A stretch of 63,525 bases of DNA, counting the filler, from Hyphochytrium catenoides (taxonomy: Eukaryota > Protista > Hyphochytriomycota), in NCBI GenBank assembly GCA_900088475.1. It is 8 parts of 8 records of this genome, joined end to end, with 100 filler letters (N's around TTAATTAATTAA, not from the genome) between each part and the next. Parts side by side here need not be neighbours in the genome. Positions count along the whole stretch, not along the records: positions 1 to 15,894 come from FLMG01002700.1; 7 more parts are not named here. The stretch is one strand, 5' to 3'. The position numbers were made by a program, and so were the translations under genes. This document shows, one piece after another, positions 1 through 63,525 of this stretch; within the stretch, counting starts at the first letter, position 1; each line of letters starts with the position of its first letter. The notes beneath the pieces are model-generated. The model was not told where the DNA came from. It ran no database searches and saw nothing but the letters and a program-made list of their open reading frames with translations.

Positions 1-423
1 TGCGGGCAGACAAACAGGAACCCTTGCTCTAGGGAAGATATCAGAGTTTTAGAGAAGAGTAAGCGTTACCCTACTCTCGCTCCCTCTCTCTCTCTTCTCT
101 TTTTCTCTCTCGCTCCTTCCTCTCTTTAACCCTTCTTCAGGCGGGTCTCTTCCTCTGTGTCTCGTACTGTCCCCTATCGCCTTCTTCGTCTTTTCTCCTT
201 TGGCTTTCTCCCTCTCTCTCTCTCTCTCTCNNNNNNNNNNNNNNNNNNNNNNNNNNNNNNNNNNNNCTCTCTCTCTCCCTCTCTCTCTCTCTCTTACTCG
301 CGCCCTCTCTGTCCTCTGTCTCTCTCTTACTCGCACCCTCTCTGTCCTCTGTCTCTCTCTCTCTCCCTGTTTTTCTCCTGCTTGATCATAGACCCCTCAT
401 TTCTTAGCTCAACTTATCCCTTA

Positions 424-1858
424 CCTCCATATAGGCTGCTACGTTGTTCTCGTTAATCCCTAGGCTTTGCATGGACTGTCCGATTGCTTGAGGGCGCGAC
501 TGCGAGTGGGACCGAACTATTAGATTATGGAAGAACCCTAACGGGCGGCGAGCCAGAGCCACTACGCAGCTGCGCCTTGGGGTGGGGAAGGAGAGGACGA
601 GAAGACTGAAAAGACAAAGAGAAAAGAAGACACAAAATAATTGAAACCTGACGGTAGGAAAGCTAGACAAGCAGGGCACATGCTAGAGAGGCAGCAGAAG
701 CTAGAGAAGCAAGAGAAGGACGTTTCCTTCTTATTCCCGGCGCGAGACAGAAGAACGAGAGGCTAACATGAGGAGGAAGAGACGCAACAGCTTCTTCCGT
801 CTCACCAGAGCAGAGCTAGTACCCTTTCTCATAGCCGCGGGGGACTTGCTGGCCTTAGGTCCGTCCTTTGTGACCTAATCAAGATCGTAGGAGGGCAGAG
901 CTGTGAAGTGAGGACTCTACTAATGGAATAAGTCAGCAGCTGAAGGCAAGTGGAACAGGGAAGGAAGAAGAAAACAGCACGTGCCTACAAAGAACGCGCA
1001 AGGCATGTGCTGTTATTAGAAGAAAGGAAGGGGAGAGAGCGCCTAGACCACATTCGTTAAGACAGAGACTGAAAGAAGAAAGAAAGAAAGGTAAAGAGAG
1101 AGAGCGAGAGAGAGATAAAGAAATGAAGTGAAGAGAGCGGTAAGAAACCTCTCGAGTGTATCTCAGCAGGGGAAGAAGCGGGACAGTGGCTGGCAGCAAG
1201 AGCTCAAGAGACAGGGACCAACCTCAAAGAGGTCAGCGCAACCAATAGACCCAAACATCCTCTCGCACATCTTGATGACATTATGGAACCCAGCAAGCTT
1301 TTCTTCACGCAGCTGTGCAAACTGCTGGGACTCCTCTTCAATCCTGCGAGAGAGCAAAGAAGAGAGGGCAAGAAGTCAAGGCGGGCACCCCGGCGAACGG
1401 CGGAGAGTTCTCCACACCATTCTCTCTCTCTCTCTTGTTCACTATTCTCTCACTCTCCCTCCCCGCGTGTGTGTCTTCTTTTTTAGCCTGTCTCTCTCCT
1501 GCTGAAGCAGATGCGCCATCTCTCGTCCATATCGCTCCTCTTCATCCAGTATAGACTTACTGCGTCTTGCTTTTGACCATCTTCTCCGCAAACCGTCTCC
1601 TCACATCAACGGCGCCTTGAGTCAAGTCGGCCAGGTAACTGATGAAGAGGAGGCGAAAGGTGAGTCACATATGAGAAAGAGAGAGGAAACAGGAGGACCG
1701 GCAGAGTTGCATGTGGAAAAGAGGGGGCAATCGTTATGCTGATGATGGGTGGCACGGCGAAGGAGCGGAGAGAGGTAGAGTGTGCTGAAGTCAAAGACAG
1801 AGAGAGCGGGAAAGGGAAGGGAAAGAAGAGAGGACGAGGAAGAGAAGAGAGAGAGCGA

Positions 1859-1899
<41 letters not shown>

Positions 1900-3926
1900 G
1901 ACAGTAGGCTTATGACGCACTTTTCTTTCTCTGCCGTTATCAGCTCGATCTGGTCCCGGGCAACGCTGATCTCATCATTTGTCATCTTGGAAAGTAAGAG
2001 GAAATGAGAACAGCACGAGGTAGTCTTTTAGTAGTGTAAGGGTAAAGATGGACTCTTCGTAAGTCTTGGTAGGAATGCGCGCGACGCAGTGAGACAGGGA
2101 GAGAGAGAGAAGGAAAGAGCGGAGTGTGGAGCTGTGGACAAGGCACAGAGAGAAATCGAAGAGAGATGGCACAGAGGTCGCGGCTGCGCAGGCAAATCCG
2201 GTAAATTAGTAGTGGGAGACCTGAATTTCCTTCATCAGCTTCATCATCTCCTCTTCCTTCTGCAGGAACTTTTCCTTGACGACCTCGTAGTCATCAATGC
2301 CTGGATACTGACTCTAAACCGGGGAAGGCCGAGAGGATGAAGAGGACGGAAGAGCGCAGCGTGCCGAGCGTGATGTGAGCCAATAGGGCCGACCAAAAGA
2401 AAGGCAAAGATTGAAGATTGAGAGAGAGAGGGAGAGAGAGAGAGCATTAACCCTAAGCCTGATAGAGAGATGGTAGCAGCTGGCAACTCTGGTGACTCTC
2501 TCCCTCTCTAACTGTCTCTGTGTGCGCATTTCTCCGCTCCGTCGCACTTCCTCCATCTCACCGTACCAGAATAGAGGCGAAGGCCTGCTCGTACTGCTCT
2601 GGAGTGGCCTCGATCCTTTTATGAGCATGGCCCTGCATTTAGGATATGAGAAAATGGGGGAAGGAAGCCAAGGACGAAGGAAGTCAGAGGGAGAGAGAGA
2701 GAGAGCAAAAGTAAGCGAGAGAGAGCGAAAGAGAAAAAGAGAGAGGCAAAGAAAGGAAGCGAGAGAATAGGAAAAAAAAATCACTCTCCACTCAGCTGGA
2801 AGTCGCCGAGAAGCAAGAAGATAAAAACGACGACCGCCGGAGACAGGGTCGACAATAGGGAAGAGCCAAATATGAGAAGAGGAGCGGTGAACTAGGTAGC
2901 GTACCTCTTCTCTTGCGGTGGATCCATTGTCCTGATTCTTGGTTATCAGGATGCTGCTTCTGGCAGTGGCTCGCTGGGCAGGAAGATCAAAGGTAATGGT
3001 CTGGCTCTCTTTCCAGAATTTCTCTGATGTAAGATGATAACACACGGAAAGATGGGAGTAGCATGAAGGCGTATGAGAAAAGAGAGAGAGAGAGAGGCGA
3101 AGAGCATCATGTCAGCCTCCTGCTCCTGCATGCTAAGCTGTCTCCTCTTCTTCCTGCTTCGTCTGCCCTTACTATCCTACCTGTCTCCTTCTTCTGTGCT
3201 TCAATGAGCTCTGTCAGCTCGTCATAGATCTCTTTAAAAGCGCGCTTCTCCTCTCGTGCTAGGGCGATCAGATCCTCAGTCTGGCCCACCAACTACGAAT
3301 GATATGTTGAGGGAAGGGTCGACGCATAAGAGAGGAGAAGGAAGACTGAAAGGAGAGAAAGAGAGAGGAAAGAGGTAAAAGAGAGAGACAGAGAAGGAAG
3401 ATGACGGGGAAAAAGAGGACAAAGAGACCGACAGAAACGTAGAAAGAGGAGACCAAAGAGGGAAAGCATAGGAAACAGCGTCTTTCCCCTGCTTTCCTTA
3501 CCGCATCTCTGTCCTGCATGATCTGGTCAGAGCTCTCCATAGCCTTGTCCAACATCTCCGTGTACTCTTTCAACTGGCGCTGGAACTGCAACCAGGAGAG
3601 GAGAGGGAAGTGTCAGGAAGGAGGAGTGAGCATAGGGAGGAGGGAGTCCGAAGACGAAAAGAGACGAGGGAGAGAAGAAGATAGGAAAGCGTTGATCACC
3701 GTCACGTTTTCCTCTTCCTCTTACGCTCATTCTCTACCTTGTCCTCGTACTTCCCGCTTCTACGCGGCGGTGGCTCCGTTCTTCCCTCTTTTCACTCTCG
3801 TTTAGAGTCCTCTCCTTCCATCACTATCATCTTATATCCTCTGTCCTCTCACGATATTTTTCCTCTCCATCCCTCCCTCTGTCTCTCTCTCTCTCTCTCA
3901 ACCTCTCTCTCTCAACCTCTCTCTCT

Positions 3927-3961
<35 letters not shown>

Positions 3962-3985
3962 TCTCTCTCTCTCTCTTTCTCTCTT

Positions 3986-4016
<31 letters not shown>

Positions 4017-5032
4017 TCTCTCTCTCTCTTTCCTCTCTCTCTCTACTTCAATCCAGCATACCCTTATTATTCCTTTCCTCCTCTCTTCTCCTGACGATCA
4101 CAGTCTTTCCCTTCTTTTGCTCTTTGTCAATCTAACTTTTTCCCTTTCTATAAGCCCCCTCCCTACTTCCGCATTCCCTGCCTTCCCCTGAAGAGTATCG
4201 AGTCTGTTCTGTCTCTCCTACCTTCTGATAAATTTCATCATGCGCAATCCGTACTTCTCTTCTTCTGTCAATCCTCTCCTTGAAGTTAGCATTCTCGGTC
4301 AGGGTCTCGCTCTGACGCTGTCTTGCGGCGGCCAAACGGTTCTCCAGGATTGAAAGCTGAGGGGCCGGAAGAGAGTAAGAACAAGAGAAAGAGAGAGAAC
4401 GACGACCGGTAAACCTATGGATAACGAGAAGAAGAGAAAGCAGAAGAGAGGGAGAGCGAAGAATGCGTCTAGAGAAGGAGAATAAATACATAAAGAGAAA
4501 GAGAGAGAAGAGAGAAGGACCGACCTTCTTTTGGTGTGAATGTTGGAGAGATTTAGAGGCATTTACACCTCCTCCTCTCGCATCCGCCTCTTTCCTTCTC
4601 TCTTGCTGCAGTCTGATCTCTTCCTGGACCACGTCCACTTTGTCCTAGACATGGCAGGATGTAGTGGAACGGGAGAGACGAAGATGAAGAGGCCAGGGAA
4701 GAAAAGAAGAGAGTGTTGGACGATGCGAAGATAGAGGTAAAAGCCAATAGATCACTCCTCTCACTACCCCTAAAGCGAATAAGAACGCCTAGAGGTAAAG
4801 GATAAAGAAAATGGAGAGTGGAATGGGGGAGAAGCGAGAGAGAAAGAGAGAGAGGGAGAGAAAAGAGAAAGCGAAGACGACAGAAGGACATCGCGAAGCT
4901 GTCCTGATACTATCACCTCACCTCGAGCTCCTTGAGCACTTGCCTCTGCTCAAAAATTTTTCTAGAGAGCTGGTCCCCTTGCACCTGTAGGTTGAAGACG
5001 TGATCCAGAAGAGCTTTCTTGTTCGACGCCAT
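424..5032 (-). CDS. Outer dynein arm docking complex subunit (ODA-DC2/CCDC114/CCDC63-like coiled coil), multi-exon; 3' end not resolved, probably near or beyond the window start
   Basis: Spliced peptides MASNKKALLDHVFNLQVQGDQLSRKIFEQRQVLKELE / QQERRKEADARGGGVNASK / LSILENRLAAARQRQSETLTENANFKERIDRRREVRIAHDEIYQK / LVGQTEDLIALAREEKRAF / MFGSIGC / SLGINENNVAAYME match my recollection of the ODA-DC2 pattern (GGVNA..., ILENRL...N..LR..ID..R.ER...D.IY.K, GV.E.N...Y). GT-AG introns are CT-rich. Confidence 0.75.
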
Positions 5033-5562
5033 CGTACCCTTCCGTCTTTCTCTCTCTTTGTCGTTCGTTTCTTGCTGTTGCCTCTTCGCTCTCCTTTCCT
5101 GGTTGATCCTCCTTTGCACCGGTATCTTCTGTCTGAAGAATGTCGTTTACGAAGTTGGACGAAGAGAGAGCTCCGAAATGAGACAGATATCGCTGCTGTT
5201 TCTTCTTCTTCCCTCCCACAATGCCTCTTCTTCCTCTTACCTGTTTCTTACTTCGTGCCGCACTTCTCACTAGTCTTGGCTCTTCAATTTTTGGTTGCTC
5301 CCTTTCCTCTTCACTGTTACAGCCGATCGAGGAGAGTGCTGCTCACTAGCGTCGGCCTCCTGTCTCCTATCTTTATAAACCCTGTGTCTCATTATCCTCC
5401 TCCTGCTCCCTCTCTTCCCATGTCTCACTGTCTCCGTGGTCAACTCGATCTTTTCTGTGGCTCTCTCCTCTTCTTTCCCGCTTCTTCCGTCTTGCATCAT
5501 AAAGCTTCTTGCTGTTTCTCTTTCCCTTTCCCTCCTCGTGCTTACATCTCTTCCATTCTTCT

Positions 5563-5594
<32 letters not shown>

Positions 5595-6299
5595 CTCTCT
5601 CGTCTTGGAGTCCCTGTCTCCCGGCCGCCTGTCTCCCTGCCACAGCCACTCCTCCCTCCACCAAAGCAGGTGAAACGGATCTTTCTGACCTCCCCCAGGA
5701 GACCTCACCATCAAAACCCTGGGGGATCTCTGGAGATAGTTTGTTGCTCATTCACCGCTGCTCAAACTCTTGAAAGGCTCAAGGATCAGCTCCAATTACC
5801 TGCTTCAGCAGCAGCAGGAAGAGCAGCCTCCTCATGATTTGTTGAGCTGCTGCCGTCATCAGCAGCCTCAGCTCTGGGATGCGTATAGAGAATAGGTGGA
5901 CGTGAAGAGCAGGAGCATAAACGTAGAGGCACTGATGGAGGAAAGAAGGCAAGGACTGGGCACGGGCAGCCAAACCTCCGCAGCATGAGAAGGGGAACAG
6001 GGCCTGAGGAATGGTTAAAGAGAGAGAGACCAGGGGCATGGTCAGGACATCCCTTTATCTAAAGAAAGCATTAAGAGCTCTTGGCGAGCGAACTCATCCT
6101 CAGTCTACGAAAAGCGTGACTGGTTGGGATGAGAGCTGTCTGGTAGCTTTCGAAGGATAAACCCTAAGAGTAGCCAGGAAACCTATCTACCTCCTGTCGC
6201 CTCTCTATCGTATCACTACGCTAGTCATCTGTAAAGCCTTGTATCTTCTACCAGGCTTCGCTGGGGAAGAAGATAGTGGTCGCTCTCCTAACCTCTTCC

Positions 6300-9522
<3,223 letters not shown>

Positions 9523-10254
9523 CTTCTCTCTCTCTCTTTTTCTGCTATACTCTCTTCTCTCTTTTGGCTTTCGTGCCCGGTGATATAATGAGCTAAGTTA
9601 GTTTATCGTCGACGCATCGTCTCCTTTATATAAGACAAGAGAGCCTGTCATTCCAGACGAGGTGTGAGAAGAGCTCAAAGGCCGAGGGAGGTGTTGTCCT
9701 GCAACTCTTTCTTGCAATACCATCCTCTGCCTGCACCTCCCTCTCTCCACTCTCTTCAACCTCTCGCTTCGTGCTCTCGTTGTGCTCTGTTTGTACTCTC
9801 TTTGTGCTCTCTGCGCTCTCTCTCTCTCTCTCTCTCTCTCCCTCTCTCTCCCTCTCNNNNNNNNNNNNNNNTCCTAGCCGTTAGCGGTAAGCCATCATCA
9901 AATTGTTCAGAACAAGCTTTTCTTGAGCCTAGAACTACTCACACCACGAGACAGAGCAAGTTAAAGAGATGTCAATCTACAGCACTAGCATGGGATGAAC
10001 CTCGAGGAAGAGAGACGGAGAGACATGACTAGAAGAACTAAGATGCGATGATGAAGCGACCGACGGCAAGCGCAGACCTCTCAGGGCGCTGACAGAGGGA
10101 ACAGGAAGCGGAGCAAGGTAGAGACGAAGAGCAGAGCAAGGAGTAGAAGGACAGACAAGGAAGAAGCGATAAAACGCCGAAGACGAAGAAAAGCAGAGAG
10201 TAGACAGGATAGAGAGAGGAGACCTGAGTCGTGCCGAATTGTTACTTAACAGCA

Positions 10255-13200
10255 TGGCCTCCCCAGGCGAAGCCACAGCGTGGAAGGCGGTTCTGGTCAG
10301 CTCCGTGGCTGTTGCCGCCATAGGAGCAGCTTCTTGGCCCCTGATCCAGCACTATAGACACAAGGACGAAGGGTAAGGGAAGTCAAACATCGAGATAAAG
10401 AGATACAACGAGCGCAGCCCCTACGTCTTCTCTATGTCTCTGCCTCTCTCTATCTCTTTCACTGACTATTCACCCGATCTTCACTCAGCACCAAGTCAGC
10501 TCTCCCCTTTAACGCTGTTTCTGTCACTGCGTTCGAAATCCGTCCCTTTGTCTAGTGGTAAAAAGCTCTTTGTGTTCGGACTCGGCTATTGCGGAGTGCG
10601 GGCAGCGATAGAGTTCCGGCGCCAGGGCTTTCGAGTGGCGGGAACAGTTCGCAGCCATACCGCAGCTAAGGAGCTAAGGAGTAAAGAAGGTAGGAGGAGG
10701 AGTAATGAACAGAGAGAGAGAGTCACGTAAGCATCAAGTGTGAAGAGAAAGAGAGAGAAATTGACAAGGCGAGTCCATTATGGCGCCGGTTCCAGAGATG
10801 CTATTGGAGAATACGGAGAAGCTTTCATCGGTGCCGTCAGTGGTGCTGTGGGAGATAGACAGCCATATCCTTGCGCACTCCCCTTCTCTTTGTCAGTCCA
10901 ATTCCTTGCTCTTCTCACCCTTCTTCTCCGCCTTCTTAATTATCGTCCTTCATCCCTCGCCTTCCTTCCTCTTCTCGAACTTCTCTCTCTTCTACGCATC
11001 AGGCATTGAGACGCATGTCTTCAGCGACACCTCACCCTTGAAAGATCCAGAGAAGGTCCTCAGGGGCGTGACTCATATTCTCATTACTGCCCCACCCACA
11101 AAAGACGGAGATCCCGTGCTCTCGTCCACCCTAAAAGATGCTCTCTTGAGCCTGGAGGGGGTTGAGTGGGTCGGTTATCTCTCTACTACTGCCGTTTATG
11201 GTGACTGGTGAGGGCGTTTCTTCTCTTGCACGTCCTGCCTCCGTCAACTCGCCTCTTGCTTGGCTTCCCTTCTGTCTAGTCTATAGTTCGGCATACTCTT
11301 CCCTCTCTCTTCTGATGGCTTCTCTTTCTTAGATGTCAAGCTTCTGCTCTGTGTATCTCTCTGTCTTGCATTCTCCTGTCTTCTGCCACCACTAGCTGGA
11401 TGCCCAATTGGTCCTTACTATTGCCGCTTCTCAACAATCTCCTGGTAGTGGTGGCGGTGTGGTGGAGGAAGATAGCCCTTTGCAGCCTATGAGCACTAGA
11501 GGCCGCCTCAGGGTGCTAGCTGAGGAGCAGTGGCGAACGTCTGGTCTCCCAGTCCACATCTTTAGGCTCCCGGGCATATATGGACCAGGTGGGAACTGAG
11601 GAACAGAGGACGACCGAGAGGCTCAAGGGGAAGGAAGGGCGCTTTAGGATTTTGAAGCATAGAGGGGGAGACGGGAGAGAAAGTGAGGCAGCAAGTGCCA
11701 GGAAAGAAGAGACAAGAAGGGTTGGAAACGAAGTTTAGGCATAGATGTGGAGAGCTTCGCCAATCTCTTTGCTCTGCTGTCTCCCCTGCTTCTCGACCCC
11801 GTCCTCTCTTCTTCTATCTGTTGCGCCCTCTCTACTCTCTGATCTCTTTTCCTCCTACTAGAGCTAACTCTTTCTCTCTTATAGGACGTGGTACAATACC
11901 GAAGGTGAGGGAAGGGACAGCTCGTCGGATACTGAAGGAAGGACAAGTCTTTAACAGGATTCATGTCGATGACATCGTGCAAGCTCTAACTCTATCAGCT
12001 GCCGCACCCAAAGCTGGTGAGGACTCTCCCTGGACGACCTCCTTTCTCGAAGTTTCTTAAATGTATTATAATCTCTGACTCCGTGATTGTTTTAGCTCTT
12101 CCTCTTAAAGCTCTGCCATCGATCTCAGTATCTGGACGATCTCTACTGGTTGAAAGTGTCGTCGTCAATTACCTATAGAGTTAGACTCCCTGTCCTAAGT
12201 TAGATCTTTGTGTGTGCCCCTCCAGGCTCAATATACAATGTAGCTGACGACTATCCATGCTCACCCGCTGAGCCTGTGGAATTTGCGGCCAAACTGCTCA
12301 AAATGCAGCCTCCTCCTGCTGTGCCGTGGGAAGAGGCAGAAAAAGAGATGTCAGCCATGGCCCGAAGCTTCTACAGTGAGAGCAAGAGAGCAAGCAACAA
12401 GAAGATAAAGACAGAGCTGGGTCTTAAGCTCAAATATCCGACATACAGGTACACGACAGAATAAGCTTCTTTCTTCCGTGGACGTTATGAGGCTGCCGAC
12501 ACTCAGCTCTTCTGGTTGTTTAGGTCAAAAACAAATAATACTTGCTCTGCTGTCAAGGAACGCTTTCTTCTGCTCGGCTGTCCCCGCTAGGGGAACTGTT
12601 AGCTTGCTGTCGCTAACTTACCTGTGCTGCAGGGAAGGTTTTGTCGCCCAGCTTGTCGAAGAAGAAGCTAGGGAAATGGAGAAGACGCTGTCATGGTCTG
12701 CCAGTCTTGACCGCCTCCTTTCCCACCTTCCGACCTGGAAGCGCGAACCCAAGCTTCAATACCTGCTCGTAGATGTGGGCTCGCTGGCTCCCGGTGAGGA
12801 GATAGACGGGGCGTCATATTATGTTTTACTTTTGAGCTTACACGAATCTGTTCGTGCTCAATATAACTTTTCATGTCGCTTGTGTCTGATATGGATACTC
12901 TGATGGAGGGAACGGGGTAGGACTGCTGAGTTCTTCTTTCTCTCGTGTCGTTCTGTGACGGTCCGAAATGTGCTCTCGAGTGGATTAGCTTATGTCCTTC
13001 AGACGCTGCCTCTCGATCGACCTTGATGTATTCACTCTCATCTTTTCTCTTCACCCTTGCTGCAGGAGCAACCCTCAACTTACGCCAACTTGCAACCATA
13101 CTCCAGCAGAAAGTAGGAAAGGATGGCGAGGTCCACGCATGCTCTTGCAGGTTTGCTGACAAAATAGACAAGGAGAGCCTGGGTGGCGAACCGGCAGAGT

Positions 13201-14566
13201 TATTACAGCCGCTTATGGAGCGCTTACTGAGCACAGGTCGGCTTTGTTTTTATGGCCTAATAGCCTAATAGCCCATTCGGTCTGTGTACTGAGTGCCCCA
13301 AGTATGCAGTCTTTGGTCTACCCTTTCAGAGACTTCAGACATTAGTTCTCACTAGAGCATATCTACAGCCTGGCTGAAGAGAAGTCGCCTTGGAGTTAGC
13401 ATTCTCGAAGCCTTCGTGTCCTTGGGTCAGCTTATTGCTAAAAAGCAGTGGTCTAAGCCTTTCTCTCACATCTTTAGGTCAAGGAAAAGAGTTCATCATC
13501 CTACCCCTCATGTTTGGGCCTACGAAGACCTTGACTGAGTTCATTCCCCAAAGGGTGGCCCAAATTCGACGATCGTGGCCCGAGGTCAGGGTCCACGTTG
13601 CAGGTAGGAGATGTAGGGATAACGGTTTAACCAGCATGCTTCCGTGGATTCTCTATGGCTTGGGTGCATACATGAGGATCGTGAGCATTTGCGGGGAACT
13701 GTGTTACGCTCCTCTTCCTTTCTTTAGGAGAGTTGAGTATGGTCCTCCTGGTTGTCCTTGGATGTCACATAATGTTTCAACAACCCTCACATCCGTCACT
13801 CGGATGCGCTCTTTCTGCTGTCTGGTTGCCCTTTTCTGGCAATAGAGCCTATCATTACCAAGAAGCAGGAGGACAATCGCGTAGCCCTTATACTGAAGGA
13901 CCGGTTACTGGAGCAGGCGGCTAAGGTGCCTCTTTTCTCATTGACCGAGATTACCGTGGTACTGGTGGATCATGGCTCTCCTAGCAAGGATGTGACTGCG
14001 GTGAGGGACTTTGTCGCTGCACAATTGACCGACACCATTGGCTCTGAGGTAAAGTACAAAGAGGAGAAGCAATCTGGAAGTATATGCGCTGGTCGGCTTT
14101 CCCCTCTCTTCCCTATCAACCACCTTATCAGCATGTTCGCTATTGCGCACTAATTGGAAGCTCTGGCCTGTCGGCAACCATCTCTCCTTTGTTTTAAATA
14201 GTTATATATTCGCCTGTATCTGTGTAGGTTCGCAAAGTCATCGCCTCTTCGATGGAGCGTCGCGAGGGGGAAGAGTATGCCTTCAATGAGCCTCTTCTAG
14301 AAAGTGTCTTTGAGCAGGAGGAAGCTAAGGCGGATGAGGAAAGAGCATCGGCGTATGTGGTGCTGCCTCTGTTCTTCTCTCCTGGACGTCATGCTGGACC
14401 TGACGGTGACATTGCTCAGATAGTGGAGAGAGTAAAAAACAAGTTCACCACAGCAGGAGTTCTCCCTCCTACGATCCTCTTGGGCAATGTGCTGGGCTCC
14501 CATCAACTGCTGGTAGACATTCTTTATGATCGACTCATGGACACGGCCGGCCACAAGACGCTGTAG
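10255..14566 (+). CDS. Fusion protein: N-terminal hydrophobic anchor + atypical SDR/NAD-dependent epimerase-dehydratase (YeeZ-like) + two-lobed CbiX/SirB-type class II chelatase; multi-exon
   Basis: Epimerase motifs: LFVFGLGYCG, VGYLSTTAVYGD, FRLPGIYGPG, FNRIHVDDI, YNVADD, SFYSESKRASNKKIK, LKYPTYREG. Chelatase motifs: LLVDVGSLAP, ATLNLRQLA, ILPLMFGP, VVLVDHGSP, SMERREGEEYAFNEPLLE, LPLFFSPGRHAGPDGDI. Exon 12633-12793 runs without a stop from the epimerase end into the chelatase start. Confidence 0.85.
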
Positions 14567-15097
14567 GGATGCAAGTCGAGTAGACGAGCTTCTAGGTGAC
14601 ATGTCGAAGGAAGAGCGGTCGACTGACAGCCTTAGGAGGTGGGACAAAAGTGTGAGTACACAAAAAGACTACAAAGCTGGCTGCTCTGAGTAGCGAATAT
14701 TGGTATATCTGGGCGGTTCCTACGTTCCCTGGAGAGTGGCGGTGGATGTCAAGTTTCCAGGAGGATAGAGAGGACAATGGGAATAAGCCTTTTGGAAGGT
14801 TGTAGAGCCTTGCGTCAGGTCACTAGGAGAAACAGGCGTCGAGAGGAGAAAGAGGAAGAAAGAAGTGAAAAATGAATAGAGATGGGCAGGCTTCGGCCGC
14901 TGCTTCTGTACTGTCAACTGTGGAAGAGCCCACTTGTAGAGCCTTACGCGCATCTGATAGGATGGACGAAGATAGAAGACAATCCCCTTATCTCCCAAGG
15001 AGACAGACGAAGGGAAGCGCCTATTTGCTGACAGAAAATGCAAAGGACCGAATCGTTCGTATGCAACTCTTCGCTTTATTCTTATCCTTGTCCTCCG

Positions 15098-15169
15098 GGT
15101 AGCCACTGGGACTTGAACCCAGGTCTCTACGTAGACAACGTAGCGTACTGACCACTATACGACAACTAC
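15098..15169 (-). tRNA. tRNA gene, anticodon GTC (nominally Asp), with atypical identity elements
   Basis: Minus strand folds to a full cloverleaf: GTAGTTG TC GTAT AGTGGTCA GTAC G CTACG TT-GTC-TA CGTAG AGAC CTGGG TTCAAGT CCCAG TGGCTAC C. A-box and B-box (GGTTCAAGTCC) are present. Confidence 0.85.
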
Positions 15170-15284
15170 TGGCGAAGGAACGTGGCAGAGAAGCGAGAAA
15201 AGAGATCAAAGAGATATCACATCAGCCCTTAAGCCGAAGAAGGGCTTCACATGGCAGTTAAGAGGCGAGGTCCCACGATTCCTT

Positions 15285-15894
15285 TTAGACAGCACTTTGC
15301 GGTCTGTTAAGAGAAGCTTCCTTGTACGCCAAAGCAGCTCCCTCGTCGCCGTACCCACGAGGAGAGACGATGGACGCGTGCGGTCCAGGGACACTGGACA
15401 TCTGCTCAAACGGCACAGCGTCCTTAGGAGGAGTCCATGAGTAGATGCCAATTCCGCCCATGTTGAGCACCACAGCTAGCCAGTAAAGAGGGGACAGTTT
15501 CTGGCAAGAGATGCAATAGAGGTATGGGAGAGAAAGAGAACGTGTTAGGCGGAGCTCTACTTCTGTCCAGAAATCTGAGAATCGGAAGTTGGTGAGCTAT
15601 CCAGAAGAAAGATGTGAACTTAGGCACAGAATGACCACGAGTGGGGGGCGAATGAAGGGACAGAGAGACAAAGTCCCACTAATAAACGGGAGGTTTGTCC
15701 ATATAACAAAAGAACGGAACTAGGTACGAAGAGCCCGAAGTGTTGAGTGTCTTACCTCCTTAAAGAGATACTTCGCGAACACCACAGCAAAGAAGTCTGA
15801 AGTGGTAAGAGAGAGATTGAAGAGAAGAGACTCGCTCACTCTCAGGAACACTGAGGTCACGCTGTACATGAAGAACAAGCACGCAGTGAAGCCC
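15285..15894 (-). CDS. SLC35F1/F2-like drug/metabolite transporter, 3' part (5' part cut by the contig end)
   Basis: GFTACLFFMYSVTSVFLRVSESLLFNLSLTTSDFFAVVFAKYLFKE | KLSPLYWLAVVLNMGGIGIYSW matches the SLC35F C-terminal signature (FNLSLLTSDF...LF.E....LY). Confidence 0.8.
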
Positions 15895-15994
15895 NNNNNN
15901 NNNNNNNNNNNNNNNNNNNNNNNNNNNNNNNNNNNNNNTTAATTAATTAANNNNNNNNNNNNNNNNNNNNNNNNNNNNNNNNNNNNNNNNNNNN
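15895..15994. other. Artificial contig spacer (44N-TTAATTAATTAA-44N)
   Basis: The same 100-bp construct occurs seven times, has stops in all six frames, and truncates genes on either side. Confidence 0.97.
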
Positions 15995-16000
15995 TTCCAG

Positions 16001-16109
16001 GGAGCAAATTATGGAGGCGATGGCCGACTATCAGTTTGGCAAGAACGGCTTTGAAAAGGCACCTCGTTGGCGATCAGAGATTGGTAAACCCATTACTGAC
16101 CGAATGTAA
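16001..16109 (+). CDS. Pirin-family protein, last exon only
   Basis: After a CAG acceptor: EQIMEAMADYQFGKNGFEKAPRWRSEIGKPITDRM*, matching the eukaryotic pirin C-terminus (EEI.QA..D....KNGFE.A..W.S.IG). Confidence 0.8.
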
Positions 16110-16470
16110 CATCATTCTTTCTTCAAGTTCTTCACAATCTAGTGTCCCCTAGAAGTAACTTACCGGGCGGCCAGTCAGCCCCTGTCACCAGTAGAACCAC
16201 AGTAGCAGTACCCTATATAATAGACTTGCATTATAGCGTGAATAGCCACTTCTTCTTAGTACACCTCGAGATGCAATAAATTCACCTCCATCAATTAAGG
16301 TACACCATATTTATCACGAAGCAGGGAGTAAGGGAGCGAAAAGAGTCTTCCAACTTTCATGAACAAGTGGGAAGAGAGTTCGGCTCCATTGGCCTTATAT
16401 AGATATAGATTAGGCATTAGTCAACTGTGTCAAGCCGAAACTACTCCCCGGCTCAAAACTGCGTAGTGGC

Positions 16471-16582
16471 TGATGAAGCTGCTTTTTCTCTAGTGGGACT
16501 TGTGGACGCTTGGTATTGAGCTTTTAATGAAGCTGCTCTCTCTAATGGGACTACTGGACGCTTGCCATTGAGCGTTTTACTG
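16471..16582. repeat. Diverged tandem duplication, ~54-bp unit x2
   Basis: atgaagctgct..ctcta.tgggact..tggacgcttg..attgagc.tttta occurs twice in tandem. Confidence 0.75.
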
Positions 16583-17409
16583 ATAGACAGACATAAACAG
16601 CCAATGCAGCTAACTTCCTCACTCCCTTCGAAGAGGGTGAATTAGCTCTGCAATGGGTAACTATAAAGGAAAAAGGACGGACGAATAAGCCACGAGGTCC
16701 AAGAAGATAGGTCAATAGGGGTTATAGAAAGTCGAAGGGTCTGGAGCATGCGCTCAAACTTGAGCTCGACAACGTGACGAGAGGGCCTGTGCTTCAACAA
16801 GGGGTTGTGTTTCAATGAGGACCTGTGCTTCCATATGTCGAATTGCTTACCCTCCGAAGTGCAGGCGCAGAACCAATAACCATGAAGCCGTCGCTACTCC
16901 ATCTAGTGGCTGAAGCTTCTTGATCACTTGACGATCCCTCAGCTACCTCGTAGTAGAGAACGAGTAGTCCCCCAAGCCTACGTCGTTCCTCTACCGTGGG
17001 AGCGCGAAGCAAAGGGACCCTCCGCGTAGAACACCGTGGTGATGTGAAAGAGCTTGTGTCTTTTACTTTCACTTTATAAAACTCGTTTAACAATCTTAGA
17101 GAGAAAGAGAGCTGGATCTACCTCGTCATCAACCTGTCTTCCGTATATAGGCCAGCCAAGCATGCTCTTGCCCGTCTGCTATTGCTGCCGATACCGTACT
17201 TTGCTCTCAAACATTTGTATGCAACGCACATCCTCACTACTTCCTCTTCAGCCATCACAAACAGTGATCCTGAAATTACCTGCTGCTGCCTTGAGTGCCT
17301 TTCCGCGGCATTCCTGATGCGGCAACCTCTGAGAGTCAAGCTCTGCGCTCTGAGAACCTTTCGTGGCCGTTGGACTGTCGATGAGGAGCGAGGAAAGCCG
17401 GAGAATGGT

Positions 17410-17467
17410 GGACGGAGGACGGAGGACGGAGGACGGAGGACGGAGGACGGAGGACGGAGGACGGAGG
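17410..17467. repeat. 7-bp minisatellite (GGACGGA)n, about 8 copies
   Basis: Read directly from the sequence. Confidence 0.95.
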
Positions 17468-18204
17468 TGGTCTGGGTCTGTCTCTTCATCTAACAATCCT
17501 ATGATTTTTAATTCCTAGGAAATGGCACCCCCTGTCTGTATAAGCGGGCACCTACTAGCAACTCTATCAAATATGGCCGATTGTGGTCCGGCTCGCAGGG
17601 TGTGCTAGGAAAGATCACCTCACATTGGACAGAATACGACGCGGCACACCTAACAGCAGCCTAACAATAACGACGTTTCGTTTCATTCTATGGACCCAAC
17701 AGAGACAGGCGATGACCAACCAAGGGAATCTTCTTGTTGTGTAGGAAGGAAGGCTTGCGATTGCTCCTCTTCTCAAGTGGCAGAGCTTCCGTCAAGGCTG
17801 GCACCGACATGACGTGACATGATCACTCCTCAGGCGATAGGTCTTGCTGACGGCGCTGAATGGTTGCCTTCGGAAGCCTTGCGTTGGACTCGCTAGCAGA
17901 GGGACCACCTAGGGAAGGCTCCTCACAAGTCAGTGTTCTAAGGCTGGGGCTTTTGTATGTGTTGGTGCCGCGCCGCCAAAAGGTTCAGAGCTGAAAAGGC
18001 ATTTTGAAGCCTGAGCTTTGAGGTTAGAATAGCCAAACCGCCTAGCCTCTTATCCCCAGATCGCTTCTGCCTTGACTCTTTTCGGGAACCGCCTTTCCTC
18101 AGGAGGTTTGGAAGGACAGTGCTGCTGCATTGAAAGCCACACCTCTACTCTGGCCAAGATAGTTAAGGCTGCGAAGAGCCAACACTGGTGTAGACGAGAT
18201 GACT

Positions 18205-18304
18205 NNNNNNNNNNNNNNNNNNNNNNNNNNNNNNNNNNNNNNNNNNNNTTAATTAATTAANNNNNNNNNNNNNNNNNNNNNNNNNNNNNNNNNNNNNNNN
18301 NNNN
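18205..18304. other. Artificial contig spacer
   Basis: 44N-TTAATTAATTAA-44N. Confidence 0.97.
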
Positions 18305-18322
18305 AAAGAGGGAGACAGAGAG

Positions 18323-18375
<53 letters not shown>

Positions 18376-18780
18376 CAGAGAGAGACAGAGGGAGAGAGAG
18401 ACAGAGAGAGACAGAGGGAGAGAGAGACAGAGAGACAGAGTGAGAGACAAGAGAGAGAAGGGAGAGAAGGGAGAGAAGGGAGAGAGAGGCAGTCTCTATC
18501 TTTGTAGAGATGAGTAGTATTCATCATTGTCAGGCATGGCGGAGCAGGAAGATATAGAGCAGCTTGTAGGTCGGCACTCTACCCAGGAAGCGCGCAGACG
18601 GAGCTCTCCAGGATTGTCAAGAAGTATAGAGATCAAGTCTCCGTGAAGTGAAGAAGACACATCGACCGTAAGAAGCCCTTGAAGGCAGTTCATCTTAATA
18701 GCCTTTAAAGAGATCTGTAAGCTTACAAGGGTAAAAGTCAGTATGACCTAGATCTGAAGGCAGACAGTGCATGAGAAGCA

Positions 18781-21700
18781 ATGAACGGCTGGCTGGACAA
18801 GGTGGGACAGGAAGATGTGCTCAAGAAGTGGAGGCGGCGATGGTTTGTCCTTGATGCCGATACCGCCCAGCTGTATTATTATAAGGTAGGGAACAAGATT
18901 GGTTAGACGTCCGGGCTCACTCTCTTTCCAGCTATGCGAGTCTGTCCCTTTCTCCGGCCTCTCTCCCTTGATCATTGCACCGCCTTAGTACTCTCATGCG
19001 ATCTCCTCCCCTCTCTCGTTGCCCACGTCGAGCAACCTCCCAATCCTTTTGCTTGCAAGGGAGGAAGCATTTGAACCGCCTCTCTGGTTCTCCCTGCTTC
19101 TCATCGTCGAACCGCACCCTCAGCCTCACATGCCCTCCTCAGGACGCCACTAGGACTCACCTGAAGGGAAATGTGGACGTAACTGGAGCGTTGGTCTTTC
19201 TTCCTAATCTTGAAAGAGGGAAGAGTGCCTACATCCGTGCAAGGCCAGCCTGCTTTGGCATAACGGAGGCATCAGGAGCCGTGGTCAGTGGCCTCTTCTG
19301 TCTGTCTGCCTGGCCGTCTCGTTCTTTTCTTCTTCTGTAACCTGGTTCTGTGTCTTCTGTCGCGTTGTAGCTCCCTTCTATTGTCCCCGTTGTCGAGGGG
19401 ATTTCGTTGGCTTGGGGTTGATCTCGGCTAACGGTTTGCCTACGTTTTAGACCATCTTCTTAGATGCTTCTGATGAGGAACAGGGCCGCAGGTGGATGCA
19501 GGCAGTGCAGAAGGTGGCGGAGGCTGGTCCTAGGGCTTCCGCGAATGCAGGCAAAGCAGGACGAAAGAACTTTCATTTCTCTCCTAAAGTTACTGCGGTG
19601 GAAGTTGGAGAAGATAGCGTAGCGGTAAGGCCGCTCCTTCTGTCTCATTTCTTCTGTTCTTGCTCTATTCTTTCCTCTCTCTCTCTTTTCCTTTTTGCTC
19701 TTCCACCCAGTTAGAAGGGATCCTGACAGGTTACTGCGTGAACAGAGGTATAAGGTTGAATGCCTCGCGCGTGTTGTGAGTAAGGAAGGAGGAAAAACTG
19801 CGAGGAAGTGGGATCTCTGGCGACGTTACTCGGAGTTCAGTGACCTGAACAGGTACGCTTAGTTAGAAAGATTGAGAAGGAGAGAGATTCATGCATTCAG
19901 GATGTATGACAGGTTGAACCGAGATCCTTTATTAGCTGGTTAAGAGGGAAGTAAATGACAAAAGATGAACAGCGGCCGAGGGAGGTACGATAAACGCAAC
20001 AGGGCGTTTACAAGTGCGAATATTTAACGTCGACTTGGTGAGGTGATTGTGCAAGAGTGAGACAGAGGACAACGACATGTAGAATGCCTAACGGAGGATG
20101 GAAGTTTCGAAGTCAAAGCAGTAGGTTACTGAGGGGGCGAGGGAGGCAGTCTGCGACACAGTCCTCACAATAGACTTCAGAGTGTTTTATTGACCAAGCG
20201 CTACAGTGAGAGCACAAGCTCTGACTCTTTTGTTTACGCCAGCAAGCTCTGCCGTGCGCTAGGAGATAGTATGAAGTCCATTACCTTCCCCAGCAAGCAC
20301 CCTCTTGGTGGAATCATGGGCAAGAAGAATGACAGTGCTCTATTAGAGAGAAGACTGGTTGAGTTGGACGCGTTTCTAAGACAGGTGAAGACTATGCTAT
20401 CTCTCTCCTCCATATCTGTTTCTCTTGAAAGACTCTGTCATTGCCTAGCTCTCTTATAACTACTTAGGCCAATGATCCGTGTAGAGTAGCCTAGCTCTCC
20501 ATGCTCTGTCTCCTAAGACCTCTCAACTTGTGGAATTGGAGACTCTGGTCGAGCTTTTTCCTCTCATCAAAGCTCTTCTCCCTCAGACCTTCTACACAGG
20601 CTCCTCCGAGGGCCATTCTCTAAGGACTATCTTGGTTCATCAAACTCCTCCCTCATGGGCTCTACTGCATGTTGCCACCGTCCCTCATCGGTCTATCTCT
20701 GTAGGTCTGTTCCATCAGAAATGTTGCCAACTTTCTCGAGGAGAACTGCAACAGAGACTTGAAGGTACGCTTTGAGTAGAGTGACAATTATAATAGTGAG
20801 GCAAGAGTAGCGCGAACTTTAGCGACGACTTGCTGAGCGAAAGCTAAATCACCGATATAGCTGGTAAACTCCTTCTCTAAACTCTCCCAAGTCCCTCTGA
20901 GTACTTAGGCAGCACAGATTTCACGTCCTTTTCCCTCGTGGTTTTCCTTCTCATCCACGACCTTTCAATGTCTCTTTCTCTCAGGCTTTCTTTGACTTTG
21001 ATGCTCAGTATGGAGCAGCTAAAGAAAGAAAGAGACGGAAAACCATCAGCGACAGCGCGGGCCTTACAACTGAAGCGTTAGAAAGAAAGGAGGAGAAAAA
21101 GAAGAAAAAGAAGAAGAAAGGGGGTAGAGAGGAGGCAACGATCAGTCAATCGTTGGAAGGGCTCACTATAGATTCGAGCAAACCCACGAAGAAGAAAAAA
21201 GAAAAGAACAAGAAGGAGCCTTCATCTTCTGCCTCTCCTGCAATGTTGCTTTTGACTAACGGACAAGGGCCTAAGCCCAAGAAAAAGAGGAAGAAAAAGA
21301 AGGATAAAGAGAACGGCGAGCAAATGGTGGAGAGCGCGCCAATTAAGAGTAATAGTACGGAGACCGGGAGTGATGATGACGAGGTCAGGCACTTCCCTTG
21401 TTTATTATTATGCCGTTGGCGTTTCCTACCTCTCGGGCGTCTATTTTTGCTTTTTACTCTCCAGGGTTCGGTCCTTTCCGTAGGGCATTACGTATCTACA
21501 TCCTAAGTACTCCTCACCCACAGGACTGGCAATGCATCCCATCTGCTAAAGAAGATGAGAAGGCTTTACCTCCGCCACCGCCTCCTTTCAGGCCCAGCCC
21601 TTTTGGTGGCCCTGCCATTGGCGCTGGAAGAGGAGATCTCTTAGCAGCGATTAGAAAAGGAGCAGAGCTCAAACCCGCAGAAGGGGTAGGAGCAGGAACA

Positions 21701-22075
21701 CCGGTAAGAGGGGCATGTTTGGAGAAGGAAAGCACCAATAGTGTATTAGCGGCGGCTTTTTGTCATAGACTTAGCCGGGCATGGCTAAAGGTACTGTTTG
21801 CTCTGCTGTCTGTCTCCTACTCTCTCGCCCCTTCTCACAGGCGGAGAGGGTTGGCCTTCCTCCTCCTCCTCCTCCTCCAGCCCCAATAGGCAGTCCGGCG
21901 ATGGGGTAAGGCCACATTCTCTGAGTACGAAAGGTTTGGAAAAGAGTTGACCTTTTATTGTGTCATGGGCAACAGAATTGGAGACTCTATTGCTGCAGCC
22001 ATATCAGCGCGACGCGAGACCATCAACGTCCTTGACGATTCGGACACAGAAGACGATGAAGGCTGGTCCGATTAA
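18781..22075 (+). CDS. PH-PX-basic-polyproline-WH2-central-acidic (WCA) protein; putative Arp2/3 nucleation-promoting factor; 10 exons
   Basis: PH: MNGWLDKVGQEDVLKKWRRRWFVLD...LYYYK...HLKGNVDV...FLDASDEEQGRRWMQAV. PX: WDLWRRYSEFSDLNSKL...FPSKHP...LLERRLVELDAFL. Poly-Lys tracts, then PPPPPP. WH2: GRGDLLAAIRKGAELKPA. C/A: IGDSIAAAISARRETINVLDDSDTEDDEGWSD*. All joins are GT-AG and in frame. Confidence 0.85.
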
Positions 22076-22199
22076 ATAGTACTTGCCACAATAACGAGAC
22101 ACATAGAGAGAGCCGCCAAGGACCAATAAGCACAACCGGCTAGCGTTCTACACCAGCACCCTCACTTTGCTCTCTAAGAAGCCTGAGGTAAACGGCCTT

Positions 22200-25100
22200 T
22201 CAATGGTGACCAGAGCTAGGGCGAGGAGAGGTCTTGGTGGACTTTGTAAACATTGGCTTCAAGTACTTCTGATCGAGCTGTGAGAGAAGGCGAGTCAGAC
22301 CAAATGGGAGGACTTAGTGCGTCGGAGGAAAGAGAGGGCAGCGGAGGTTGCTAAAGCAGACATACACAGGAGAAGCAGATGATAGAGAGGACGTGCTCTC
22401 TAAACGACCCACCTTAGCCCAGATGCTCTGGACATTTGAAGCGTCGAAGTTGTCCATGCTTTGCCGTCGATAGTTCTCTTCAAAGTTCTCTTTGTCTTGC
22501 CTTTTCAGCATCTCGTGGCCCTTGTTCCCTTCATGAACTCGTTTTCTGGGCTCCTGAGGCCGATACAAATGGTTTAATAGATGAGCTGTGCTGTCCAGGG
22601 TATTGAGTGTTTCCTCCTCTGTTTCCCGAACCTCCGACATCCCTTCACCTCACTTGCATTACCTTGACTACCTTATTTTAACCCAGGTTTCAACAGTCTA
22701 TACACGCTGCAACGTCGAACTTACCCTAACTTCCTCTTCTTCGTCGTCCCTGAGTCCAAACTCTCCATCTTCCCGACCGTCAAGGAGTCCATCGTCGGGA
22801 TCATAATTTTCATCGTGAGTAGTCTGTAGACAGATCGTACAGGGAGATTAGAGTCACACAGTGTAAAGGGAAACGTAACCCATGAGTTGATTACAAGAGA
22901 CCAGACACATATTCGCGCCCCTTGCCCAAGCTCAAAAGTGGGAAGGTAGGCAAGGCGACAGATTCTGACAGAGTTGAACCAAAGGGATTTGCAACTATAT
23001 GGAAGAGTGAAAGTGGTGGTATAGTGACTGCTACTTACCCTCATACCAGCCCAAGATAGCAGTGGCTCTGTTAGACCACCGCCAACCACAGTCGTTAGAA
23101 CGCAAACTGGATATTTCGTCGGTTAGAAGGCGATGACAGGGCAGAAACATGGTGGTCGGGGCGAAAATTGAGCGATGCGTAACGAGATATCCTTACCAGA
23201 GAGAGTAGTGGAGACGTAGAGGTCTCGGTGCTTCCCAGGCATTGTCCTGAGTTCAAACTCAGTTAAATCGCGGTTAAAAAGTCCCCTTCACTAACTTCGC
23301 CAACTTTCCCCACAGCCTCGCCAAGTTGCTTACTGTGAAAGAGCGAAAGCCATTGCTCCGCGTAAGCCGCAGAACCAGATGACAAGTTGCATGTTTCGAG
23401 GGATAAGAAGGTTGGGTCGCCTATGTGAGGGTTAAGGCGTTCAGTGACCGTCCACCCTTCTTGACTTTCATTACTCATTTCTACTCTTCGCGCTTGCATT
23501 CATTCCTAACCTCACGTGCACAGCAACTCTTCTCAAAAACTAACAAATTGACTAAGCTACTCGTTCAGCTGTCGCTATCTTACTCGCTCTTCTATGATAG
23601 TCCATGTAAGGACATCTTTCCTTTCCACGTCATTCTACGCCCGTCCCGCCATTCGTCAAGCTCAGCCTTCCCCTTTTGGTACTCCTACCTGAGGTTGACA
23701 ATCCAACAGATGGAATAAACGCTAACCGCCCGAGCAATGAGGCACGCAAGAACGGACTACAATCAGCCAGGGCAGCGTTAAAAAGGCCGTTGAAGAGGGA
23801 TAAATAGGAAGAGGATAAGAAGTGGGACGCGGCACAATAAGTGAGGACTTACCACCACAATGAAGATGATACTCCACCGGTCAAACTGGCCTAACAGTTA
23901 AGCTTGTTCAATACTGATTCTTACTTCAACTTACTGTTTCCCTCTCGTACCTGTGAAGAAGCACATGCCCATGTATATAAACACAAAGAACTCTGCCAGT
24001 CTTGCGAAGCTCTTGAAGATATATTCCGTCGTCACCTAATCATGGAGCATTTACATATAAGCACCCAGGGCATGCACAACCTTGACGGTAACCATGACTG
24101 CTAGGGAAGACCGGATAGAGACAGGTTTGGATAGATGAGCTTCAAAGAGAAGAGGTGCTCGCTACGGGGCCATGAGAGAAGAGACTGACAGGCGGAAAAG
24201 CGATTATTCCTCTTACCTCAGAAGTGTGAGATAAGTTGTTGCAGTTATAGTGCTTCATAATGATCCCGCAGAAGAAGAGAGACATAATACCTAAATAAAC
24301 GTGACTGAGATCGGCGCTCTGAATGCTCTTTTCCCTCGCTCTTTCGCTTTAGTTAGCTGTTCATCAGGGTAGTCGGACATATATATATATGCCTAATTTG
24401 GAGGTTATATACCTGAGAGGTGAAGGACTTCGGCGACCGCGTAGGAAGCGTATGCATAAAGAAGAAGAAGAGAAATCTCGAACTCTGGATAGTCTCTCAT
24501 ATCGGTGTGCTTACACATGTAAGCACAACCTAGTCTGCGGGTATAAACAGAGTGAAGAGGAATTGGCTATGTCACCATTGGCACTTTTGAAAGACCCATC
24601 TGTTGACATGTAAGGCAGTAAACAGCGACGATAGAAAGAGAGCAGGTGGTCTGTGGAAGGTATAATCTGTAATGAGTTCCACGTAGAATAGACTCAAGTC
24701 AGGAAGAGAACTCCGCAGAGAGAGTATTTCGTGCTTAGGTCGACACTTACCCTACCGCGACACCTACAAACACGGACAGCAAAGATACGCCGGCGAAGTC
24801 GATCATCGCGTTGAATATGGTCCATCGCGTGAACGCTTCCCCAGATACGTAGGACTAGGGCAAAAGAAGTGGATAAAGGAAGAGGACACGAAGCATTGAT
24901 CAAATAGGCGCACTAGGGTGAGCCGCGTTCAGAAGGAGGTGACGAAAAATATGGGAGAAGGAAACAGTCTAAACCATTGGTGATGGAGAGGAGCAGCTAT
25001 TACTGTCAACCCCGACACGGGTTAGCTGAAGGGACCGACCAGAAAAAACTAGAGGAAGAACGGCAAGCGAGTATTTCTTGCATTACAATCTCTGTCTCGT

Positions 25101-26562
25101 GGTCATTATTGATCTGCATTCACTTTAACCCGCTTTCGAAATCAGTTACCCCTTACCCTGTTTACAGAAGGGAAGACATGCGCCAGTAGTGGACTGACCT
25201 TCATAAACGTGTTAAATAGTCCAATGCAAACGGCATCGTTTAGAACGCTCTCGCCAAAGACTAATGTATAAAGCAAAGGGTTGCAGCCGAGATCTGCTGA
25301 CCCCATGATGGAGAGAGTTGCTACCGGATCAACCTGATTGAAGCGAAAAGAAAGGCAGACTGAGAAAACCACCAAGAGATGCTTGAGAACGCATTAAAGA
25401 TGAGAAAACTCTGAAAGCCAGTATGACACACAACCCACACAAGGCAACGCCCTCCCTGAGAACGCTCGAGAGACTTCTTACCGAAGAGATTAGTGCTCCA
25501 AAGAGAAGGGCTTCAAGGGGGCTTGACGTGTCAATGTTGATAAGTCCCAAGTTTGCCACTCCGTAGACAATGAAGGCTGTTCCGAACGTCATAATCACGG
25601 TGCCGAAGACAGCGAACAATACTATGGGTCTTATGATGAATCGAGACAAACGAGAGAGATTTGAAAAGCAGAAGTGAGCTCTAAAAAGATCCCACCGTCT
25701 GCTCAGAGAGCATTAAAAGACATCATGACTCACCCGAAGTTATCGAAGAATCGTTGCTAGAAGGTTCACAGAGCACAAACAAGAAAACTTCGTGAGTCCT
25801 CGGCAGGTGACTGAACACTGGGTAGCGACAAGACATGTACAAAACGGACTAACAGAAAGAGGCACAGTGCAAGGAAGGGAAGAAGATCGAGCAGATGTAA
25901 TCAATTCTATGAAGATGCAGTTGCTCACCTGGCTCATCGTGTACCCTGCTTCTAAGATGATGGGAGGAAGGAGGAGAAAGAAGAAGATCTCTGACTGGAG
26001 ATGCCAGTAACCATTCAAGCGAGGACGACAAGGCCACACGGAGGCCATATGGGAGCGAAGGGGAGTCGCAGGAGCAAGGTGAGAGAAGGAGGATGGGTAA
26101 ATACGGCTTGAACTCTACCTGAAAGCTAAGAAACTCGAGTTCCTGCTGGCTAGGATAGAAGAGTTTGGCACAAAGTCCCACAATGAATCCGATCTGTATG
26201 AAAATGAGAATGTCAGAAAAGGAAACGATACTTTTTTCCAGCTAAAGGTTCGGTAGTGGTGAGATGATGACAGAGCGCGTACCAACATCGCGGCTGCCGA
26301 CTCGGGTAGATAGTAGTACCGATATCGCTTTACCAGGTAAGCGACAAAGGTGCACAAGCCTATTAGCACCACCTAGGGAACATACTCAGGTGAGGCAGAA
26401 TATCGCTAAAACGCTTCACGGTGCCTCTCACCAGAAGGAGAGTGTTCAGTGCGCCAAACTCGTGGGCCAGTTCCCCCGTATGGAGGCCTACGCAATCGCT
26501 CAAATCAGACGGGATAGGTTGTCACTTTCACAGAGGCAGGACTTACGATTCACTTCCACCAT
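22200..26562 (-). CDS. Na+/H+ exchanger (CPA1 family, NHE8/NHX-like), multi-exon
   Basis: YYLPESAAAML, FFFLLLPPIILEAGY, FFDNFG, LLFGALISSVDPVATLSI, LVFGESVLNDAV, LSGIMSLFFCGIIMKHY, WFCGLRGAMAFALS, GGGLTEPLL and C-terminal LDQKYLKPMF. ATG at 26562, TGA at 22200. Confidence 0.93.
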
Positions 26563-27877
26563 GTTTCTCCAGTGTAGGATGTACGGGAGACTTTATAGTC
26601 AACCGAGACCAGTTGGCTTTTGACGCCAATTCTAAGGCTCCGTACTACAAGTCCACGCCTGTTTTGCACGTTCCATTTGGTCCAGTTTCCTTTCCAGAGA
26701 GAGCGACAAAGACTTCCTCCCCTTCAATACGCAAGCACGTGCGCCTTTCGCGACGACTACTACTTCAGTCCCACTAGCCGAATGCGACGTCCTAAGAAGA
26801 CACTGAAGCCCTCAAACCGTGATGTCCTGATCATGCAGAGTGCTTCCTTCACGTAACAAACTTAATGAATCTCTGTGATGATCGATGAAGCTGCAGCTTT
26901 CTTGAAATCTTCAGAAATTGCCCCCAGACCGTCAGAACACCAAGACAGAAAACCCTTTGAAGCCTCTGAAAGAACAGAAGAAAGGAGAACTGATTCTGCG
27001 GTTGGGTCCATAGACGATAACCAATTACATAACTATAACATAATCTGTTCGTCGGTTACTACTCCCTGAACCATTCTCCGGATTCAGAATAAGAAGCGGT
27101 ATAGCTCATGATCTGGCGGCGGCTGCGTGCCGATTAGGGTTGGGCCGTTACTGAGTGTACACTAGAGCCTGGGTGATGATGGCTGAGGGTCCACGGCCCA
27201 GGATGTTCTACGACCATAGAAGAAGGCGTTTGCTTCGCTTTCGCCAAAGTCCCATCGCTCCTTCTCCTCATGCTCGTCACCTGTCATCAGCCTTGTCCAT
27301 CCTTCCCCTTCACGTCTCCACTCTTCTCTCGTCCCCTCTCTCTCTCTCTCTCTCTCTNNNNNNNNNNNNNNNNNNNNNNNNNNNNNNNNNNNNNNNNNGC
27401 CAGTCCGGGGATTGTCACACTTCCATAAGATGGGATGAGAGCCAGCAATTCCTATGCCACAGGGTTATTTATGCGGTCCGTCTATGAGGGAGCGGGGATG
27501 ATCATGCGCGCTTGCCCTGACCATTTTTCCTCACCGTTCATCGCCAAGCTGTCATGTTGATCGCTTGATTCATACTTGTACACTCTCACTCCCTCTTCGC
27601 GTCAACCTTCTGAAAAGTCGAGAGCAGTCTCTAGCTGCTATATGTAGCGTTCATCGGGCAAAGAGTCTCTTTCTTCCTTTCTAGCTTGTACCTTCCTTCG
27701 GTCGTTCTCGCCCAACAACTCTAGTCTACCGCTTCTCCCTCTAAAGCGCCTAGTGAACGTCGCACCAGAATGGAAGGCTGACGTCTCTTTAGAAGCGGGG
27801 AACGACATACGAAATACCTCGACCATAGCCAGACAACTCAAACGGGTAACTGGCACGCAAAAAAAGACAGAGGAAAC

Positions 27878-30414
27878 ATGAATAAGTACAGGGCGATCAA
27901 GGCGCTCGGCGATGGTGCCTTCGGACAGGTGACACTGGCATTGAACAGCCAGACAGAGGAGATGGTCGCAATAAAGACGATGAAGAGGAAGTTCGCGACG
28001 TGGGACGAGTGCCTCAAACTGAAGGAGCTCAGGTCCCTTAAGGCGCTAACCCATCAAAATATAGTTAAGCTAAAAGAGGTAAATAAGTCCTTCGCATTGT
28101 CCCTGCTAACTTCTCCTTTGTATGTCTCTATACTTCGAGCTATCCCTGTCTAAGTAGGCCTCTCGCACTCTCGCTCTCTTTGTCTCACCCGTAGACTGTC
28201 TTCGCACACATATGGTCCTTCTCTTCTTTCCATCTTTCAAAGTTGGCTCTTCTTCTCTATGGTCTCATGAAGCCTCCGATCTCTGGCCTCATGAACCCTC
28301 CGATTTCTGGCCTTGCCTTTTGTCTCGCTGCCTCCGCATCTTTATTCTCTTCCCCTTGGTCCCACCTTCTTTCCATGGAAATGTGTTGTGTCTCCTTGCA
28401 GTGCCCTCTGTATGTCCCACACTCTACATCCCTTACACTGTTTTCTCTCTCTCTCTCTCTGGTCCATCCCTCCGTCGCTTGCAGGTGATAAGGGAAGAAC
28501 AAGTGCTTTACTTCGTCTTCGAATATTGCGAGCTAAACCTCTTCAAGTTCATCAGAGAAAGCCAGAAGTTAGACACACGGATAACGGAGAGTCAGATAAG
28601 GAATATTATGCAGCAGGTGTGACCCACTTTCTCTTCTCCCGCCATCCATTACTACTTTCATCCCCCTTTCACGCTGCCTGACTCTCCGTGATAAACTCAA
28701 GCCAAGAGAAGTTTCACCTGCTCTGCGTCGCTCACCTCCGTGCCCTCAGCCCTCACAGCAGCCACAAGTTGTCACCAATAAATCATTTGTCTCCTGTTAG
28801 CCTGCGCTCTAGCTAGGCTCTCTTTTTTCACTTTCCATTATCCTCCGCTAGCTCATTTGCAGTAGTGTTTCTCGGTCTCAACCTTCGTCTCCCTCTCTTT
28901 CTCCTCCAGCTCTTTTCCGGGATAGCGTACACACATAAGCACGGCTTCTTTCACCGAGATATCAAACCGGAAAATCTCTTGATGACTGCAGATCTGCAAG
29001 TGAAGCTCGCAGATTTTGGTTTGGCTCGAGAGATTCGCTCTCGCCCTCCCTACACGGAGTACGTAGCTACTCGCTGGTACCGAGCTCCAGAGCTTTTGCT
29101 AAAAAGCTCGAGCTATAACTCTCCTGTGGACATGTGGGCATGCGGCTGCATTATGGCTGAGCTCTACAACGGTAAAACGCTATTTCCCGGTAAGGAACAC
29201 TCTTATGAGCATAGAAAAGTGACCTGAAGGTATACTAACTAAAAGAGGAACGCTAGAGGGAAAGAGCTCGAGAAATGAGAAGAGAGGACTATGCTACGAA
29301 CCAGATGCCTCATACGCTGACCTACTTGTCACCTTCTGTCACTCATTTTACACATGATAACGTCCCATTCCTCTTCTACTTTTTGCTGCATTTAAAGGCA
29401 CGAGCGAAGGTGATCAGATTCACAAGATCTGCCAGGTATTGGGCACTCCCACTAAGCAGAACTGGCCAGAGGGACTGGCCCTGGCAACACAGATGCAGTT
29501 CCGGTAAATGGCCTAGCATCAGTCGCCTCGCTCTGTCCACTTTCAATCTCTTTTTATCTTCATACCTTATCCCCTACATTTCAATGGTCGAGAAAAGAGT
29601 TGTCTCTTCTTTGGTTGGTCCATTACCAAGAACTCTTTTACACTGAGCTAGAGATCCCTTAACTAACTGCTGACTCTTCTCTGGGGCCGGGACTATTTAT
29701 CTCAATCGGCGCATCCCAAGACTCCCGCTATGTACCCCTATGCCGATGAGCCAGGTTGTCCCTTCTGCGTCTTATGAGGCTCAAATCCTCATCCGAGACC
29801 TCCTTCAGTACGATCCAAGCAAAAGACCAACCGCTACGCAATGCTTTAAGTATGCGTTTTTCTCCCAAGCTCAGGCAGAAGAGGAGGAAGACCGAGTGAT
29901 GGCCTGTGAAGCCAAGGAGAAAGAGAAAGGGGAAGAGGGTAGCGTGGAGGCCAATCATGAAAGTGGGAGAGAAGATAAATGGTATCGAAGAGAGAACAAA
30001 GAGCGAGGAGCGCAGTGGACCACAGCCGATAATGGCCAAGAGAGAGACAGGGTGGCTGAGCCCAAGATAATAGTCAAGAGAATGAGCAGCTTTTGCAAAG
30101 GAGAAGATGATGGGGAGAGGAGGGGTCTCATCACAAAAAGACTGTCACAAGCCGAGGAGGAGTTAGTGCTAGGAGAAGAGGATAAAGCTCCGGTCCTGAG
30201 AAGCAGAAGCTCTAGCAAGGCTTTGGAGCCAACTCTGGATGAAGACAAAGCCGAGGACGAGGATCTGGACGAGAAGGTGTCCCGAGGAAGTGCTCCAGAG
30301 AGAGAGAGAGGAGTCCCAGGCAGTTGTTATAGACACTCCACCGCAATGCTAGCTAAGAAGGGACAGAGTGAATCAGAGCTACTAGATTCCTTGCTGCAAG
30401 AGGTGACGCTTTAG
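27878..30414 (+). CDS. MAK/ICK(CILK1)/MOK-like RCK-family Ser/Thr kinase, 5 exons
   Basis: MNKY...[71 protein letters not shown] (TEY activation loop), followed by a charged disordered tail. Confidence 0.93.
28258..28315. repeat. 24-bp tandem repeat (about 2.3 copies) in kinase intron 1
   Basis: tgg(t/c)ctcatgaa(g/c)cctccgat(c/t)tc repeated. Confidence 0.8.
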
Positions 30415-30824
30415 GTGGAGACGGAGGGAAAAAAATTGTATCAGGAGGGAAGTAGATCAGTCAAGCAACGGCAAGAGGAGGAAGGAAGAGGGCGAGATTC
30501 TGGATTGGGTAATCTAACGCTATCGCTTACAATAACTTAATATTTCCTATGCGAGACGACCGGGATGACCTCCTCCTAACTGTCCTTCAACCCTGTCAGC
30601 CATCGAATGGTCACCAACGCGCGCCGCTTGAGTGGAAGCCCGGAGAGGGACGGAGTAAGTGTACCATGCACCAGCATTGAGGACTAGGGCTATAAGAGGT
30701 GACCTCCCTCTACCTCCTTGCCCTGTCCGAGTGCTGGTCGTCGCTCTGGCCATACCTTTAGTATAAAAGACCTAGGAGCTCCCTGTTCTCCCTACATGCG
30801 GTAAAGAGGAGCAAGGGTAGCTGT

Positions 30825-32765
30825 TCAATCTTCGTCCTCGCCTTCCTCATCGTCAGACTCGTAGGTATCGTCATTCTCATCCATCTCTCCTAATACGCCG
30901 ATCTTTCCGCTTGCCTCCAATAAAGTCTCTATCTCAGCTACGCCCCCAGATGAAATAGAGTTCCCGTTAAGGTTCAAAGTCTTCAGAGAAGACTTCTCCC
31001 TAACTCCCTGGACAATGGTCAAAGCACCTTTCCTTGTTATGTCGTTTGTGGCAAGATTCAGGACGGCGAGGAGAGGGAGAGAGGGTGAGGCGAGGAACTT
31101 CGACAGCTCCATTGCCCCCTTAGATCCAAACTCATTCTCCTCTACTTCCAGAGTTTCCAGTTTGCCCTTAGTCGAAATGCATTTTCCTAATGCCACCGCA
31201 GACTCTACGCTCAACTCATTGCTGGAGAGGTCGAGGAAAGAGAGAAGAGGCGCAGAGGTTATCAGCGAGGCGCAAATCTCCTTCAACCCGTCGTCTCCAA
31301 GAGAGCAATCCCGCAAGTTTAGGTGTGTCAGCTGAGCTTGAGCTGCACGTTCCAAGAGTGAGGGTAGCGAGATAAGGAAGAAGAAGGGTTAGAGAATGTT
31401 GCGCAAATTGTTGCTTGAAGAAGAGAGTGCAGAAAGACAAGGGCAGGAGCAGCATTATCAATAGAGGATAAACCATGTCAAGAACTACAAGGCAAGGATG
31501 AGCCGCGATTATACTGGCCAGATGACAAGAGCTGGAATATGCGAACAGCAGTGACTACCGGCTCCAAGTGACCGCCAGAAAAAAAAACGCTATATAACCC
31601 TTGGCAAGGGCAACAACAGTTGGTAGACCAAGGACGTAGAGCTGAAATTTCAACGAGATGGGGAGACAGACTGAAGCAACGAAAACCATGAAAGAAAGAA
31701 GAGCTGCTTGTGTACCTGAAAGAGCCTTCGCCAGTTCTTTCGCTCCCTCAATGCCAAAAGTGTTGTCACTTAGATCCAAGCGCACTAGAGATTTTAGACT
31801 GGCCATCCCCTGGGCGAAAAGAGCGCAACCAGTCCTTCCACAGCGAGTTGCGGAGAAGCGGAGGTCCGTGAGTAGGGGAGAAAGAGGAAGAAGCTTTCCG
31901 ATGGCTGCTCCACCTTCATCGCCGCTCATGTTGTTATAGAAATGGAAAGCCTTTAGTTTCGTGGGCTCTTTTTCTCCCCTAAAGGACAAAATCTCCACAA
32001 TATACTGAGCTGCCTCTCCGGACATGCCATTGTTGCAGAAGAAGATCCTCTCCAGTACCGCTTGTTCCTTAAGAAGTGAGAGACAGGCTCTTACCCCCTT
32101 CTTTCCAAGGGCGTTATCACTCAGGTCTATCTCTGTGAACTGGTGTGAAGAAAGGGAAGTGCAGAGAGTTTCCAAGACCTTCAGTGCCTCGTCCTCTGGC
32201 CTTCCTGCAATCATATCTGCAAGATCGGCCTCTTTCAATCCCTGTAATTCTCCTAGAAGGCCGGCGACAATTGCAGCTCCTTTCTCAGTGTAACTCTTAT
32301 TAGACAGAGAGACCTTTTCATATACTCGTTGCGAGGAAGAGATGAACGGCTGAATGAGAGCTCGGGCCCGATTCTCATCAACGACTTCTCGAGATCCGCC
32401 GAAAGCAAGTACTGGGAGACCAAGAGAGTGTGATTCAAGCGAGAGTAAGATAGACGTAAGAATCAAGCTTAATAAAACTGACAAAGTAACAAGAAGTATC
32501 ACGGAGAAAGAGCTCTTGCTTGCACTGTTTCCCCCTTAAACGGCGTCAGAAGGAAGAAAGTCAAACAAGCACATACTACCCGAGGTCTCTACAAGTAGGA
32601 ATAAAAAGATGAGAATGGGAGCATTTACTCCAGAGAAAGGCTCTACCTGACGGTGCAGCACTGTCGCCAATAGAAACTGCCTTGCTGAACGCCTCTGCCA
32701 AATCAACTTCGTCCTTTGTAACTGAGGGCTCCTCAGGTTCCTCCTCCGTCTCTTCTTCTTCCTCC

Positions 32766-32798
<33 letters not shown>

Positions 32799-34523
32799 CC
32801 AGCGTTCTCGTCATTCTCCTCCAACGAGGATAGTACGTCCAACTTGTTGGCTTTCTTTAGAACCTTCTGTATCTCCTCCACTCCAGCTGCAGAGATACAG
32901 TTGCCATCAATTTGCAGGTGCATAAGCCCGGGCTTGCCTGCAACTGCTTGCGCCAGAGCGATGGCCCCGCTAGCCATTATCTCATTAGTTCCGACATTGA
33001 GAAGAATGAGAGATAACAAGCACTCCTCCTTAGACAGAAAGGAAGAAAGGACCTTTGCTCCCTTGGAGGCGAGCTCATTTTCCTCCAGGAGGATCTGCTC
33101 CAAGTGCTTCTTTTCTCTCACACACTCGCCTAGAGCAGCCATTGATCTGTAGGTCAACTCGTTGCTGGATAAATCAAGAAAGGAGAGGTTGGGGGCACTT
33201 TTCTTCAACGAAGAGAGAACAATCTTGGCCCCTTTGTCTCCTAAGTCCGTGTCACGAAGGTTAAGCGAGACCAAGTGCACCTAGAGAGTGACGAAGAGCG
33301 AAGACGGTTAATGAGAGCAAAATGAGGGAGGCGGAGAGAGAGGAAGGACAGAGAAGAAAATGCGAGGCCAGAAGAGCTATGGCGCTATGCAAAAGCTGTC
33401 CATTTTTTTGCCAGCCCTACTGCTTAACATGGTTGAAAACCTGGACGCGCTTACGCGCTGAGCACTAAACGGAACAAAGAAGAGGAGACTATAAAACAGC
33501 AAGAAAGAGAGAAAAGAGAGCACTGCTTCAAGCTCCAATAAAAGAACCACACCTGCTGGCCGAGGGCACCCGCTAGCATCGTCGCTCCTTCAACGCCAAA
33601 AGTGTTGTCACTCAGATCCAGCTTCCTTAGCAGCTTCAGAGACTTAACCCCTTCTGCGAAAAGGGTGCTTCCCTTTCTCCCGCATCTGGTGGCCGAGAAT
33701 CTTAGCTCTTGAAGATTAGGAGAGTGCTTCAGAAGTTGTCCCAGAGCTATGCCGCCGCCATCTCCGCTCATGTTGTTATAAAAGTGAAAAGTCTCTAGTG
33801 CTGTCGACTTTCCTGCGCCCCTGAAGAGAAGAAGCTCAACAATGTACTTTGCTGCCTCGGCTGACATTCCATTGTTGCAGAAGAAGAGGTGTTTCAGCTT
33901 CTCCTGTCTTTCTAGCACGCCCAGACAAGCTCTAGCGCCTTTCTCTCCTAAGGCATTGTCGCTGAGGTCCACTCTTTCAAGCTGGTTGTTCTGAAGTGCT
34001 TGACAAATAGAGTGAAGCACCTGCAGAGCTTCTGCCTCCGGAAGCGAAGCAATCATATCAGCGAGATCAACATCTTTTACGCCCTTCAGCTGACAGAGAT
34101 AGTCAGCAATGACAGCAGCTGCGGGCGCAGTGTAGCATTTGTTGGACAGTGATACCTAACAGGAGAAGAGCAAGGGTAAGCCTGTGTGAGATAAGTGTGA
34201 AGGGGAAGTCATAGCGACTACCCTAAGGACGACTGAGGACCAGGGTATGCCAAGAATTTGTATAGAAGAGAGGGGGCTACATAGAAAAGCAATCGGGACA
34301 AGGGCATCCAGCCGAGACTTAGGCCATCAAAGTGAGGAAGGGAGGAGGGAACGGCGACACTCGTCCCCCTGTTAAGGCTGTTAGAATCAAATAACAAACA
34401 TACCGAGTCATACTTGGCTTCAGAGATCGGAAGAAGCGTCTCAATCATGCTTTGCGCTTTTTCCTTCGACACTCTCTCTCTTCCACCCGGGAGAGAAAGC
34501 CGCGACATATTCTCTCCAGTCAT
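30825..34523 (-). CDS. RanGAP: Ran GTPase-activating protein with two tandem RanGAP LRR + acidic-tail modules, modelled as a single ~856-aa gene (exons 34523-34404, 34155-33553, 33280-32647, 32411-31716, 31342-30825)
   Basis: Both halves carry VSLSNKxY, DLADMIA..PE.EAL, LSDNALG.KG, FFCNNGMS, FHFYNNMSGD, LRFSATR, LDLSDNTFG, LNLRD..LGD and a D/E-rich tail. The exon lengths sum to 2571 nt (857 codons) with no internal stop. Confidence 0.85.
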
Positions 34524-35108
34524 CGTAACACTTAGAGACCCAGCTTCTCTCTCCCTCTGACTCGCTTGAACCAGGGCTCCGCTCTGCTAACAACACTGCA
34601 GAGCTTCGGGTTCTGAGCTCTTTCTGCGGACGATGAAGGACTGCACGTGGCTGGTGAGCGCTGTAGGAAAAGCAGCAATAGAGTTCCTGTTGGACAGTGG
34701 CTTGAGAAGTTTGTATGAGAACAGGAGGGAAAGCGGGGTTACGAACCACAAAACCATAGAGAAAGACAGAGTGGGAAAGAGATACGTCTGAGGGGGGGTT
34801 GCAGGTGGGTTAAGGAGGGTTTAGAGTTGGAGATGTGCAAAATAGATATAACACTAGATACCATACCTGACATACAGGTGCAATCGAAAGACAGAGGAGG
34901 AAGGAGATCCATGCCGATCTGGCTCTCACTAATTACGCCAATAAAGGGATAGCAGAGAGATATTCTCGTTATTACTCTATGGCGATATGCGTTACACTAT
35001 CTCTATACGATATCTTTCTGCATGTCTTTCCCAGCCAAGTAGAAAGGCGACCATCCTAGGTCATCCATCATCGTTACTGATAAGCCAGATCGTTATCGCT
35101 TCATTTCT

Positions 35109-35983
35109 ATGGGATCAAAGGGTCAGAACGCTGTCCGGACGGTGATTGAGCTCTCCGGCGGCTGTCAGGCCAAACGGCAACAGTCAGATTATTGCACAGG
35201 CTTGAGGCCTAGCGGCAGGATGACTGCTTGGTGTTTAGAGAAGTTATATAGGTTGCAAGACCATGAAGATAGACAACAAGCTATGTGTGAGAAAGCGACT
35301 GACATAGGTTGTGGTTGCCCCCAAGCATGACGAGGGACCTCACTCTCCCTTCCTCAAGTCACATATTTTGTTTGGACAGTCTCCGGGAGGGGGTAAAAGG
35401 GACGGTTCACAAGATTTGAACTAGCACTCACTTCCTAGCAACCCATAGAGATGGCTAAAAGCATCAGCTTCCAGCTATCTTGTTGTCTAGCCAGGAGTAC
35501 CCGTCTTGTCTTCTACTATATGGCTTATCTCCCCTTTTCCGTATGCTGCAGAGCTTTCCAGCAGATATGTTAACGTGCAAAATCGACCTTGACGTCCTAC
35601 CGCTAGAGAAACTCCCAAAGAAAATGCGGTTCATACACAAACGTAGAACGGAGGATGTCGTCTCACGAAAAGGGAAGGATCCGGGGAGGTTTGATCAAAG
35701 AGGTTGTGCTATCAACTCCCCTCCATCTCTTGACAACTCTGGGACAGAAGAATGTGCATCAGATGCGCCAAACAGGTACCTGAAATCATCGTCCTGCCCT
35801 TGCCGGGATGCGGAGAAGATGGAGCTACAGGCCGCGACGTTGCTGACCTAGCCTGACCATGAAGAGATACGCATTACCCAAGTATTCTGGAAGGAGGTTG
35901 AAACGGAGGAGCCTGCGAAGGGGATGCGTCTTGTCTGCCTTGGTGAAAGAGCTCCGCGAAGCTCTGAGGCATTGCTGAGATGA
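35109..35983 (+). CDS. Hypothetical spliced protein, family not recognised
   Basis: Exon-like segments SFPADMLTCKIDLDVLPLEKLPKKMRFIHKRR / RMCIRCAKQ / PDHEEIRITQVFWKEVETEE can be joined in frame by short GT-AG introns. The start is uncertain. Confidence 0.4.
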
Positions 35984-36164
35984 GATATACCTTGCGCTTC
36001 AGCGGTCATAGGGGCACTCATGGTCGTCTTGTTGGCCGTCCACCGGGGCCGTGCATAAGAGATGGGGGCATGACTTTTCTTATAACCAGCGGAGGAGAGT
36101 TGAGCTCCCTCAACAAAGTCTTCTGCTCACGCCTCTTTTTCCTGCAACATGTAATCCTCCCATT

Positions 36165-37064
36165 TCACGTAGAAGTCGAATCTGCTTGGTTTCCTCTCTT
36201 TACGGCCTTGTAGATAACTAGGGCGACTGGGTTAAAGTTCTGATCGCATTCTTCCCTATCCACGAGACTCATCACGAAGTACTGTGCCATTTCTGCAAGG
36301 AACATCTCCATCACATTGCTGTCACGGAGGCTGACAGCCAAGAAGACGATGGTCTTGGGCCCACAGAACTGCAGGAGCGTTTGCACTAGTGGAGTTATCA
36401 AGCTCTCTGTGTAGACACAGTCAGCAGCCACGATGAAATCAGGGAAGTAGCAAGGAGCAACCTCTTCTCCATACTTTGATTCGCTCTTTTCTTCTTCTCC
36501 CCGAGATAAGAAGAAGTTCATTATCTCCCCGATGTCGTTCTCCTCTCCCCACGTGATCTCCATGCTTTTGACAGAAGGCTTACAGTCATTGAGCTGCATG
36601 TTTTGGTTCAGAAGAGGAAGCATAGCTTCCATGTCGGTGAGTAGTACTCTTTCGATGTTCAGGCTGCGATGGAGGTAGATCCCTAAGAGCCCACAGCCTG
36701 AGCCCAACTCCAAAACCGTAGTCTCCATAGAGAGGCCAAGCCTTTTCCTCTGTTTGACTAGATAGGCTCCAAGAACAATTGAGCCGTCCCACACTGCTGC
36801 TCCAGTCATGCCGGGAATGGACTGCAGGTCGCGGTTCTGTTTGATGTGCAGGGGTGGAGCTCCTGGCAGGTCAACGCTAAAAACCCCGGCGTTCTGTCTG
36901 CAGAATACGTTTTGCACAATGCCTTCAGCGCCTCGTGCAACATAGAGATTGAACACTTCTTCCTCTGCCCATTCTTGGGCCAGTCGAGCATTCATATGCC
37001 TATTTCCCGAGCAATTTTCTTCTTCTTTCCCGTTCAGTGCTTGCTGTGCTTCCGGTTCTTCCAT
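36165..37064 (-). CDS. Class I SAM-dependent protein-lysine methyltransferase, METTL21/Methyltransf_16 family, intronless
   Basis: TGAAVWDGSIVL, VLELGSGCGLLG (motif I), VLLTD, ITWGE and DFIVAADCVY (DxxY motif) in a 299-aa ORF. Confidence 0.9.
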   Translation of the reverse strand: MEEPEAQQALNGKEEENCSGNRHMNARLAQEWAEEEVFNLYVARGAEGIVQNVFCRQNAGVFSVDLPGAPPLHIKQNRDLQSIPGMTGAAVWDGSIVLGAYLVKQRKRLGLSMETTVLELGSGCGLLGIYLHRSLNIERVLLTDMEAMLPLLNQNMQLNDCKPSVKSMEITWGEENDIGEIMNFFLSRGEEEKSESKYGEEVAPCYFPDFIVAADCVYTESLITPLVQTLLQFCGPKTIVFLAVSLRDSNVMEMFLAEMAQYFVMSLVDREECDQNFNPVALVIYKAVKRGNQADSTST

Positions 37065-37726
37065 AGCCCGTGAATGAAGCTCTGCCCTTGAGCAGTACGA
37101 AGTGCAGTGTTATTTTCCCCTCATGCGCTGTAAAGTGCAGCCGTTTGCCACTTCAACGCGGCGGTCAGCTCCACGTCCGGCACTGATGAGCAGTCCTTAG
37201 ACTTGGGCCACCGTGGAGCTTGCGAAAGATGGCTCTGCACTGATATAGCGTCAATGGCAGTTGCTCTCAAGCAACGCCGACCGATGAGGAGGAGGAGCTG
37301 ACGAAGCCGCTGATGGACAATTGAAGAACAAGAGGGAGGGAGAAAGGACAAGTACTCCCATCGCCCTCACTTCTTCGCCTCATCTTCCATCAGCTCTTCT
37401 TACTGATCAGCTCATCTGGGCTCATCTGGCCCACAGCTCTGCTGATCGCACAACAGGAAGGTGGCTTGTGGCTTGGTCGAACTGTATGGAGGAAGCTGTC
37501 CAGCTAGGGACAGAATGATAGGTAGCCGCTAACCGATCCTAGGAGTCAAGACCGCTAACGGTTATCCTTGACTTAGCTGTTCCGGTAACATCGACGACAG
37601 TGGGTGAGGTATAGGAGGAAGCATGACTTGATGGAATACCGACCCCCCTCCTACATCGGGGATATATCCGTTTCATTCCTACTCATTTCTTCTCCCATGT
37701 GTCCTTTCGACTCTCTCTCTCATTCT

Positions 37727-37757
<31 letters not shown>

Positions 37758-37774
37758 ATCTCTATCTCTCTCTT

Positions 37775-37805
<31 letters not shown>

Positions 37806-37808
37806 ATT

Positions 37809-37839
<31 letters not shown>

Positions 37840-37880
37840 ATCTCTATCTCTCTCTTTCTCTCTCTCTCTCTCTCTTCTCT

Positions 37881-37980
37881 NNNNNNNNNNNNNNNNNNNN
37901 NNNNNNNNNNNNNNNNNNNNNNNNTTAATTAATTAANNNNNNNNNNNNNNNNNNNNNNNNNNNNNNNNNNNNNNNNNNNN
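37881..37980. other. Artificial contig spacer
   Basis: 44N-TTAATTAATTAA-44N. Confidence 0.97.
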
Positions 37981-39328
37981 CCACTGTGATCATCAAAGCC
38001 GGATGTGGAATCACCCGCGGGCAGTTGACTTCGTCCTCGAAGTCAAGTTCCCTGGTTTTATACCTTTTAAGCGGCAGCGGGTGAAGGAATATAGATGTTA
38101 GTCAGGCTATTCGACACTAAGAGATTATCTATATCGCAAGAGCACCAGTTTAGTGTGGTCCCAAAGCCTGTCCGCTTGTACTCCTGCACATAGTAGTCCA
38201 GCTCTCCTTGAGTCAGCATGGACGACCTGGGAGGATCCCCGAAGGATGAAAGAGCTGACTTGCCTGTTTGAGAAGGGGTTAGAAGGACCCATTCACTGAG
38301 CAATAGTGACATGATATATAATACAGCGCCGACAGTCGACACCAGACGCTCCCACAACCGGCCACTCAGGACTGTAAGATCAGGCAGCTCCAAAAGATAA
38401 AGTACTAGCAATTTGGAAGTAGTTGTCAAGTGTTTCTCCAGCCGTTGCAAAGTGGCGGTACCTACCATCTTTGAGCAGCATCGCCCCTGGAATCCTCTCA
38501 CCAGGAGCAGCTGATCTCAAAACACATCGGAAGAGCTTTTCTGGGTCCGCATTGAATTCATGTTCTGCCTCTGGCTGAGTAAAGTAGAGCTGATACGCCC
38601 AGGTTGGCCTGTGCTTGACTATGGCCTCAAGAGGGATGAAGTGCTTGTTTGGTGGGGCATATGGGGTGCAAATGCCAGCCACAGCCAACACCTTATCAGG
38701 CCGATGCAGACAGACTCTCCATACGACGACTCCGCCCCAGTCGTGGCCAATGAAGACCGCTTTAGGGATGCTCAACATATCTACCTCGTACATCGATGGT
38801 CAACATTCAGAGCTCCAGGCTGCAGATAGGGAGTTCAAACTTAGGGCTGCTCACCTAGCAGCTGGGTCAGATCTTCGACCACATTCTTCTTCCGATAGCT
38901 CTCAACAGCTGAAGAGCCAATGGATTGTCCGAAACCTCTTAGATCTGTAACCAGAGTAGTTAATATATCTTGAGCATTGGTCTCTCAACGTAAGTTAGGC
39001 CCTCACCTGGGACTATCACTCTGAAGCCTGCATGGACTAGAGGTTTGATTTGATGCTGTCCATGTCACCATAAACTTAGAGAGACAGCGTAAGTTGCAGG
39101 CACCGTTTGCGTCGTGGACTCACCCGCCATCCATACCACAGATCCGGCCATCCGTGCACGAGCACTACTGCGGTAGGTCCTGCCATGGGGTCAGTCAGAT
39201 ATCCTATGGCGGCAATCTACTCTTCAAGTGGGAGTGTCCCTACCTTCACCTTCATCCACATAGTGAAGCTTGATGCCATTAACATACTGAAACCTATGAT
39301 TGAAGGACTCTGGGTCCCGAGGATCCAT
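37981..39328 (-). CDS. Alpha/beta-hydrolase epoxide hydrolase (soluble EH/EphA type); C-terminus cut by the contig end
   Basis: NGIKLHYVDEGEGPTAVVLVHGWPDLWYGWRHQI, VIVPDLRGFGQS, FIGHDWGG (nucleophile Asp), WAYQLYF, ELDYYVQEYKRTGFGTTLNWY and PALMITV; several short (~60-75 nt) introns. Confidence 0.92.
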
Positions 39329-40086
39329 CATTGCTCGTGCCATATTTGGAGCCAGCGTCTGACTCTAGAGCCGCTAGGAGAGGCGGAAGTACCTTGACTG
39401 TGACCACTACTTCAGCCTTTGATCCAGCCTCACTGTATCCGTATTTGATAAAGGGCTCGGGGCTTCCTAGCAGTTGCCACGCAGACAAAGACTCTGCAAA
39501 GGAGAGCTTGCCTAGCTAAACTTTCATTGACTCATCTCTCTCTTCCTCTCTTTCTCGTCCACCGCGAGACTCGCCTCGGTCTTGGAAGCCTGAGCCTTCT
39601 GAAGCTTGATGGTGCCTCTCATCAGAATCACGGCGCGAGTCTGATGTTTGACCTCTTGGCCATGTCCCCTATAGACAAAATGTAGCCATATGGGGGAGGA
39701 AAATGGAGTAATGGCCGTTAACGTCTCAGCTCGACCCCTATAAGGAATATTGTAAGATCCTTTGGGTAAGTGCTTCTGCGAAATAACCTCAAGGGTGGAC
39801 CACTCTTCTCTCTCCTCAAGCGCTTATAAAGGCCGCATGTTACCTTCGTGAGGATGGTCCACCAAAGAAGGTTTCGACTATCTCTTAGCAGAACCATTGC
39901 TCTTAAGATACATTGCTCACAGTCCCTGATAGTCCGTTCAGGAAGAAGTTTCAAGTGTCTTTTCTCTTGCTTGTTGCCATTGCGGACAGGAAAGTCATTG
40001 CACTTGAGCGCCAGAGGACCTCCTTATGGCTTATGGGTGACTGTCTGAGTCCTCGGTCCCTTGCCTGGGCATGACGAGAAGCTACC

Positions 40087-40560
40087 ATGGTGGAAGACGA
40101 AGCCCTCTGGCTTGCCCAGCGGCAATTGATTGGTCGGTACTTTGATAATGAGTACATGCCAAGCTTTCATTTCGCAGCCCTTATCGGAGATACGGAGTGG
40201 ATGGAGATCCTGCTTGATGGTGAGGACAAGGAGTCGATCCGGACGATAATTGAGAAGCCCATAGGGTTTCTAACCGATAGCGCCCAAGAGCTATTAGCTC
40301 TCCATGGGGTACACTATCCTGAAAAGCTGTCCCATGGCCTCAGACCACTAGCCCTAGCTGTTATTGGCGGTAACATTGAACCTCTCGAAGTGTTGTTGAG
40401 ACATAATGCGGACCCATGGACCATTGTCGAGGGCGGAGTCTCTGCAGTTGAGCTGGCTTGCATGCTCAGGAGGCCACAACTTGCCAAGATGCTCCACGGT
40501 ACGTCATTCTTTCTGGTCAACTGGATATTACTTCCTGACGAGATGCCCTTCGTACTGTAG
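40087..40560 (+). CDS. Ankyrin-repeat protein, first exon; further exons probably follow downstream
   Basis: FHFAALIGDTEWMEILL, PLALAVIGGNIEPLEVLLRHNADP and SAVELACMLRRPQLAKML are ankyrin-like; a GT donor lies near 40499. Confidence 0.7.
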   Translation: MVEDEALWLAQRQLIGRYFDNEYMPSFHFAALIGDTEWMEILLDGEDKESIRTIIEKPIGFLTDSAQELLALHGVHYPEKLSHGLRPLALAVIGGNIEPLEVLLRHNADPWTIVEGGVSAVELACMLRRPQLAKMLHGTSFFLVNWILLPDEMPFVL

Positions 40561-41676
40561 GTAGAAGCTCTTACAAGGGGTCCAGTGGTCCCTGTCCGCT
40601 GCTTAGAGTGAATGGCCAGGCACAACCCGGGCAGAAGGCGCTTGGGGCTTCAACTCCCTTGGCAGCATAGATATTTATTTTAGTGTGCCAACGCCTATGT
40701 ATATGAAGGGAGGTTTTCTCATAGCCTTTATGGTTGCCTTCCTTTGCAGTCTAGGGAGGTATATTCTTCCAAGACGGGGGAAGAAGCGGTTCTAGTCCTC
40801 CATGGCTGTACTGGGGGTAGGGTCATATTCTCCCCTATTCGCTGAAGATTAGGGCCGCGCGGCCCTGTGGAGGCTCTTCCCGGCATTGCTGGTGCATGCT
40901 ATGCTGCCTTTCCCCGCTCTCCTCGCCTCGCAGTGAGGAACATGGATTTAACCATTTGCACAAACCATAGCAGATTCAGGCCATTGCTAGCGATGTTCCC
41001 GATAAAGAAGATGGCGAAGACTGTAATAGAATGCGCTTCGCCTGCTGCAAGGATCTAATGCAAACGGTATTAAAGTTGAGATTTGTTGGAGTGACCAGCT
41101 AGTCAGTTTACCTTCAACATGTCGCCCCACCATTTAATGGAGGCGGTTATGCCCACCACTATTCTTACCACAAAGAAGCTCAGGAAGAAGCCGTACTGTC
41201 ATCCAAGGATCGTCAGTGCCAAGAAATCGGCTGGATGGAACACTGAAAAATGATGCGCACCTGAAGAAGCTTAAAAAGATAGCTATCTGTGCGGCCCGCC
41301 TTTATCATGGCCCATCGCAAGTGAAGGAAAGGCGTGCTGGCCTCATAGCCAAGGAATAGTAGACCGTGATGGTGTAGGAAAGGGTGCTGTACAGAGCTAA
41401 GGGATTAGAGACCACTACGCTGATGGAATAGGGTATACGGAGCTTACCAGGCCTAAGAGGTACAATGTGAAGCATACCACGCCATGGAGCAGGAATTCGA
41501 AGCCCCAGCCATACATAAGGCACACAAGGATGTCCCAGAGAAAGTACCCACAAGCCACGCTGAATAATAGCTGAGAGGCTAAGGTCTGGATTAGTCTAAG
41601 CCTTGATAACAGTAAGTACGCGGCATCGTTCCTACCCTCCGAGTATCCATAAATTGGGTCCTTGGCAAGGCTCTCC

Positions 41677-41776
41677 NNNNNNNNNNNNNNNNNNNNNNNN
41701 NNNNNNNNNNNNNNNNNNNNTTAATTAATTAANNNNNNNNNNNNNNNNNNNNNNNNNNNNNNNNNNNNNNNNNNNN
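41677..41776. other. Artificial contig spacer
   Basis: 44N-TTAATTAATTAA-44N. Confidence 0.97.
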
Positions 41777-41842
41777 ATTAACAACTTCTTCTTCTTTGAT
41801 GGCGTGGAGGGATCGGGAACAGTGAAGAAGATCGCCCCATAA
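41777..41842 (+). CDS. SUMO-activating enzyme subunit 1 (SAE1/Aos1)-like, extreme C-terminus only
   Basis: INNFFFFDGVEGSGTVKKIAP* resembles the NNFFFFDG..G.G.V end of SAE1/Aos1; only 21 codons are visible. Confidence 0.65.
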   Translation: MNNFFFFDGVEGSGTVKKIAP

Positions 41843-42141
41843 GCATCCTTTTTTTGCCTCCGGCGCTGTGGCCACATGATCTTGCAAGGCTTCAAGCATC
41901 CTGTCCCATCCCATTTCTCTCTCTCTCTCTCGCTCTGTCCCCGCTCACCCTATCCTTGATCCGTCGCCTCCTATGCTGTGCCAGAGGGACGCATCCACTT
42001 TGTCCTTCCTCCCTCATCCATCGGAAAATGGAGGCCAAGGGCACCGTCTTGCTTCTTCCTTCCCTCTCTCCTTTCTCTTTTCCATTGTCTCTCTCTCTCT
42101 CTCTCTTTCTCCTCTGATTTGTCAACCTGACAGGGAAAGAG

Positions 42142-42383
42142 CTAGAGCATATTCTCTCTTGTCCAAGTGTTGCCACACTTCACGCAGCGGACGAGCACTC
42201 GCATTGCTCCGGCCTGATCCTTGTTGCCCCACGTCTCTGACTTGCCAATATCCCTGCTATGTCCTGAGAGAACCTGGTACATGGTCTCTTCACTTCCGCA
42301 AGCCTGACAGAGGAAAGAGGTCGATGGATACTCGGCTCTCTCTGCCTCTCGACCCGCTTCAAGGGCGCTGTATGGGGAAGGAT

Positions 42384-42414
<31 letters not shown>

Positions 42415-43318
42415 GGAGAAAATAAGTGTATCTCTATCTTTCTCTCCTCTCTCTTAAGCTTCGCCCCTGCTTTAACCATTAAACGCTCTCCTCTTTCTGC
42501 TCTGTGACTGTCTGCGATTCTATCCTTACTGTCTCTCTCCTCGGTTTCTCTCCCCTTCTTTTCACCTGTCTTTAGCCTCGTTCCCTTCCAATGCCAATCT
42601 TGCTTACTCCTCTTCCCTGTCTCTCCTTCTCTCTTTCTCTCTCTCCGTTAAGCTCGTAGATTCTCTTTCAATACTCTTCAAGCTCTTTCTTCTCGTTGCC
42701 CTCTCTTCTTACCTCTCAAAGTGCTCCTGTCGCTCCTTCTGAAGGCTCTCGTGGGCCAGCTCAAGGTGACTCCGCTCACAGAGCGCCTCAGGCGCCAAAA
42801 TCTTGGAAGAAGAAGAAGAAGAAAGAAATCCAAGGTTGACAGAGGGGAAAGCGGTCAATCTACTGCGTAGAGAATGAGAGAAGACAGTCCCATCCTTGAA
42901 TGCCTCTATAAGAGCATCCAGACTCTAAGGAGAGAACAAAGAGAGAGAGCAATACGCGCGAGGAGAGAAACAAAGAGTGAAGGCGACCGACGGGAGAGAG
43001 AGAGAGTAGAAGCTTACCCTGTCAAGCACCTCTTTTCTAAGAGACGCATTTCGTCTGTCTGCCAAATTATGGTAGAGCGATCGACACTTGGCAGCATAGC
43101 TCTACGGGGATCAAAGAGGAAATGGATAAGAAAGGAAACCACACTGTTTCCGAGCTCTCTCGCCCGGGGAAGGAGAGAGAGAGAAAGGAGGGCGAGGGAA
43201 CAGAGAGAACAGAAAGAGAGAAAGGAAAGGGCTTTAGGTCTCCCTACCTCGTTGATGCCTTCAAAGTGAGCATACAGAGCGGCTTCAATGTCAGCGGCAA
43301 GCCCAGGGATGTCATAGC
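42142..43318 (-). CDS. TFIIS-like protein (central TFS2M domain + C-terminal C4 zinc ribbon), 5' part missing
   Basis: LAADIEAALYAHF / SYAAKCRSLYHNLADRRNASLRKEVL / ILAPEALCERSHLELAHESLQKER (TFIIS domain II), then FLCQACGS...VRCVKCGNTW*. Confidence 0.8.
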
Positions 43319-43418
43319 NNNNNNNNNNNNNNNNNNNNNNNNNNNNNNNNNNNNNNNNNNNNTTAATTAATTAANNNNNNNNNNNNNNNNNNNNNNNNNN
43401 NNNNNNNNNNNNNNNNNN
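43319..43418. other. Artificial contig spacer
   Basis: 44N-TTAATTAATTAA-44N. Confidence 0.97.
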
Positions 43419-43621
43419 GAGAGAGTGAGGAGAAAAGAGAGAGACAAAGGAGAGAAAAGGCTGAAAGCATGCTCTGCACCTAGGAGGCCGAACCGCTTGC
43501 CCTGCCGTGGGATGTCCTCGAAGCAGATGCCACAGATGAACTCGGAGTCTCTCCCGCTCCTAGCGTTCGGCTGTGTGCAATCCGAGGCTGAGGGAGAACA
43601 GAAGAGAGTTAACACTCAGCA

Positions 43622-43652
<31 letters not shown>

Positions 43653-44397
43653 GCAAGTATCGTGGCCCCAGAGGCGACTCTATGGTGGGAGATGTTCAGA
43701 ATAACAGCCGAAACAGATGTCAGAAAGAGATGAAAGAGGACTCAAAAAGCGGCAGAGAGAGAACAGAGACAGAGGGGGACAGAGAGTGAGAGACACAGAC
43801 ACACAGAGAGCGAGAGAGAGAGAGAGAACAGACACACACAGAGAGAACAGAGACAGAGAGAGAAAGAACAGACAGACAGACAGAGAGAGGACAGACAGAC
43901 AAAAAGAAAGAGACACAGAGAGTGAGAGAGAAGGGNNNNNNNNNNNNNNNNNNNNNNNNGAGAAGGAGACAGAGAGAGAGAGAGAGACAGAGAGACACAG
44001 AGAGAGAGAGACGGACTTAAGAAAAAGTATACATATTTAGCAAGCAGAAAGTATTGTGGAGGTGGCGAGTTTAGAGAGCCATCTTCTCAGCATAACGCAG
44101 AGACCGGGCGAGAGAGAGAGAGAGAGAGAGAAAGAGAAAGTGACTCAAGCTTGCTAACAGCCAAAAAGGAGAAAGAAAGAGACAGGCATCCTGACCTTCA
44201 TCTCCTGTGTCCTGATGGATGAACCTGCACCGCGCGCCATACTTGCAGTTCCCTTCTTGGTAGAAATGACAGACGACGCGCCCTGCGCTGCCCTGGAGCG
44301 GCCCGTGAGAGAAGCTGCAGGCGGCGCCGAACCTGCAGGCGCCGAGGGCGAAGAACCTACAGGGCGGGCGGAGAGCGTCCTCGACCGGAAAGTTCAT
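43419..44397 (-). CDS. Makorin-like CCCH zinc-finger/RING E3 ligase, 3' part missing
   Basis: Two CCCH fingers (CRFFALGACRFGAACSFSH; CHFYQEGNCKYGARCRFIH) followed by the RING start ICGICFEDIPRQGKRFGLL. Confidence 0.8.
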
Positions 44398-44416
44398 CGT
44401 GCCTGGAGAGAAAGAG

Positions 44417-44447
<31 letters not shown>

Positions 44448-45418
44448 NNNNNNNNNNNNNNNNNNNNNNNNNNNNNNNNNNNNNNNNNNNNAGAGAGAGA
44501 GAGTAACGGAGTGAGATGTTATAGAGAAAGAGGTTACAGACAGAGGGCGAAGGAAGAGATAGGAAGAAAAGAGTGTGGATACAGAGTAAGAGAGAAAGAC
44601 AGACAGAGAGAAAGAGAGCAAGTAAGAGAGAGAATGTGTGTCAATACCACCGAAGGTTGGGGAAGGTCGAAGAATCTCTGCAATTTGTGAGAAGGGAACT
44701 CGCCCAACTCAGCGTTGCAAAAGGGATAGACAGAACAGGCGTGACGAGGGAGAGAGAGAGAGAGAGACAGAGAGAGACAGAGACAGAGACAGAGACAGAA
44801 AATGAAGAGAGAAAAAGGAGAGAGAGAGAGAGAGAGAGACAGAGAGAGAGAGAGAGATGATCGGGAGAACTATAGAAAGCCAAACCAACCAAGGAGATCC
44901 GGCGTTGACGGTGAGAGTGAAAAGAGAGAACAGGACGGGTAGAGAAAGGAACGAGAGGAGAGAGAAGAGACACAGGAGAGAGAGAGACCCGGCCGCGTAC
45001 CTGAGTAATCTTAGCATCGAGCGAGCAGCCTCCTGACGAAAATAGACTCCTGAGAAGGAGCGAGGACCAGGAGAGACACAAAGAGATCGGCAGCAGCCTC
45101 AGACTATAGACGATGGCGCCTGCGCTCTCTTTTCTTCCTCTCTCTCTTTCTCTCTCTCTCTCTTTTCTTTTTCTCTCTCCTTTCTCGTTCTGCTGCTCCT
45201 CAAGTCTCCAGGTCAAGTGCTTCCAAGGCGGCGGCCGATGGCAGAATGTCGGCAGGGAGCAAAGGTCTTGGCGTGCTTCTCCTCTCTTCTCTTCTCTCTC
45301 CTGTTCTGTCGCGTCTGTCTGCGACTTTAAGCTCCTCTTGTATGAGCCTTCCCCTCATCATGCGTCTCTCTCTCTCTCTCGCTCTCTCTCTCTCTCCCCT
45401 GTCCCTCTCTCTCTCTCT

Positions 45419-45518
45419 NNNNNNNNNNNNNNNNNNNNNNNNNNNNNNNNNNNNNNNNNNNNTTAATTAATTAANNNNNNNNNNNNNNNNNNNNNNNNNN
45501 NNNNNNNNNNNNNNNNNN
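45419..45518. other. Artificial contig spacer
   Basis: 44N-TTAATTAATTAA-44N. Confidence 0.97.
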
Positions 45519-46593
45519 GGAGCTTGTCCTTGTGATGAATGAATATCCACGAGAGCCGCATGAGCTGCGACATCCGCCACTCCGGAGGGAGAAGGGCCGC
45601 TGTAGGGATAAGGAGAAGGCGCAGGTGTCTCTCCTCTTCCAGAAAGAGACGCAGAAGAGAGAGGAACGGATCGTCCATCTAAGAAATAGTCAAAGGTAGG
45701 AGGGAGGATGATGGAAGGCGAAGGGAGAGAGCTTGCCGTCTGCATTTGGCCGAGAAGCAGCTCTGAAGGCAGGAGAAGCCCTGAGAGGCCTTGCATGTCT
45801 TCATACTCTTTCCAAGGAGAAGACGCCGGGATATCGGTCCGAAGAAAGAGTTCTTCATGGACTTTTGAGGCTTCCCGTGTGCCTGCCATCCTTTCTCTCT
45901 TGCTGGGACGTCAAGCAGAGGAGAGAGAAGAGAGAGAAAGATGGCCGTGAGAGAGCGTGCGAGAGAGAGAGAGACTTGAGAGGAAAGAGACGCAACGGCT
46001 TGGACCTCAGGTAAGAAAGGAAGAGAGAGGTAGGGAGAGAGAGAGAGAGAGAGAGAGAGGCGCAGAGAAGACAAGAGAAGATATCAAAGAGAGAGAGATA
46101 GCGAGCTATGGCCTACGATCTTTCTAGGCTGACAAGTCTGGAGGGTAATGCTTTTCTCGCGGAGAGAAGGTGCCTGATTGGCCTGGAAAAGAGAGGGGAG
46201 AGGGAGAAACAAGAGAGAGAGAGAGAGACTAGGAGAAGGAGAGAGTTTTCCAATGTTGGCAGGGAGATAAAAGAATCCCGTCAGCGGGGGAGAGAGGAAG
46301 AAGCAAAGTGACGAAGCGTCAGCAGATCGCGAGAGCTGACATCCATAAAGCGGACGAAGTCCATGGACGAGAGCAGGCGCATCAGAGCAGAAGCAGAGAA
46401 GAGAGAGAGAGAGACAACGAGAGCAAGAAACAGCCAGAGAGCAAGAGAAGAGAGAAGGAAAAGGCAAGGAGGAGCGAGAGCAAGAGAAGAGAGAGAGGGA
46501 CAGAGAGAGAGAAAGAGAGAAAGGAGAAGAGAGAGAGAAGAGGAAAGAAGCTGAGAGGAGTCACCGAGAGAAATAAAAGAAGAGAGAGAGAGG

Positions 46594-46632
<39 letters not shown>

Positions 46633-47401
46633 TCTAGCACCTTTTGGGGTCCACCGGCCTTAATATATGGGAGAAGAGAGTCCCAACACAACGGTCCGAA
46701 AGAACCTTTCTCCTGGCCTGTCTTCTCTCTCTTCGGCCTCTTGGTCCGCCTGCTGGATCTCGCTTTCTCCTTTTTTTCTGCTGCCGATCACCGGTTGCGA
46801 CAGGCAGTTGCAGTGCTTTCAAACTTCGTGGAGCTGCGGTTATTTTGCTTCTGGCAGGAGAGAGAGACGAAGAGAGAGAGTCAAGAGAGAGACACACGCA
46901 GCAGANNNNNNNNNNNNNNNNNNNNNNNNNNGAGAGAGAGAGAGAGAGAGAGAGAAGTAGTTGGAAGATGTTGGGTGGTAGGAGACTGGGAGAAGAGGAG
47001 CAAGGACGAGGGGACGAAAAGGAGAGAGAGAAAAAGAGACAAGAGAGGGAGGGACGGGAAGAGAGAGGAAGAGTGAGAGAGAAAAGAGAGTCAGTCAAGG
47101 TGAGGGCAGTTAAAAAGAGTTCCAATGAGCCTCAGTCGCCTCTGTGGCTGTCAGTTCCTGCTGCTGCACCAATATCTGCTGTGGCGATAGGCGCAACAAC
47201 CCTTTCTTCCTCTCTCTCCCTCTCTCTTTCTCTCTCTCGCTGCTACTTCTCCTCTCTCTCTCTCTTACCTCTTACCTCTCCCCTCTCCTCTCTCTTCCCT
47301 CTCCCCACGCTCGCTCTCCCTCTCGTCTTTCTCTGTCTCTCTCCCTGTGTCTCCTAAAGCACTTTCTCTCCCTCACGCCCCATCCCTACTTTGTCTTTGT
47401 C

Positions 47402-47417
47402 ACTCTTTCTCTCTCTC

Positions 47418-47498
<81 letters not shown>

Positions 47499-47520
47499 GT
47501 CTCTCTGTCTATTTCTCTCT
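47402..47520. repeat. Long (CT)n microsatellite, representative of many (also ~3880-4040, 18305-18490, 37710-37880, 43750-44010, 46390-46630)
   Basis: Read directly. Most internal N-gaps abut such tracts. Confidence 0.97.
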
Positions 47521-48180
47521 ATGAACTACTCTGTCTGTGCGTCTAACCTCAGTTATGAATCTTCTCAGTGTGCCTCTCTAGACTCTGTCTCTGTTTGGTC
47601 TTGCGCTCTCGCAGAGTACTTTGTGGAGTTGGAACAAGAAAAGGACTCACGTGCGGGGGATGGGGAGACAGAGTAGGAGAGAGACATTCAGTGGGTTGTG
47701 GATGAGGCACAGAGCAAGTACAGTTGAGACAGAGTAGCCTTGAAACATAGGATATTCTAGGACGAGAGATCAAGAGAAAAGGGTAGGACAGTTAGTCGTA
47801 AGAGACAGAGGACGAAGAGTCATCTAAGTCTTGACAAGTTTCGGCTTGTCAAAAAAAAATGTATTTTTAGGGAATGGAGAAAATGCACGATTTCTGAGAT
47901 GTAATCTGCCGAGACAGAGTCAACAACTCTAGGGGTCTTTCCTTAATATTGAGAGAAAATAGATATAGGACAGCTAATGAATGGTCTCACTCTCTGAGAA
48001 CTAGTAGGTAAAGAATATTTATAGCTTGACCGTATTATTACTCGCCTTGGAAAGCCAATTCCCCGGATTTAATTCTTTTTATTGATTTATTGGCGCTTTC
48101 TTTATAAAAATCTATTGTGTAGCAGTTAAGAGACAAAAAGGGAGGGGGAGACAGAGAGAGAGAGAGAGTGGGAGAAAGAA

Positions 48181-48215
<35 letters not shown>

Positions 48216-48537
48216 ACAGAACTACCGTTTTATTACAGCTACAACTACCTGTCGCTTCTCCTCCTGGGACGACTTCTTCTGCCTCTTCATCCTGATGGGT
48301 CGCCGGTTCGTCAGTCCCCTTATTATTAGCCTGCGGTGGTCCGGTGAGAGAGAGAAGAAACGAGAGACGATAAAGAGAGATTATAAAAGTGTGATCGGAT
48401 TATAAGAGGGAAAGGGAGAGAGTCAAGAAAGGGAAGAAGAGAGAGACTCGCAGAGGTGACCGGCCGTCTAACCGTCCTTTAACAGCCTCCGCCTCCTGAA
48501 CAGACAAGAGAGGGGAGCTAGAGAGAGAGAGAGAGAG

Positions 48538-48570
<33 letters not shown>

Positions 48571-50415
48571 CAAAGAGAGAGATAGAACGTTGAAAAGAGG
48601 ATACAGGAGGTAGAACGTGGTTTGAGTACTTGAGGATATCACTTGGGCCTCACAAACTCACTCATCTCATCATCTGCTCGTCCCGGTGGCTCGCCTTCTT
48701 CGGGATGAGTAATCTGTCCTTTCTTCCTTCTCGTCGCTTGATAGCTACATTAAGGAGAGAGAGAGAGAGATCTACTGCTTGTGAAAGAGACACAGAAAGA
48801 GAGAGAGAGAGAGAAGCGAGAGACGACAGGAGATAGAAGAGAGAGGTATTGTTGCTTGGATCAGACAGAGTCTAGGATAATATAGCCAGTACGTAGATAC
48901 AGAAGGAGAGAGAGAGAGAGAGAGAGAGAGAAGGGTTGCGAGAAAGAGAGAAAGAATAATGTGACCGGAGGAGGAGAGAGGAGAGACGAAGGAAGAGAGA
49001 GACAGACGACAAGTGTACATAGACAGGACGCTTTTGTGGTGACGGAGGACGAAGGATGATGATGGTGATGATGGCTGAGACGGTCAGAGAGGAAGGAAGA
49101 AAGCCAGAAGGAGAGAGAAAACACGCAACATGAGGAGAGAAGAAAAAAGAGAAAGAGAAAGAGAGAGAAAGGGATAGAGATGATACATAGAGACAGAGAA
49201 GAGGAAAGGAAAGAAAGGGAGGAGAGATAGATAGAAATAGACGAAGTGAGAGACCGAGAAGAAGAGGGCGAAAGAGAGAGAGAGAGACACGAGGGAGAGG
49301 ACGGAGGAGAGAGAAAGAGACATTCTTGAGCGTCATGCAGCCCTTCAGCGTATTGCAGCAGCTCGAATGCCGGGGCCAACAAGAGTGAAGGGACGAAGTC
49401 TTTCTCTTTATGGTCGCCTCCAATCTCCTGTGGACCACAATGATAATGATGAAAATAAAAATGCAGATGTTGAAGAGATGTAAGAGAATTGAAGAGAAAG
49501 AAGGAGAGAGAGAGAGAGAGAGAGAGACTGAGAGAAACGACGCGAGAGAGAGAACAAAGTGGGGTACGTACACCACAGAGATGGAGAGTAACGTCCTCTT
49601 CTCCCCTTTGAGGGAAGGGAGGCAATCATCATCATCAGAAGAGGCGAGGACGAAGACGAAGAAAAGCTGTTGGGAAGAGAGGAGAAGAGACTCACTGTCA
49701 GAAAGAAACTGCCGCGCATTAGAGTGACGCAAGTGAAGCTGGCCTTGGCTGCTGGAATCGGCGATGGACGAATGACGCTGAGATGGAGAAAGAAGAAGAA
49801 GAAGAGAAGAGAGACAAGGCGACAGAATATACATCGCTGGGAACTGAGGAGAAGAAGAAGAGAAGAGAGACGTGACCGACAGGAAAGCGAAAAGACGTGC
49901 GTGAAAAGGCTTATTATAGTGTAGAAGATAGAGAGAAAGAGGGACATCAAGGACGGAGAAGAAGGGAGGGGAATTGAAGGAGAAGAAGAGAAAAATAACA
50001 TCGCGAACAGGGAGAAACGAGCGCCGAGCCCTAGAAGGTGAGTTTCTTTATGATGATGTAGTCCTTTTCCCCTCTTCTCCGTCGTTCACAATCGATCATG
50101 CGCCTTTTTAGGTTGTCCTCCGCTTCTTGCTCTCGCTCTCTCTCTCTCTCTCTCTNNNNNNNNNNNNNNNNNNNNNNNNNNNNNNNNATCTGTTATGTCC
50201 TGCTGGTCGACCGTTTTACGTTGACTAGTTCTTCTTCCTTCGTCGTCATACTGATGAAGGCTTAATGAACCCTCATCATAGTCTTAGCTGTTTTGATTGA
50301 GAAGCTCCTCCCAGGGCCTCATGATGATGTCAACCAGCCCGCGGACACCATCAACATCTCTCCTTGATTCTTCCCTTCTTCTTTCTTACGGATATTAGCA
50401 GGCCAGCAGGCAAGA

Positions 50416-50451
<36 letters not shown>

Positions 50452-50979
50452 GAGAGAGAGAGAGAGAATGAGAGAGAGAGGGAATTAGAGAGAGAGAGAT
50501 GAGAAGTAACAGCTATGCTATCAAGAGAGATCTCCTGGTAGCATGCTTGACGCTACTCTGTCTTCCCGTAGTATATGCGGACATGAACCCTTCAGCTGGT
50601 GAAGGATTCTTTCCCCTAGGAGACCAGCTGTTGCTTGACTGAACAGCGCAACCATCTCCTTCTTCTCCTTCTCATCATCCGTTTTTCTTGCTAACAACAA
50701 TTTGTTCTTTCTCTTCGTTCTCTTCGTTACCAGGCTGCGAGAGCTCAGGAACTGTTGTCTCCTCCTCTTCAACGGCCGTCTGTCGAGAAACCAGCCGTCG
50801 TCAAGGGAGGAGAACGGCGAACTGTTGTCGTTGATAGACATAATAACAGCTGTCATCCATCCTCCTTCTTCTTCTTCTCTCTTCTGATGAGAAAAGACTG
50901 ACCATTTGTAAGAGGACAGGAAGGAGTTACTTTCTTCTTCTCCCAGTGTCGGGCAGTCTTTCTCCTTCGGGTTCTCTCT

Positions 50980-51079
50980 NNNNNNNNNNNNNNNNNNNNN
51001 NNNNNNNNNNNNNNNNNNNNNNNTTAATTAATTAANNNNNNNNNNNNNNNNNNNNNNNNNNNNNNNNNNNNNNNNNNNN
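50980..51079. other. Artificial contig spacer
   Basis: 44N-TTAATTAATTAA-44N. Confidence 0.97.
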
Positions 51080-51371
51080 CTCAAGTCGTCAGTAGTAAGG
51101 GTGGAGAACTACTAGTAGGAGGTAACACACATATAACAGGGAGAGTCCTGCCCAGGCTGACCGCACCGTTGCTCTGGAACGCGATGCACACTTCTTTCGT
51201 CATCGCTTAACAGTGAAGTAGTGTCTTTCGGATTGCAGCATGAGGAGGCCAGCCGCCCGTATGATAGTGTCCAGAGTACCCACACCAGCGTACATCCCCT
51301 ATATCATTATCGAGGGGATCGCTACATCCCCTATAATTTAAATACGATAGGGGATACGACAGAATGAAAAA

Positions 51372-51515
51372 CCTGCTCCTTGCTCATCATCAGTAAAAGA
51401 AGGATCATAGTTGATTTCCTCAGTAATGATGAGCGGAGAAGAAGGAGGAGGAGGAGGTGAACCATCTATCAGCAACCATATCCTCATCAGCAACCATGTC
51501 ATCACCAGCAACCAT
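51372..51515 (-). repeat. Dispersed repeat A, copy 1 (inverted relative to 55881-55990)
   Basis: ctgctcc.tgctcatcatcagtaaa.gaag.atcatagttg...gcggagaagaaggaggaggaggag.tgaacca...agcaaccatgtcatcacca is the reverse complement of 55881-55990, with small indels. Confidence 0.85.
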
Positions 51516-52159
51516 CATTCTTTATTGTGCTGCAAATAGTAGATGAGATAATAATGATGGAAGATAATGAACTCAGGAAGAGAACGCAGAGCTTCAAGGT
51601 TGATCGATATAAGAAAATATAAGGCAAAGGGTCTCAAGAAAAACGGGGCTATGCAGAACGGGTTACTATGCTACCTGTCCTCCCTTATGCAGTCTATCTG
51701 AATGAAGGACCATCTACCGTTTTGCTTCTTAGGCAGATGGCTCTTCATTCACAGATAACAGATATTATATTACATCTTTATACATTAAGGCTGGTCAATC
51801 AATGAATGAAAAGCCATCTTCTGTCCCCTCAGCAGGCAGACGAAGGCGTACAGGAAGATAACGGCACAGGTGGACGAGTTTCAGGTGCATATGTCTCCGT
51901 CCAAACTTTGATGCCAGCCAGGACATCTGGGTCCTTAGGAACTGCCTTGAGGTTAACTATATTTGACAACGCGGGTTGCGAAGTCTTCTTGTCTCCCGCT
52001 ATGTGTCGGCTAATCTCATCGGCCAGTGCTTGCATGCTCAAATTACCCCTTTGCGCCTTCCCATCAGATCAGTCCCGTCGTTGGATCCCCTTCTTACTGC
52101 CAGAGCTTGCTTAAAAGTACGACAGAATGCCTGGTCACGGCCACCAGCGCCCTTCCTTG

Positions 52160-52338
52160 ATGCCTTTTATCACCGTTCTTTTCCTCTGCTCTCTTCTTCT
52201 CCTCTCCTTTCTGCTGCTTCTCCTGCTCCTGTGCTGCCGCTGCTCCAGCCCGTGTTTTTCCTTGCTGCCTTTTATCACCGTTCTTCTCCTCTGCTCTCTT
52301 CTTCCCGTCTCCTTTCTGCTTCTTCTCCTGCTCCTGCC
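52160..52338. repeat. Direct repeat of about 70 bp x2
   Basis: tgccttttatcaccgttctt.tcctctgctctcttcttc...tctcctttctgct.cttctcctgctcctg at ~52160 and ~52267. Confidence 0.85.
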
Positions 52339-52867
52339 CCTGCTTTAGCCCCAGCTCCAGCTCCTGACAATAATAGTAGTGGTTGTTGGTCGTAAGGAGG
52401 ATCTACACTTTTTCCTCTCTCACATCATTGGAGAGGAGGACAAGGAGCTCCCCACCTCCTTGCGATCGGCGGTGGCCCCACAGCCGCTTCCCCTCCATGC
52501 CTGTCCCGGTTCACGAGAAACTACCAACTAGAGAAGGTAGGAAAGAGACTGGCGCGAGAGTCAAGGCAGGGAACAAACAAGGCAGCACACTCAGGGTGCT
52601 GGATGACGAGATGAAAGTTTAGGTTGGAAGCTCTTCCTTATTTGATACAACTACCAGCAATAGGACTAATGGAGATTTTGAGCTCGAGCAAAGCTCGATA
52701 GACTAGTTTTTTTTTTTAGTACAATGAAGCCTTAGTATGCAAAGGCATGAGAGTTGATATGCAGCAAAGAAAGCAGAGAAAGAAAACACTGTCAAGTAAA
52801 AGAGTGAACAGAGTGTTAGAAAAGTGTGGCATTGTAACCAAGAGATCATAGTCTCAAAAAAGAGAAT

Positions 52868-53030
52868 CCTCAATAATGTAGGCCAGAAGTAAGGGAAGAA
52901 GTGAAGTCGGGAAGACAAACCCGTCAAAAAAATATAAGAAACTTTCTAGTGGAAATTGTGAAAGATAAAAACGGAACAAGGGATCAAGAAGAGTATTCCT
53001 TGCGATAGCAGAGATCCCAATAGAGAAGAT
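52868..53030 (+). repeat. Dispersed repeat B, copy 1 (inverted relative to ~58868-59030)
   Basis: ggccagaag.aagggaagaagt.aagtcgg.aaga and atcaagaaga...tattccttgc.atag..gagatccc are shared in opposite orientation. Confidence 0.75.
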
Positions 53031-55880
53031 GTCTCAACACTACTTCTTAGCTCTGAGGATAGGAGAATGAGTTTCCTCCAAGGGAGTAGCGATACCATTT
53101 TATAACACTATTGCAGCAACAGCTTTGGCAAACAAACCCTTCTTCTTCAGCCGCCGGTGGTAGGGAGGATCGTTGGATGTTTGACGGGATAGAGAAGTCC
53201 GTTATGGCGTTAGGGTAGCCAGCGGCCTGGGATAAGGGCGGTGAATATGGATGACTGTAGCTTTTAGAGCCTGCCGGAATATATATTCTCGACAGACCCG
53301 TCTCTCACCGTACGCTAATGGTAGGCACAGAGGAGGAAGTCCAGGAAAAAATACTCTAGCGCAATAAAGCGAAGTGCAGATCATCTGGAAAATGTGAAGT
53401 GAAATTACAGATTAGCGTGGTGAGCGCGGCAATTGCACATCCCATTGCTATGCAAAACAAGTAATAAGGTCTAGACTCCTACCATCAGCTAATAAACATG
53501 CAAAGGGTATCATCAAGAGAGTATCCAGTATGGACTACCACTTGGATAATGGACGTGACCTTTGGCGTGATGGGAACATTCCCAACGTATCGACGGAGGG
53601 AAGGAAATGTCTATGACAAGCGCCCCTAGCCTCATCCCAAAGAGCCCAGTAATCACCCGCTTGCCACCGAGAGAGGCCGTCTAGAATCAATTGTGGATAC
53701 CACCAGGGTTTCTCAGCCCGACGGTCTTTGCGGCCTCCACGGGCAGGACGGGATCAGCCCCCGGGCGGGAGCAGCTTTGAGAGAGGGGAGGAACAGAGAC
53801 CAAGAGACAATAGAGTTTTGAAAGGCACAAATTCAGGAGGGAGCAGACGGCAAACTCATTCAGGATCGAAGAACAAAAGGGTCTTGCGGATGGACCTACT
53901 ACCGGGGAGGAGCTGGCAGATGTCCGTAAGAGGAGGAAGACAAGACAAAGGGCAGGGAGAGAAGAGGAAAGGAGTAGGAAGAAGTTCAGGAGAGATTAAC
54001 GTCGGCTAGGGAAGAGAAAAGGGAGGAGTCTTCAACTGGAGGCACAGAAGAAACCCAGAAGTTGAGGTAAGAAGGGGAAGAAGGAGGACTTTTTAGAGGT
54101 TAGGCAGAGGGGACAGAGGTGGTAGAGGAGAGGAGGTGATTGTGTGTGTGTTGGTTGGGGGGGAGGGGCCCAAGCCGCCAAGGAAGAGTGATCTAGCCTG
54201 GGTCCAGGGCGAGGGCCGAAATGATACAATCAATCATGTTGGGCGCCCGGTTAATATTCTTGCGGTCAGAATAGTTATGCCCACAACAGACCGTGAGATG
54301 GAGGGCTGGTCCAGAGGAGAGGAGTAGTACAGGGAGATTTAGGCTTACTGACGGCCTGACGTAGTGGGGGCAGGTCCTCTTCCCACAGAGAGAGTCGGCC
54401 ACAGTCTAATAGCAGCTCAAAATATTGGGAGTCTCCCGGGCAGCCAGCATGGGAAACTAGAAGACCTTCTTGAGCTCTTGAGGACGACCGAAATGAGAGC
54501 CAGGACCAGAGATGGAGAGAGCAGAAGATGGTGGTCCTACGAGGCGGTAGAATCTGCAGCAGGCAGGAGGAGGAGGAGGCACCTTCAGGAGAGAGAAGAG
54601 AACTATTCTGACTTCGGGGGGTGATCAAACATTTATAATGAAATAATCATCTTCTTTCTTCAATAATAAGTCATCTTCTTCCTTGCTCAAACATGAACTA
54701 AGGCCTTAAGTGAAAACTGCTCTAGTCCTTGACCAATAAGAAGATTTTTTTTCCTGACAATTCACTATATGAAACAGCTACGACTACTCAGGAGAAAAAG
54801 AGGAAGCAGAAGAAGAGATAAGAGCTACTAGCGACATTCTGCAAGCACTCCCAAATCGGAGGGACGAAAATCGGACGGATGAACTTTCAACGGCCACTAA
54901 GCCTTGGTCGTCTCTTCAATCGCTCTCCGCCTCCACCACCTTCGTTATCAGAGAAAGAAGAAACATGATACAACTTGTCAGTAATAACAATAGAAGAAGG
55001 AGAAGACGTAACAGCGCCGCGATCATCATCCCACTTGACAAGGCAAGCAACAAGTGAAAAGGATTACTCCGGAGTAATTATTTAGAAAACTACATAAGGG
55101 TACATCTACCGGCTGGGCACCTCTTTCTAATCTACTAGTCACTCCTTCAAATCATTGCTCGTTAATAAAAGGAGACCTAGAGTGAAGAGATAGCCGCAGA
55201 CGACACACAGGTAGTAGAATCACAACGAACTGTTCATTGTTCTGCGCCTGGCTTCATGTCGCAACAAAATTCAAGAAAAATCAGTTCTACATTCATGCGA
55301 AATGATCCACCGGGTCGACAAGTTTTTATTTTTCAGAAATAATACCGTCCATCCGAGAAGAAGCCCAAGTTGAAGAAGGATAATAAGGTCGCGGTCGGGC
55401 TGTCGTTGTGGGGCTGCAGCAGCCAGCAGTTTGTCCCGCTCCTTTGATGGGAGTCTTTGCAATTGGGAGGAGCTATGGCTTTTACCCTTGACTGTTGTGT
55501 GCAACGAACAACAGCTTCGATGTGTTCGCTCTCCTTGGCTTGATGGTCCTCGGCATCTTGGTCATTGGTCTTGATTGTTGGCGATGGCCTTGACTCTTCA
55601 AACCAAGAGTTCTATAGCTTCTGAATGATGAAGAGTATTCCTTTTCGGCAGTTAGGTCACACCAGGAGTCTTTTTCGCCCTTTACGAAATACGTGCCCTC
55701 CTACAGATTCTGAAGCATAATACGGAGTACTCCGTAATAATTAAGCTATGGGCTTACTTACGCCTTCATACGCGAATATCTTTAGCCATTCACGAAGAAA
55801 ATGCACTTCAAATCTTGAAGCGCATTCCTCCTGATGAACAGCTGGACCCTTCTCTTGCTTGTCTCGTGACAGCTGAGCTC

Positions 55881-55990
55881 GATGGTGATGACATGGTTGC
55901 TAGTAGTGGTTCAACTCCTCCTCCTCCTTCTTCTCCGCTTGAAATCAACAACTATGATTCTTCCTTTACTGATGATGAGCACGGAGCAGA
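55881..55990 (+). repeat. Dispersed repeat A, copy 2
   Basis: See copy 1 at 51372-51515. Confidence 0.85.
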
Positions 55991-57524
55991 TCGAGCTGAG
56001 GTGGAAGAGCCTATGACTTCTTAGCTTTTTTTTCTTCTCTTTCTCATCTTCTCTTCACTTTCTTCTCTTTTTCTTCTTCTTCTTCTTCTCCTTCTTCTTT
56101 CTTCATCTTTTACTTCTTCTTAGTAGACATTAATTTCTTAGTAAACAGCAATCCTCCTAATCCAACTGAATAATAAGGCCGTAGAGCAGGTCTATCAAAA
56201 AGTTCGCTGGCTATCGAGGCCGTTTGTCTGAGAAAGCGAAGCTAAAGAAATGTGAGGTTCCTTGTAAGGCTAGTTCGTCATGTGGTCGGTCAGATAAAAT
56301 ATGGCCACCGGTAGAAAGTTGGCGGATTTTATTATTGCGATGATGCTACCAGTCCCCTTCATCCCCGAGTCAGGAGGGCCTGGTGGCTCTGCCCAGAGCC
56401 TATTGTTACAAGTCGTTATTACCTTTCTATAAAACTGCAAGGTCACCAGCAGCAGGGTGAGGTTTATTTACTGGTTCCTGGGGGGCTTCTCTATAAAATC
56501 CCTCATTGTAAATCAACTTTGGGGGCAGGTCAATGCGAAGCCGTTGCTTGCCCTTTGTGTTTTTCCGCAACTACGAACAACCACAAGCGCCAAGCTGAAC
56601 CTACGGTATCCATTACTTGATATTTCGAGTTTTGCCATGTTCCTTGAAGGAGTAATAACCACAAGCTATATCGATCCCATTTTGAGGCCTTATCATCAGT
56701 CTTACTCTACCAGGAGGTAGGTATAAGAAATAATGCAGCTACTCGTAGGAGAAGAAGCAGTAAGGTTGGTCTTTTGACTTGAAGAAGATAAATAACCACC
56801 ATTTGCTCGTCGTGATGAAGAACCGAGAACATGCAAGGGCAGGAAGTAAGGAGATGGAAACCCATCACAACTGTCCAGAAATCTTGGTATCCTGTGGAGC
56901 CAAAGGAGAATGAGATTGGACGGATTATAATAACAACATGAGCCGAGACGGGATCCATAGGTAAAGTCTCCCATGATATGGCGGCGTGAGGTGAGATCTC
57001 TGACCCCAGGAGTGTCGCAAGTAGTACTACCATCATTGTGAAGAGCGGACGTTATTTAATATTAGTAGGTAGACCCACTTTACACTTCTCTTCCGTGGTG
57101 GACGTGTCGTCTTACTAATGCTAAGGAAATCTACTTTCTTCTTCTCTCCACCCAACCCCAAAGAAATCAGCATTGGAAAGTTCTTGATCGATCCCTATGG
57201 TTCCAGTTCTGCTCGGCCTCCTTCAATCCTCAGTCCCCTTCTTCAATTGTCCCTCTTTCCTCTTGCTTTCATAATAGCTGACTTCTTTCTTCTTGGCACA
57301 TCATCATGTGTTTGGGTACGGTTGATAATAGACAAGGATTGATGGTAACGACAGAGGCAGGTCAACCCTTGCTTGACTTCAAGCTGTCTGATTCATTCAG
57401 CAATTTTCCCCAGAACTCTTACGTATTATAATCAATCAATACGTGGCCTGCCGCCCCCTAACAAGCAACAGCATTTCGCCGTCGTCCAAGCCTCGGATAG
57501 CATCGGCGACTTCGGTTATTAGCC

Positions 57525-58706
57525 ATGATCCTTGCTACTAGGATTTTGACAGTTCTTGCGACTAGTTCCTACATCATTCTGAGTGCTGCAGGGAAAGGTG
57601 ATACCTGGCAGTATGAAGAATACCCTGCTATCCGCCATTGGAGCCTGTACAACCCGTCACGCTGGGAAGCCAACCATCATATGATGAGGACAGGCGTCAA
57701 AGATGGCGACTCCTTCTCTCCTGCTGGAGGAAATCCACCATACTACGTCCTGAAGAATGTCGATGGCACACCCACCTTCTGGTACCAGAAGTACGAATAT
57801 CGCCAAGGGTACGGCGATGAGTTTCTAATCTGCAAGGCAGGAGACTGGAATGATGGCCACACCGAATACGAAGCGGGCCCCGACTTCATCGAGAAGTATC
57901 CAAAAGAGGCCTGGACCATGTGCTATATCGGTGCGGATGGCGGGTTGGGAGGCGGATACCACTTCTTCCTATTTTTCGCCAATATCAAGAAGGAGGACGA
58001 TGAAAAGGCTTTTTGCCAGGGAAGATGCCTTCGTGGTAATTATGAGGGCGGAGGATGGGCGGAGGGGGAAAATGTCCCGCCCTGTTGGAAGAAGGAGAAT
58101 GGTTACTTCAGCTGTTATGAATATTTGACTGGAAAGTGTCCTTGGGCGGGAATGACGGACTGCAACCAACCTCCTTCAACTACTGAGCCTCCAACAACCA
58201 CAGAGGCTCCTTCAAGCACTGGGCCTCCTGCTACCACCGAGCCCCCTGCTACCACCGAGCCTCCTGCTACCACCGAGCCTTCCGCTACCACCGAGCCTCC
58301 TATTGTCACGGACCCCCCTACTATTACTGAGCCTCCGGCTGAGCCCTGTGAGGGAAAATGTCTTCGTGGTAACTTCGAAGGCGGAGGATGGTCTACAGGG
58401 GACAATGCCCCTCCCTGCTGGAACAGAGAGAATGGATACTTCAGCTGTTTTGAAAAAGTTAGGGGACAGTGTCCGTGGAAGGGAATGACCGACTGCAATA
58501 AAGCGTCTCCGACCACTAGTGGGCCAAGCCCACCTTCTCAGTACTGTGAAGGGAAATGCCTACGAGGCAACTACGAAGGCGGAGGATGGGCTGAGGCACC
58601 TAATGCTCCTCCTTGCTGGCAGGAAGTGGAGGGATACTTCAGCTGCTACGAGAAGCTCAACGGGACGTGCCCAGACTGGGACCGGATGAAAGAGTGCAGT
58701 TGGTAG
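57525..58706 (+). CDS. Secreted 393-aa protein: signal peptide, aromatic-rich N-domain, three ~50-aa 6-Cys repeats, Thr/Glu/Pro linker; intronless
   Basis: Hydrophobic N-terminus (MILATRILTVLATSSYIILSAAG); repeats at 58014-58163, 58347-58496 and 58545-58697; (TTEPPA)n linker encoded by an 18-bp tandem repeat. Confidence 0.85.
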   Translation: MILATRILTVLATSSYIILSAAGKGDTWQYEEYPAIRHWSLYNPSRWEANHHMMRTGVKDGDSFSPAGGNPPYYVLKNVDGTPTFWYQKYEYRQGYGDEFLICKAGDWNDGHTEYEAGPDFIEKYPKEAWTMCYIGADGGLGGGYHFFLFFANIKKEDDEKAFCQGRCLRGNYEGGGWAEGENVPPCWKKENGYFSCYEYLTGKCPWAGMTDCNQPPSTTEPPTTTEAPSSTGPPATTEPPATTEPPATTEPSATTEPPIVTDPPTITEPPAEPCEGKCLRGNFEGGGWSTGDNAPPCWNRENGYFSCFEKVRGQCPWKGMTDCNKASPTTSGPSPPSQYCEGKCLRGNYEGGGWAEAPNAPPCWQEVEGYFSCYEKLNGTCPDWDRMKECSW

Positions 58707-58867
58707 AGAAGTCAAAGAACCAGTCTAATGATGACGGCACTCATTACGTGGCGCCTTCTATGGTGTTCACATGCTGCAGTGCAGGAAACAGAGAATATAA
58801 ATAGTTCCTTATGTCACGACTTCAATATTCTCATTTTGTCACATAGCCTACTGATGATTACTGTTGA

Positions 58868-59030
58868 GAACCCTTTTCTTCAGGGATCTCTATAGCAAGG
58901 AATATTCTTCTTCTTGATTCCTTGTCCTACTTTCTTCTTATGATTTCTCTAAAAATTTGTTCTTGCTTCTGCATATTTTTCTCTTTCCGACTTTACTTCT
59001 TCCCTTCCTTCTGGCCACCAATTTATTGTT
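58868..59030 (-). repeat. Dispersed repeat B, copy 2
   Basis: See copy 1 at 52868-53030. Confidence 0.75.
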
Positions 59031-59714
59031 CAATTCTACTTGGGTCTAGAGATTCTCCGCGATCGGAAGCAAGGGACGCTTACGGTTTGCCAAGGAGATC
59101 CACCACCCTGGATCTTCTAAAGCGTTTTTGGCCTCTGCTGCCTCGTCATCTTGCCCCGTACTACTTCTATTTTTATAAATCACTCATGATGAATGAAGTA
59201 GGGGAGCAAGATGGTGAGGCGAGCACATGATGGTGGCTGCCGTCGCACACAGATGGGGCCAGTATGAAGGAAGACGAACCTCTTTCAGCTTTCAACCATT
59301 ACTCCTTTTAACTAGCTGCTCTTGGTTTTAGTGATAGTGAAAGTTGTGATGAAGAAGATGATGATTGATGGTGCCATGATGCCAATTCCTTCTTGATTGG
59401 CATCAACCATCTTGCACTAATCTGGTCATTTGGCGGCTCAGGCTATTTGATACCACCCGCAGTAGCAACCTACACTTGAAGAAGAAATTCTTAGTGTTTC
59501 TTTTTTTGTGGAATAGAACTCTTTTTTCCATATCCTAAGAGAGCTCTAGCTGGCTGTTCATACTTTATGGCCCGCTGTTAGCTAAGTTGGAGCAGTGGAC
59601 TGCTAGCGAAACAGGGTTCGTCAGCTCTTTCTGTTTCTGCAAGAACGAACGAACGAGCACCGGAGCAGGATTAAGAAGAGGAGTCGTCAGCCAACCCAGA
59701 TCTGACAACAGCGA

Positions 59715-59900
59715 TCGGCCCTTTGTGGACCCGGAGACAGGAGAGCTAGTATGGCACATTGAAGGCAATCTGGACGACAAGCGTGTGCGCTATCACAGGG
59801 CAACAGAGCATCGATCTGGTCAAATGGCAAGGATTGTCAGTCTCAAGAGCTTCATGGGAGCCTCTCAAACCAATCAATTCCTTTCCCTGGTTGTACACTT
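59715..59900 (+). pseudogene. Frameshifted chromodomain, probably the integrase C-terminus of a decayed chromovirus (Ty3/Gypsy) element
   Basis: RPFVDPETGELVWHIEGNLDDKRVRYHRATEHR, frameshift near 59814, then LVKWQGLSVSRASWEPL. This is the chromodomain core (vE.Il..r...YLVKW.G.....sWEP). Confidence 0.65.
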
Positions 59901-61109
59901 TCAATTGTCACGGTCCGACGCAGAGCTGGGCACGCTTCACCTAAACATGTACCAACTTCGGGCTCCACAAAAAGCATCATGGTCATTTTAACGTTAAAGA
60001 GGTTGAACGTTCCCGGCGTCCGACAGCTGTTGGTGCCACGTTGGACCCGTAGCGCCGTATGGTTGGCCAATGAGCGAAGCAGCGCCTGAATGGAGAAAGC
60101 TGGAGAGCTCGCGCTGCCGAAAGGCGTAGACAATCATTAGTGATAGCAGCACCCTCCTTGGGTAGTGTAGCTGCAAACTTGGCCACCCGGCGTGGAGCAG
60201 AAGAGTATGACGAAAGGTCTAGATCTTGAGCAGAGGCTGAGGCTGACCGAGCTAATCTGAAAGTGACGGAGGAGGTCAGACCATCCTACAACCGCGCCAG
60301 GAAAACCTAATAGTCTCCCCGGATACTCCACCACCAATGAGCATCATGGAGCCAACACCAATGCGCATGGAGCCAACACGTACAATGAGGGTTATCTGAT
60401 AGTTGCCCGGTCTACAACAGAAACTCAGATATCGATACGACTAGCACGAGTGCCGTTGCCTCGGTGCGATAGAAAGAGTAACGAACACACTCACAGAGTC
60501 AGGTGATGACTATTGAGCTCTTTTGGCAAAGGGATTACAAGTTATTATACCACTGCCATGCCCTGAAACCCCTAGAACTCGGGAAGAACAGCAGAGACAA
60601 AAACAAGACCAAGGAGCACCTGTCTCGTTCGGCTGCCGTCCCCTCCCGTGCTCGTTTGTTGTCAAGCATCTCTTCCTCTTCTTCAACCGCTCCTTTCGCG
60701 TTTCAAGAAGAAGGCTCTACAGCCTGCGGCCCGGCTCCCCTGGTGCCTCTCCTCTGTCGCTGCTTACTCATCCCACCATGCCTTGTCCACCAACGCGATA
60801 GATTCTTCAGAGTTAGCCGAAAAAAGCAAGTATTATGCATGGCAATCTGACCTGTTCGGCCGCCACCGTAACTATGCTCTGACTTCTGATAGTAAATAAT
60901 AACCGTAGGGCAATCCATGGTTACGTACATTTCTTCTGTTTTATCATCTCGCTTACCCGCCGTATCGTCTGGCGCTCCCTTATATTGCATTCTGAGCATT
61001 TCCTGAGGTTAATGAAGCTTTTTATGACAGAATGGGATTGGATTTTAACAGGCATAACAGGACTTCGGCTTGTAGCATTCGTCCTTATCTTCTTCATATC
61101 TTCTCTGCG

Positions 61110-62334
61110 CTAGAAGAGGAGCGATGCTCTAGAGGTGAGTTTGGGTAGCCGCGGTGCTCCATGCGTGCCTTGAACTTCGCTGTGTATTGCTCTGATGTTT
61201 GTCGAGGCACAATGCCGAAGGAACTCAAAGGTCTGCCGCTGACGGCACATGATTAAATCCATACTATCGACATCACCGGCTCCCAACTGCCACTTCAGGT
61301 CTCTTAAGCTCCTTCCTTTAGTCAGCGCAGCAGCGACAAGGAACGCTGCGACAAGCTGCAGGGTGTGCGTTGAGCTGATTCTTTCTCTCTTTGGAATGAG
61401 GTCGTTTACGTTTTTCAAAAGGGGAGACTCCTTATAAACCTCTATAACCTTGTCCTGTGTTAGTTTTTGCACTGTAACGGTACATTCAGATAGGAGGAGG
61501 ATGTGCACAGGATCTCCTTGTCGGAGCATCGGACACGCGGAATTTATCGTTCTTAGTCCTCTCCTCTCCGTGATTCTTCCTCCTGGCGCCGCGATGCCAC
61601 AGTGAGCTGTATTCGCCGGAGTGAAGTGCTATGGTACTCATCCTACTATTCTACACCAATAATCCTCATCAAAACTCTTCTAGGTTCTTATCCTCTTTAT
61701 TCAGGTCGAATATTTCGTCGCCAGCTAGAAAAAGTAACATATGCCGTTCAAGGCGCCACTGCGGATTGACGTATATACTACCTTGGTCTTTCTGACCGGA
61801 TAAATATTTTTGCTTCTTCTTCTGGGAGCTCCGGAATCTTCCCGCATCATACCACATGCTGAGGCCCAGAGCGTTCCAAAGGTGAAGAGGAAGATCACCC
61901 AGGACAGAAGTCGCAGCCTTAGTCCTACCATCACGAGCAGCGAGCAGAGGGATTCTCATCATTAGTCACATCAGGTCTCGAAGATTTCATGATCCTCCAG
62001 CTTCAAGGCCAATTAGACCACAGTTCTTTCTCTATGTCGCTGGACCGACCAACCACCTATTCCAGTGTTACATTCTTGTCTCTGCCGCCATTGTCTGTCT
62101 CATACTCTTTAGACATCAAAGAAGCATTGCCAGCAGCCTTGGTCGGTCCTCCCTAGTAGGTAGGACGACGGAGTCTTCCAATGGATCTCCAGAAGCTACT
62201 CCGCAGTAGAAAGTCACGGCTTTTCCAAACAGGATCTTTCCGTTACAGCAGCCTATCCCGCCGGTGCTTCCAAACAGGAAGATGGATCTAGCAGCAAGAG
62301 ACCCAGTAGAATTAGAAGCAGTGAAGCACTCCAC
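61110..62334 (-). CDS. Hypothetical spliced or degenerate coding region, family not recognised
   Basis: Three same-strand, non-repetitive ORFs (62116-62334, 61669-61962, 61110-61529) with protein-like composition; no motif recognised. Confidence 0.3.
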
Positions 62335-63525
62335 TGTACTGGCATAATCGTCTCTGTGCTTGGCTTTTTTTATACAAATCTTTTTCCCATTCTACTCTCT
62401 TCTGTTCCTTGGTACTTTATATTATTATTCAAATTACCTGTAGTTGAAGAAACTAACAAGTGGAATAACTACATACTAGACTTTATGCATACAGTCTGCT
62501 GTCTAAAACCACTAGGGAAGACCTCCATCAACGCCACCTGGAAGCTGATCCATGGCAATGAAGCTAGTATCCGTCGGGCTAGAATTACCTTCGTTTCATT
62601 CCTTTCAGTAGGGAGGTCGGCATGCAACAAGCAGGGATGCTATACAGAGAGGTTGAGCACCGCATTATTAGTAGCTACGAACAATGGTCACAACAATGAG
62701 GATTAGTAGAGGCGGGATAGCAAAACAATCTACTTGTTGCATGCAGCAGAACCGGACTCCTCATAATACTGACAACCGTAGTGAGGACTGCAAGAAGCAG
62801 CATCATGCATCACTGTCCTAGTAAGAGGTAGTACTCTTCTTTCTGCTTTGCTTAAAATGTTTATAGATTAGTAATTAAGTACGGAGTAGTTCTATTGCTT
62901 CTGTCACTCACGTCTATCTTGTCAGCTTCTCATCACTTCGGGAGTTTGAAGGGGGGAGCGGAAGGAGAACCATGAGACGAACTCCACAGATAAATACCCG
63001 AAACGAACCAGCTACACACCAATAAATCTAATTGTATGTAAAGTTCTGACCAGAAGTCCAGTCACTTGCGGGCCAGCAATAAGACTCCCGCGATCCATGA
63101 CTCCATGACTCTTTCTGGCAAGGCGTACGTCTGGGCCCCTTTACCCTACTGAAACGAAATAATGGACCTCGCATTTCCAGCCATCATGGGGGAGAACCAT
63201 TATCATTCGAGCTCTGATGACGAACGGCAAGCCTCAGTCAAAAGAGTTCAGGTCCAGGAATAATCAGCCTTATTTTGTATGTGTGTCTGCCTGTCTGTTA
63301 TGTCTATCTGTCTGTCTGTTTTTTATAAAGAGCTATAGATTATGCCATTACAGTAACTTATGACAAGCATACAACTTCTTCCTGTTCATTCAGAGTTGCC
63401 AAGCTATCACTTTAGATTGACCGCAGGAGTAATTATATATGAACTCTCATGTTTTCCTAGGTATGTCAAAGCAGCGTACGACTATTTTGGCTTTCACTCT
63501 GAAGGTTTAGGAACTAGACCAGCTA

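Follow-up and report, generated by a model that had tools for sequence, protein, structure and literature searches.

Structure of the locus

The window analysed here, a 63,525-nucleotide stretch of Hyphochytrium catenoides DNA, holds an 11-exon gene on the plus strand at positions 10254–14566, whose joined frame runs through 650 codons with no internal stops, from a start ATG at 10254–10256 to a TAG stop that ends at 14566. All ten introns are of the GT..AG type, measure 179–313 nt and have compatible phases, the exon junctions align to orthologues without indels, and none of the minus-strand ORFs over the locus gave a family match. The match of the gene model to known families and orthologues is far beyond chance, and we read the locus as one nuclear gene, predicted to give a two-enzyme protein of ~650 residues, with splicing and expression resting on homology. 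The initial annotation had proposed a fusion of this kind, an epimerase joined to a chelatase in an intron-rich eukaryotic gene, and the exons, the open frame and the colinear orthologues bear it out; the end it gave is also right, whereas its start (10255) falls one base after the first base of the ATG.

Exon 1 (10254–10372), identified by its open frame and a GTAAGG donor, begins with the start codon and encodes an N-terminal extension of 39 residues, part of which is hydrophobic (~10278–10343; residues ~9–30, Kyte-Doolittle 19-residue maximum 1.95). Exon 2 (10556–10689) encodes the Rossmann beta1-alphaA-beta2 unit, in which GLGYCG (10578–10595, residues 48–53) fits the GxGxxG Rossmann motif and is followed by GTVRS; its Pfam NAD-binding matches are weak. 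The SDR core continues in exon 3 (11003–11207), with D121 and the segment W140-GYLSTTAVYGD, and exon 4 (11449–11588) carries the SDR 'active-site' helix, R170-x3-R174-x3-E178 (11498–11524), and FRLPGIYGP. A substrate-side segment with GRGT and FNRIHVDD lies in exon 5 (11885–12016), and more C-terminal SDR sequence (IYNVADD ... MARSFY ... LKYPTY) in exon 6 (12226–12448).

The fusion itself falls in exon 7 (12633–12793), where the SDR ends with its final helix, REGFVAQL, and ~30 linker residues lead into LLVDVGSLAP (VDVGS at 12769–12783), the strand that opens lobe 1 of the chelatase. Because (R)EGFVAQL and YLLVDVGSLAP are read there in a single uninterrupted frame that is colinear with the orthologues, the SDR–chelatase junction lies within one exon, as had been noticed initially. 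Lobe 1 extends through exon 8 (13066–13236; helix, strand and loop) and exon 9 (13478–13603; PLMFGPTK, with FGPTK at 13513–13527 in the translated model), the latter with a weak, sub-threshold match to Pfam CbiX of 15.3 bits. Exon 10 (13846–14048) closes lobe 1 and opens lobe 2 with VLVDHGSP, in which Asp512-His513 of VDHGS occupy 13968–13973 (His513 codon, 13971–13973), and exon 11 (14228–14566) completes lobe 2 with SMERR, YAFNEPLL and PLFFSPGRHAGPDGDI, the last including His593 of PGRH (codon at 14390–14392), before the stop codon.

The C-terminal half is a two-lobed class II chelatase

The last exon matched the class II chelatase profile Pfam CbiX (PF01903), scoring 35.1 bits where the cut-off is 22. 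Structurally, an AF2 model of the chelatase half of orthologue P0023 (residues 335–642; this orthologue is 43% identical to the window protein) reached a pLDDT of 91.7 and displayed the two-lobed alpha/beta cleft fold, with B. subtilis SirB as the best PDB match in Foldseek (E 9e-10, TM 0.75 by target), followed by CbiK, HemH and Paracoccus CbiX 4CCS, in agreement with the class II fold expected of this half. A family profile matched SirB and CbiX at ~1e-5, and a phmmer search of the PDB with a bacterial chelatase homologue returned no match. Only the profile-based and fold-based searches linked the subfamily to SirB and CbiX.

Across a 43-sequence family alignment, Asp512 and His513 of VDHGS and His593 of PGRH are invariant, and all are kept in the window protein; as first annotated, both His motifs belong to the second lobe, and lobe 1 reads VDVGS and FGPTK, with no His in exon 9 where lobe 2 has its own. 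His593 aligns with one His of the HGIH motif in the CbiXS-derived chimeric chain 6m2a. The window protein keeps 40 of the 46 chelatase positions conserved at ≥90% in the family, a score above that of Phytophthora, and retains all lobe-2 family invariants, both His residues and the MERR and FNEP motifs; its departures on a related 88%-threshold list are N366V, F440M, S444T and L535I. The DNGS of lobe 1 is DVGS here, a Val replacing the Asn that 98% of the family carries, alongside two more lobe-1 changes. The protein carries the signature of an unnamed, Verrucomicrobia-type two-lobed CbiX-like subfamily (DNGS and PLFFGPS, without His, in lobe 1; DHGSP, SMERR, YxFNEPLLE and PGRHAGPGGDI in lobe 2), and the only non-eukaryotic relatives of this half that we found are in Verrucomicrobiota, which upholds the earlier description of a bacterial-type chelatase. 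No NCBIfam family reached its cut-off, and there is no model there for either half. From its sequence, we place the chelatase half in a subfamily of two-lobed class II chelatases whose other members are verrucomicrobial and of which none has been characterised.

Among characterised enzymes, the alphaproteobacterial sirohydrochlorin ferrochelatase CbiX of Paracoccus pantotrophus makes sirohaem and has essential His127 and His187 in its C-terminal half (PMC4063343). It resembles the window protein in its two-lobed class II form and in the placement of its His pair, but is unfused, lacks the SMERR/FNEPLL insert, was not retrieved (4CCS) by the family profile at E up to 1, and stood at Foldseek rank 44 with 11% identity. 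By sequence, where the relation is barely detectable, the window protein does not belong to the Paracoccus-type CbiX. B. subtilis SirB (5ZT7–5ZTA), the best structural match, and B. megaterium CbiXL share the fold and the substrate class, but their active-site residues lie in the N-terminal lobe (PMC4063343), whereas those of the window protein are C-terminal, and identity is 13–16%. Salmonella and Desulfovibrio CbiK match in fold and have their catalytic His in the C-terminal domain, but are cobaltochelatases of anaerobic B12 synthesis, whereas no cobalamin gene context was seen for the window protein's subfamily.

The N-terminal half is an atypical SDR

Exon 6 alone matched PDB entry 3IUS by phmmer (E 1e-16, 63.8 bits), as did orthologue P0023 at E 8.7e-74. 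The SDR half of P0023 is ~50% identical to alphaproteobacterial relatives, and the window protein keeps 76 of the 92 invariants of the bacterial family of 3IUS (286 aa), whose members are annotated 'SDR family oxidoreductase' and are very common in alphaproteobacteria. G48, G50, T70 and R72 are conserved in ≥92% of bacterial 3IUS-family rows, R170, R174 and E178 never vary within the bacterial family and occur in nearly all of 58 aligned fusions, and the SDR half holds nine conserved arginines. R170-x3-R174 falls at what we take, from general SDR knowledge and an alignment that holds no classical SDR, to be the canonical YxxxK place; the window protein, nearly all of those 58 fusions and the bacterial proteins alike have RxxxR in place of the catalytic Tyr-x3-Lys, which makes this half an atypical SDR and not a classical epimerase or dehydratase. 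On PF01370, no single window exon passed the threshold and the orthologues P0002, P0020 and P0133 scored 23–29 bits (cut-off 20.9), single-exon Pfam scans being mostly uninformative for the SDR half. Neither the window exons nor the full-length orthologues matched NAD_binding_7 or any other SirC/Met8/CysG-type Pfam family, and thus no homology to precorrin-2 dehydrogenases was detected.

Of seven bacterial contexts of the SDR gene, none holds sirohaem genes; in two, the gene and the stop of queG share a 4-bp overlap, and the other five have no queG. Three proteins are QueG–SDR fusions, one of which, P0215, reaches 440 bits with the QueG model. When 83 bacterial loci with chelatase homologues, all but a few of them verrucomicrobial and each extended by as much as 10 kb on either side, were searched by tblastn with the SDR half, no 3IUS-like gene was found, and the expectation that bacterial homologues of the two halves would be neighbours is rejected for Verrucomicrobiota. 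Unlike the window protein, bacterial 3IUS-family proteins are standalone, or adjacent or fused to queG. Our literature search on 3IUS, and on queG with an epimerase, yielded no characterisation. The Rossmann partner had been called an orphan, and so it appears: an atypical SDR whose closest solved relative, 3IUS, is an 'uncharacterized conserved protein'.

Conservation and taxonomic spread of the fusion

The joined model aligned over 640 columns with a 642-aa protein at 43% identity, its alignment with oomycete proteins running end to end, and the labyrinthulomycete Hondaea has a protein with the same two domains. The whole fusion was also recovered as one tblastn segment (model residues 44–640, 41% identity, E 8e-128) that lies within one ORF of a eukaryote-like contig without introns. 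The architecture is present in many oomycetes and in Hondaea, and a profile-based survey added no further named taxa past the oomycetes. As to novelty, the fusion is already annotated in databases, with ~50 oomycete entries and the JGI label 'nucleoside-diphosphate-sugar epimerase/sirohydrochlorin ferrochelatase', yet it is uncharacterised as far as the literature shows, our searches having found no study of the fusion or of sirohaem in oomycetes or stramenopiles. Evolutionarily, eukaryotic and verrucomicrobial sequences fall on two sides of one branch in quick, unrooted trees, which, being such, show only this two-sided split, and we claim no donor or direction of transfer.

The N-terminal hydrophobic segment noted initially is present, but among 22 fusion proteins examined only P0209 has a comparable one. 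A sequence AAS|W resembles the ASAFAP cleavage motif (PMC2567999), and a bipartite plastid signal is kept as a possibility, at that strength because the stretch after this site is only ~14 residues.

A probable link to sirohaem

At 13–14 of 81 verrucomicrobial loci, the chelatase homologue adjoins a cluster of sulfite reductase-cysH-cysD-cysN together with a TP_methylase gene, for uroporphyrinogen methyltransferase; this context is limited to about one sixth of the loci, which counts against a sirohaem reading. One protein, P0120, is a TP_methylase–CbiX-like fusion, and a standalone relative of the chelatase half adjoins TP_methylase and PAPS reductase.

In oomycetes, Phytophthora, Pythium and related genera keep 78–85% of the family-invariant chelatase residues, a share that drops to 20–63% in Albugo, Plasmopara, Bremia, Hyaloperonospora, Peronosclerospora and Peronospora belbahrii; in Saprolegnia and Achlya the first chelatase His is Arg. 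SDR invariants stay at 72–89% in all lineages, including those with a decayed chelatase half. Nitrite and sulfite reductase are reported absent from the biotrophs Plasmopara, Hyaloperonospora and Albugo and from Saprolegnia (PMC5394536, PMC3681718), and we assumed their loss from lifestyle or kinship in Bremia, Peronosclerospora, P. belbahrii, Achlya and Aphanomyces. Two downy mildews, Peronospora farinosa and P. destructor, have intact chelatase motifs, which counts against the sirohaem reading. Since the chelatase half decays where sirohaem enzymes have been lost and the SDR half stays, the former most likely makes sirohaem and the latter would have a separate role of its own. Bacterial gene context, together with the decay of chelatase motifs where sirohaem enzymes have been lost, gives good support to the sirohaem role first suggested for the chelatase half.

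Proposed function and alternatives

Drawing directly on the gene structure, the conserved fusion, the orthologue fold, the motifs, the bacterial contexts and the lineage-specific decay, we posit that this one gene probably joins a two-lobed chelatase, most likely for sirohaem, to a 3IUS-type SDR with a sirohaem-independent role. The chelatase half (residues ~360–645) would be an ATP-independent, two-lobed class II enzyme with its His pair (His513, His593) in the second lobe only, the first lobe presumably lining the opposite side of the tetrapyrrole cleft, an arrangement seen in Paracoccus CbiX and CbiK; it most likely inserts Fe2+ into sirohydrochlorin, and the sirohaem formed would serve assimilatory sulfite and nitrite reductases. 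For the SDR half (residues ~44–330), the probable ligands are NADP(H) and a substrate with strong negative charge. The keeping of the fusion in oomycetes, a labyrinthulomycete and Hyphochytrium, together with a pTM of 0.78 for the full-length orthologue model, hints at a coupling of the halves for which this explanation does not account.

Such coupling would be natural if the SDR half oxidised precorrin-2 to sirohydrochlorin and passed the product to the fused chelatase, an analogue of Met8/CysG that was raised initially and that we hold to be rather unlikely. By Rosetta-stone logic, enzymes of consecutive steps are often fused, and this fusion is old, colinear in both halves and modelled with that same pTM over the whole orthologue; the nine arginines would fit an octacarboxylate substrate. 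Met8p, CysG (CysGB) and SirC likewise join a nucleotide-binding Rossmann module to sirohaem metal insertion, though Met8p and CysG use one Rossmann-type active site for both steps, whereas the window protein has two domains, one of them an extended-SDR relative. On this view, alphaproteobacteria, where the SDR family is so common, would have in 3IUS their 'missing' precorrin-2 dehydrogenase, an enzyme for which the Paracoccus genome is stated to hold no candidate (PMC4063343). Against this, the SDR is conserved in oomycetes that lack sirohaem enzymes and whose chelatase decays, it has neither the Tyr/Lys pair nor a match to NAD_binding_7 or another SirC/Met8/CysG-type family, its seven bacterial contexts include no sirohaem genes and two lie beside queG, and no 3IUS-like gene occurs within 10 kb of the 83, nearly all verrucomicrobial, chelatase-homologue loci. 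The conserved T-x-R after strand beta2 also suggests NADP(H) and not NAD+, judging from general SDR knowledge. A precorrin-2 dehydrogenase role of the Rossmann half is disfavoured, the comparative evidence weighing against it as the sole role, and it is unlikely that the 3IUS-family protein is an unrecognised precorrin-2 dehydrogenase, a non-homologous equivalent of Met8p/CysG with this fusion as its Rosetta stone; to our knowledge that enzyme has never been identified in plants, and retention of the SDR in sirohaem-free oomycetes would then need a second role. Cobamide salvage, also put forward at first, is not supported by direct evidence.

The queG overlaps and the QueG–SDR fusions, with P0215 at 440 bits, could instead place the SDR in queuosine or cobalamin-dependent tRNA modification, the chelatase-like half handling a corrinoid or other tetrapyrrole and not sirohaem, and QueG is cobalamin-dependent (PMC4646009). 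This we consider decidedly unlikely, since the chelatase subfamily keeps company with sirohaem and sulfate assimilation genes and not cobalamin genes, its decay follows the loss of sirohaem enzymes, and five of the seven SDR contexts are without queG. We also know of no eukaryotic QueG partner. It is very unlikely that the chelatase half is here a non-catalytic tetrapyrrole-binding or regulatory module and activity resides in the SDR half alone: lobe 1 is off at three near-invariant positions, including Asn to Val in DNGS, and several relatives with clearly dead chelatase halves still keep the fusion, but the lobe-2 invariants, both His and MERR/FNEP are intact, and the 40 of 46 positions kept exceed Phytophthora. 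That two genes or transcripts were misread as one, through an alternative promoter or polyadenylation or an assembly error, is scarcely credible; the draft assembly does have runs of N close by, but the junction sits inside one exon with an open frame and the orthologues are colinear, one of them a single intron-free ORF.

Sirohaem is a cofactor needed for sulfate and nitrate use, and we found no enzyme for its last step described in the literature for oomycetes, labyrinthulomycetes or Hyphochytrium catenoides; with the preferred reading, a sirohaem chelatase joined to an independent SDR, all three gain a concrete candidate for that step. The protein also defines a class II chelatase subfamily, shared with Verrucomicrobiota, without a characterised member. 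The lineage-wise decay of the chelatase half is a natural experiment that separates the functions of both halves, and it could serve as a marker for parasites that no longer assimilate sulfate and nitrate. For 3IUS, a widespread, highly conserved and unstudied alphaproteobacterial family, two independent fusion partners, the sirohaem chelatase and QueG, give two testable leads to its function.

Plant SirB (At1g50170 type) belongs, like the window protein, to the CbiX superfamily and is a eukaryotic enzyme with the activity predicted here, that of a sirohydrochlorin ferrochelatase. It is a small protein of the single-lobe type that carries an Fe-S cluster, whereas the window protein has two lobes, no Cys cluster and an SDR fused to it. 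Brown algae carry plant-type SirB (PMC2567999).

Structure and distribution of the fusion gene

Reading and an ORF listing of 10000-14800 revealed coding pieces on the plus strand with short non-coding stretches between them. The exon model, built by hand and then script-checked, places exons 1 to 11 on this strand at 10254-10372, 10556-10689, 11003-11207, 11449-11588, 11885-12016, 12226-12448, 12633-12793, 13066-13236, 13478-13603, 13846-14048, and 14228-14566, respectively, with introns that are all GT..AG, 179-313 nt long, and consistent in phase, and with a joined, stop-free frame of 650 codons. The ATG lies at 10254, one base earlier than the start (10255) given in the initial annotation, whose four motifs were all found in the window. 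Its placement of the end of the short-chain dehydrogenase/reductase-like (SDR) half and the start of the chelatase half in one exon also held: exon 7 (12633-12793, +) carries both (R)EGFVAQL and YLLVDVGSLAP, and therefore the domain junction falls within a single exon. Both halves are recognizable from single exons, with exon 11 alone passing Pfam CbiX (35.1 bits vs. a cut-off of 22) and exon 6 alone matching PDB 3IUS (E 1e-16). Minus-strand ORFs across the locus had no family match, and the sole Rfam match at the locus was a tRNA downstream of the gene. This tRNA-Asp(GTC) gene (15097-15169, −; Rfam 52.5 bits, also called by ARAGORN) lies ~530 bp past the stop codon; tRNA-Asp(GUC) is among the queuosine-carrying tRNAs, which we read as coincidence.

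The fusion itself was tested comparatively. An exhaustive phmmer search with exon 11 as query returned many two-lobed proteins of ~285 aa plus a set of 600-760 aa, the latter being Epimerase + CbiX by Pfam. This architecture is annotated in Phytophthora, Pythium, Globisporangium, Lagenidium, Peronospora, Bremia, Plasmopara, Albugo, Saprolegnia, Achlya, and Aphanomyces, and in the labyrinthulomycete Hondaea, with some entries labelled by JGI as ‘nucleoside-diphosphate-sugar epimerase/sirohydrochlorin ferrochelatase’. The model aligned with the full-length orthologue P0023 (642 aa) over 640 columns at 43% identity (model residues 43-649), and alignment to orthologues showed no indels at exon junctions. 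The fusion also occurs in full as a single unbroken 554-aa ORF on a metagenomic contig whose neighbouring genes are of eukaryotic type (TTL, dynein light intermediate chain, WW, PDZ), and one tblastn segment spans model residues 44-640 (E 8e-128); the fusion is therefore independent of splice prediction. As to whether the fusion was already characterised, the architecture is present and annotated in public protein sets, but our literature search found no study of it. A further fusion partner of the chelatase-like family would be P0081 (726 aa), in which CS and TPR domains precede a C-terminal end that is weakly CbiX-like.

Evolutionarily, eukaryotic sequences clustered in each of two unrooted, quick maximum-likelihood trees, one per half, and in both the window protein was sister to the oomycetes plus P0206 (SH-aLRT 86 and 94), a topology that fits one old fusion followed by vertical inheritance.

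The chelatase half

An alignment of 43 members of the two-lobed CbiX-like subfamily gave a lobe 1 signature of LLVDNGS and PLFFGPS, which lacks His, and a lobe 2 signature of VDHGSP, SMERR, YxFNEPLLE, and PGRHAGPGGDI, so that the confinement of His motifs to the second lobe, first noted for the window protein, is the rule across the subfamily. All lobe 2 invariants are present in the window, including Asp512-His513 and His593, and lobe 1 departs at three positions (N366V, F440M, S444T). No NCBIfam model covers the subfamily, and phmmer with a bacterial member found no match in the PDB; the family profile does match SirB and CbiX, with E of about 1e-5.

Structurally, folds were predicted on the orthologue P0023 rather than on the window protein. 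The AF2 model of its chelatase half (pLDDT 91.7, pTM 0.89) had B. subtilis SirB as top Foldseek match (E 9e-10, TM 0.75), followed by CbiK, DR2241, FetB, protoporphyrin ferrochelatases, and Paracoccus CbiX (4CCS); because the model is confident and these matches agree, a class II chelatase fold is confirmed as a prediction for the orthologue, in line with the chelatase-like C-terminal half initially proposed. The full-length orthologue was also predicted confidently (pLDDT 91.7, pTM 0.78), its low-confidence part limited to a 5-residue hinge, a hint that the two domains are fixed relative to each other. Paracoccus CbiX is a proven sirohaem ferrochelatase whose essential His127 and His187 lie in its C-terminal half, and the subfamily shares this C-terminal His pair with Paracoccus CbiX and CbiK, whereas SirB and CbiXL differ (PMC4063343). 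The window protein would resemble the SirB and Paracoccus-CbiX ferrochelatases in its working, yet its sequence places it in neither group, and its chelatase half belongs to a separate, uncharacterised subfamily that Verrucomicrobiota share.

Scanning bacterial and archaeal genomes, one for each species, yielded 506 loci with chelatase relatives, the best 80 of which were almost all from Verrucomicrobiota. One of these 80, L021, is labelled Thermodesulfobacteriota and groups tightly with Rubritalea (Verrucomicrobiota), which may reflect either misbinning or recent gene transfer. When neighbouring ORFs at 81 loci were clustered and cluster representatives scanned, the chelatase homologue abutted a uroporphyrinogen-III methyltransferase gene (TP_methylase) in 13-14 loci, mainly in Opitutaceae, with stop and start overlapping in some; the pair adjoins a sulfite reductase (NIR_SIR)-cysH-cysD-cysN cluster. 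Pointing in the same direction are P0120, a fusion of TP_methylase with a CbiX-like domain, and P0052, a standalone relative beside TP_methylase and PAPS reductase. At locus L092 (557-5513), a standalone chelatase relative adjoins TP_methylase and PAPS reductase genes each called in two pieces, which may represent an intron-bearing eukaryotic sirohaem/sulfate gene cluster.

A second, independent line on the chelatase role comes from its decay in the same oomycete lineages in which reductase loss is reported or assumed. Counting the bacterial-family invariant residues kept per lineage and per half, Phytophthora, Pythium, Globisporangium, and Lagenidium retain 78-85% for the chelatase and 83-89% for the SDR half; in Peronospora belbahrii, Hyaloperonospora, Peronosclerospora, Bremia, Plasmopara, and Albugo, where the His motifs are destroyed, the figures are 20-63% and 78-87%. 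Saprolegnia and Achlya have Arg in place of the first His, and Aphanomyces has lost MERR and GRH. Most downy mildews, Albugo, and the Saprolegniales thus have a degenerate chelatase half beside an intact SDR half (P0188, P0190, P0192, P0193, P0194, P0207, and P0198-P0204); the two exceptions with intact chelatase motifs are Peronospora farinosa and P. destructor. According to published genome analyses, nitrite and sulfite reductase are missing from biotrophic oomycetes (Plasmopara, Hyaloperonospora, Albugo; PMC5394536), and S. parasitica has lost both of these and nitrate reductase as well (PMC3681718). Lifestyle or kinship led us to assume a corresponding loss in Bremia, Peronosclerospora, P. 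belbahrii, Achlya, and Aphanomyces. Judged from these motif counts, decay of the chelatase half coincides with the reported loss of the sole known sirohaem enzymes. The window keeps 87% of chelatase and 83% of SDR invariant positions, and both halves look functional there.

The SDR half

The SDR half is ~50% identical to alphaproteobacterial ‘SDR family oxidoreductases’ of ~285 aa, with at least 7,984 matches in Rhodobacterales, Hyphomicrobiales, and others. The solved member, 3IUS, was deposited as an ‘uncharacterized conserved protein’, and our literature search found no paper mentioning the structure. This bacterial family is unusually conserved (92 positions at 95% or more) and keeps GxGxxG/A and, after strand beta2, T-x-R, which in SDRs generally would suggest NADP(H) use. 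The half contains R170-x3-R174-x3-E178, and judged by expected position R170-x3-R174 would occupy the Y-x3-K site of extended SDRs; on this reading the half would be an SDR of an atypical kind rather than a classical epimerase. Nine arginines conserved in the family suggest an anionic substrate.

Genomic context in bacteria differed among seven SDR loci: in two, the end of queG and the SDR gene share 4 bp; in three, dxs-ispA lies nearby; and in two there are other neighbours, with sirohaem genes in 0/7. QueG is the cobalamin-dependent epoxyqueuosine reductase. Some alphaproteobacteria have the 3IUS-family SDR fused to QueG (three proteins, P0215, P0217, and P0219) or translationally coupled with it through the 4-bp overlap (one example, L087 4883-6873), a link for which we found no description. 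The initial annotation had raised the question of whether bacterial homologues of the two domains are neighbours; they were not, as no 3IUS-like gene lay within 10 kb of the chelatase homologue at 83 bacterial loci, nearly all verrucomicrobial.

Functionally, the SDR half could be a CysG/Met8-like precorrin-2 dehydrogenase supplying sirohydrochlorin to the chelatase, the analogy drawn at the outset. A Paracoccus genome reported to hold no precorrin-2 dehydrogenase candidate (PMC4063343) keeps this reading alive, as do, as a lead only, look-alike clusters in cyanobacteria and Streptophyta from an ESM-Atlas look-up. The SDR half is, however, still constrained in oomycete lineages with no further need of sirohaem, and therefore its main role would not be sirohydrochlorin supply alone; weakened by this constraint where the chelatase decays, the analogy retains a low probability.

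N-terminal segment and genomic surroundings

The hydrophobic N-terminal segment described initially is present in the window, but among 22 fusion proteins inspected a similar one occurs only in the metagenomic P0209, and oomycete members begin directly at the Rossmann fold. A signal anchor and a signal peptide are both possible readings of it. Its AAS|W site is similar to the ASAFAP cleavage motif of heterokonts (PMC2567999), although the stretch after AAS|W is very short.

The host DNA is intron-rich, with ~50% GC and CT/GA-rich non-coding DNA. Upstream, coiled-coil exons lie at about 3268-4638 (−), one of which (4135-4638, −) gave a sub-threshold match to Pfam ODAD1_CC (outer dynein arm docking complex; 24.3 bits against a cut-off of 27), which suggests a separate upstream gene and a flagellated organism. 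Long CT/GA-rich low-complexity tracts that translate as SLSLSL occur window-wide (for example, 150-460, 1600-1920, 3740-4190, and 9660-9900). Along with short N runs that mark assembly gaps, they fill the introns and the intergenic DNA.

Follow-up and report, generated by a model that had tools for sequence, protein, structure and literature searches.

A putative class I Arp2/3 nucleation-promoting factor with a PH-PX head in Hyphochytrium catenoides

A ten-exon gene on the plus strand of Hyphochytrium catenoides DNA (18781–22075 of the window, the whole stretch of 63,525 nucleotides) is predicted to encode a protein of 490 amino acid residues, in which a PH domain and a PX domain precede a WH2-C-A (WCA) tail. 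Members of the WASP family are classified by their heads, which set the place and time of Arp2/3 activation. The discovery of further heads, those of WASH, WHAMM/JMY, WAML, WAWH, and WHIMP, has in each case pointed to a new site or a new control of branched actin. We put the probability at roughly 60% that the locus is one expressed gene whose 490-residue product belongs to the class I Arp2/3 nucleation-promoting factors and has an unusual head. Judged from its sequence, the protein is most likely a lineage-specific factor of this class. If so, a canonical PX domain and a PH domain on a WCA tail would be the simplest known link between phosphoinositide identity and actin branching and a one-protein counterpart of the SNX9/N-WASP and PI3P-WHAMM routes of animals. 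Such a link might also account for the control of Arp2/3 on internal membranes in stramenopiles, which reportedly possess a single WASH or WAVE. A PH-PX-WCA protein of this kind is small and modular, which would make in vitro tests of it easy.

The coding sequence starts with the ATG at 18781 and terminates with the TAA at 22073–22075, and the joined exons form one frame with a single terminal stop codon. No exon of the model contains a stop codon or a frameshift. An in-frame model of ten exons had been put forward in a first-pass annotation of this DNA, and that model stands as predicted from the genomic sequence. All nine introns begin with GT and end with AG, their lengths range from 70 to 390 nt, and their 3′ ends are mostly rich in pyrimidines. 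Intron density and length here resemble the values reported for H. catenoides. When retention was tested for each of the nine introns, every one introduced a stop codon or a frameshift. The acceptor of exon 4 is the fifth AG past the pyrimidine tract, and a branch-like CTGAC site is located just upstream, at ~19722–19727. Among the sequencing runs listed, none was of RNA; three runs, all of them genomic, cover the locus, and their contigs are collinear with it and without joints. An allele with a GA insertion encodes 494 instead of 490 amino acid residues.

Comparison of the genomic runs showed that 12 of the 18 listed exonic variants were synonymous in the frame of the model (P values from 7e-5 to 5e-4), whereas only 2–3 of the 18 were synonymous in the other two frames, indicating that the frame of the model is under selection. 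Three of the non-synonymous variants were in exon 7, the exon of the Lys-rich linker. The one listed variant of exon 8, which is within the WH2 motif, was synonymous.

The order of domains and motifs given in the first-pass annotation, which was PH, PX, basic linker, proline-rich region, WH2, proline-rich region, C, and acidic end with Trp, is supported by the exon-wise Pfam, PDB, and Atlas results together with the motifs, and probably reflects the order in the protein. All of the motifs cited there were also present, including RRYSEF at residues 163–168, the WH2 core at residues 415–428, the C helix at residues 459–474, and Trp488. The PH domain would span residues 1–108. Exon 1 (18781–18885; residues 1–35) is predicted to encode PH strands 1–3 with a basic K7...K16-W-R18 motif. 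On its own, this exon scored 24.8 bits against Pfam PH (E value of 3.3e-5; cutoff of 25.1), and nearly all of its 55 PDB matches were PH domains, of which the top ones were those of PEPP1, TBC1D2, cytohesin/GRP1, and Akt. Exon 2 (19143–19283; residues 36–82) carries the frame on from exon 1 to exon 3 and probably encodes the middle of the PH domain. Alone, it retrieved nothing relevant in Pfam, and its Atlas matches were all sub-threshold, TamB-like β-strand look-alikes that were discarded. In the first part of exon 3 (19451–19528; residues 83–108), the sequence reads as the final PH strand followed by a C-terminal helix that includes Trp97. Exon 3 as a whole (19451–19624; 58 amino acid residues) had no HMM match in Pfam when searched alone. 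Trp97 as well as K7, K16, and R18 are present in the sequence of the predicted PH domain, which was scored as separate exons.

Similar to the PH domain, the PX domain was scored as separate exons. Its first strand, from approximately residue 126 (19580–19624), was read from the sequence in the last part of exon 3 and placed by its position relative to exon 4. Exon 4 (19746–19852; residues 141–176) is predicted to encode PX strands 2–3 with RRYSEF. It matched positions 4–21 of the Pfam PX profile with 15 bits and an E value of 0.036, a score that is under the cutoff because the exon is a fragment of the domain, and its top PDB match was the PX domain of SNX15 (E value of 0.77). Exon 5 (20243–20384; residues 176–223) is predicted to encode the PX core, in which FPSK and ERR supply the lysine and the arginine, respectively, of the R-Y...K...R lipid-binding motif. 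Of the 100 top-ranking named Atlas clusters for exon 5, 99 were PX, the top score being 0.91 with 186 shared features, and the PDB sequence search with this exon gave nothing useful. Exon 6 (20705–20764; residues 224–243) continues the frame and, by its position, would encode the PX C-terminal helices. RRYSEF, FPSK, and ERR together provide the R-Y...K...R residues. The PX domain thus appears to keep residues that characterize PI3P binders; in the PH domain, the basic motif of strands 1–2 appears to be kept.

Exon 7 (20985–21383; residues 244–376) passes uninterrupted from the final predicted PX helix to the linker, and a GT donor lies at its end. This middle region of the protein is Lys-rich and of low complexity. 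It contains polybasic runs at residues 258–262, 281–288, 312–315, and 342–349, and an acidic patch closes the exon. Exon 8 (21524–21703) carries the first polyproline run, PPPPPP (21569–21586; residues 392–397), followed by a WH2 actin-monomer-binding motif (21620–21682; residues 409–429). The WH2 motif scored 28.4 bits in Pfam (cutoff of 23.1; E value of 1.2e-6) and aligned with the WH2 repeats of N-WASP in the PDB entry 3m3n (E value of 0.0013), and the Atlas neighbors of the exon were WH2 clusters. Its LKKT/V-type anchor reads LKPA. Exon 9 (21841–21905; residues 437–458) carries the second polyproline run (21859–21879; residues 443–449) between WH2 and C. Exon 10 (21976–22075) carries a putative C, or connector, helix (21977–22024; residues 459–474) and the acidic A region (22025–22075; residues 475–490, then the stop codon). 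The C helix was found by a regular-expression match to the general C-domain pattern, which consists of three V, I, L, or M residues at three-residue spacing, followed by a K/R doublet and a closing hydrophobic residue (Kollmar, 2012). Here, three Ile residues are three residues apart and are followed by an RR doublet at residues 470–471 and a closing Ile. The last 15 residues include 8 D/E residues, and Trp488 (22064–22066) is at position −3. The sequence contains a WH2, a C motif, an acidic end with Trp, and a proline-rich stretch before WH2.

The same tail could also have a different function. The protein may be made as modelled and yet not activate Arp2/3, serving instead as a membrane-anchored recruiter of actin monomers or profilin-actin, like WIP/verprolin or the membrane-bound WH2 proteins of the Spire type. 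In that case, the C-A-like end would be degenerate or used otherwise, for instance in an organism that has lost or altered Arp2/3. WH2 is the sole part of the protein that is supported at a curated threshold, exon 10 had no sequence match in PDB, and the C pattern on its own occurs in 13% of shuffles. Moreover, the spacer between WH2 and C is proline-rich and about 30 residues long, and the spacers of classic WCA tails are generally shorter. However, the C motif lies exactly between WH2 and the acidic end, and a C pattern together with an acidic Trp-bearing C-terminus was found in only 5 of 200,000 shuffles of the protein. Both listed variants of exon 10, at 22009 in the C helix and at 22042 in the A region, were also synonymous, which argues against a degenerate end. 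With regard to the organism, diatoms are among the stramenopiles that have lost Arp2/3 (PMC3298513), which would suit a simple recruiter. On RanGAP, however, the organism groups with oomycetes, its nearest named relatives, with identities of 53–56%, and the oomycete lineage is reported to possess the Arp2/3 activator WASH, in Phytophthora (PMC3298513). On this evidence, we consider a mere recruiter unlikely.

The architecture could also be real but not new. It might belong to an unnamed family that is present in public proteomes, such as those of oomycetes or other stramenopiles in InterPro or EukProt, or the protein might be a very divergent WASH, WAVE, or WHAMM, whose head is itself PX-like (PMC5597322). 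The databases were queried with single exons, which are too short to reach distant relatives. No relative of exon 3 was found in a library of 1.84 billion representatives; this exon is a poor query since it is mostly inter-domain linker. The sole match of exon 3, a repeat protein of 2817 amino acid residues (P0001), lacked an aligned stretch and was treated as a compositional artefact. Exon 8, queried within a stop-free stretch of 163 amino acid residues, retrieved nothing from a set of 5.8 billion proteins, with a length window that excluded full-length relatives. Patterns from exons 3 and 8 matched metagenome contigs, among which tblastn confirmed no relative. Thus, the single-exon searches provide no evidence of conservation beyond the H. 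catenoides genome.

The best relative of the RanGAP was P0010, with 63% identity, which is encoded on intron-poor metagenome contigs (L001–L003). These contigs had no gene order in common with the window, and tblastn with the spliced ten-exon model gave nothing there. One neighboring gene had its best matches in diatoms. Stramenopiles reportedly retain just a single WASH or WAVE, and Blastocystis reportedly has none of the known activators.

Several results speak against membership of a known family. The heads of the named families are absent: exon-wise Pfam scans with E values up to 10 revealed no match to WH1, PBD, WHD, WAHD, IMD, or WHAMM/JMY in any exon, a scan that for the WAHD of WASH is less sensitive than one with the full-length protein. 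The N-terminus instead reads as a PH domain. Neither a PH nor a PX domain is mentioned in a survey of 529 genomes (Kollmar, 2012), and our literature search did not find a PH-PX-WCA protein. In addition, WHAMM is reportedly confined to metazoa (PMC3298513). Membership of a family already represented in the databases, or of WASH, WAVE, or WHAMM in a very divergent form, is unlikely in our assessment.

The head and the tail might, alternatively, be parts of two products, of which one would be a PH-PX protein that ends in or after exon 7 and the other a small WH2-C-A product of exons 8–10, or isoforms might drop the tail. The exon joins were read from genomic sequence, and the genomic runs show no joints. 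Moreover, an ATG-started frame, opened by an in-frame ATG at ~21410 within intron 7, runs into exon 8. Exons 2, 3, 6, 7, and 8 are all of phase 0-0, so the frame would survive skipping of them. Intron 7 itself, however, starts with a GT donor and has a CAG acceptor at a pyrimidine-rich 3′ end. With a length of only 140 nt, it is too short to accommodate both a terminator and a promoter. If it were left unspliced, read-through past exon 7 would add ~40 hydrophobic nonsense codons before a stop codon. Furthermore, reading intron 7 in the frame of exon 8 would put its three variants at codon positions 1, 2, and 2, which fits non-coding sequence, whereas the variant of exon 8 is synonymous. Two separate products are thus quite improbable. 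It is barely credible that the gene is a pseudogene in decay or that a chimeric assembly has brought unrelated exons together. Although the contig is a short one with GA/CT microsatellites at its ends, and an N gap exists elsewhere in the 19.6-kb piece, the three genomic runs yield collinear contigs without joints, the exons are intact, and synonymous variants are in excess in the frame.

For a single nucleation-promoting factor, the following mechanism is proposed. The PH and PX domains, helped by the four polybasic runs, would tether the protein to 3-phosphoinositide-rich membranes of endosomes, phagosomes, or autophagosomes. The two polyproline runs would recruit profilin-actin, and WH2 would deliver one actin monomer. 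Through the C helix and the acidic, Trp-bearing tail, the protein would bind Arp2/3 and activate it, so that branched actin would form on that membrane. As no GTPase-binding module is present, nucleation may be controlled by lipid-driven recruitment and clustering. It is also conceivable, as a speculation, that the basic linker masks the acidic tail in the cytosol. A broader proposal is that the protein represents an undescribed branch of the WASP superfamily, possibly limited to pseudofungi or other stramenopiles, in which a PH-PX coincidence detector of 3-phosphoinositides is fused to a WCA tail. Lipid identity alone would then gate nucleation on endosomes, phagosomes, or autophagosomes, with neither a Rho GTPase nor a regulatory complex, and the logic of WHAMM would have been invented independently in a lineage that is said to have lost WASP and to retain just one WASH or WAVE. 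This broader proposal is tentative, and we rate it at slightly below even odds.

Compared with the named families, WASP/N-WASP and WAWH possess WH1 and/or GBD/CRIB (PBD), neither of which was matched here, where the N-terminus reads as PH. Similarly, WAVE/SCAR has an N-terminal WHD (SCAR homology domain) that had no match in the protein, whose residues 1–108 are read as PH. Fungal class I myosins (Myo1/Myo3/Myo5) also combine a lipid-binding domain, the PH-like TH1, with a C-terminal acidic Trp motif that engages Arp2/3 in one polypeptide. They are motor proteins without a WH2 of their own, however, and verprolin supplies it. The head of WAML (WASP and MIM like) of Entamoeba consists of IMD, an inverse BAR domain, and the autoinhibitory domain WAID (Kollmar, 2012), in contrast to the predicted PH and PX domains of the protein identified here. 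With WASH, the H. catenoides protein would share a probable site, PI3P-rich endosomes, and a VCA-type output. WASH differs in its WAHD head and its five-subunit complex. In stramenopiles, WASH proteins contain two VCA units in tandem (PMC3298513), whereas no WAHD and one WCA were found here.

PX domains are already linked to Arp2/3 in other systems. SNX9 is reported to act with N-WASP, and its PX domain, which reads PI3P and other phosphoinositides, controls Arp2/3-dependent actin assembly (PMC5674896). In animals, these are two proteins that are joined by an SH3-polyproline contact, whereas one polypeptide would hold both functions here. A PX protein of Entamoeba histolytica, EhSNX1, binds both PI3P and subunits of Arp2/3, and the trogocytic cup is a site of its recruitment (PMC7027479). 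The text of that paper mentions neither a WH2 nor an acidic region in EhSNX1 and does not state how it binds Arp2/3.

A functional precedent is WHAMM. The first-pass annotation had described the WHAMM/JMY heads as coiled-coil only. The N-terminal domain of WHAMM, WMD, is PX-like and has an R-[Y/F]...K...R motif; it binds PI(3)P, and through it the WCA tail is brought to autophagosomes (PMC5597322). The interpretation in the first-pass annotation is upheld in part. No PH-PX-WCA family is described in the literature that was searched, but a route from PI3P to Arp2/3 without a GTPase module already exists in WHAMM (PMC5597322). WHAMM thus has a PI3P-binding head on a WCA tail, which matches the logic predicted for the protein of H. 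catenoides. Members of the WHAMM/JMY family combine WMD with a central coiled-coil and have two or three WH2 motifs, and the H. catenoides protein has one WH2 and no match to this family in the exon-wise Pfam scans. Different from WHAMM, which is without PH and has a head that is only remotely PX-like, a long microtubule-binding coiled-coil, and two WH2 motifs, the protein of H. catenoides is predicted to possess a PH domain, a PX domain with a canonical RRYSEF, a Lys-rich disordered linker that replaces the coiled-coil, and one WH2.

The piece at 18305–37880, from FLMG01000874.1, is eukaryotic, with a G+C content of about 49%. The ten-exon in-frame gene that the first-pass annotation had placed at 18781–22075 was upheld, as joining the short plus-strand frames of this interval across GT..AG introns gave a single frame of 490 amino acid residues, whose lone stop codon was terminal. 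The exons, all on the plus strand, were E1 (18781–18885), E2 (19143–19283), E3 (19451–19624), E4 (19746–19852), E5 (20243–20384), E6 (20705–20764), E7 (20985–21383), E8 (21524–21703), E9 (21841–21905) and E10 (21976–22075). The lengths of the 9 introns ranged from 70 to 390 nt, with a mean of about 200 nt, and most had pyrimidine-rich 3′ ends. Retention of any of them led to a stop codon or a frameshift. In addition, an in-frame TGA was found three codons 5′ of the ATG at 18781. The intron of a neighboring RanGAP gene, placed by homology at about 31343–31715, was likewise GT..AG, and its donor began with GTAC, the same start as in introns 4 and 6 of the PH-PX-WCA gene. The weakest of the predicted joins was that between E3 and E4. 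The E4 acceptor at 19746 was the fifth AG past the pyrimidine tract and the sole one among those five that kept the frame. Because a CTGAC branch-like site is found shortly upstream, at about 19722–19727, this acceptor is plausible. The downstream acceptors at 19755 and 19785 also kept the frame, but made the PX domain shorter. At the 3′ end of the gene, a minus-strand frame of 108 residues at 22314–22640 converged on it; this frame had no Pfam match and may be an exon of an adjoining gene.

The sequencing runs listed for the locus comprised no RNA run. The frame was further assessed by comparing the window sequence with three genomic runs of the same organism, whose contigs were collinear across the locus without joints and differed from the window at many sites. 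Of the 18 exonic variants listed, a partial tally that leaves twenty further variants at the locus outside the count, 12 were synonymous in the model frame, for a chance expectation of about 22–27% (P = 7e-5 to 5e-4), while just 2 or 3 were synonymous in either alternative frame. Given this excess over the other two frames, the model frame is under selection. The listed non-synonymous variants affected codon 60, within a loop of the PH domain, as well as the linker between PH and PX and the lysine-rich linker, and every listed variant of the WH2 exon and the C-A exon was synonymous. Moreover, three variants in intron 7, between E7 and E8, would occupy codon positions 1, 2 and 2 if read in the E8 frame, which fits non-coding sequence. 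The other runs also carried a GA insertion after 18772, within a short GA repeat just 5′ of the start codon. This insertion brought the ATG at 18771 into frame and added four residues (MREA) ahead of the PH domain; thus, the protein start differs between alleles. In the window allele, ATG 18771 begins a 27-codon upstream frame that overlaps the gene. Across the 3.7 kb of 18600–22300, the window differed from the genomic runs at about 40 listed and 20 further sites, and the runs were also unlike one another. This very high variant density points to high heterozygosity or polymorphism in the organism.

Analysis of each exon separately supported the predicted PH domain, the predicted PX domain with its RRYSEF motif and the lysine-rich region that had been read from the sequence. 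Exon 1 (35 residues) matched Pfam PH (24.8 bits, E 3.3e-5) and 55 PDB sequences, nearly all of them PH domains, with PEPP1, TBC1D2, cytohesin/GRP1 and Akt at the top. Both the basic motif of PH domains (K7...K16-W-R18) and their helix tryptophan (Trp97) were present. Exon 2 taken alone was recognized neither by Pfam nor in the Atlas, a protein-cluster collection compared by language-model features. Exon 4, which contains RRYSEF, matched Pfam PX at E 0.036, and its top PDB match was the SNX15 PX domain. For exon 5, no PX match was found by HMM and no useful match by PDB sequence search; by language-model features, 99 of its top 100 named clusters were PX (top score 0.91, 186 shared features). 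The full set of PX lipid-binding residues, R-Y...K...R, was present, a type of motif cited for PI3P-binding PX proteins (PMC5597322). In exon 7, the last PX helix ran unbroken into a linker bearing four polybasic runs.

Class I Arp2/3 activators are defined by a proline-rich region, WH2, C and an acidic segment with a tryptophan, in this order at the extreme C-terminus. The same order, claimed earlier for this protein, was borne out in exons 8–10. Exon 8 contained PPPPPP followed by a WH2 motif (Pfam 28.4 bits against a cutoff of 23.1, E 1.2e-6), which aligned with the WH2 repeats of N-WASP, and its Atlas neighbors were WH2 clusters from WIPF1, WHAMM and WASL. Exon 9 was a second polyproline run. 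The start of exon 10 fitted the general C-domain pattern (Kollmar 2012, PMC3298513), in which three VILM residues at a spacing of three precede an RR doublet and a closing hydrophobic residue, and the end of the exon was acidic with Trp488 at position −3. In shuffles of the protein, the C pattern alone occurred in 13%, and together with an acidic, tryptophan-bearing C-terminus in 5 of 200,000. The C-A exon had no match among PDB sequences. Two features were odd: the WH2 anchor was LKPA, and the spacer between WH2 and C was proline-rich, at about 30 residues.

The protein is best read as a lipid-recruited nucleation-promoting factor, whose mechanism is drawn throughout from sequence features. 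Its PH and PX domains and polybasic runs would place it on membranes rich in 3-phosphoinositides, the polyproline runs would supply profilin-actin, WH2 would deliver actin monomers and C-A would engage Arp2/3. Given that no GTPase-binding module was present in the exon-by-exon Pfam scan, control would be through recruitment and clustering, and the basic linker possibly masks the acidic tail.

The piece also contained, at 30825–34230 (minus strand), two adjacent genes for RanGAP-like LRR proteins, each gene split by one intron, which were 50–63% identical to P0010, a metagenome RanGAP relative, and 53–56% to oomycete RanGAPs, and look like a recent tandem duplication. A multi-exon protein-kinase gene at 28200–30414 (plus strand; Pkinase 131 bits in one exon) had a long, acidic, low-complexity C-terminal extension and appears to belong to the CDK/MAK group. 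An intronless gene at 36165–37064 (minus strand) encoded a Methyltransf_16 lysine methyltransferase of 299 residues. Its relatives in the 5.8-billion protein set were diatom and metagenome proteins only, with identities of just 30–33%, which indicates that this set holds no close relative of the genome; no protein of this genome was found in the searched protein collections. Long GA/CT dinucleotide arrays (18305–18490, 27336–27398 and 37724–37874) were found at both contig ends and beside an internal N gap (27358–27398), and these repeats probably broke the assembly. Judged by the RanGAP matches (63% to P0010) and those of the methyltransferase, whose only named relatives were from diatoms, at 33%, the organism is a stramenopile nearest oomycetes, yet intron-rich. 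How dense and how long its introns are resembled what has been reported for Hyphochytrium catenoides. Stramenopiles retain one WASH or one WAVE; Arp2/3 is missing from diatoms, and in Blastocystis it is present with no known WASP-family activator (Kollmar 2012, PMC3298513).

Searches for relatives used single exons as queries and found none for exon 3 in the 1.84-billion representative library, for exons 3 and 8 in metagenome contigs or for exon 8 in the 5.8-billion set. P0001, the only protein that exon 3 matched in the representative library, was rejected as a relative, as it is 2817 residues long with tandem repeats of about 55 residues and had no aligned stretch; it looks like a translated repeat. 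The PH-PX-WCA architecture could already be in public proteomes, unnamed. No exon matched the WH1, PBD, WHD, WAHD, IMD or WHAMM/JMY families of Pfam; therefore, by its head the protein is not WASP, WAWH, WAVE, WASH, WAML or WHAMM. The survey of WASP-family proteins in 529 genomes mentioned neither PH nor PX domains (Kollmar 2012, PMC3298513). The architecture had been proposed as unrecognized, and full-text literature searches found no PH-PX-WCA protein. Its principle, however, was preceded by WHAMM, whose PX-like head binds PI(3)P and brings its WCA to autophagosomes (PMC5597322). Thus, a PI3P-type head on a WCA tail was already known, of which the predicted PH-PX-WCA arrangement is a variant. 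Different from this single-chain arrangement, PX domains are tied to branched actin via separate proteins by SNX9 with N-WASP (PMC5674896) and by EhSNX1 with Arp2/3 (PMC7027479).

What the first reader, a model, noticed from the sequence alone, without database searches (positions are those of the whole stretch)
30825..34523. Double RanGAP: two diverged RanGAP modules splice into one ~856-aa polypeptide
Seen: what looks like two tandem paralogues can be joined by a phase-1 intron at 32646-32412 (TCAG|GTAGAG...CTCCCAG|TA), giving ...GDSAAPS-V-LAFGGSREVVDE... in frame. The second module has no in-frame ATG ahead of its N-terminal homology region. The same GTAGAG donor is used in the NHX gene (~26117). 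Each module has its own acidic tail. Established: characterised RanGAPs have one LRR domain plus an acidic tract, with a lineage-specific targeting add-on (SUMO domain in animals, WPP in plants). Inference: a tandem architecture in which one module may act as the targeting or Ran-holding add-on. Retaining the intron would give a one-module isoform ending at 32576.
Basis: partly seen in the sequence, partly recalled or inferred. Interest (0 to 1): 0.75.

Follow-up and report, generated by a model that had tools for sequence, protein, structure and literature searches.

The report
Two RanGAP copies probably fused
Two head-to-tail copies of the Ran GTPase-activating protein gene sit 235 bases apart and are most likely spliced into one two-module protein, a layout that is unstudied but already routine in public oomycete protein sets, so it is a modest curiosity.

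Summary
The sequence-level observation holds. On the minus strand, 34523-30825 carries two complete RanGAP-type modules (LRR domain plus acidic tract), 63% identical in the N half and 48% in the C half. Module B has no in-frame ATG between an upstream stop (32538) and the start of its homology. GT(32646)...AG(32412) joins the frames in phase 1, giving 856 codons.

Frame compatibility alone is not significant: 25 in-frame GT..AG pairs exist. The case for fusion is indirect:
- B is as well conserved as A yet has no start codon.
- The 235-nt spacer has the length and pyrimidine-rich make-up of the gene's three homology-defined introns.
- The nearest same-strand gene lies 1.6 kb away.
- The junction is the C-terminal tail of a single RanGAP followed by the N-terminus of a single RanGAP without its Met.

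Two-module RanGAPs of about 800-880 aa are the norm in oomycete protein sets (19 named species). I found no paper that remarks on it.

Trees of both halves place A and B as sisters, so this doubling looks independent of the oomycete one.

Nothing indicates that either module is degenerate. No RNA evidence was available.

The parts
34404..34523 (-). Module A exon 1. ATG at 34523. Encodes the N-terminus MTGENMSRLSLPGGRERV..., which matches the 'M..F.L..G.RE.V' start of single RanGAPs.
34156..34403 (-). Module A intron 1, 248 nt, TCG|GTATGT...GTTAG|GT. Module B has no counterpart.
   Evidence: composition
33553..34155 (-). Module A exon 2, the N half of the LRR domain. Colinear with human RanGAP1 and S. 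pombe Rna1. Carries S-L in DMIASLPEAEAL (34024-34059) where most RanGAPs have G-R.
33281..33552 (-). Module A intron 2, 272 nt, CAG|GTGTGG...CTCTAG|GT, phase 0. It lies at the position homologous to module B's intron.
32647..33280 (-). Module A exon 3. Holds the C half of the LRR domain, the acidic tract (32726-32821), the conserved RanGAP C-terminal tail motif DEVDLAEAFSKAVSI (32669-32713), and then GDSAAPS.
32412..32646 (-). Candidate linking intron, 235 nt, phase 1, CAG|GTAGAG...CTCCCAG|TA. An alternative donor GGA|GTAAAT has its first intron base at 32628. If the intron is retained, module A's frame stops at 32578-32576.
31716..32411 (-). Module B exon 1. Encodes (V)LAFGGSREVV... and the N half of the LRR domain. 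No Met of its own. Keeps G-R in DMIAGRPEDEAL (32182-32217).
31343..31715 (-). Module B intron, 373 nt, CAG|GTACAC...GTGCAG|CT, phase 1.
30825..31342 (-). Module B exon 2. Holds the C half of the LRR domain, a short acidic tail (30828-30884) and the TGA stop (30827-30825).

Best explanation
Proposed origin (inferred): a complete single RanGAP gene was duplicated in tandem within this lineage, carrying one intron with it. The two copies then became one gene. The stretch holding copy A's old stop, the short spacer and copy B's old start codon is now removed as a 235-nt (or 217-nt) phase-1 intron.

Proposed product (inferred): one polypeptide of about 856 residues, laid out as LRR crescent, long acidic tract, former C-terminal tail motif, 8-residue spacer, second LRR crescent, short acidic end.

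Proposed function (inferred): both modules look like working RanGAP domains. The protein is most likely the cytoplasmic activator of Ran-GTP hydrolysis, built as a covalent tandem pair on a flexible acidic tether.

Shown here: the two modules, their RanGAP homology, the missing start of B, the intron-like spacer, and the existence of the same layout in other organisms. Splicing, GAP activity of each module and any benefit of the doubling are not shown.
For: RanGAP identity:
- Both N halves align colinearly from near the N-terminus with human RanGAP1 (9b62_G) and S. pombe Rna1 (1k5d, 1yrg).
- The named relatives are RanGAPs.

Module B needs module A:
- There is no ATG in frame between the stop at 32538 and the homology start at 32409.
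- B nevertheless keeps nearly all of the columns conserved in at least 85% of 157 single RanGAPs, departing only at two of them (G for A, F for L), and is as similar to the singles as A is.

The spacer looks like an intron:
- It is 235 nt, against 248, 272 and 373 nt for the three homology-defined introns.
- Its pyrimidine fraction is 0.63, against 0.66-0.67 for those introns, 0.42-0.48 for the exons and 0.49 for the true 3' flank.
- The upstream same-strand gene, a lysine methyltransferase, ends 1641 nt before A's ATG. Only 167 nt would separate A's read-through stop from B's homology.

The junction makes sense:
- Single stramenopile RanGAPs end '...acidic...D[ED]LAxxLxxxx[IV]*' and start 'M..F.[FL]..G.RE.V'.
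- The spliced junction DEVDLAEAFSKAVSI-GDSAAPS-V-LAFGGSREVV is exactly tail plus head without the Met.
- It lines up with the linkers of the doubled proteins, for example Aphanomyces '...LDVLSFDAKREVV'.

Precedent:
- An HMMER scan of 1.84 billion representatives puts five 801-868 aa two-module proteins on top, with a sixth of 851 aa at rank 7.
- 19 named oomycete species carry them.
- P0005 (864 aa on a 2812-bp contig) and P0183 (857 aa on a 2710-bp contig) leave no room for an intron of the size seen here.
- AlphaFold2 of the closest natural double, P0001, gives two confident LRR domains (pLDDT above 90), a disordered 394-424 linker and pTM 0.54.

Lineage-specific origin:
- A and B are sisters in careful trees of the N half (83/96) and the C half (94/91).
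- Forcing B into the oomycete module-2 clade costs 25 log-likelihood units, AU p 0.035.
Against: - There is no transcript or protein evidence.
- Frame-compatible GT..AG pairs are plentiful (25), and the exact donor is ambiguous.
- Oomycete annotations are themselves split between two-module and module-1-only models. The precedent therefore partly rests on gene predictions of the same kind.
The 80 metagenome loci held only single modules.
- The comparison of intergenic distances rests on one neighbouring gene.
- Support for the A+B sister pair is moderate, and the AU p-value is marginal.
Confidence: 0.72

Rival explanations
1. Two separate genes. A ends at TAG 32576 with a 23-residue extension. 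B is transcribed on its own and starts from an unrecognised 5' exon or from a non-AUG codon.
For: - A's read-through frame closes quickly, at 32576.
- Several oomycete annotations, and one Logan ORF on a 1443-bp contig, give module-1-only proteins that end 1-10 residues after the tail motif.
- No RNA data exclude this reading.
Against: - No in-frame ATG exists for B, and neither of the two ATGs in the spacer opens into it.
- Only 167 nt would have to hold a 3' UTR, a promoter and a 5' UTR, whereas the neighbouring same-strand spacing is 1641 nt.
- The spacer has intron-like, not 3'-flank-like, composition.
- The tail motif normally sits at the very C-terminus of single RanGAPs. In this reading it would be followed by 30 unrelated residues.
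Confidence: 0.15
2. Both forms are made. Splicing gives the two-module protein, and retention of the linking intron gives a one-module isoform that ends at 32576. This is not exclusive of the best explanation.
For: - The sequence allows both readings.
- One-module and two-module models coexist for orthologues in oomycetes.
Against: - A retained-intron transcript with a premature stop would usually be a target for nonsense-mediated decay (general knowledge, not tested here).
- No expression data are available.
Confidence: 0.25
3. Module B is a decaying, untranslated duplicate that lost its start codon.
For: B has no ATG and an in-frame stop lies upstream.
Against: - B has about 403 open codons over two exons with intact GT-AG borders.
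- Nearly all strongly conserved RanGAP columns are kept; B departs at only two (G for A, F for L).
- Its mean identity to single RanGAPs equals that of A.
- Its branch in both trees is no longer than A's.
Confidence: 0.04

Closest known systems
Single-module RanGAPs: S. pombe Rna1 (1k5d, 1yrg), human RanGAP1 (9b62_G), plant RanGAP1/2
   Same: - Ribonuclease-inhibitor-type LRR crescent, colinear from the N-terminus.
- An acidic tract directly after it.
- Conserved DMIAGR, LSDNA, NNG and NNMS motifs.
- PMC4624696 describes the family as an LRR of about 330-350 residues plus an acidic region of about 40.
   Different: - Two complete modules in one reading frame.
- No WPP domain and no SUMO-attachment domain were found by Pfam.
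- The tail motif that ends single RanGAPs becomes an internal linker.
Two-module RanGAP-like proteins of oomycetes, e.g. Aphanomyces euteiches CAK4074499.1 (P0003), Saprolegnia parasitica SPRG_08465 (P0182), Albugo laibachii CCA16018.1 (P0007), Phytophthora ramorum PRIC2_009004 (P0170)
   Same: - Same order of parts: module, long acidic tract, tail motif, short spacer, 'F.F..REVV' module, short acidic end.
- Similar length, 801-878 aa against 856.
- Same uncertainty in annotation between one-module and two-module models.
   Different: - The window's modules are each other's sisters, not orthologues of oomycete module 1 and module 2.
- Oomycete module 2 has its own fixed changes, such as LDLSDC and A for G, which window module B lacks.
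- Identity is about 46-57% in the N half and about 33-41% in the C half.
Conjoined or read-through fusion genes made from tandem duplicates (general mechanism, from established knowledge)
   Same: Neighbouring same-strand genes become joined when the stop, spacer and start are turned into an intron.
   Different: The two partners here are paralogues of one another, so the product is an internal repeat of a whole protein.

Membership tests
RanGAP (Rna1/RanGAP1 family) | RI-type LRR domain colinear with Rna1/RanGAP1 from the N-terminus | tested here: met
   Both N halves align to RanGAP1 9b62_G residues 62/67-264 and to Rna1 residues 37/42-239. Pfam finds LRR_6 in every exon except A's 40-residue exon 1, which had no hit.
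RanGAP (Rna1/RanGAP1 family) | Acidic tract directly after the LRR domain | tested here: met
   Module A at 32726-32821 and module B at 30828-30884.
RanGAP (Rna1/RanGAP1 family) | Conserved Ran-interface residues: equivalents of human D86 and R91 (the DMFTGR motif) and D121 (in LSDNA) | tested here: inconclusive
   - Module B keeps D, G-R and LSDNA.
- Module A keeps D and LSDNA but has S-L for G-R.
- The same S-L occurs in 5 of 157 single RanGAPs.
- The D86 and D121 contacts come from bioRxiv 10.64898/2026.04.28.721414.
- The importance of R91 (R74 in Rna1) is from my memory of Hillig 1999 and Haberland & Gerke 1999, not re-read here.
RanGAP (Rna1/RanGAP1 family) | Closest named relatives are RanGAPs | tested here: met
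   Names given by the sources include 'Ran GTPase-activating protein' in plants, brown algae and oomycetes.
RanGAP (Rna1/RanGAP1 family) | Stimulates GTP hydrolysis by Ran | not testable with these tools
   Needs a biochemical assay.
Plant-type or animal-type RanGAP | WPP domain (plants) or C-terminal SUMO-attachment domain (animals) | tested here: not met
   Pfam reports only LRR families in the exons.
Two-module RanGAP as in oomycetes | Both modules in one polypeptide | tested here: inconclusive
   An in-frame splice is possible and favoured on indirect grounds. No RNA evidence is available.
Two-module RanGAP as in oomycetes | Same order of parts and homologous linker | tested here: met
Two-module RanGAP as in oomycetes | Modules orthologous to oomycete module 1 and module 2 (shared ancestral duplication) | tested here: not met
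   A and B are sisters in both half-trees. The AU test gives p 0.035 against B joining oomycete module 2.

The most novel reading that the evidence does not exclude
Head-to-tail fusion of a whole RanGAP to a copy of itself may have arisen independently at least three times in stramenopile-type lineages: in oomycetes, in the environmental lineage of P0005 near a raphidophyte single, and in this genome. Each fusion would have turned the spacer between tandem duplicates into an intron. That would point to a recurring selective advantage of a covalently tethered RanGAP pair, for example as a stand-in for the homodimer reported for mammalian RanGAP1.
Probability: 0.35. Interest if true: 0.55.

Novelty: new variant of a known kind. 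Interest (0 to 1): 0.4.

Why it matters
RanGAP sets the cytoplasmic end of the Ran-GTP gradient, and every characterised example has one LRR module.

A two-module form seems to be the standard RanGAP of oomycetes, which include major crop and fish pathogens. It apparently arose again independently here. That makes it an unremarked architectural variant of a core nuclear-transport enzyme.

It raises three concrete, testable questions:
- Are both modules active?
- Does tethering replace dimerisation or pore targeting?
- Are one-module isoforms also made?

It also flags an annotation problem. Orthologues are modelled as 441 aa in some oomycete genomes and about 850 aa in others.

Tried and rejected
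- The one metagenome scan returned 80 loci, all single-module. Some have introns, such as L068 and L072.
- The sigma-70 and terminator scan of the spacer is not meaningful for a eukaryote.
- Foldseek of the P0001 model against the PDB does not separate RanGAP from other RI-type LRR proteins. RanGAP1 and Rna1 are among the hits, with the highest sequence identity.

Ideas rejected:
- Module A as a dead GAP because it lacks the G-R motif. The same S-L occurs in 5 of 157 single RanGAPs, and A is as conserved as B.
- Oomycetes also having a separate single RanGAP. The 441-443 aa models are 81-90% identical to module 1 of the doubles of other Peronosporales.
- A shared ancestral doubling with oomycetes, suggested by the similar linker. 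The linker similarity is explained by the conserved tail and head of single RanGAPs, and the trees disagree with it.

- The spliced 856-residue model was never joined, searched or folded. All window searches were done exon by exon, by reference.
- The trees were built separately for the N-half and C-half exons.

Literature:
- Seven literature searches, four of them aimed at the doubled architecture, and five papers opened turned up no description of a doubled RanGAP.
- This library is incomplete.
Full report
**What is there**

The piece is eukaryotic and rich in introns. The minus strand of 34523-30825 holds two head-to-tail RanGAP-like units.

My exon model, built from homology and GT-AG borders:
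- Module A: 34523-34404, 34155-33553, 33280-32647.
- Module B: 32411-31716, 31342-30828, with the TGA stop at 30827-30825.

The units are clear paralogues. The N halves are 63% identical (E 8e-90) and the C halves 48% (E 2e-43).

Pfam sees only LRR families. Against solved structures, both N halves align colinearly from near the N-terminus with human RanGAP1 (9b62_G) and S. pombe Rna1 (1k5d, 1yrg). Each LRR domain is followed by an acidic tract.

The two units share an intron at the homologous position, phase 0 in A and phase 1 in B. A has one further intron that B lacks. The duplication was therefore genomic, not a retrocopy.

Every sequence statement holds.
- The donor TCAG|GTAGAG (32647/32646) and the acceptor CTCCCAG|TA (32412/32411) exist.
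- The join is phase 1 and reads ...GDSAAPS-V-LAFGGSREVV.
- The exon lengths sum to 856 codons.
- Between the donor and the acceptor there are only two ATGs. Neither reads into B, and an in-frame TAA sits at 32538.
- Without splicing, A's frame stops at 32576.

Frame compatibility is not evidence by itself. I enumerated 25 in-frame, stop-free GT..AG pairs in this stretch. One is a second plausible donor, GGA|GTAAAT with first intron base 32628, which would lengthen the linker by six residues.

**Why fusion is still the best reading**

1. B cannot start on its own, yet it is under constraint.
   - It keeps nearly all of the columns conserved in at least 85% of 157 single RanGAPs; its two departures (G for A, F for L) are minor and it keeps all those of the C half.
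   - Its mean identity to the singles equals that of A: 0.431 against 0.437 in the N half, 0.343 against 0.349 in the C half.
2. The 235-nt spacer matches the three homology-defined introns.
   - Length: 235 nt against 248, 272 and 373 nt.
   - Strand composition: T 0.39 and pyrimidines 0.63, against 0.66-0.67 for the introns.
   - It differs from the exons (0.42-0.48) and from the real 3' flank after B (0.49).
3. The upstream same-strand gene, a Methyltransf_16 lysine methyltransferase at 36165-37064, ends 1641 nt before A's ATG. Only 167 nt would be available between A's read-through stop and B's homology.
4. The junction is biologically sensible.
   - Single stramenopile RanGAPs end with '...acidic...D[ED]LAxxLxxxx[IV]' at the very C-terminus.
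   - They begin 'M..F.[FL]..G.RE.V'.
   - The spliced junction DEVDLAEAFSKAVSI-GDSAAPS-V-LAFGGSREVV is that tail followed by that head without its Met.

**Relatives**

I ran an HMMER scan of 1.84 billion representative proteins with B's first exon. Five 801-868 aa proteins containing two full modules came out on top, a sixth (P0007, 851 aa) ranked seventh, and singles of about 410-460 aa followed.

Cluster look-up and a profile search name these doubles in 19 oomycete species:
- Aphanomyces: five species.
- Phytophthora: capsici, ramorum, nicotianae, fragariaefolia.
- Pythium: oligandrum, insidiosum, [Pythium] brassicae.
- One species each of Saprolegnia, Nothophytophthora, Globisporangium, Lagenidium, Hyaloperonospora, Bremia and Albugo.
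- Achlya and Thraustotheca also carry them, in longer gene models.

The linkers of the doubles align with the window's junction. An example is Aphanomyces '...VAVEALTKAMEHVSLDVLSFDAKREVV'.

Two doubles sit on contigs barely longer than their coding sequence: P0005, 864 aa on 2812 bp, and P0183, 857 aa on 2710 bp. They cannot contain an intron of the size seen here. So two-module polypeptides are real somewhere, not only products of gene prediction.

The oomycete 'single RanGAPs' of 441-443 aa turn out to be module 1 of the double. They are 81-90% identical to module 1 in other Peronosporales and stop 1-10 residues after the tail motif. The one-module or two-module ambiguity therefore exists there too, and I found no distinct single paralogue in oomycetes.

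**Origin**

- Careful maximum-likelihood trees, built separately for the N-half and C-half exons, both place window A and B as sisters: 83/96 and 94/91.
- Oomycete module 2 forms its own strongly supported clade.
- Holding B with oomycete module 2 costs 25 log-likelihood units, AU p 0.035.
- P0005's two modules are also sisters (99/93 and 100/89), next to a single whose cluster includes a Fibrocapsa japonica sequence.

The doubling thus looks recurrent. Old gene conversion cannot be excluded, and the support is moderate.

**How it probably works**

AlphaFold2 of the closest natural double, P0001, used a 37-sequence alignment. It gives two confident LRR crescents (pLDDT above 90), a disordered acidic linker at 394-424 with a short helix over the tail motif, and pTM 0.54. 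That means no fixed orientation between the modules.

I infer a cytoplasmic RanGAP with two independently folding, probably both active, modules on a flexible acidic tether. PMC4624696 mentions that mammalian RanGAP1 is a homodimer. A covalent pair could play that role, but this is speculation.

Module A has S-L where 87% of singles have G-R. The R aligns with R95 of chain 9b62_G, which I take to be human R91 assuming a four-residue N-terminal offset in that chain. I recall this Arg as functionally important, but I did not find or re-read the source. The same S-L occurs in 5 of 157 singles, so it does not show that A is inactive.

**Limits**

- There are no transcript data.
- The source organism is not identified. 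The modules fall among stramenopile sequences in the trees.

**Verdict**

This is a real and probably fused two-module RanGAP gene, with confidence 0.72 for the fusion. The architecture is not new to the databases but appears undescribed in the literature I could search. Here it seems to have arisen independently.

Noticed in passing
proteins P0189-P0192, P0188, P0194 (oomycete models; not in the window): Oomycete 'Ran GTPase-activating protein' models of 441-484 aa are module 1 of the roughly 850-aa two-module gene. They are 81-90% identical to module 1 of other Peronosporales and are cut 1-10 residues after the tail motif. The same gene is annotated inconsistently across genomes.
   Followed up: partly
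protein P0005 (JGI/IMG, 864 aa, contig of 2812 bp): This is a second, apparently independent doubled RanGAP. Its two modules are sisters in both trees and sit next to a single whose cluster contains a Fibrocapsa japonica (raphidophyte) sequence. Unlike the oomycete doubles, it keeps the tail motif at its C-terminus.
   Followed up: partly
protein P0105 (1094 aa): An LRR protein with three nearly identical RanGAP-like modules (end branches 0.01-0.03) on a very long stem. It is probably not a true RanGAP.
   Followed up: no
proteins P0185 (Achlya hypogyna, 1170 aa) and P0186 (Thraustotheca clavata, 1039 aa): Two-module RanGAP models that also carry a protein-kinase domain. These could be merged neighbouring genes or real fusions.
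   Followed up: no
C-termini of single RanGAPs (P0199, P0201, P0203, P0012, P0013, P0220 and others): A conserved extreme C-terminal motif, D[ED]LAxxLxxxx[IV], follows the acidic tract. It becomes the internal linker helix in the doubles. It is loosely NES-like, but its function is unknown to me.
   Followed up: partly
window 36165-37064 (-): A single-exon 299-aa ORF with a Methyltransf_16 (lysine methyltransferase) domain, E 1.7e-28. It is the upstream neighbour on the same strand.
   Followed up: partly
window 27878-30414 (+): A multi-exon protein kinase gene (Pkinase hits in exons at 27878-28150 and 28865-29224) with a long acidic, low-complexity C-terminal exon. It converges on the RanGAP gene, with 410 nt between the two stop codons.
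   Followed up: partly
window about 25100-26400 (-): Na+/H+ exchanger-like exons (FFFLLLPPIILEAGY and others). CAG|GTAGAG lies at 26119/26118 at the end of one ORF. The exon structure was not worked out.
   Followed up: no
window about 27330-27400 and 37600-37880: A short run of N (an assembly gap) lies inside the piece, flanked by CT-rich simple sequence. A long CT/TC microsatellite-like stretch lies at the right-hand end of the piece.
   Followed up: no
window 34156-34403 versus 32300-32340 (-): Module A has an intron between ...AKYDS and VSLSNK, but module B is uninterrupted at that point. The intron the two modules share differs in phase (0 against 1). This means intron gain or loss, and intron sliding, since the duplication.
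   Followed up: no
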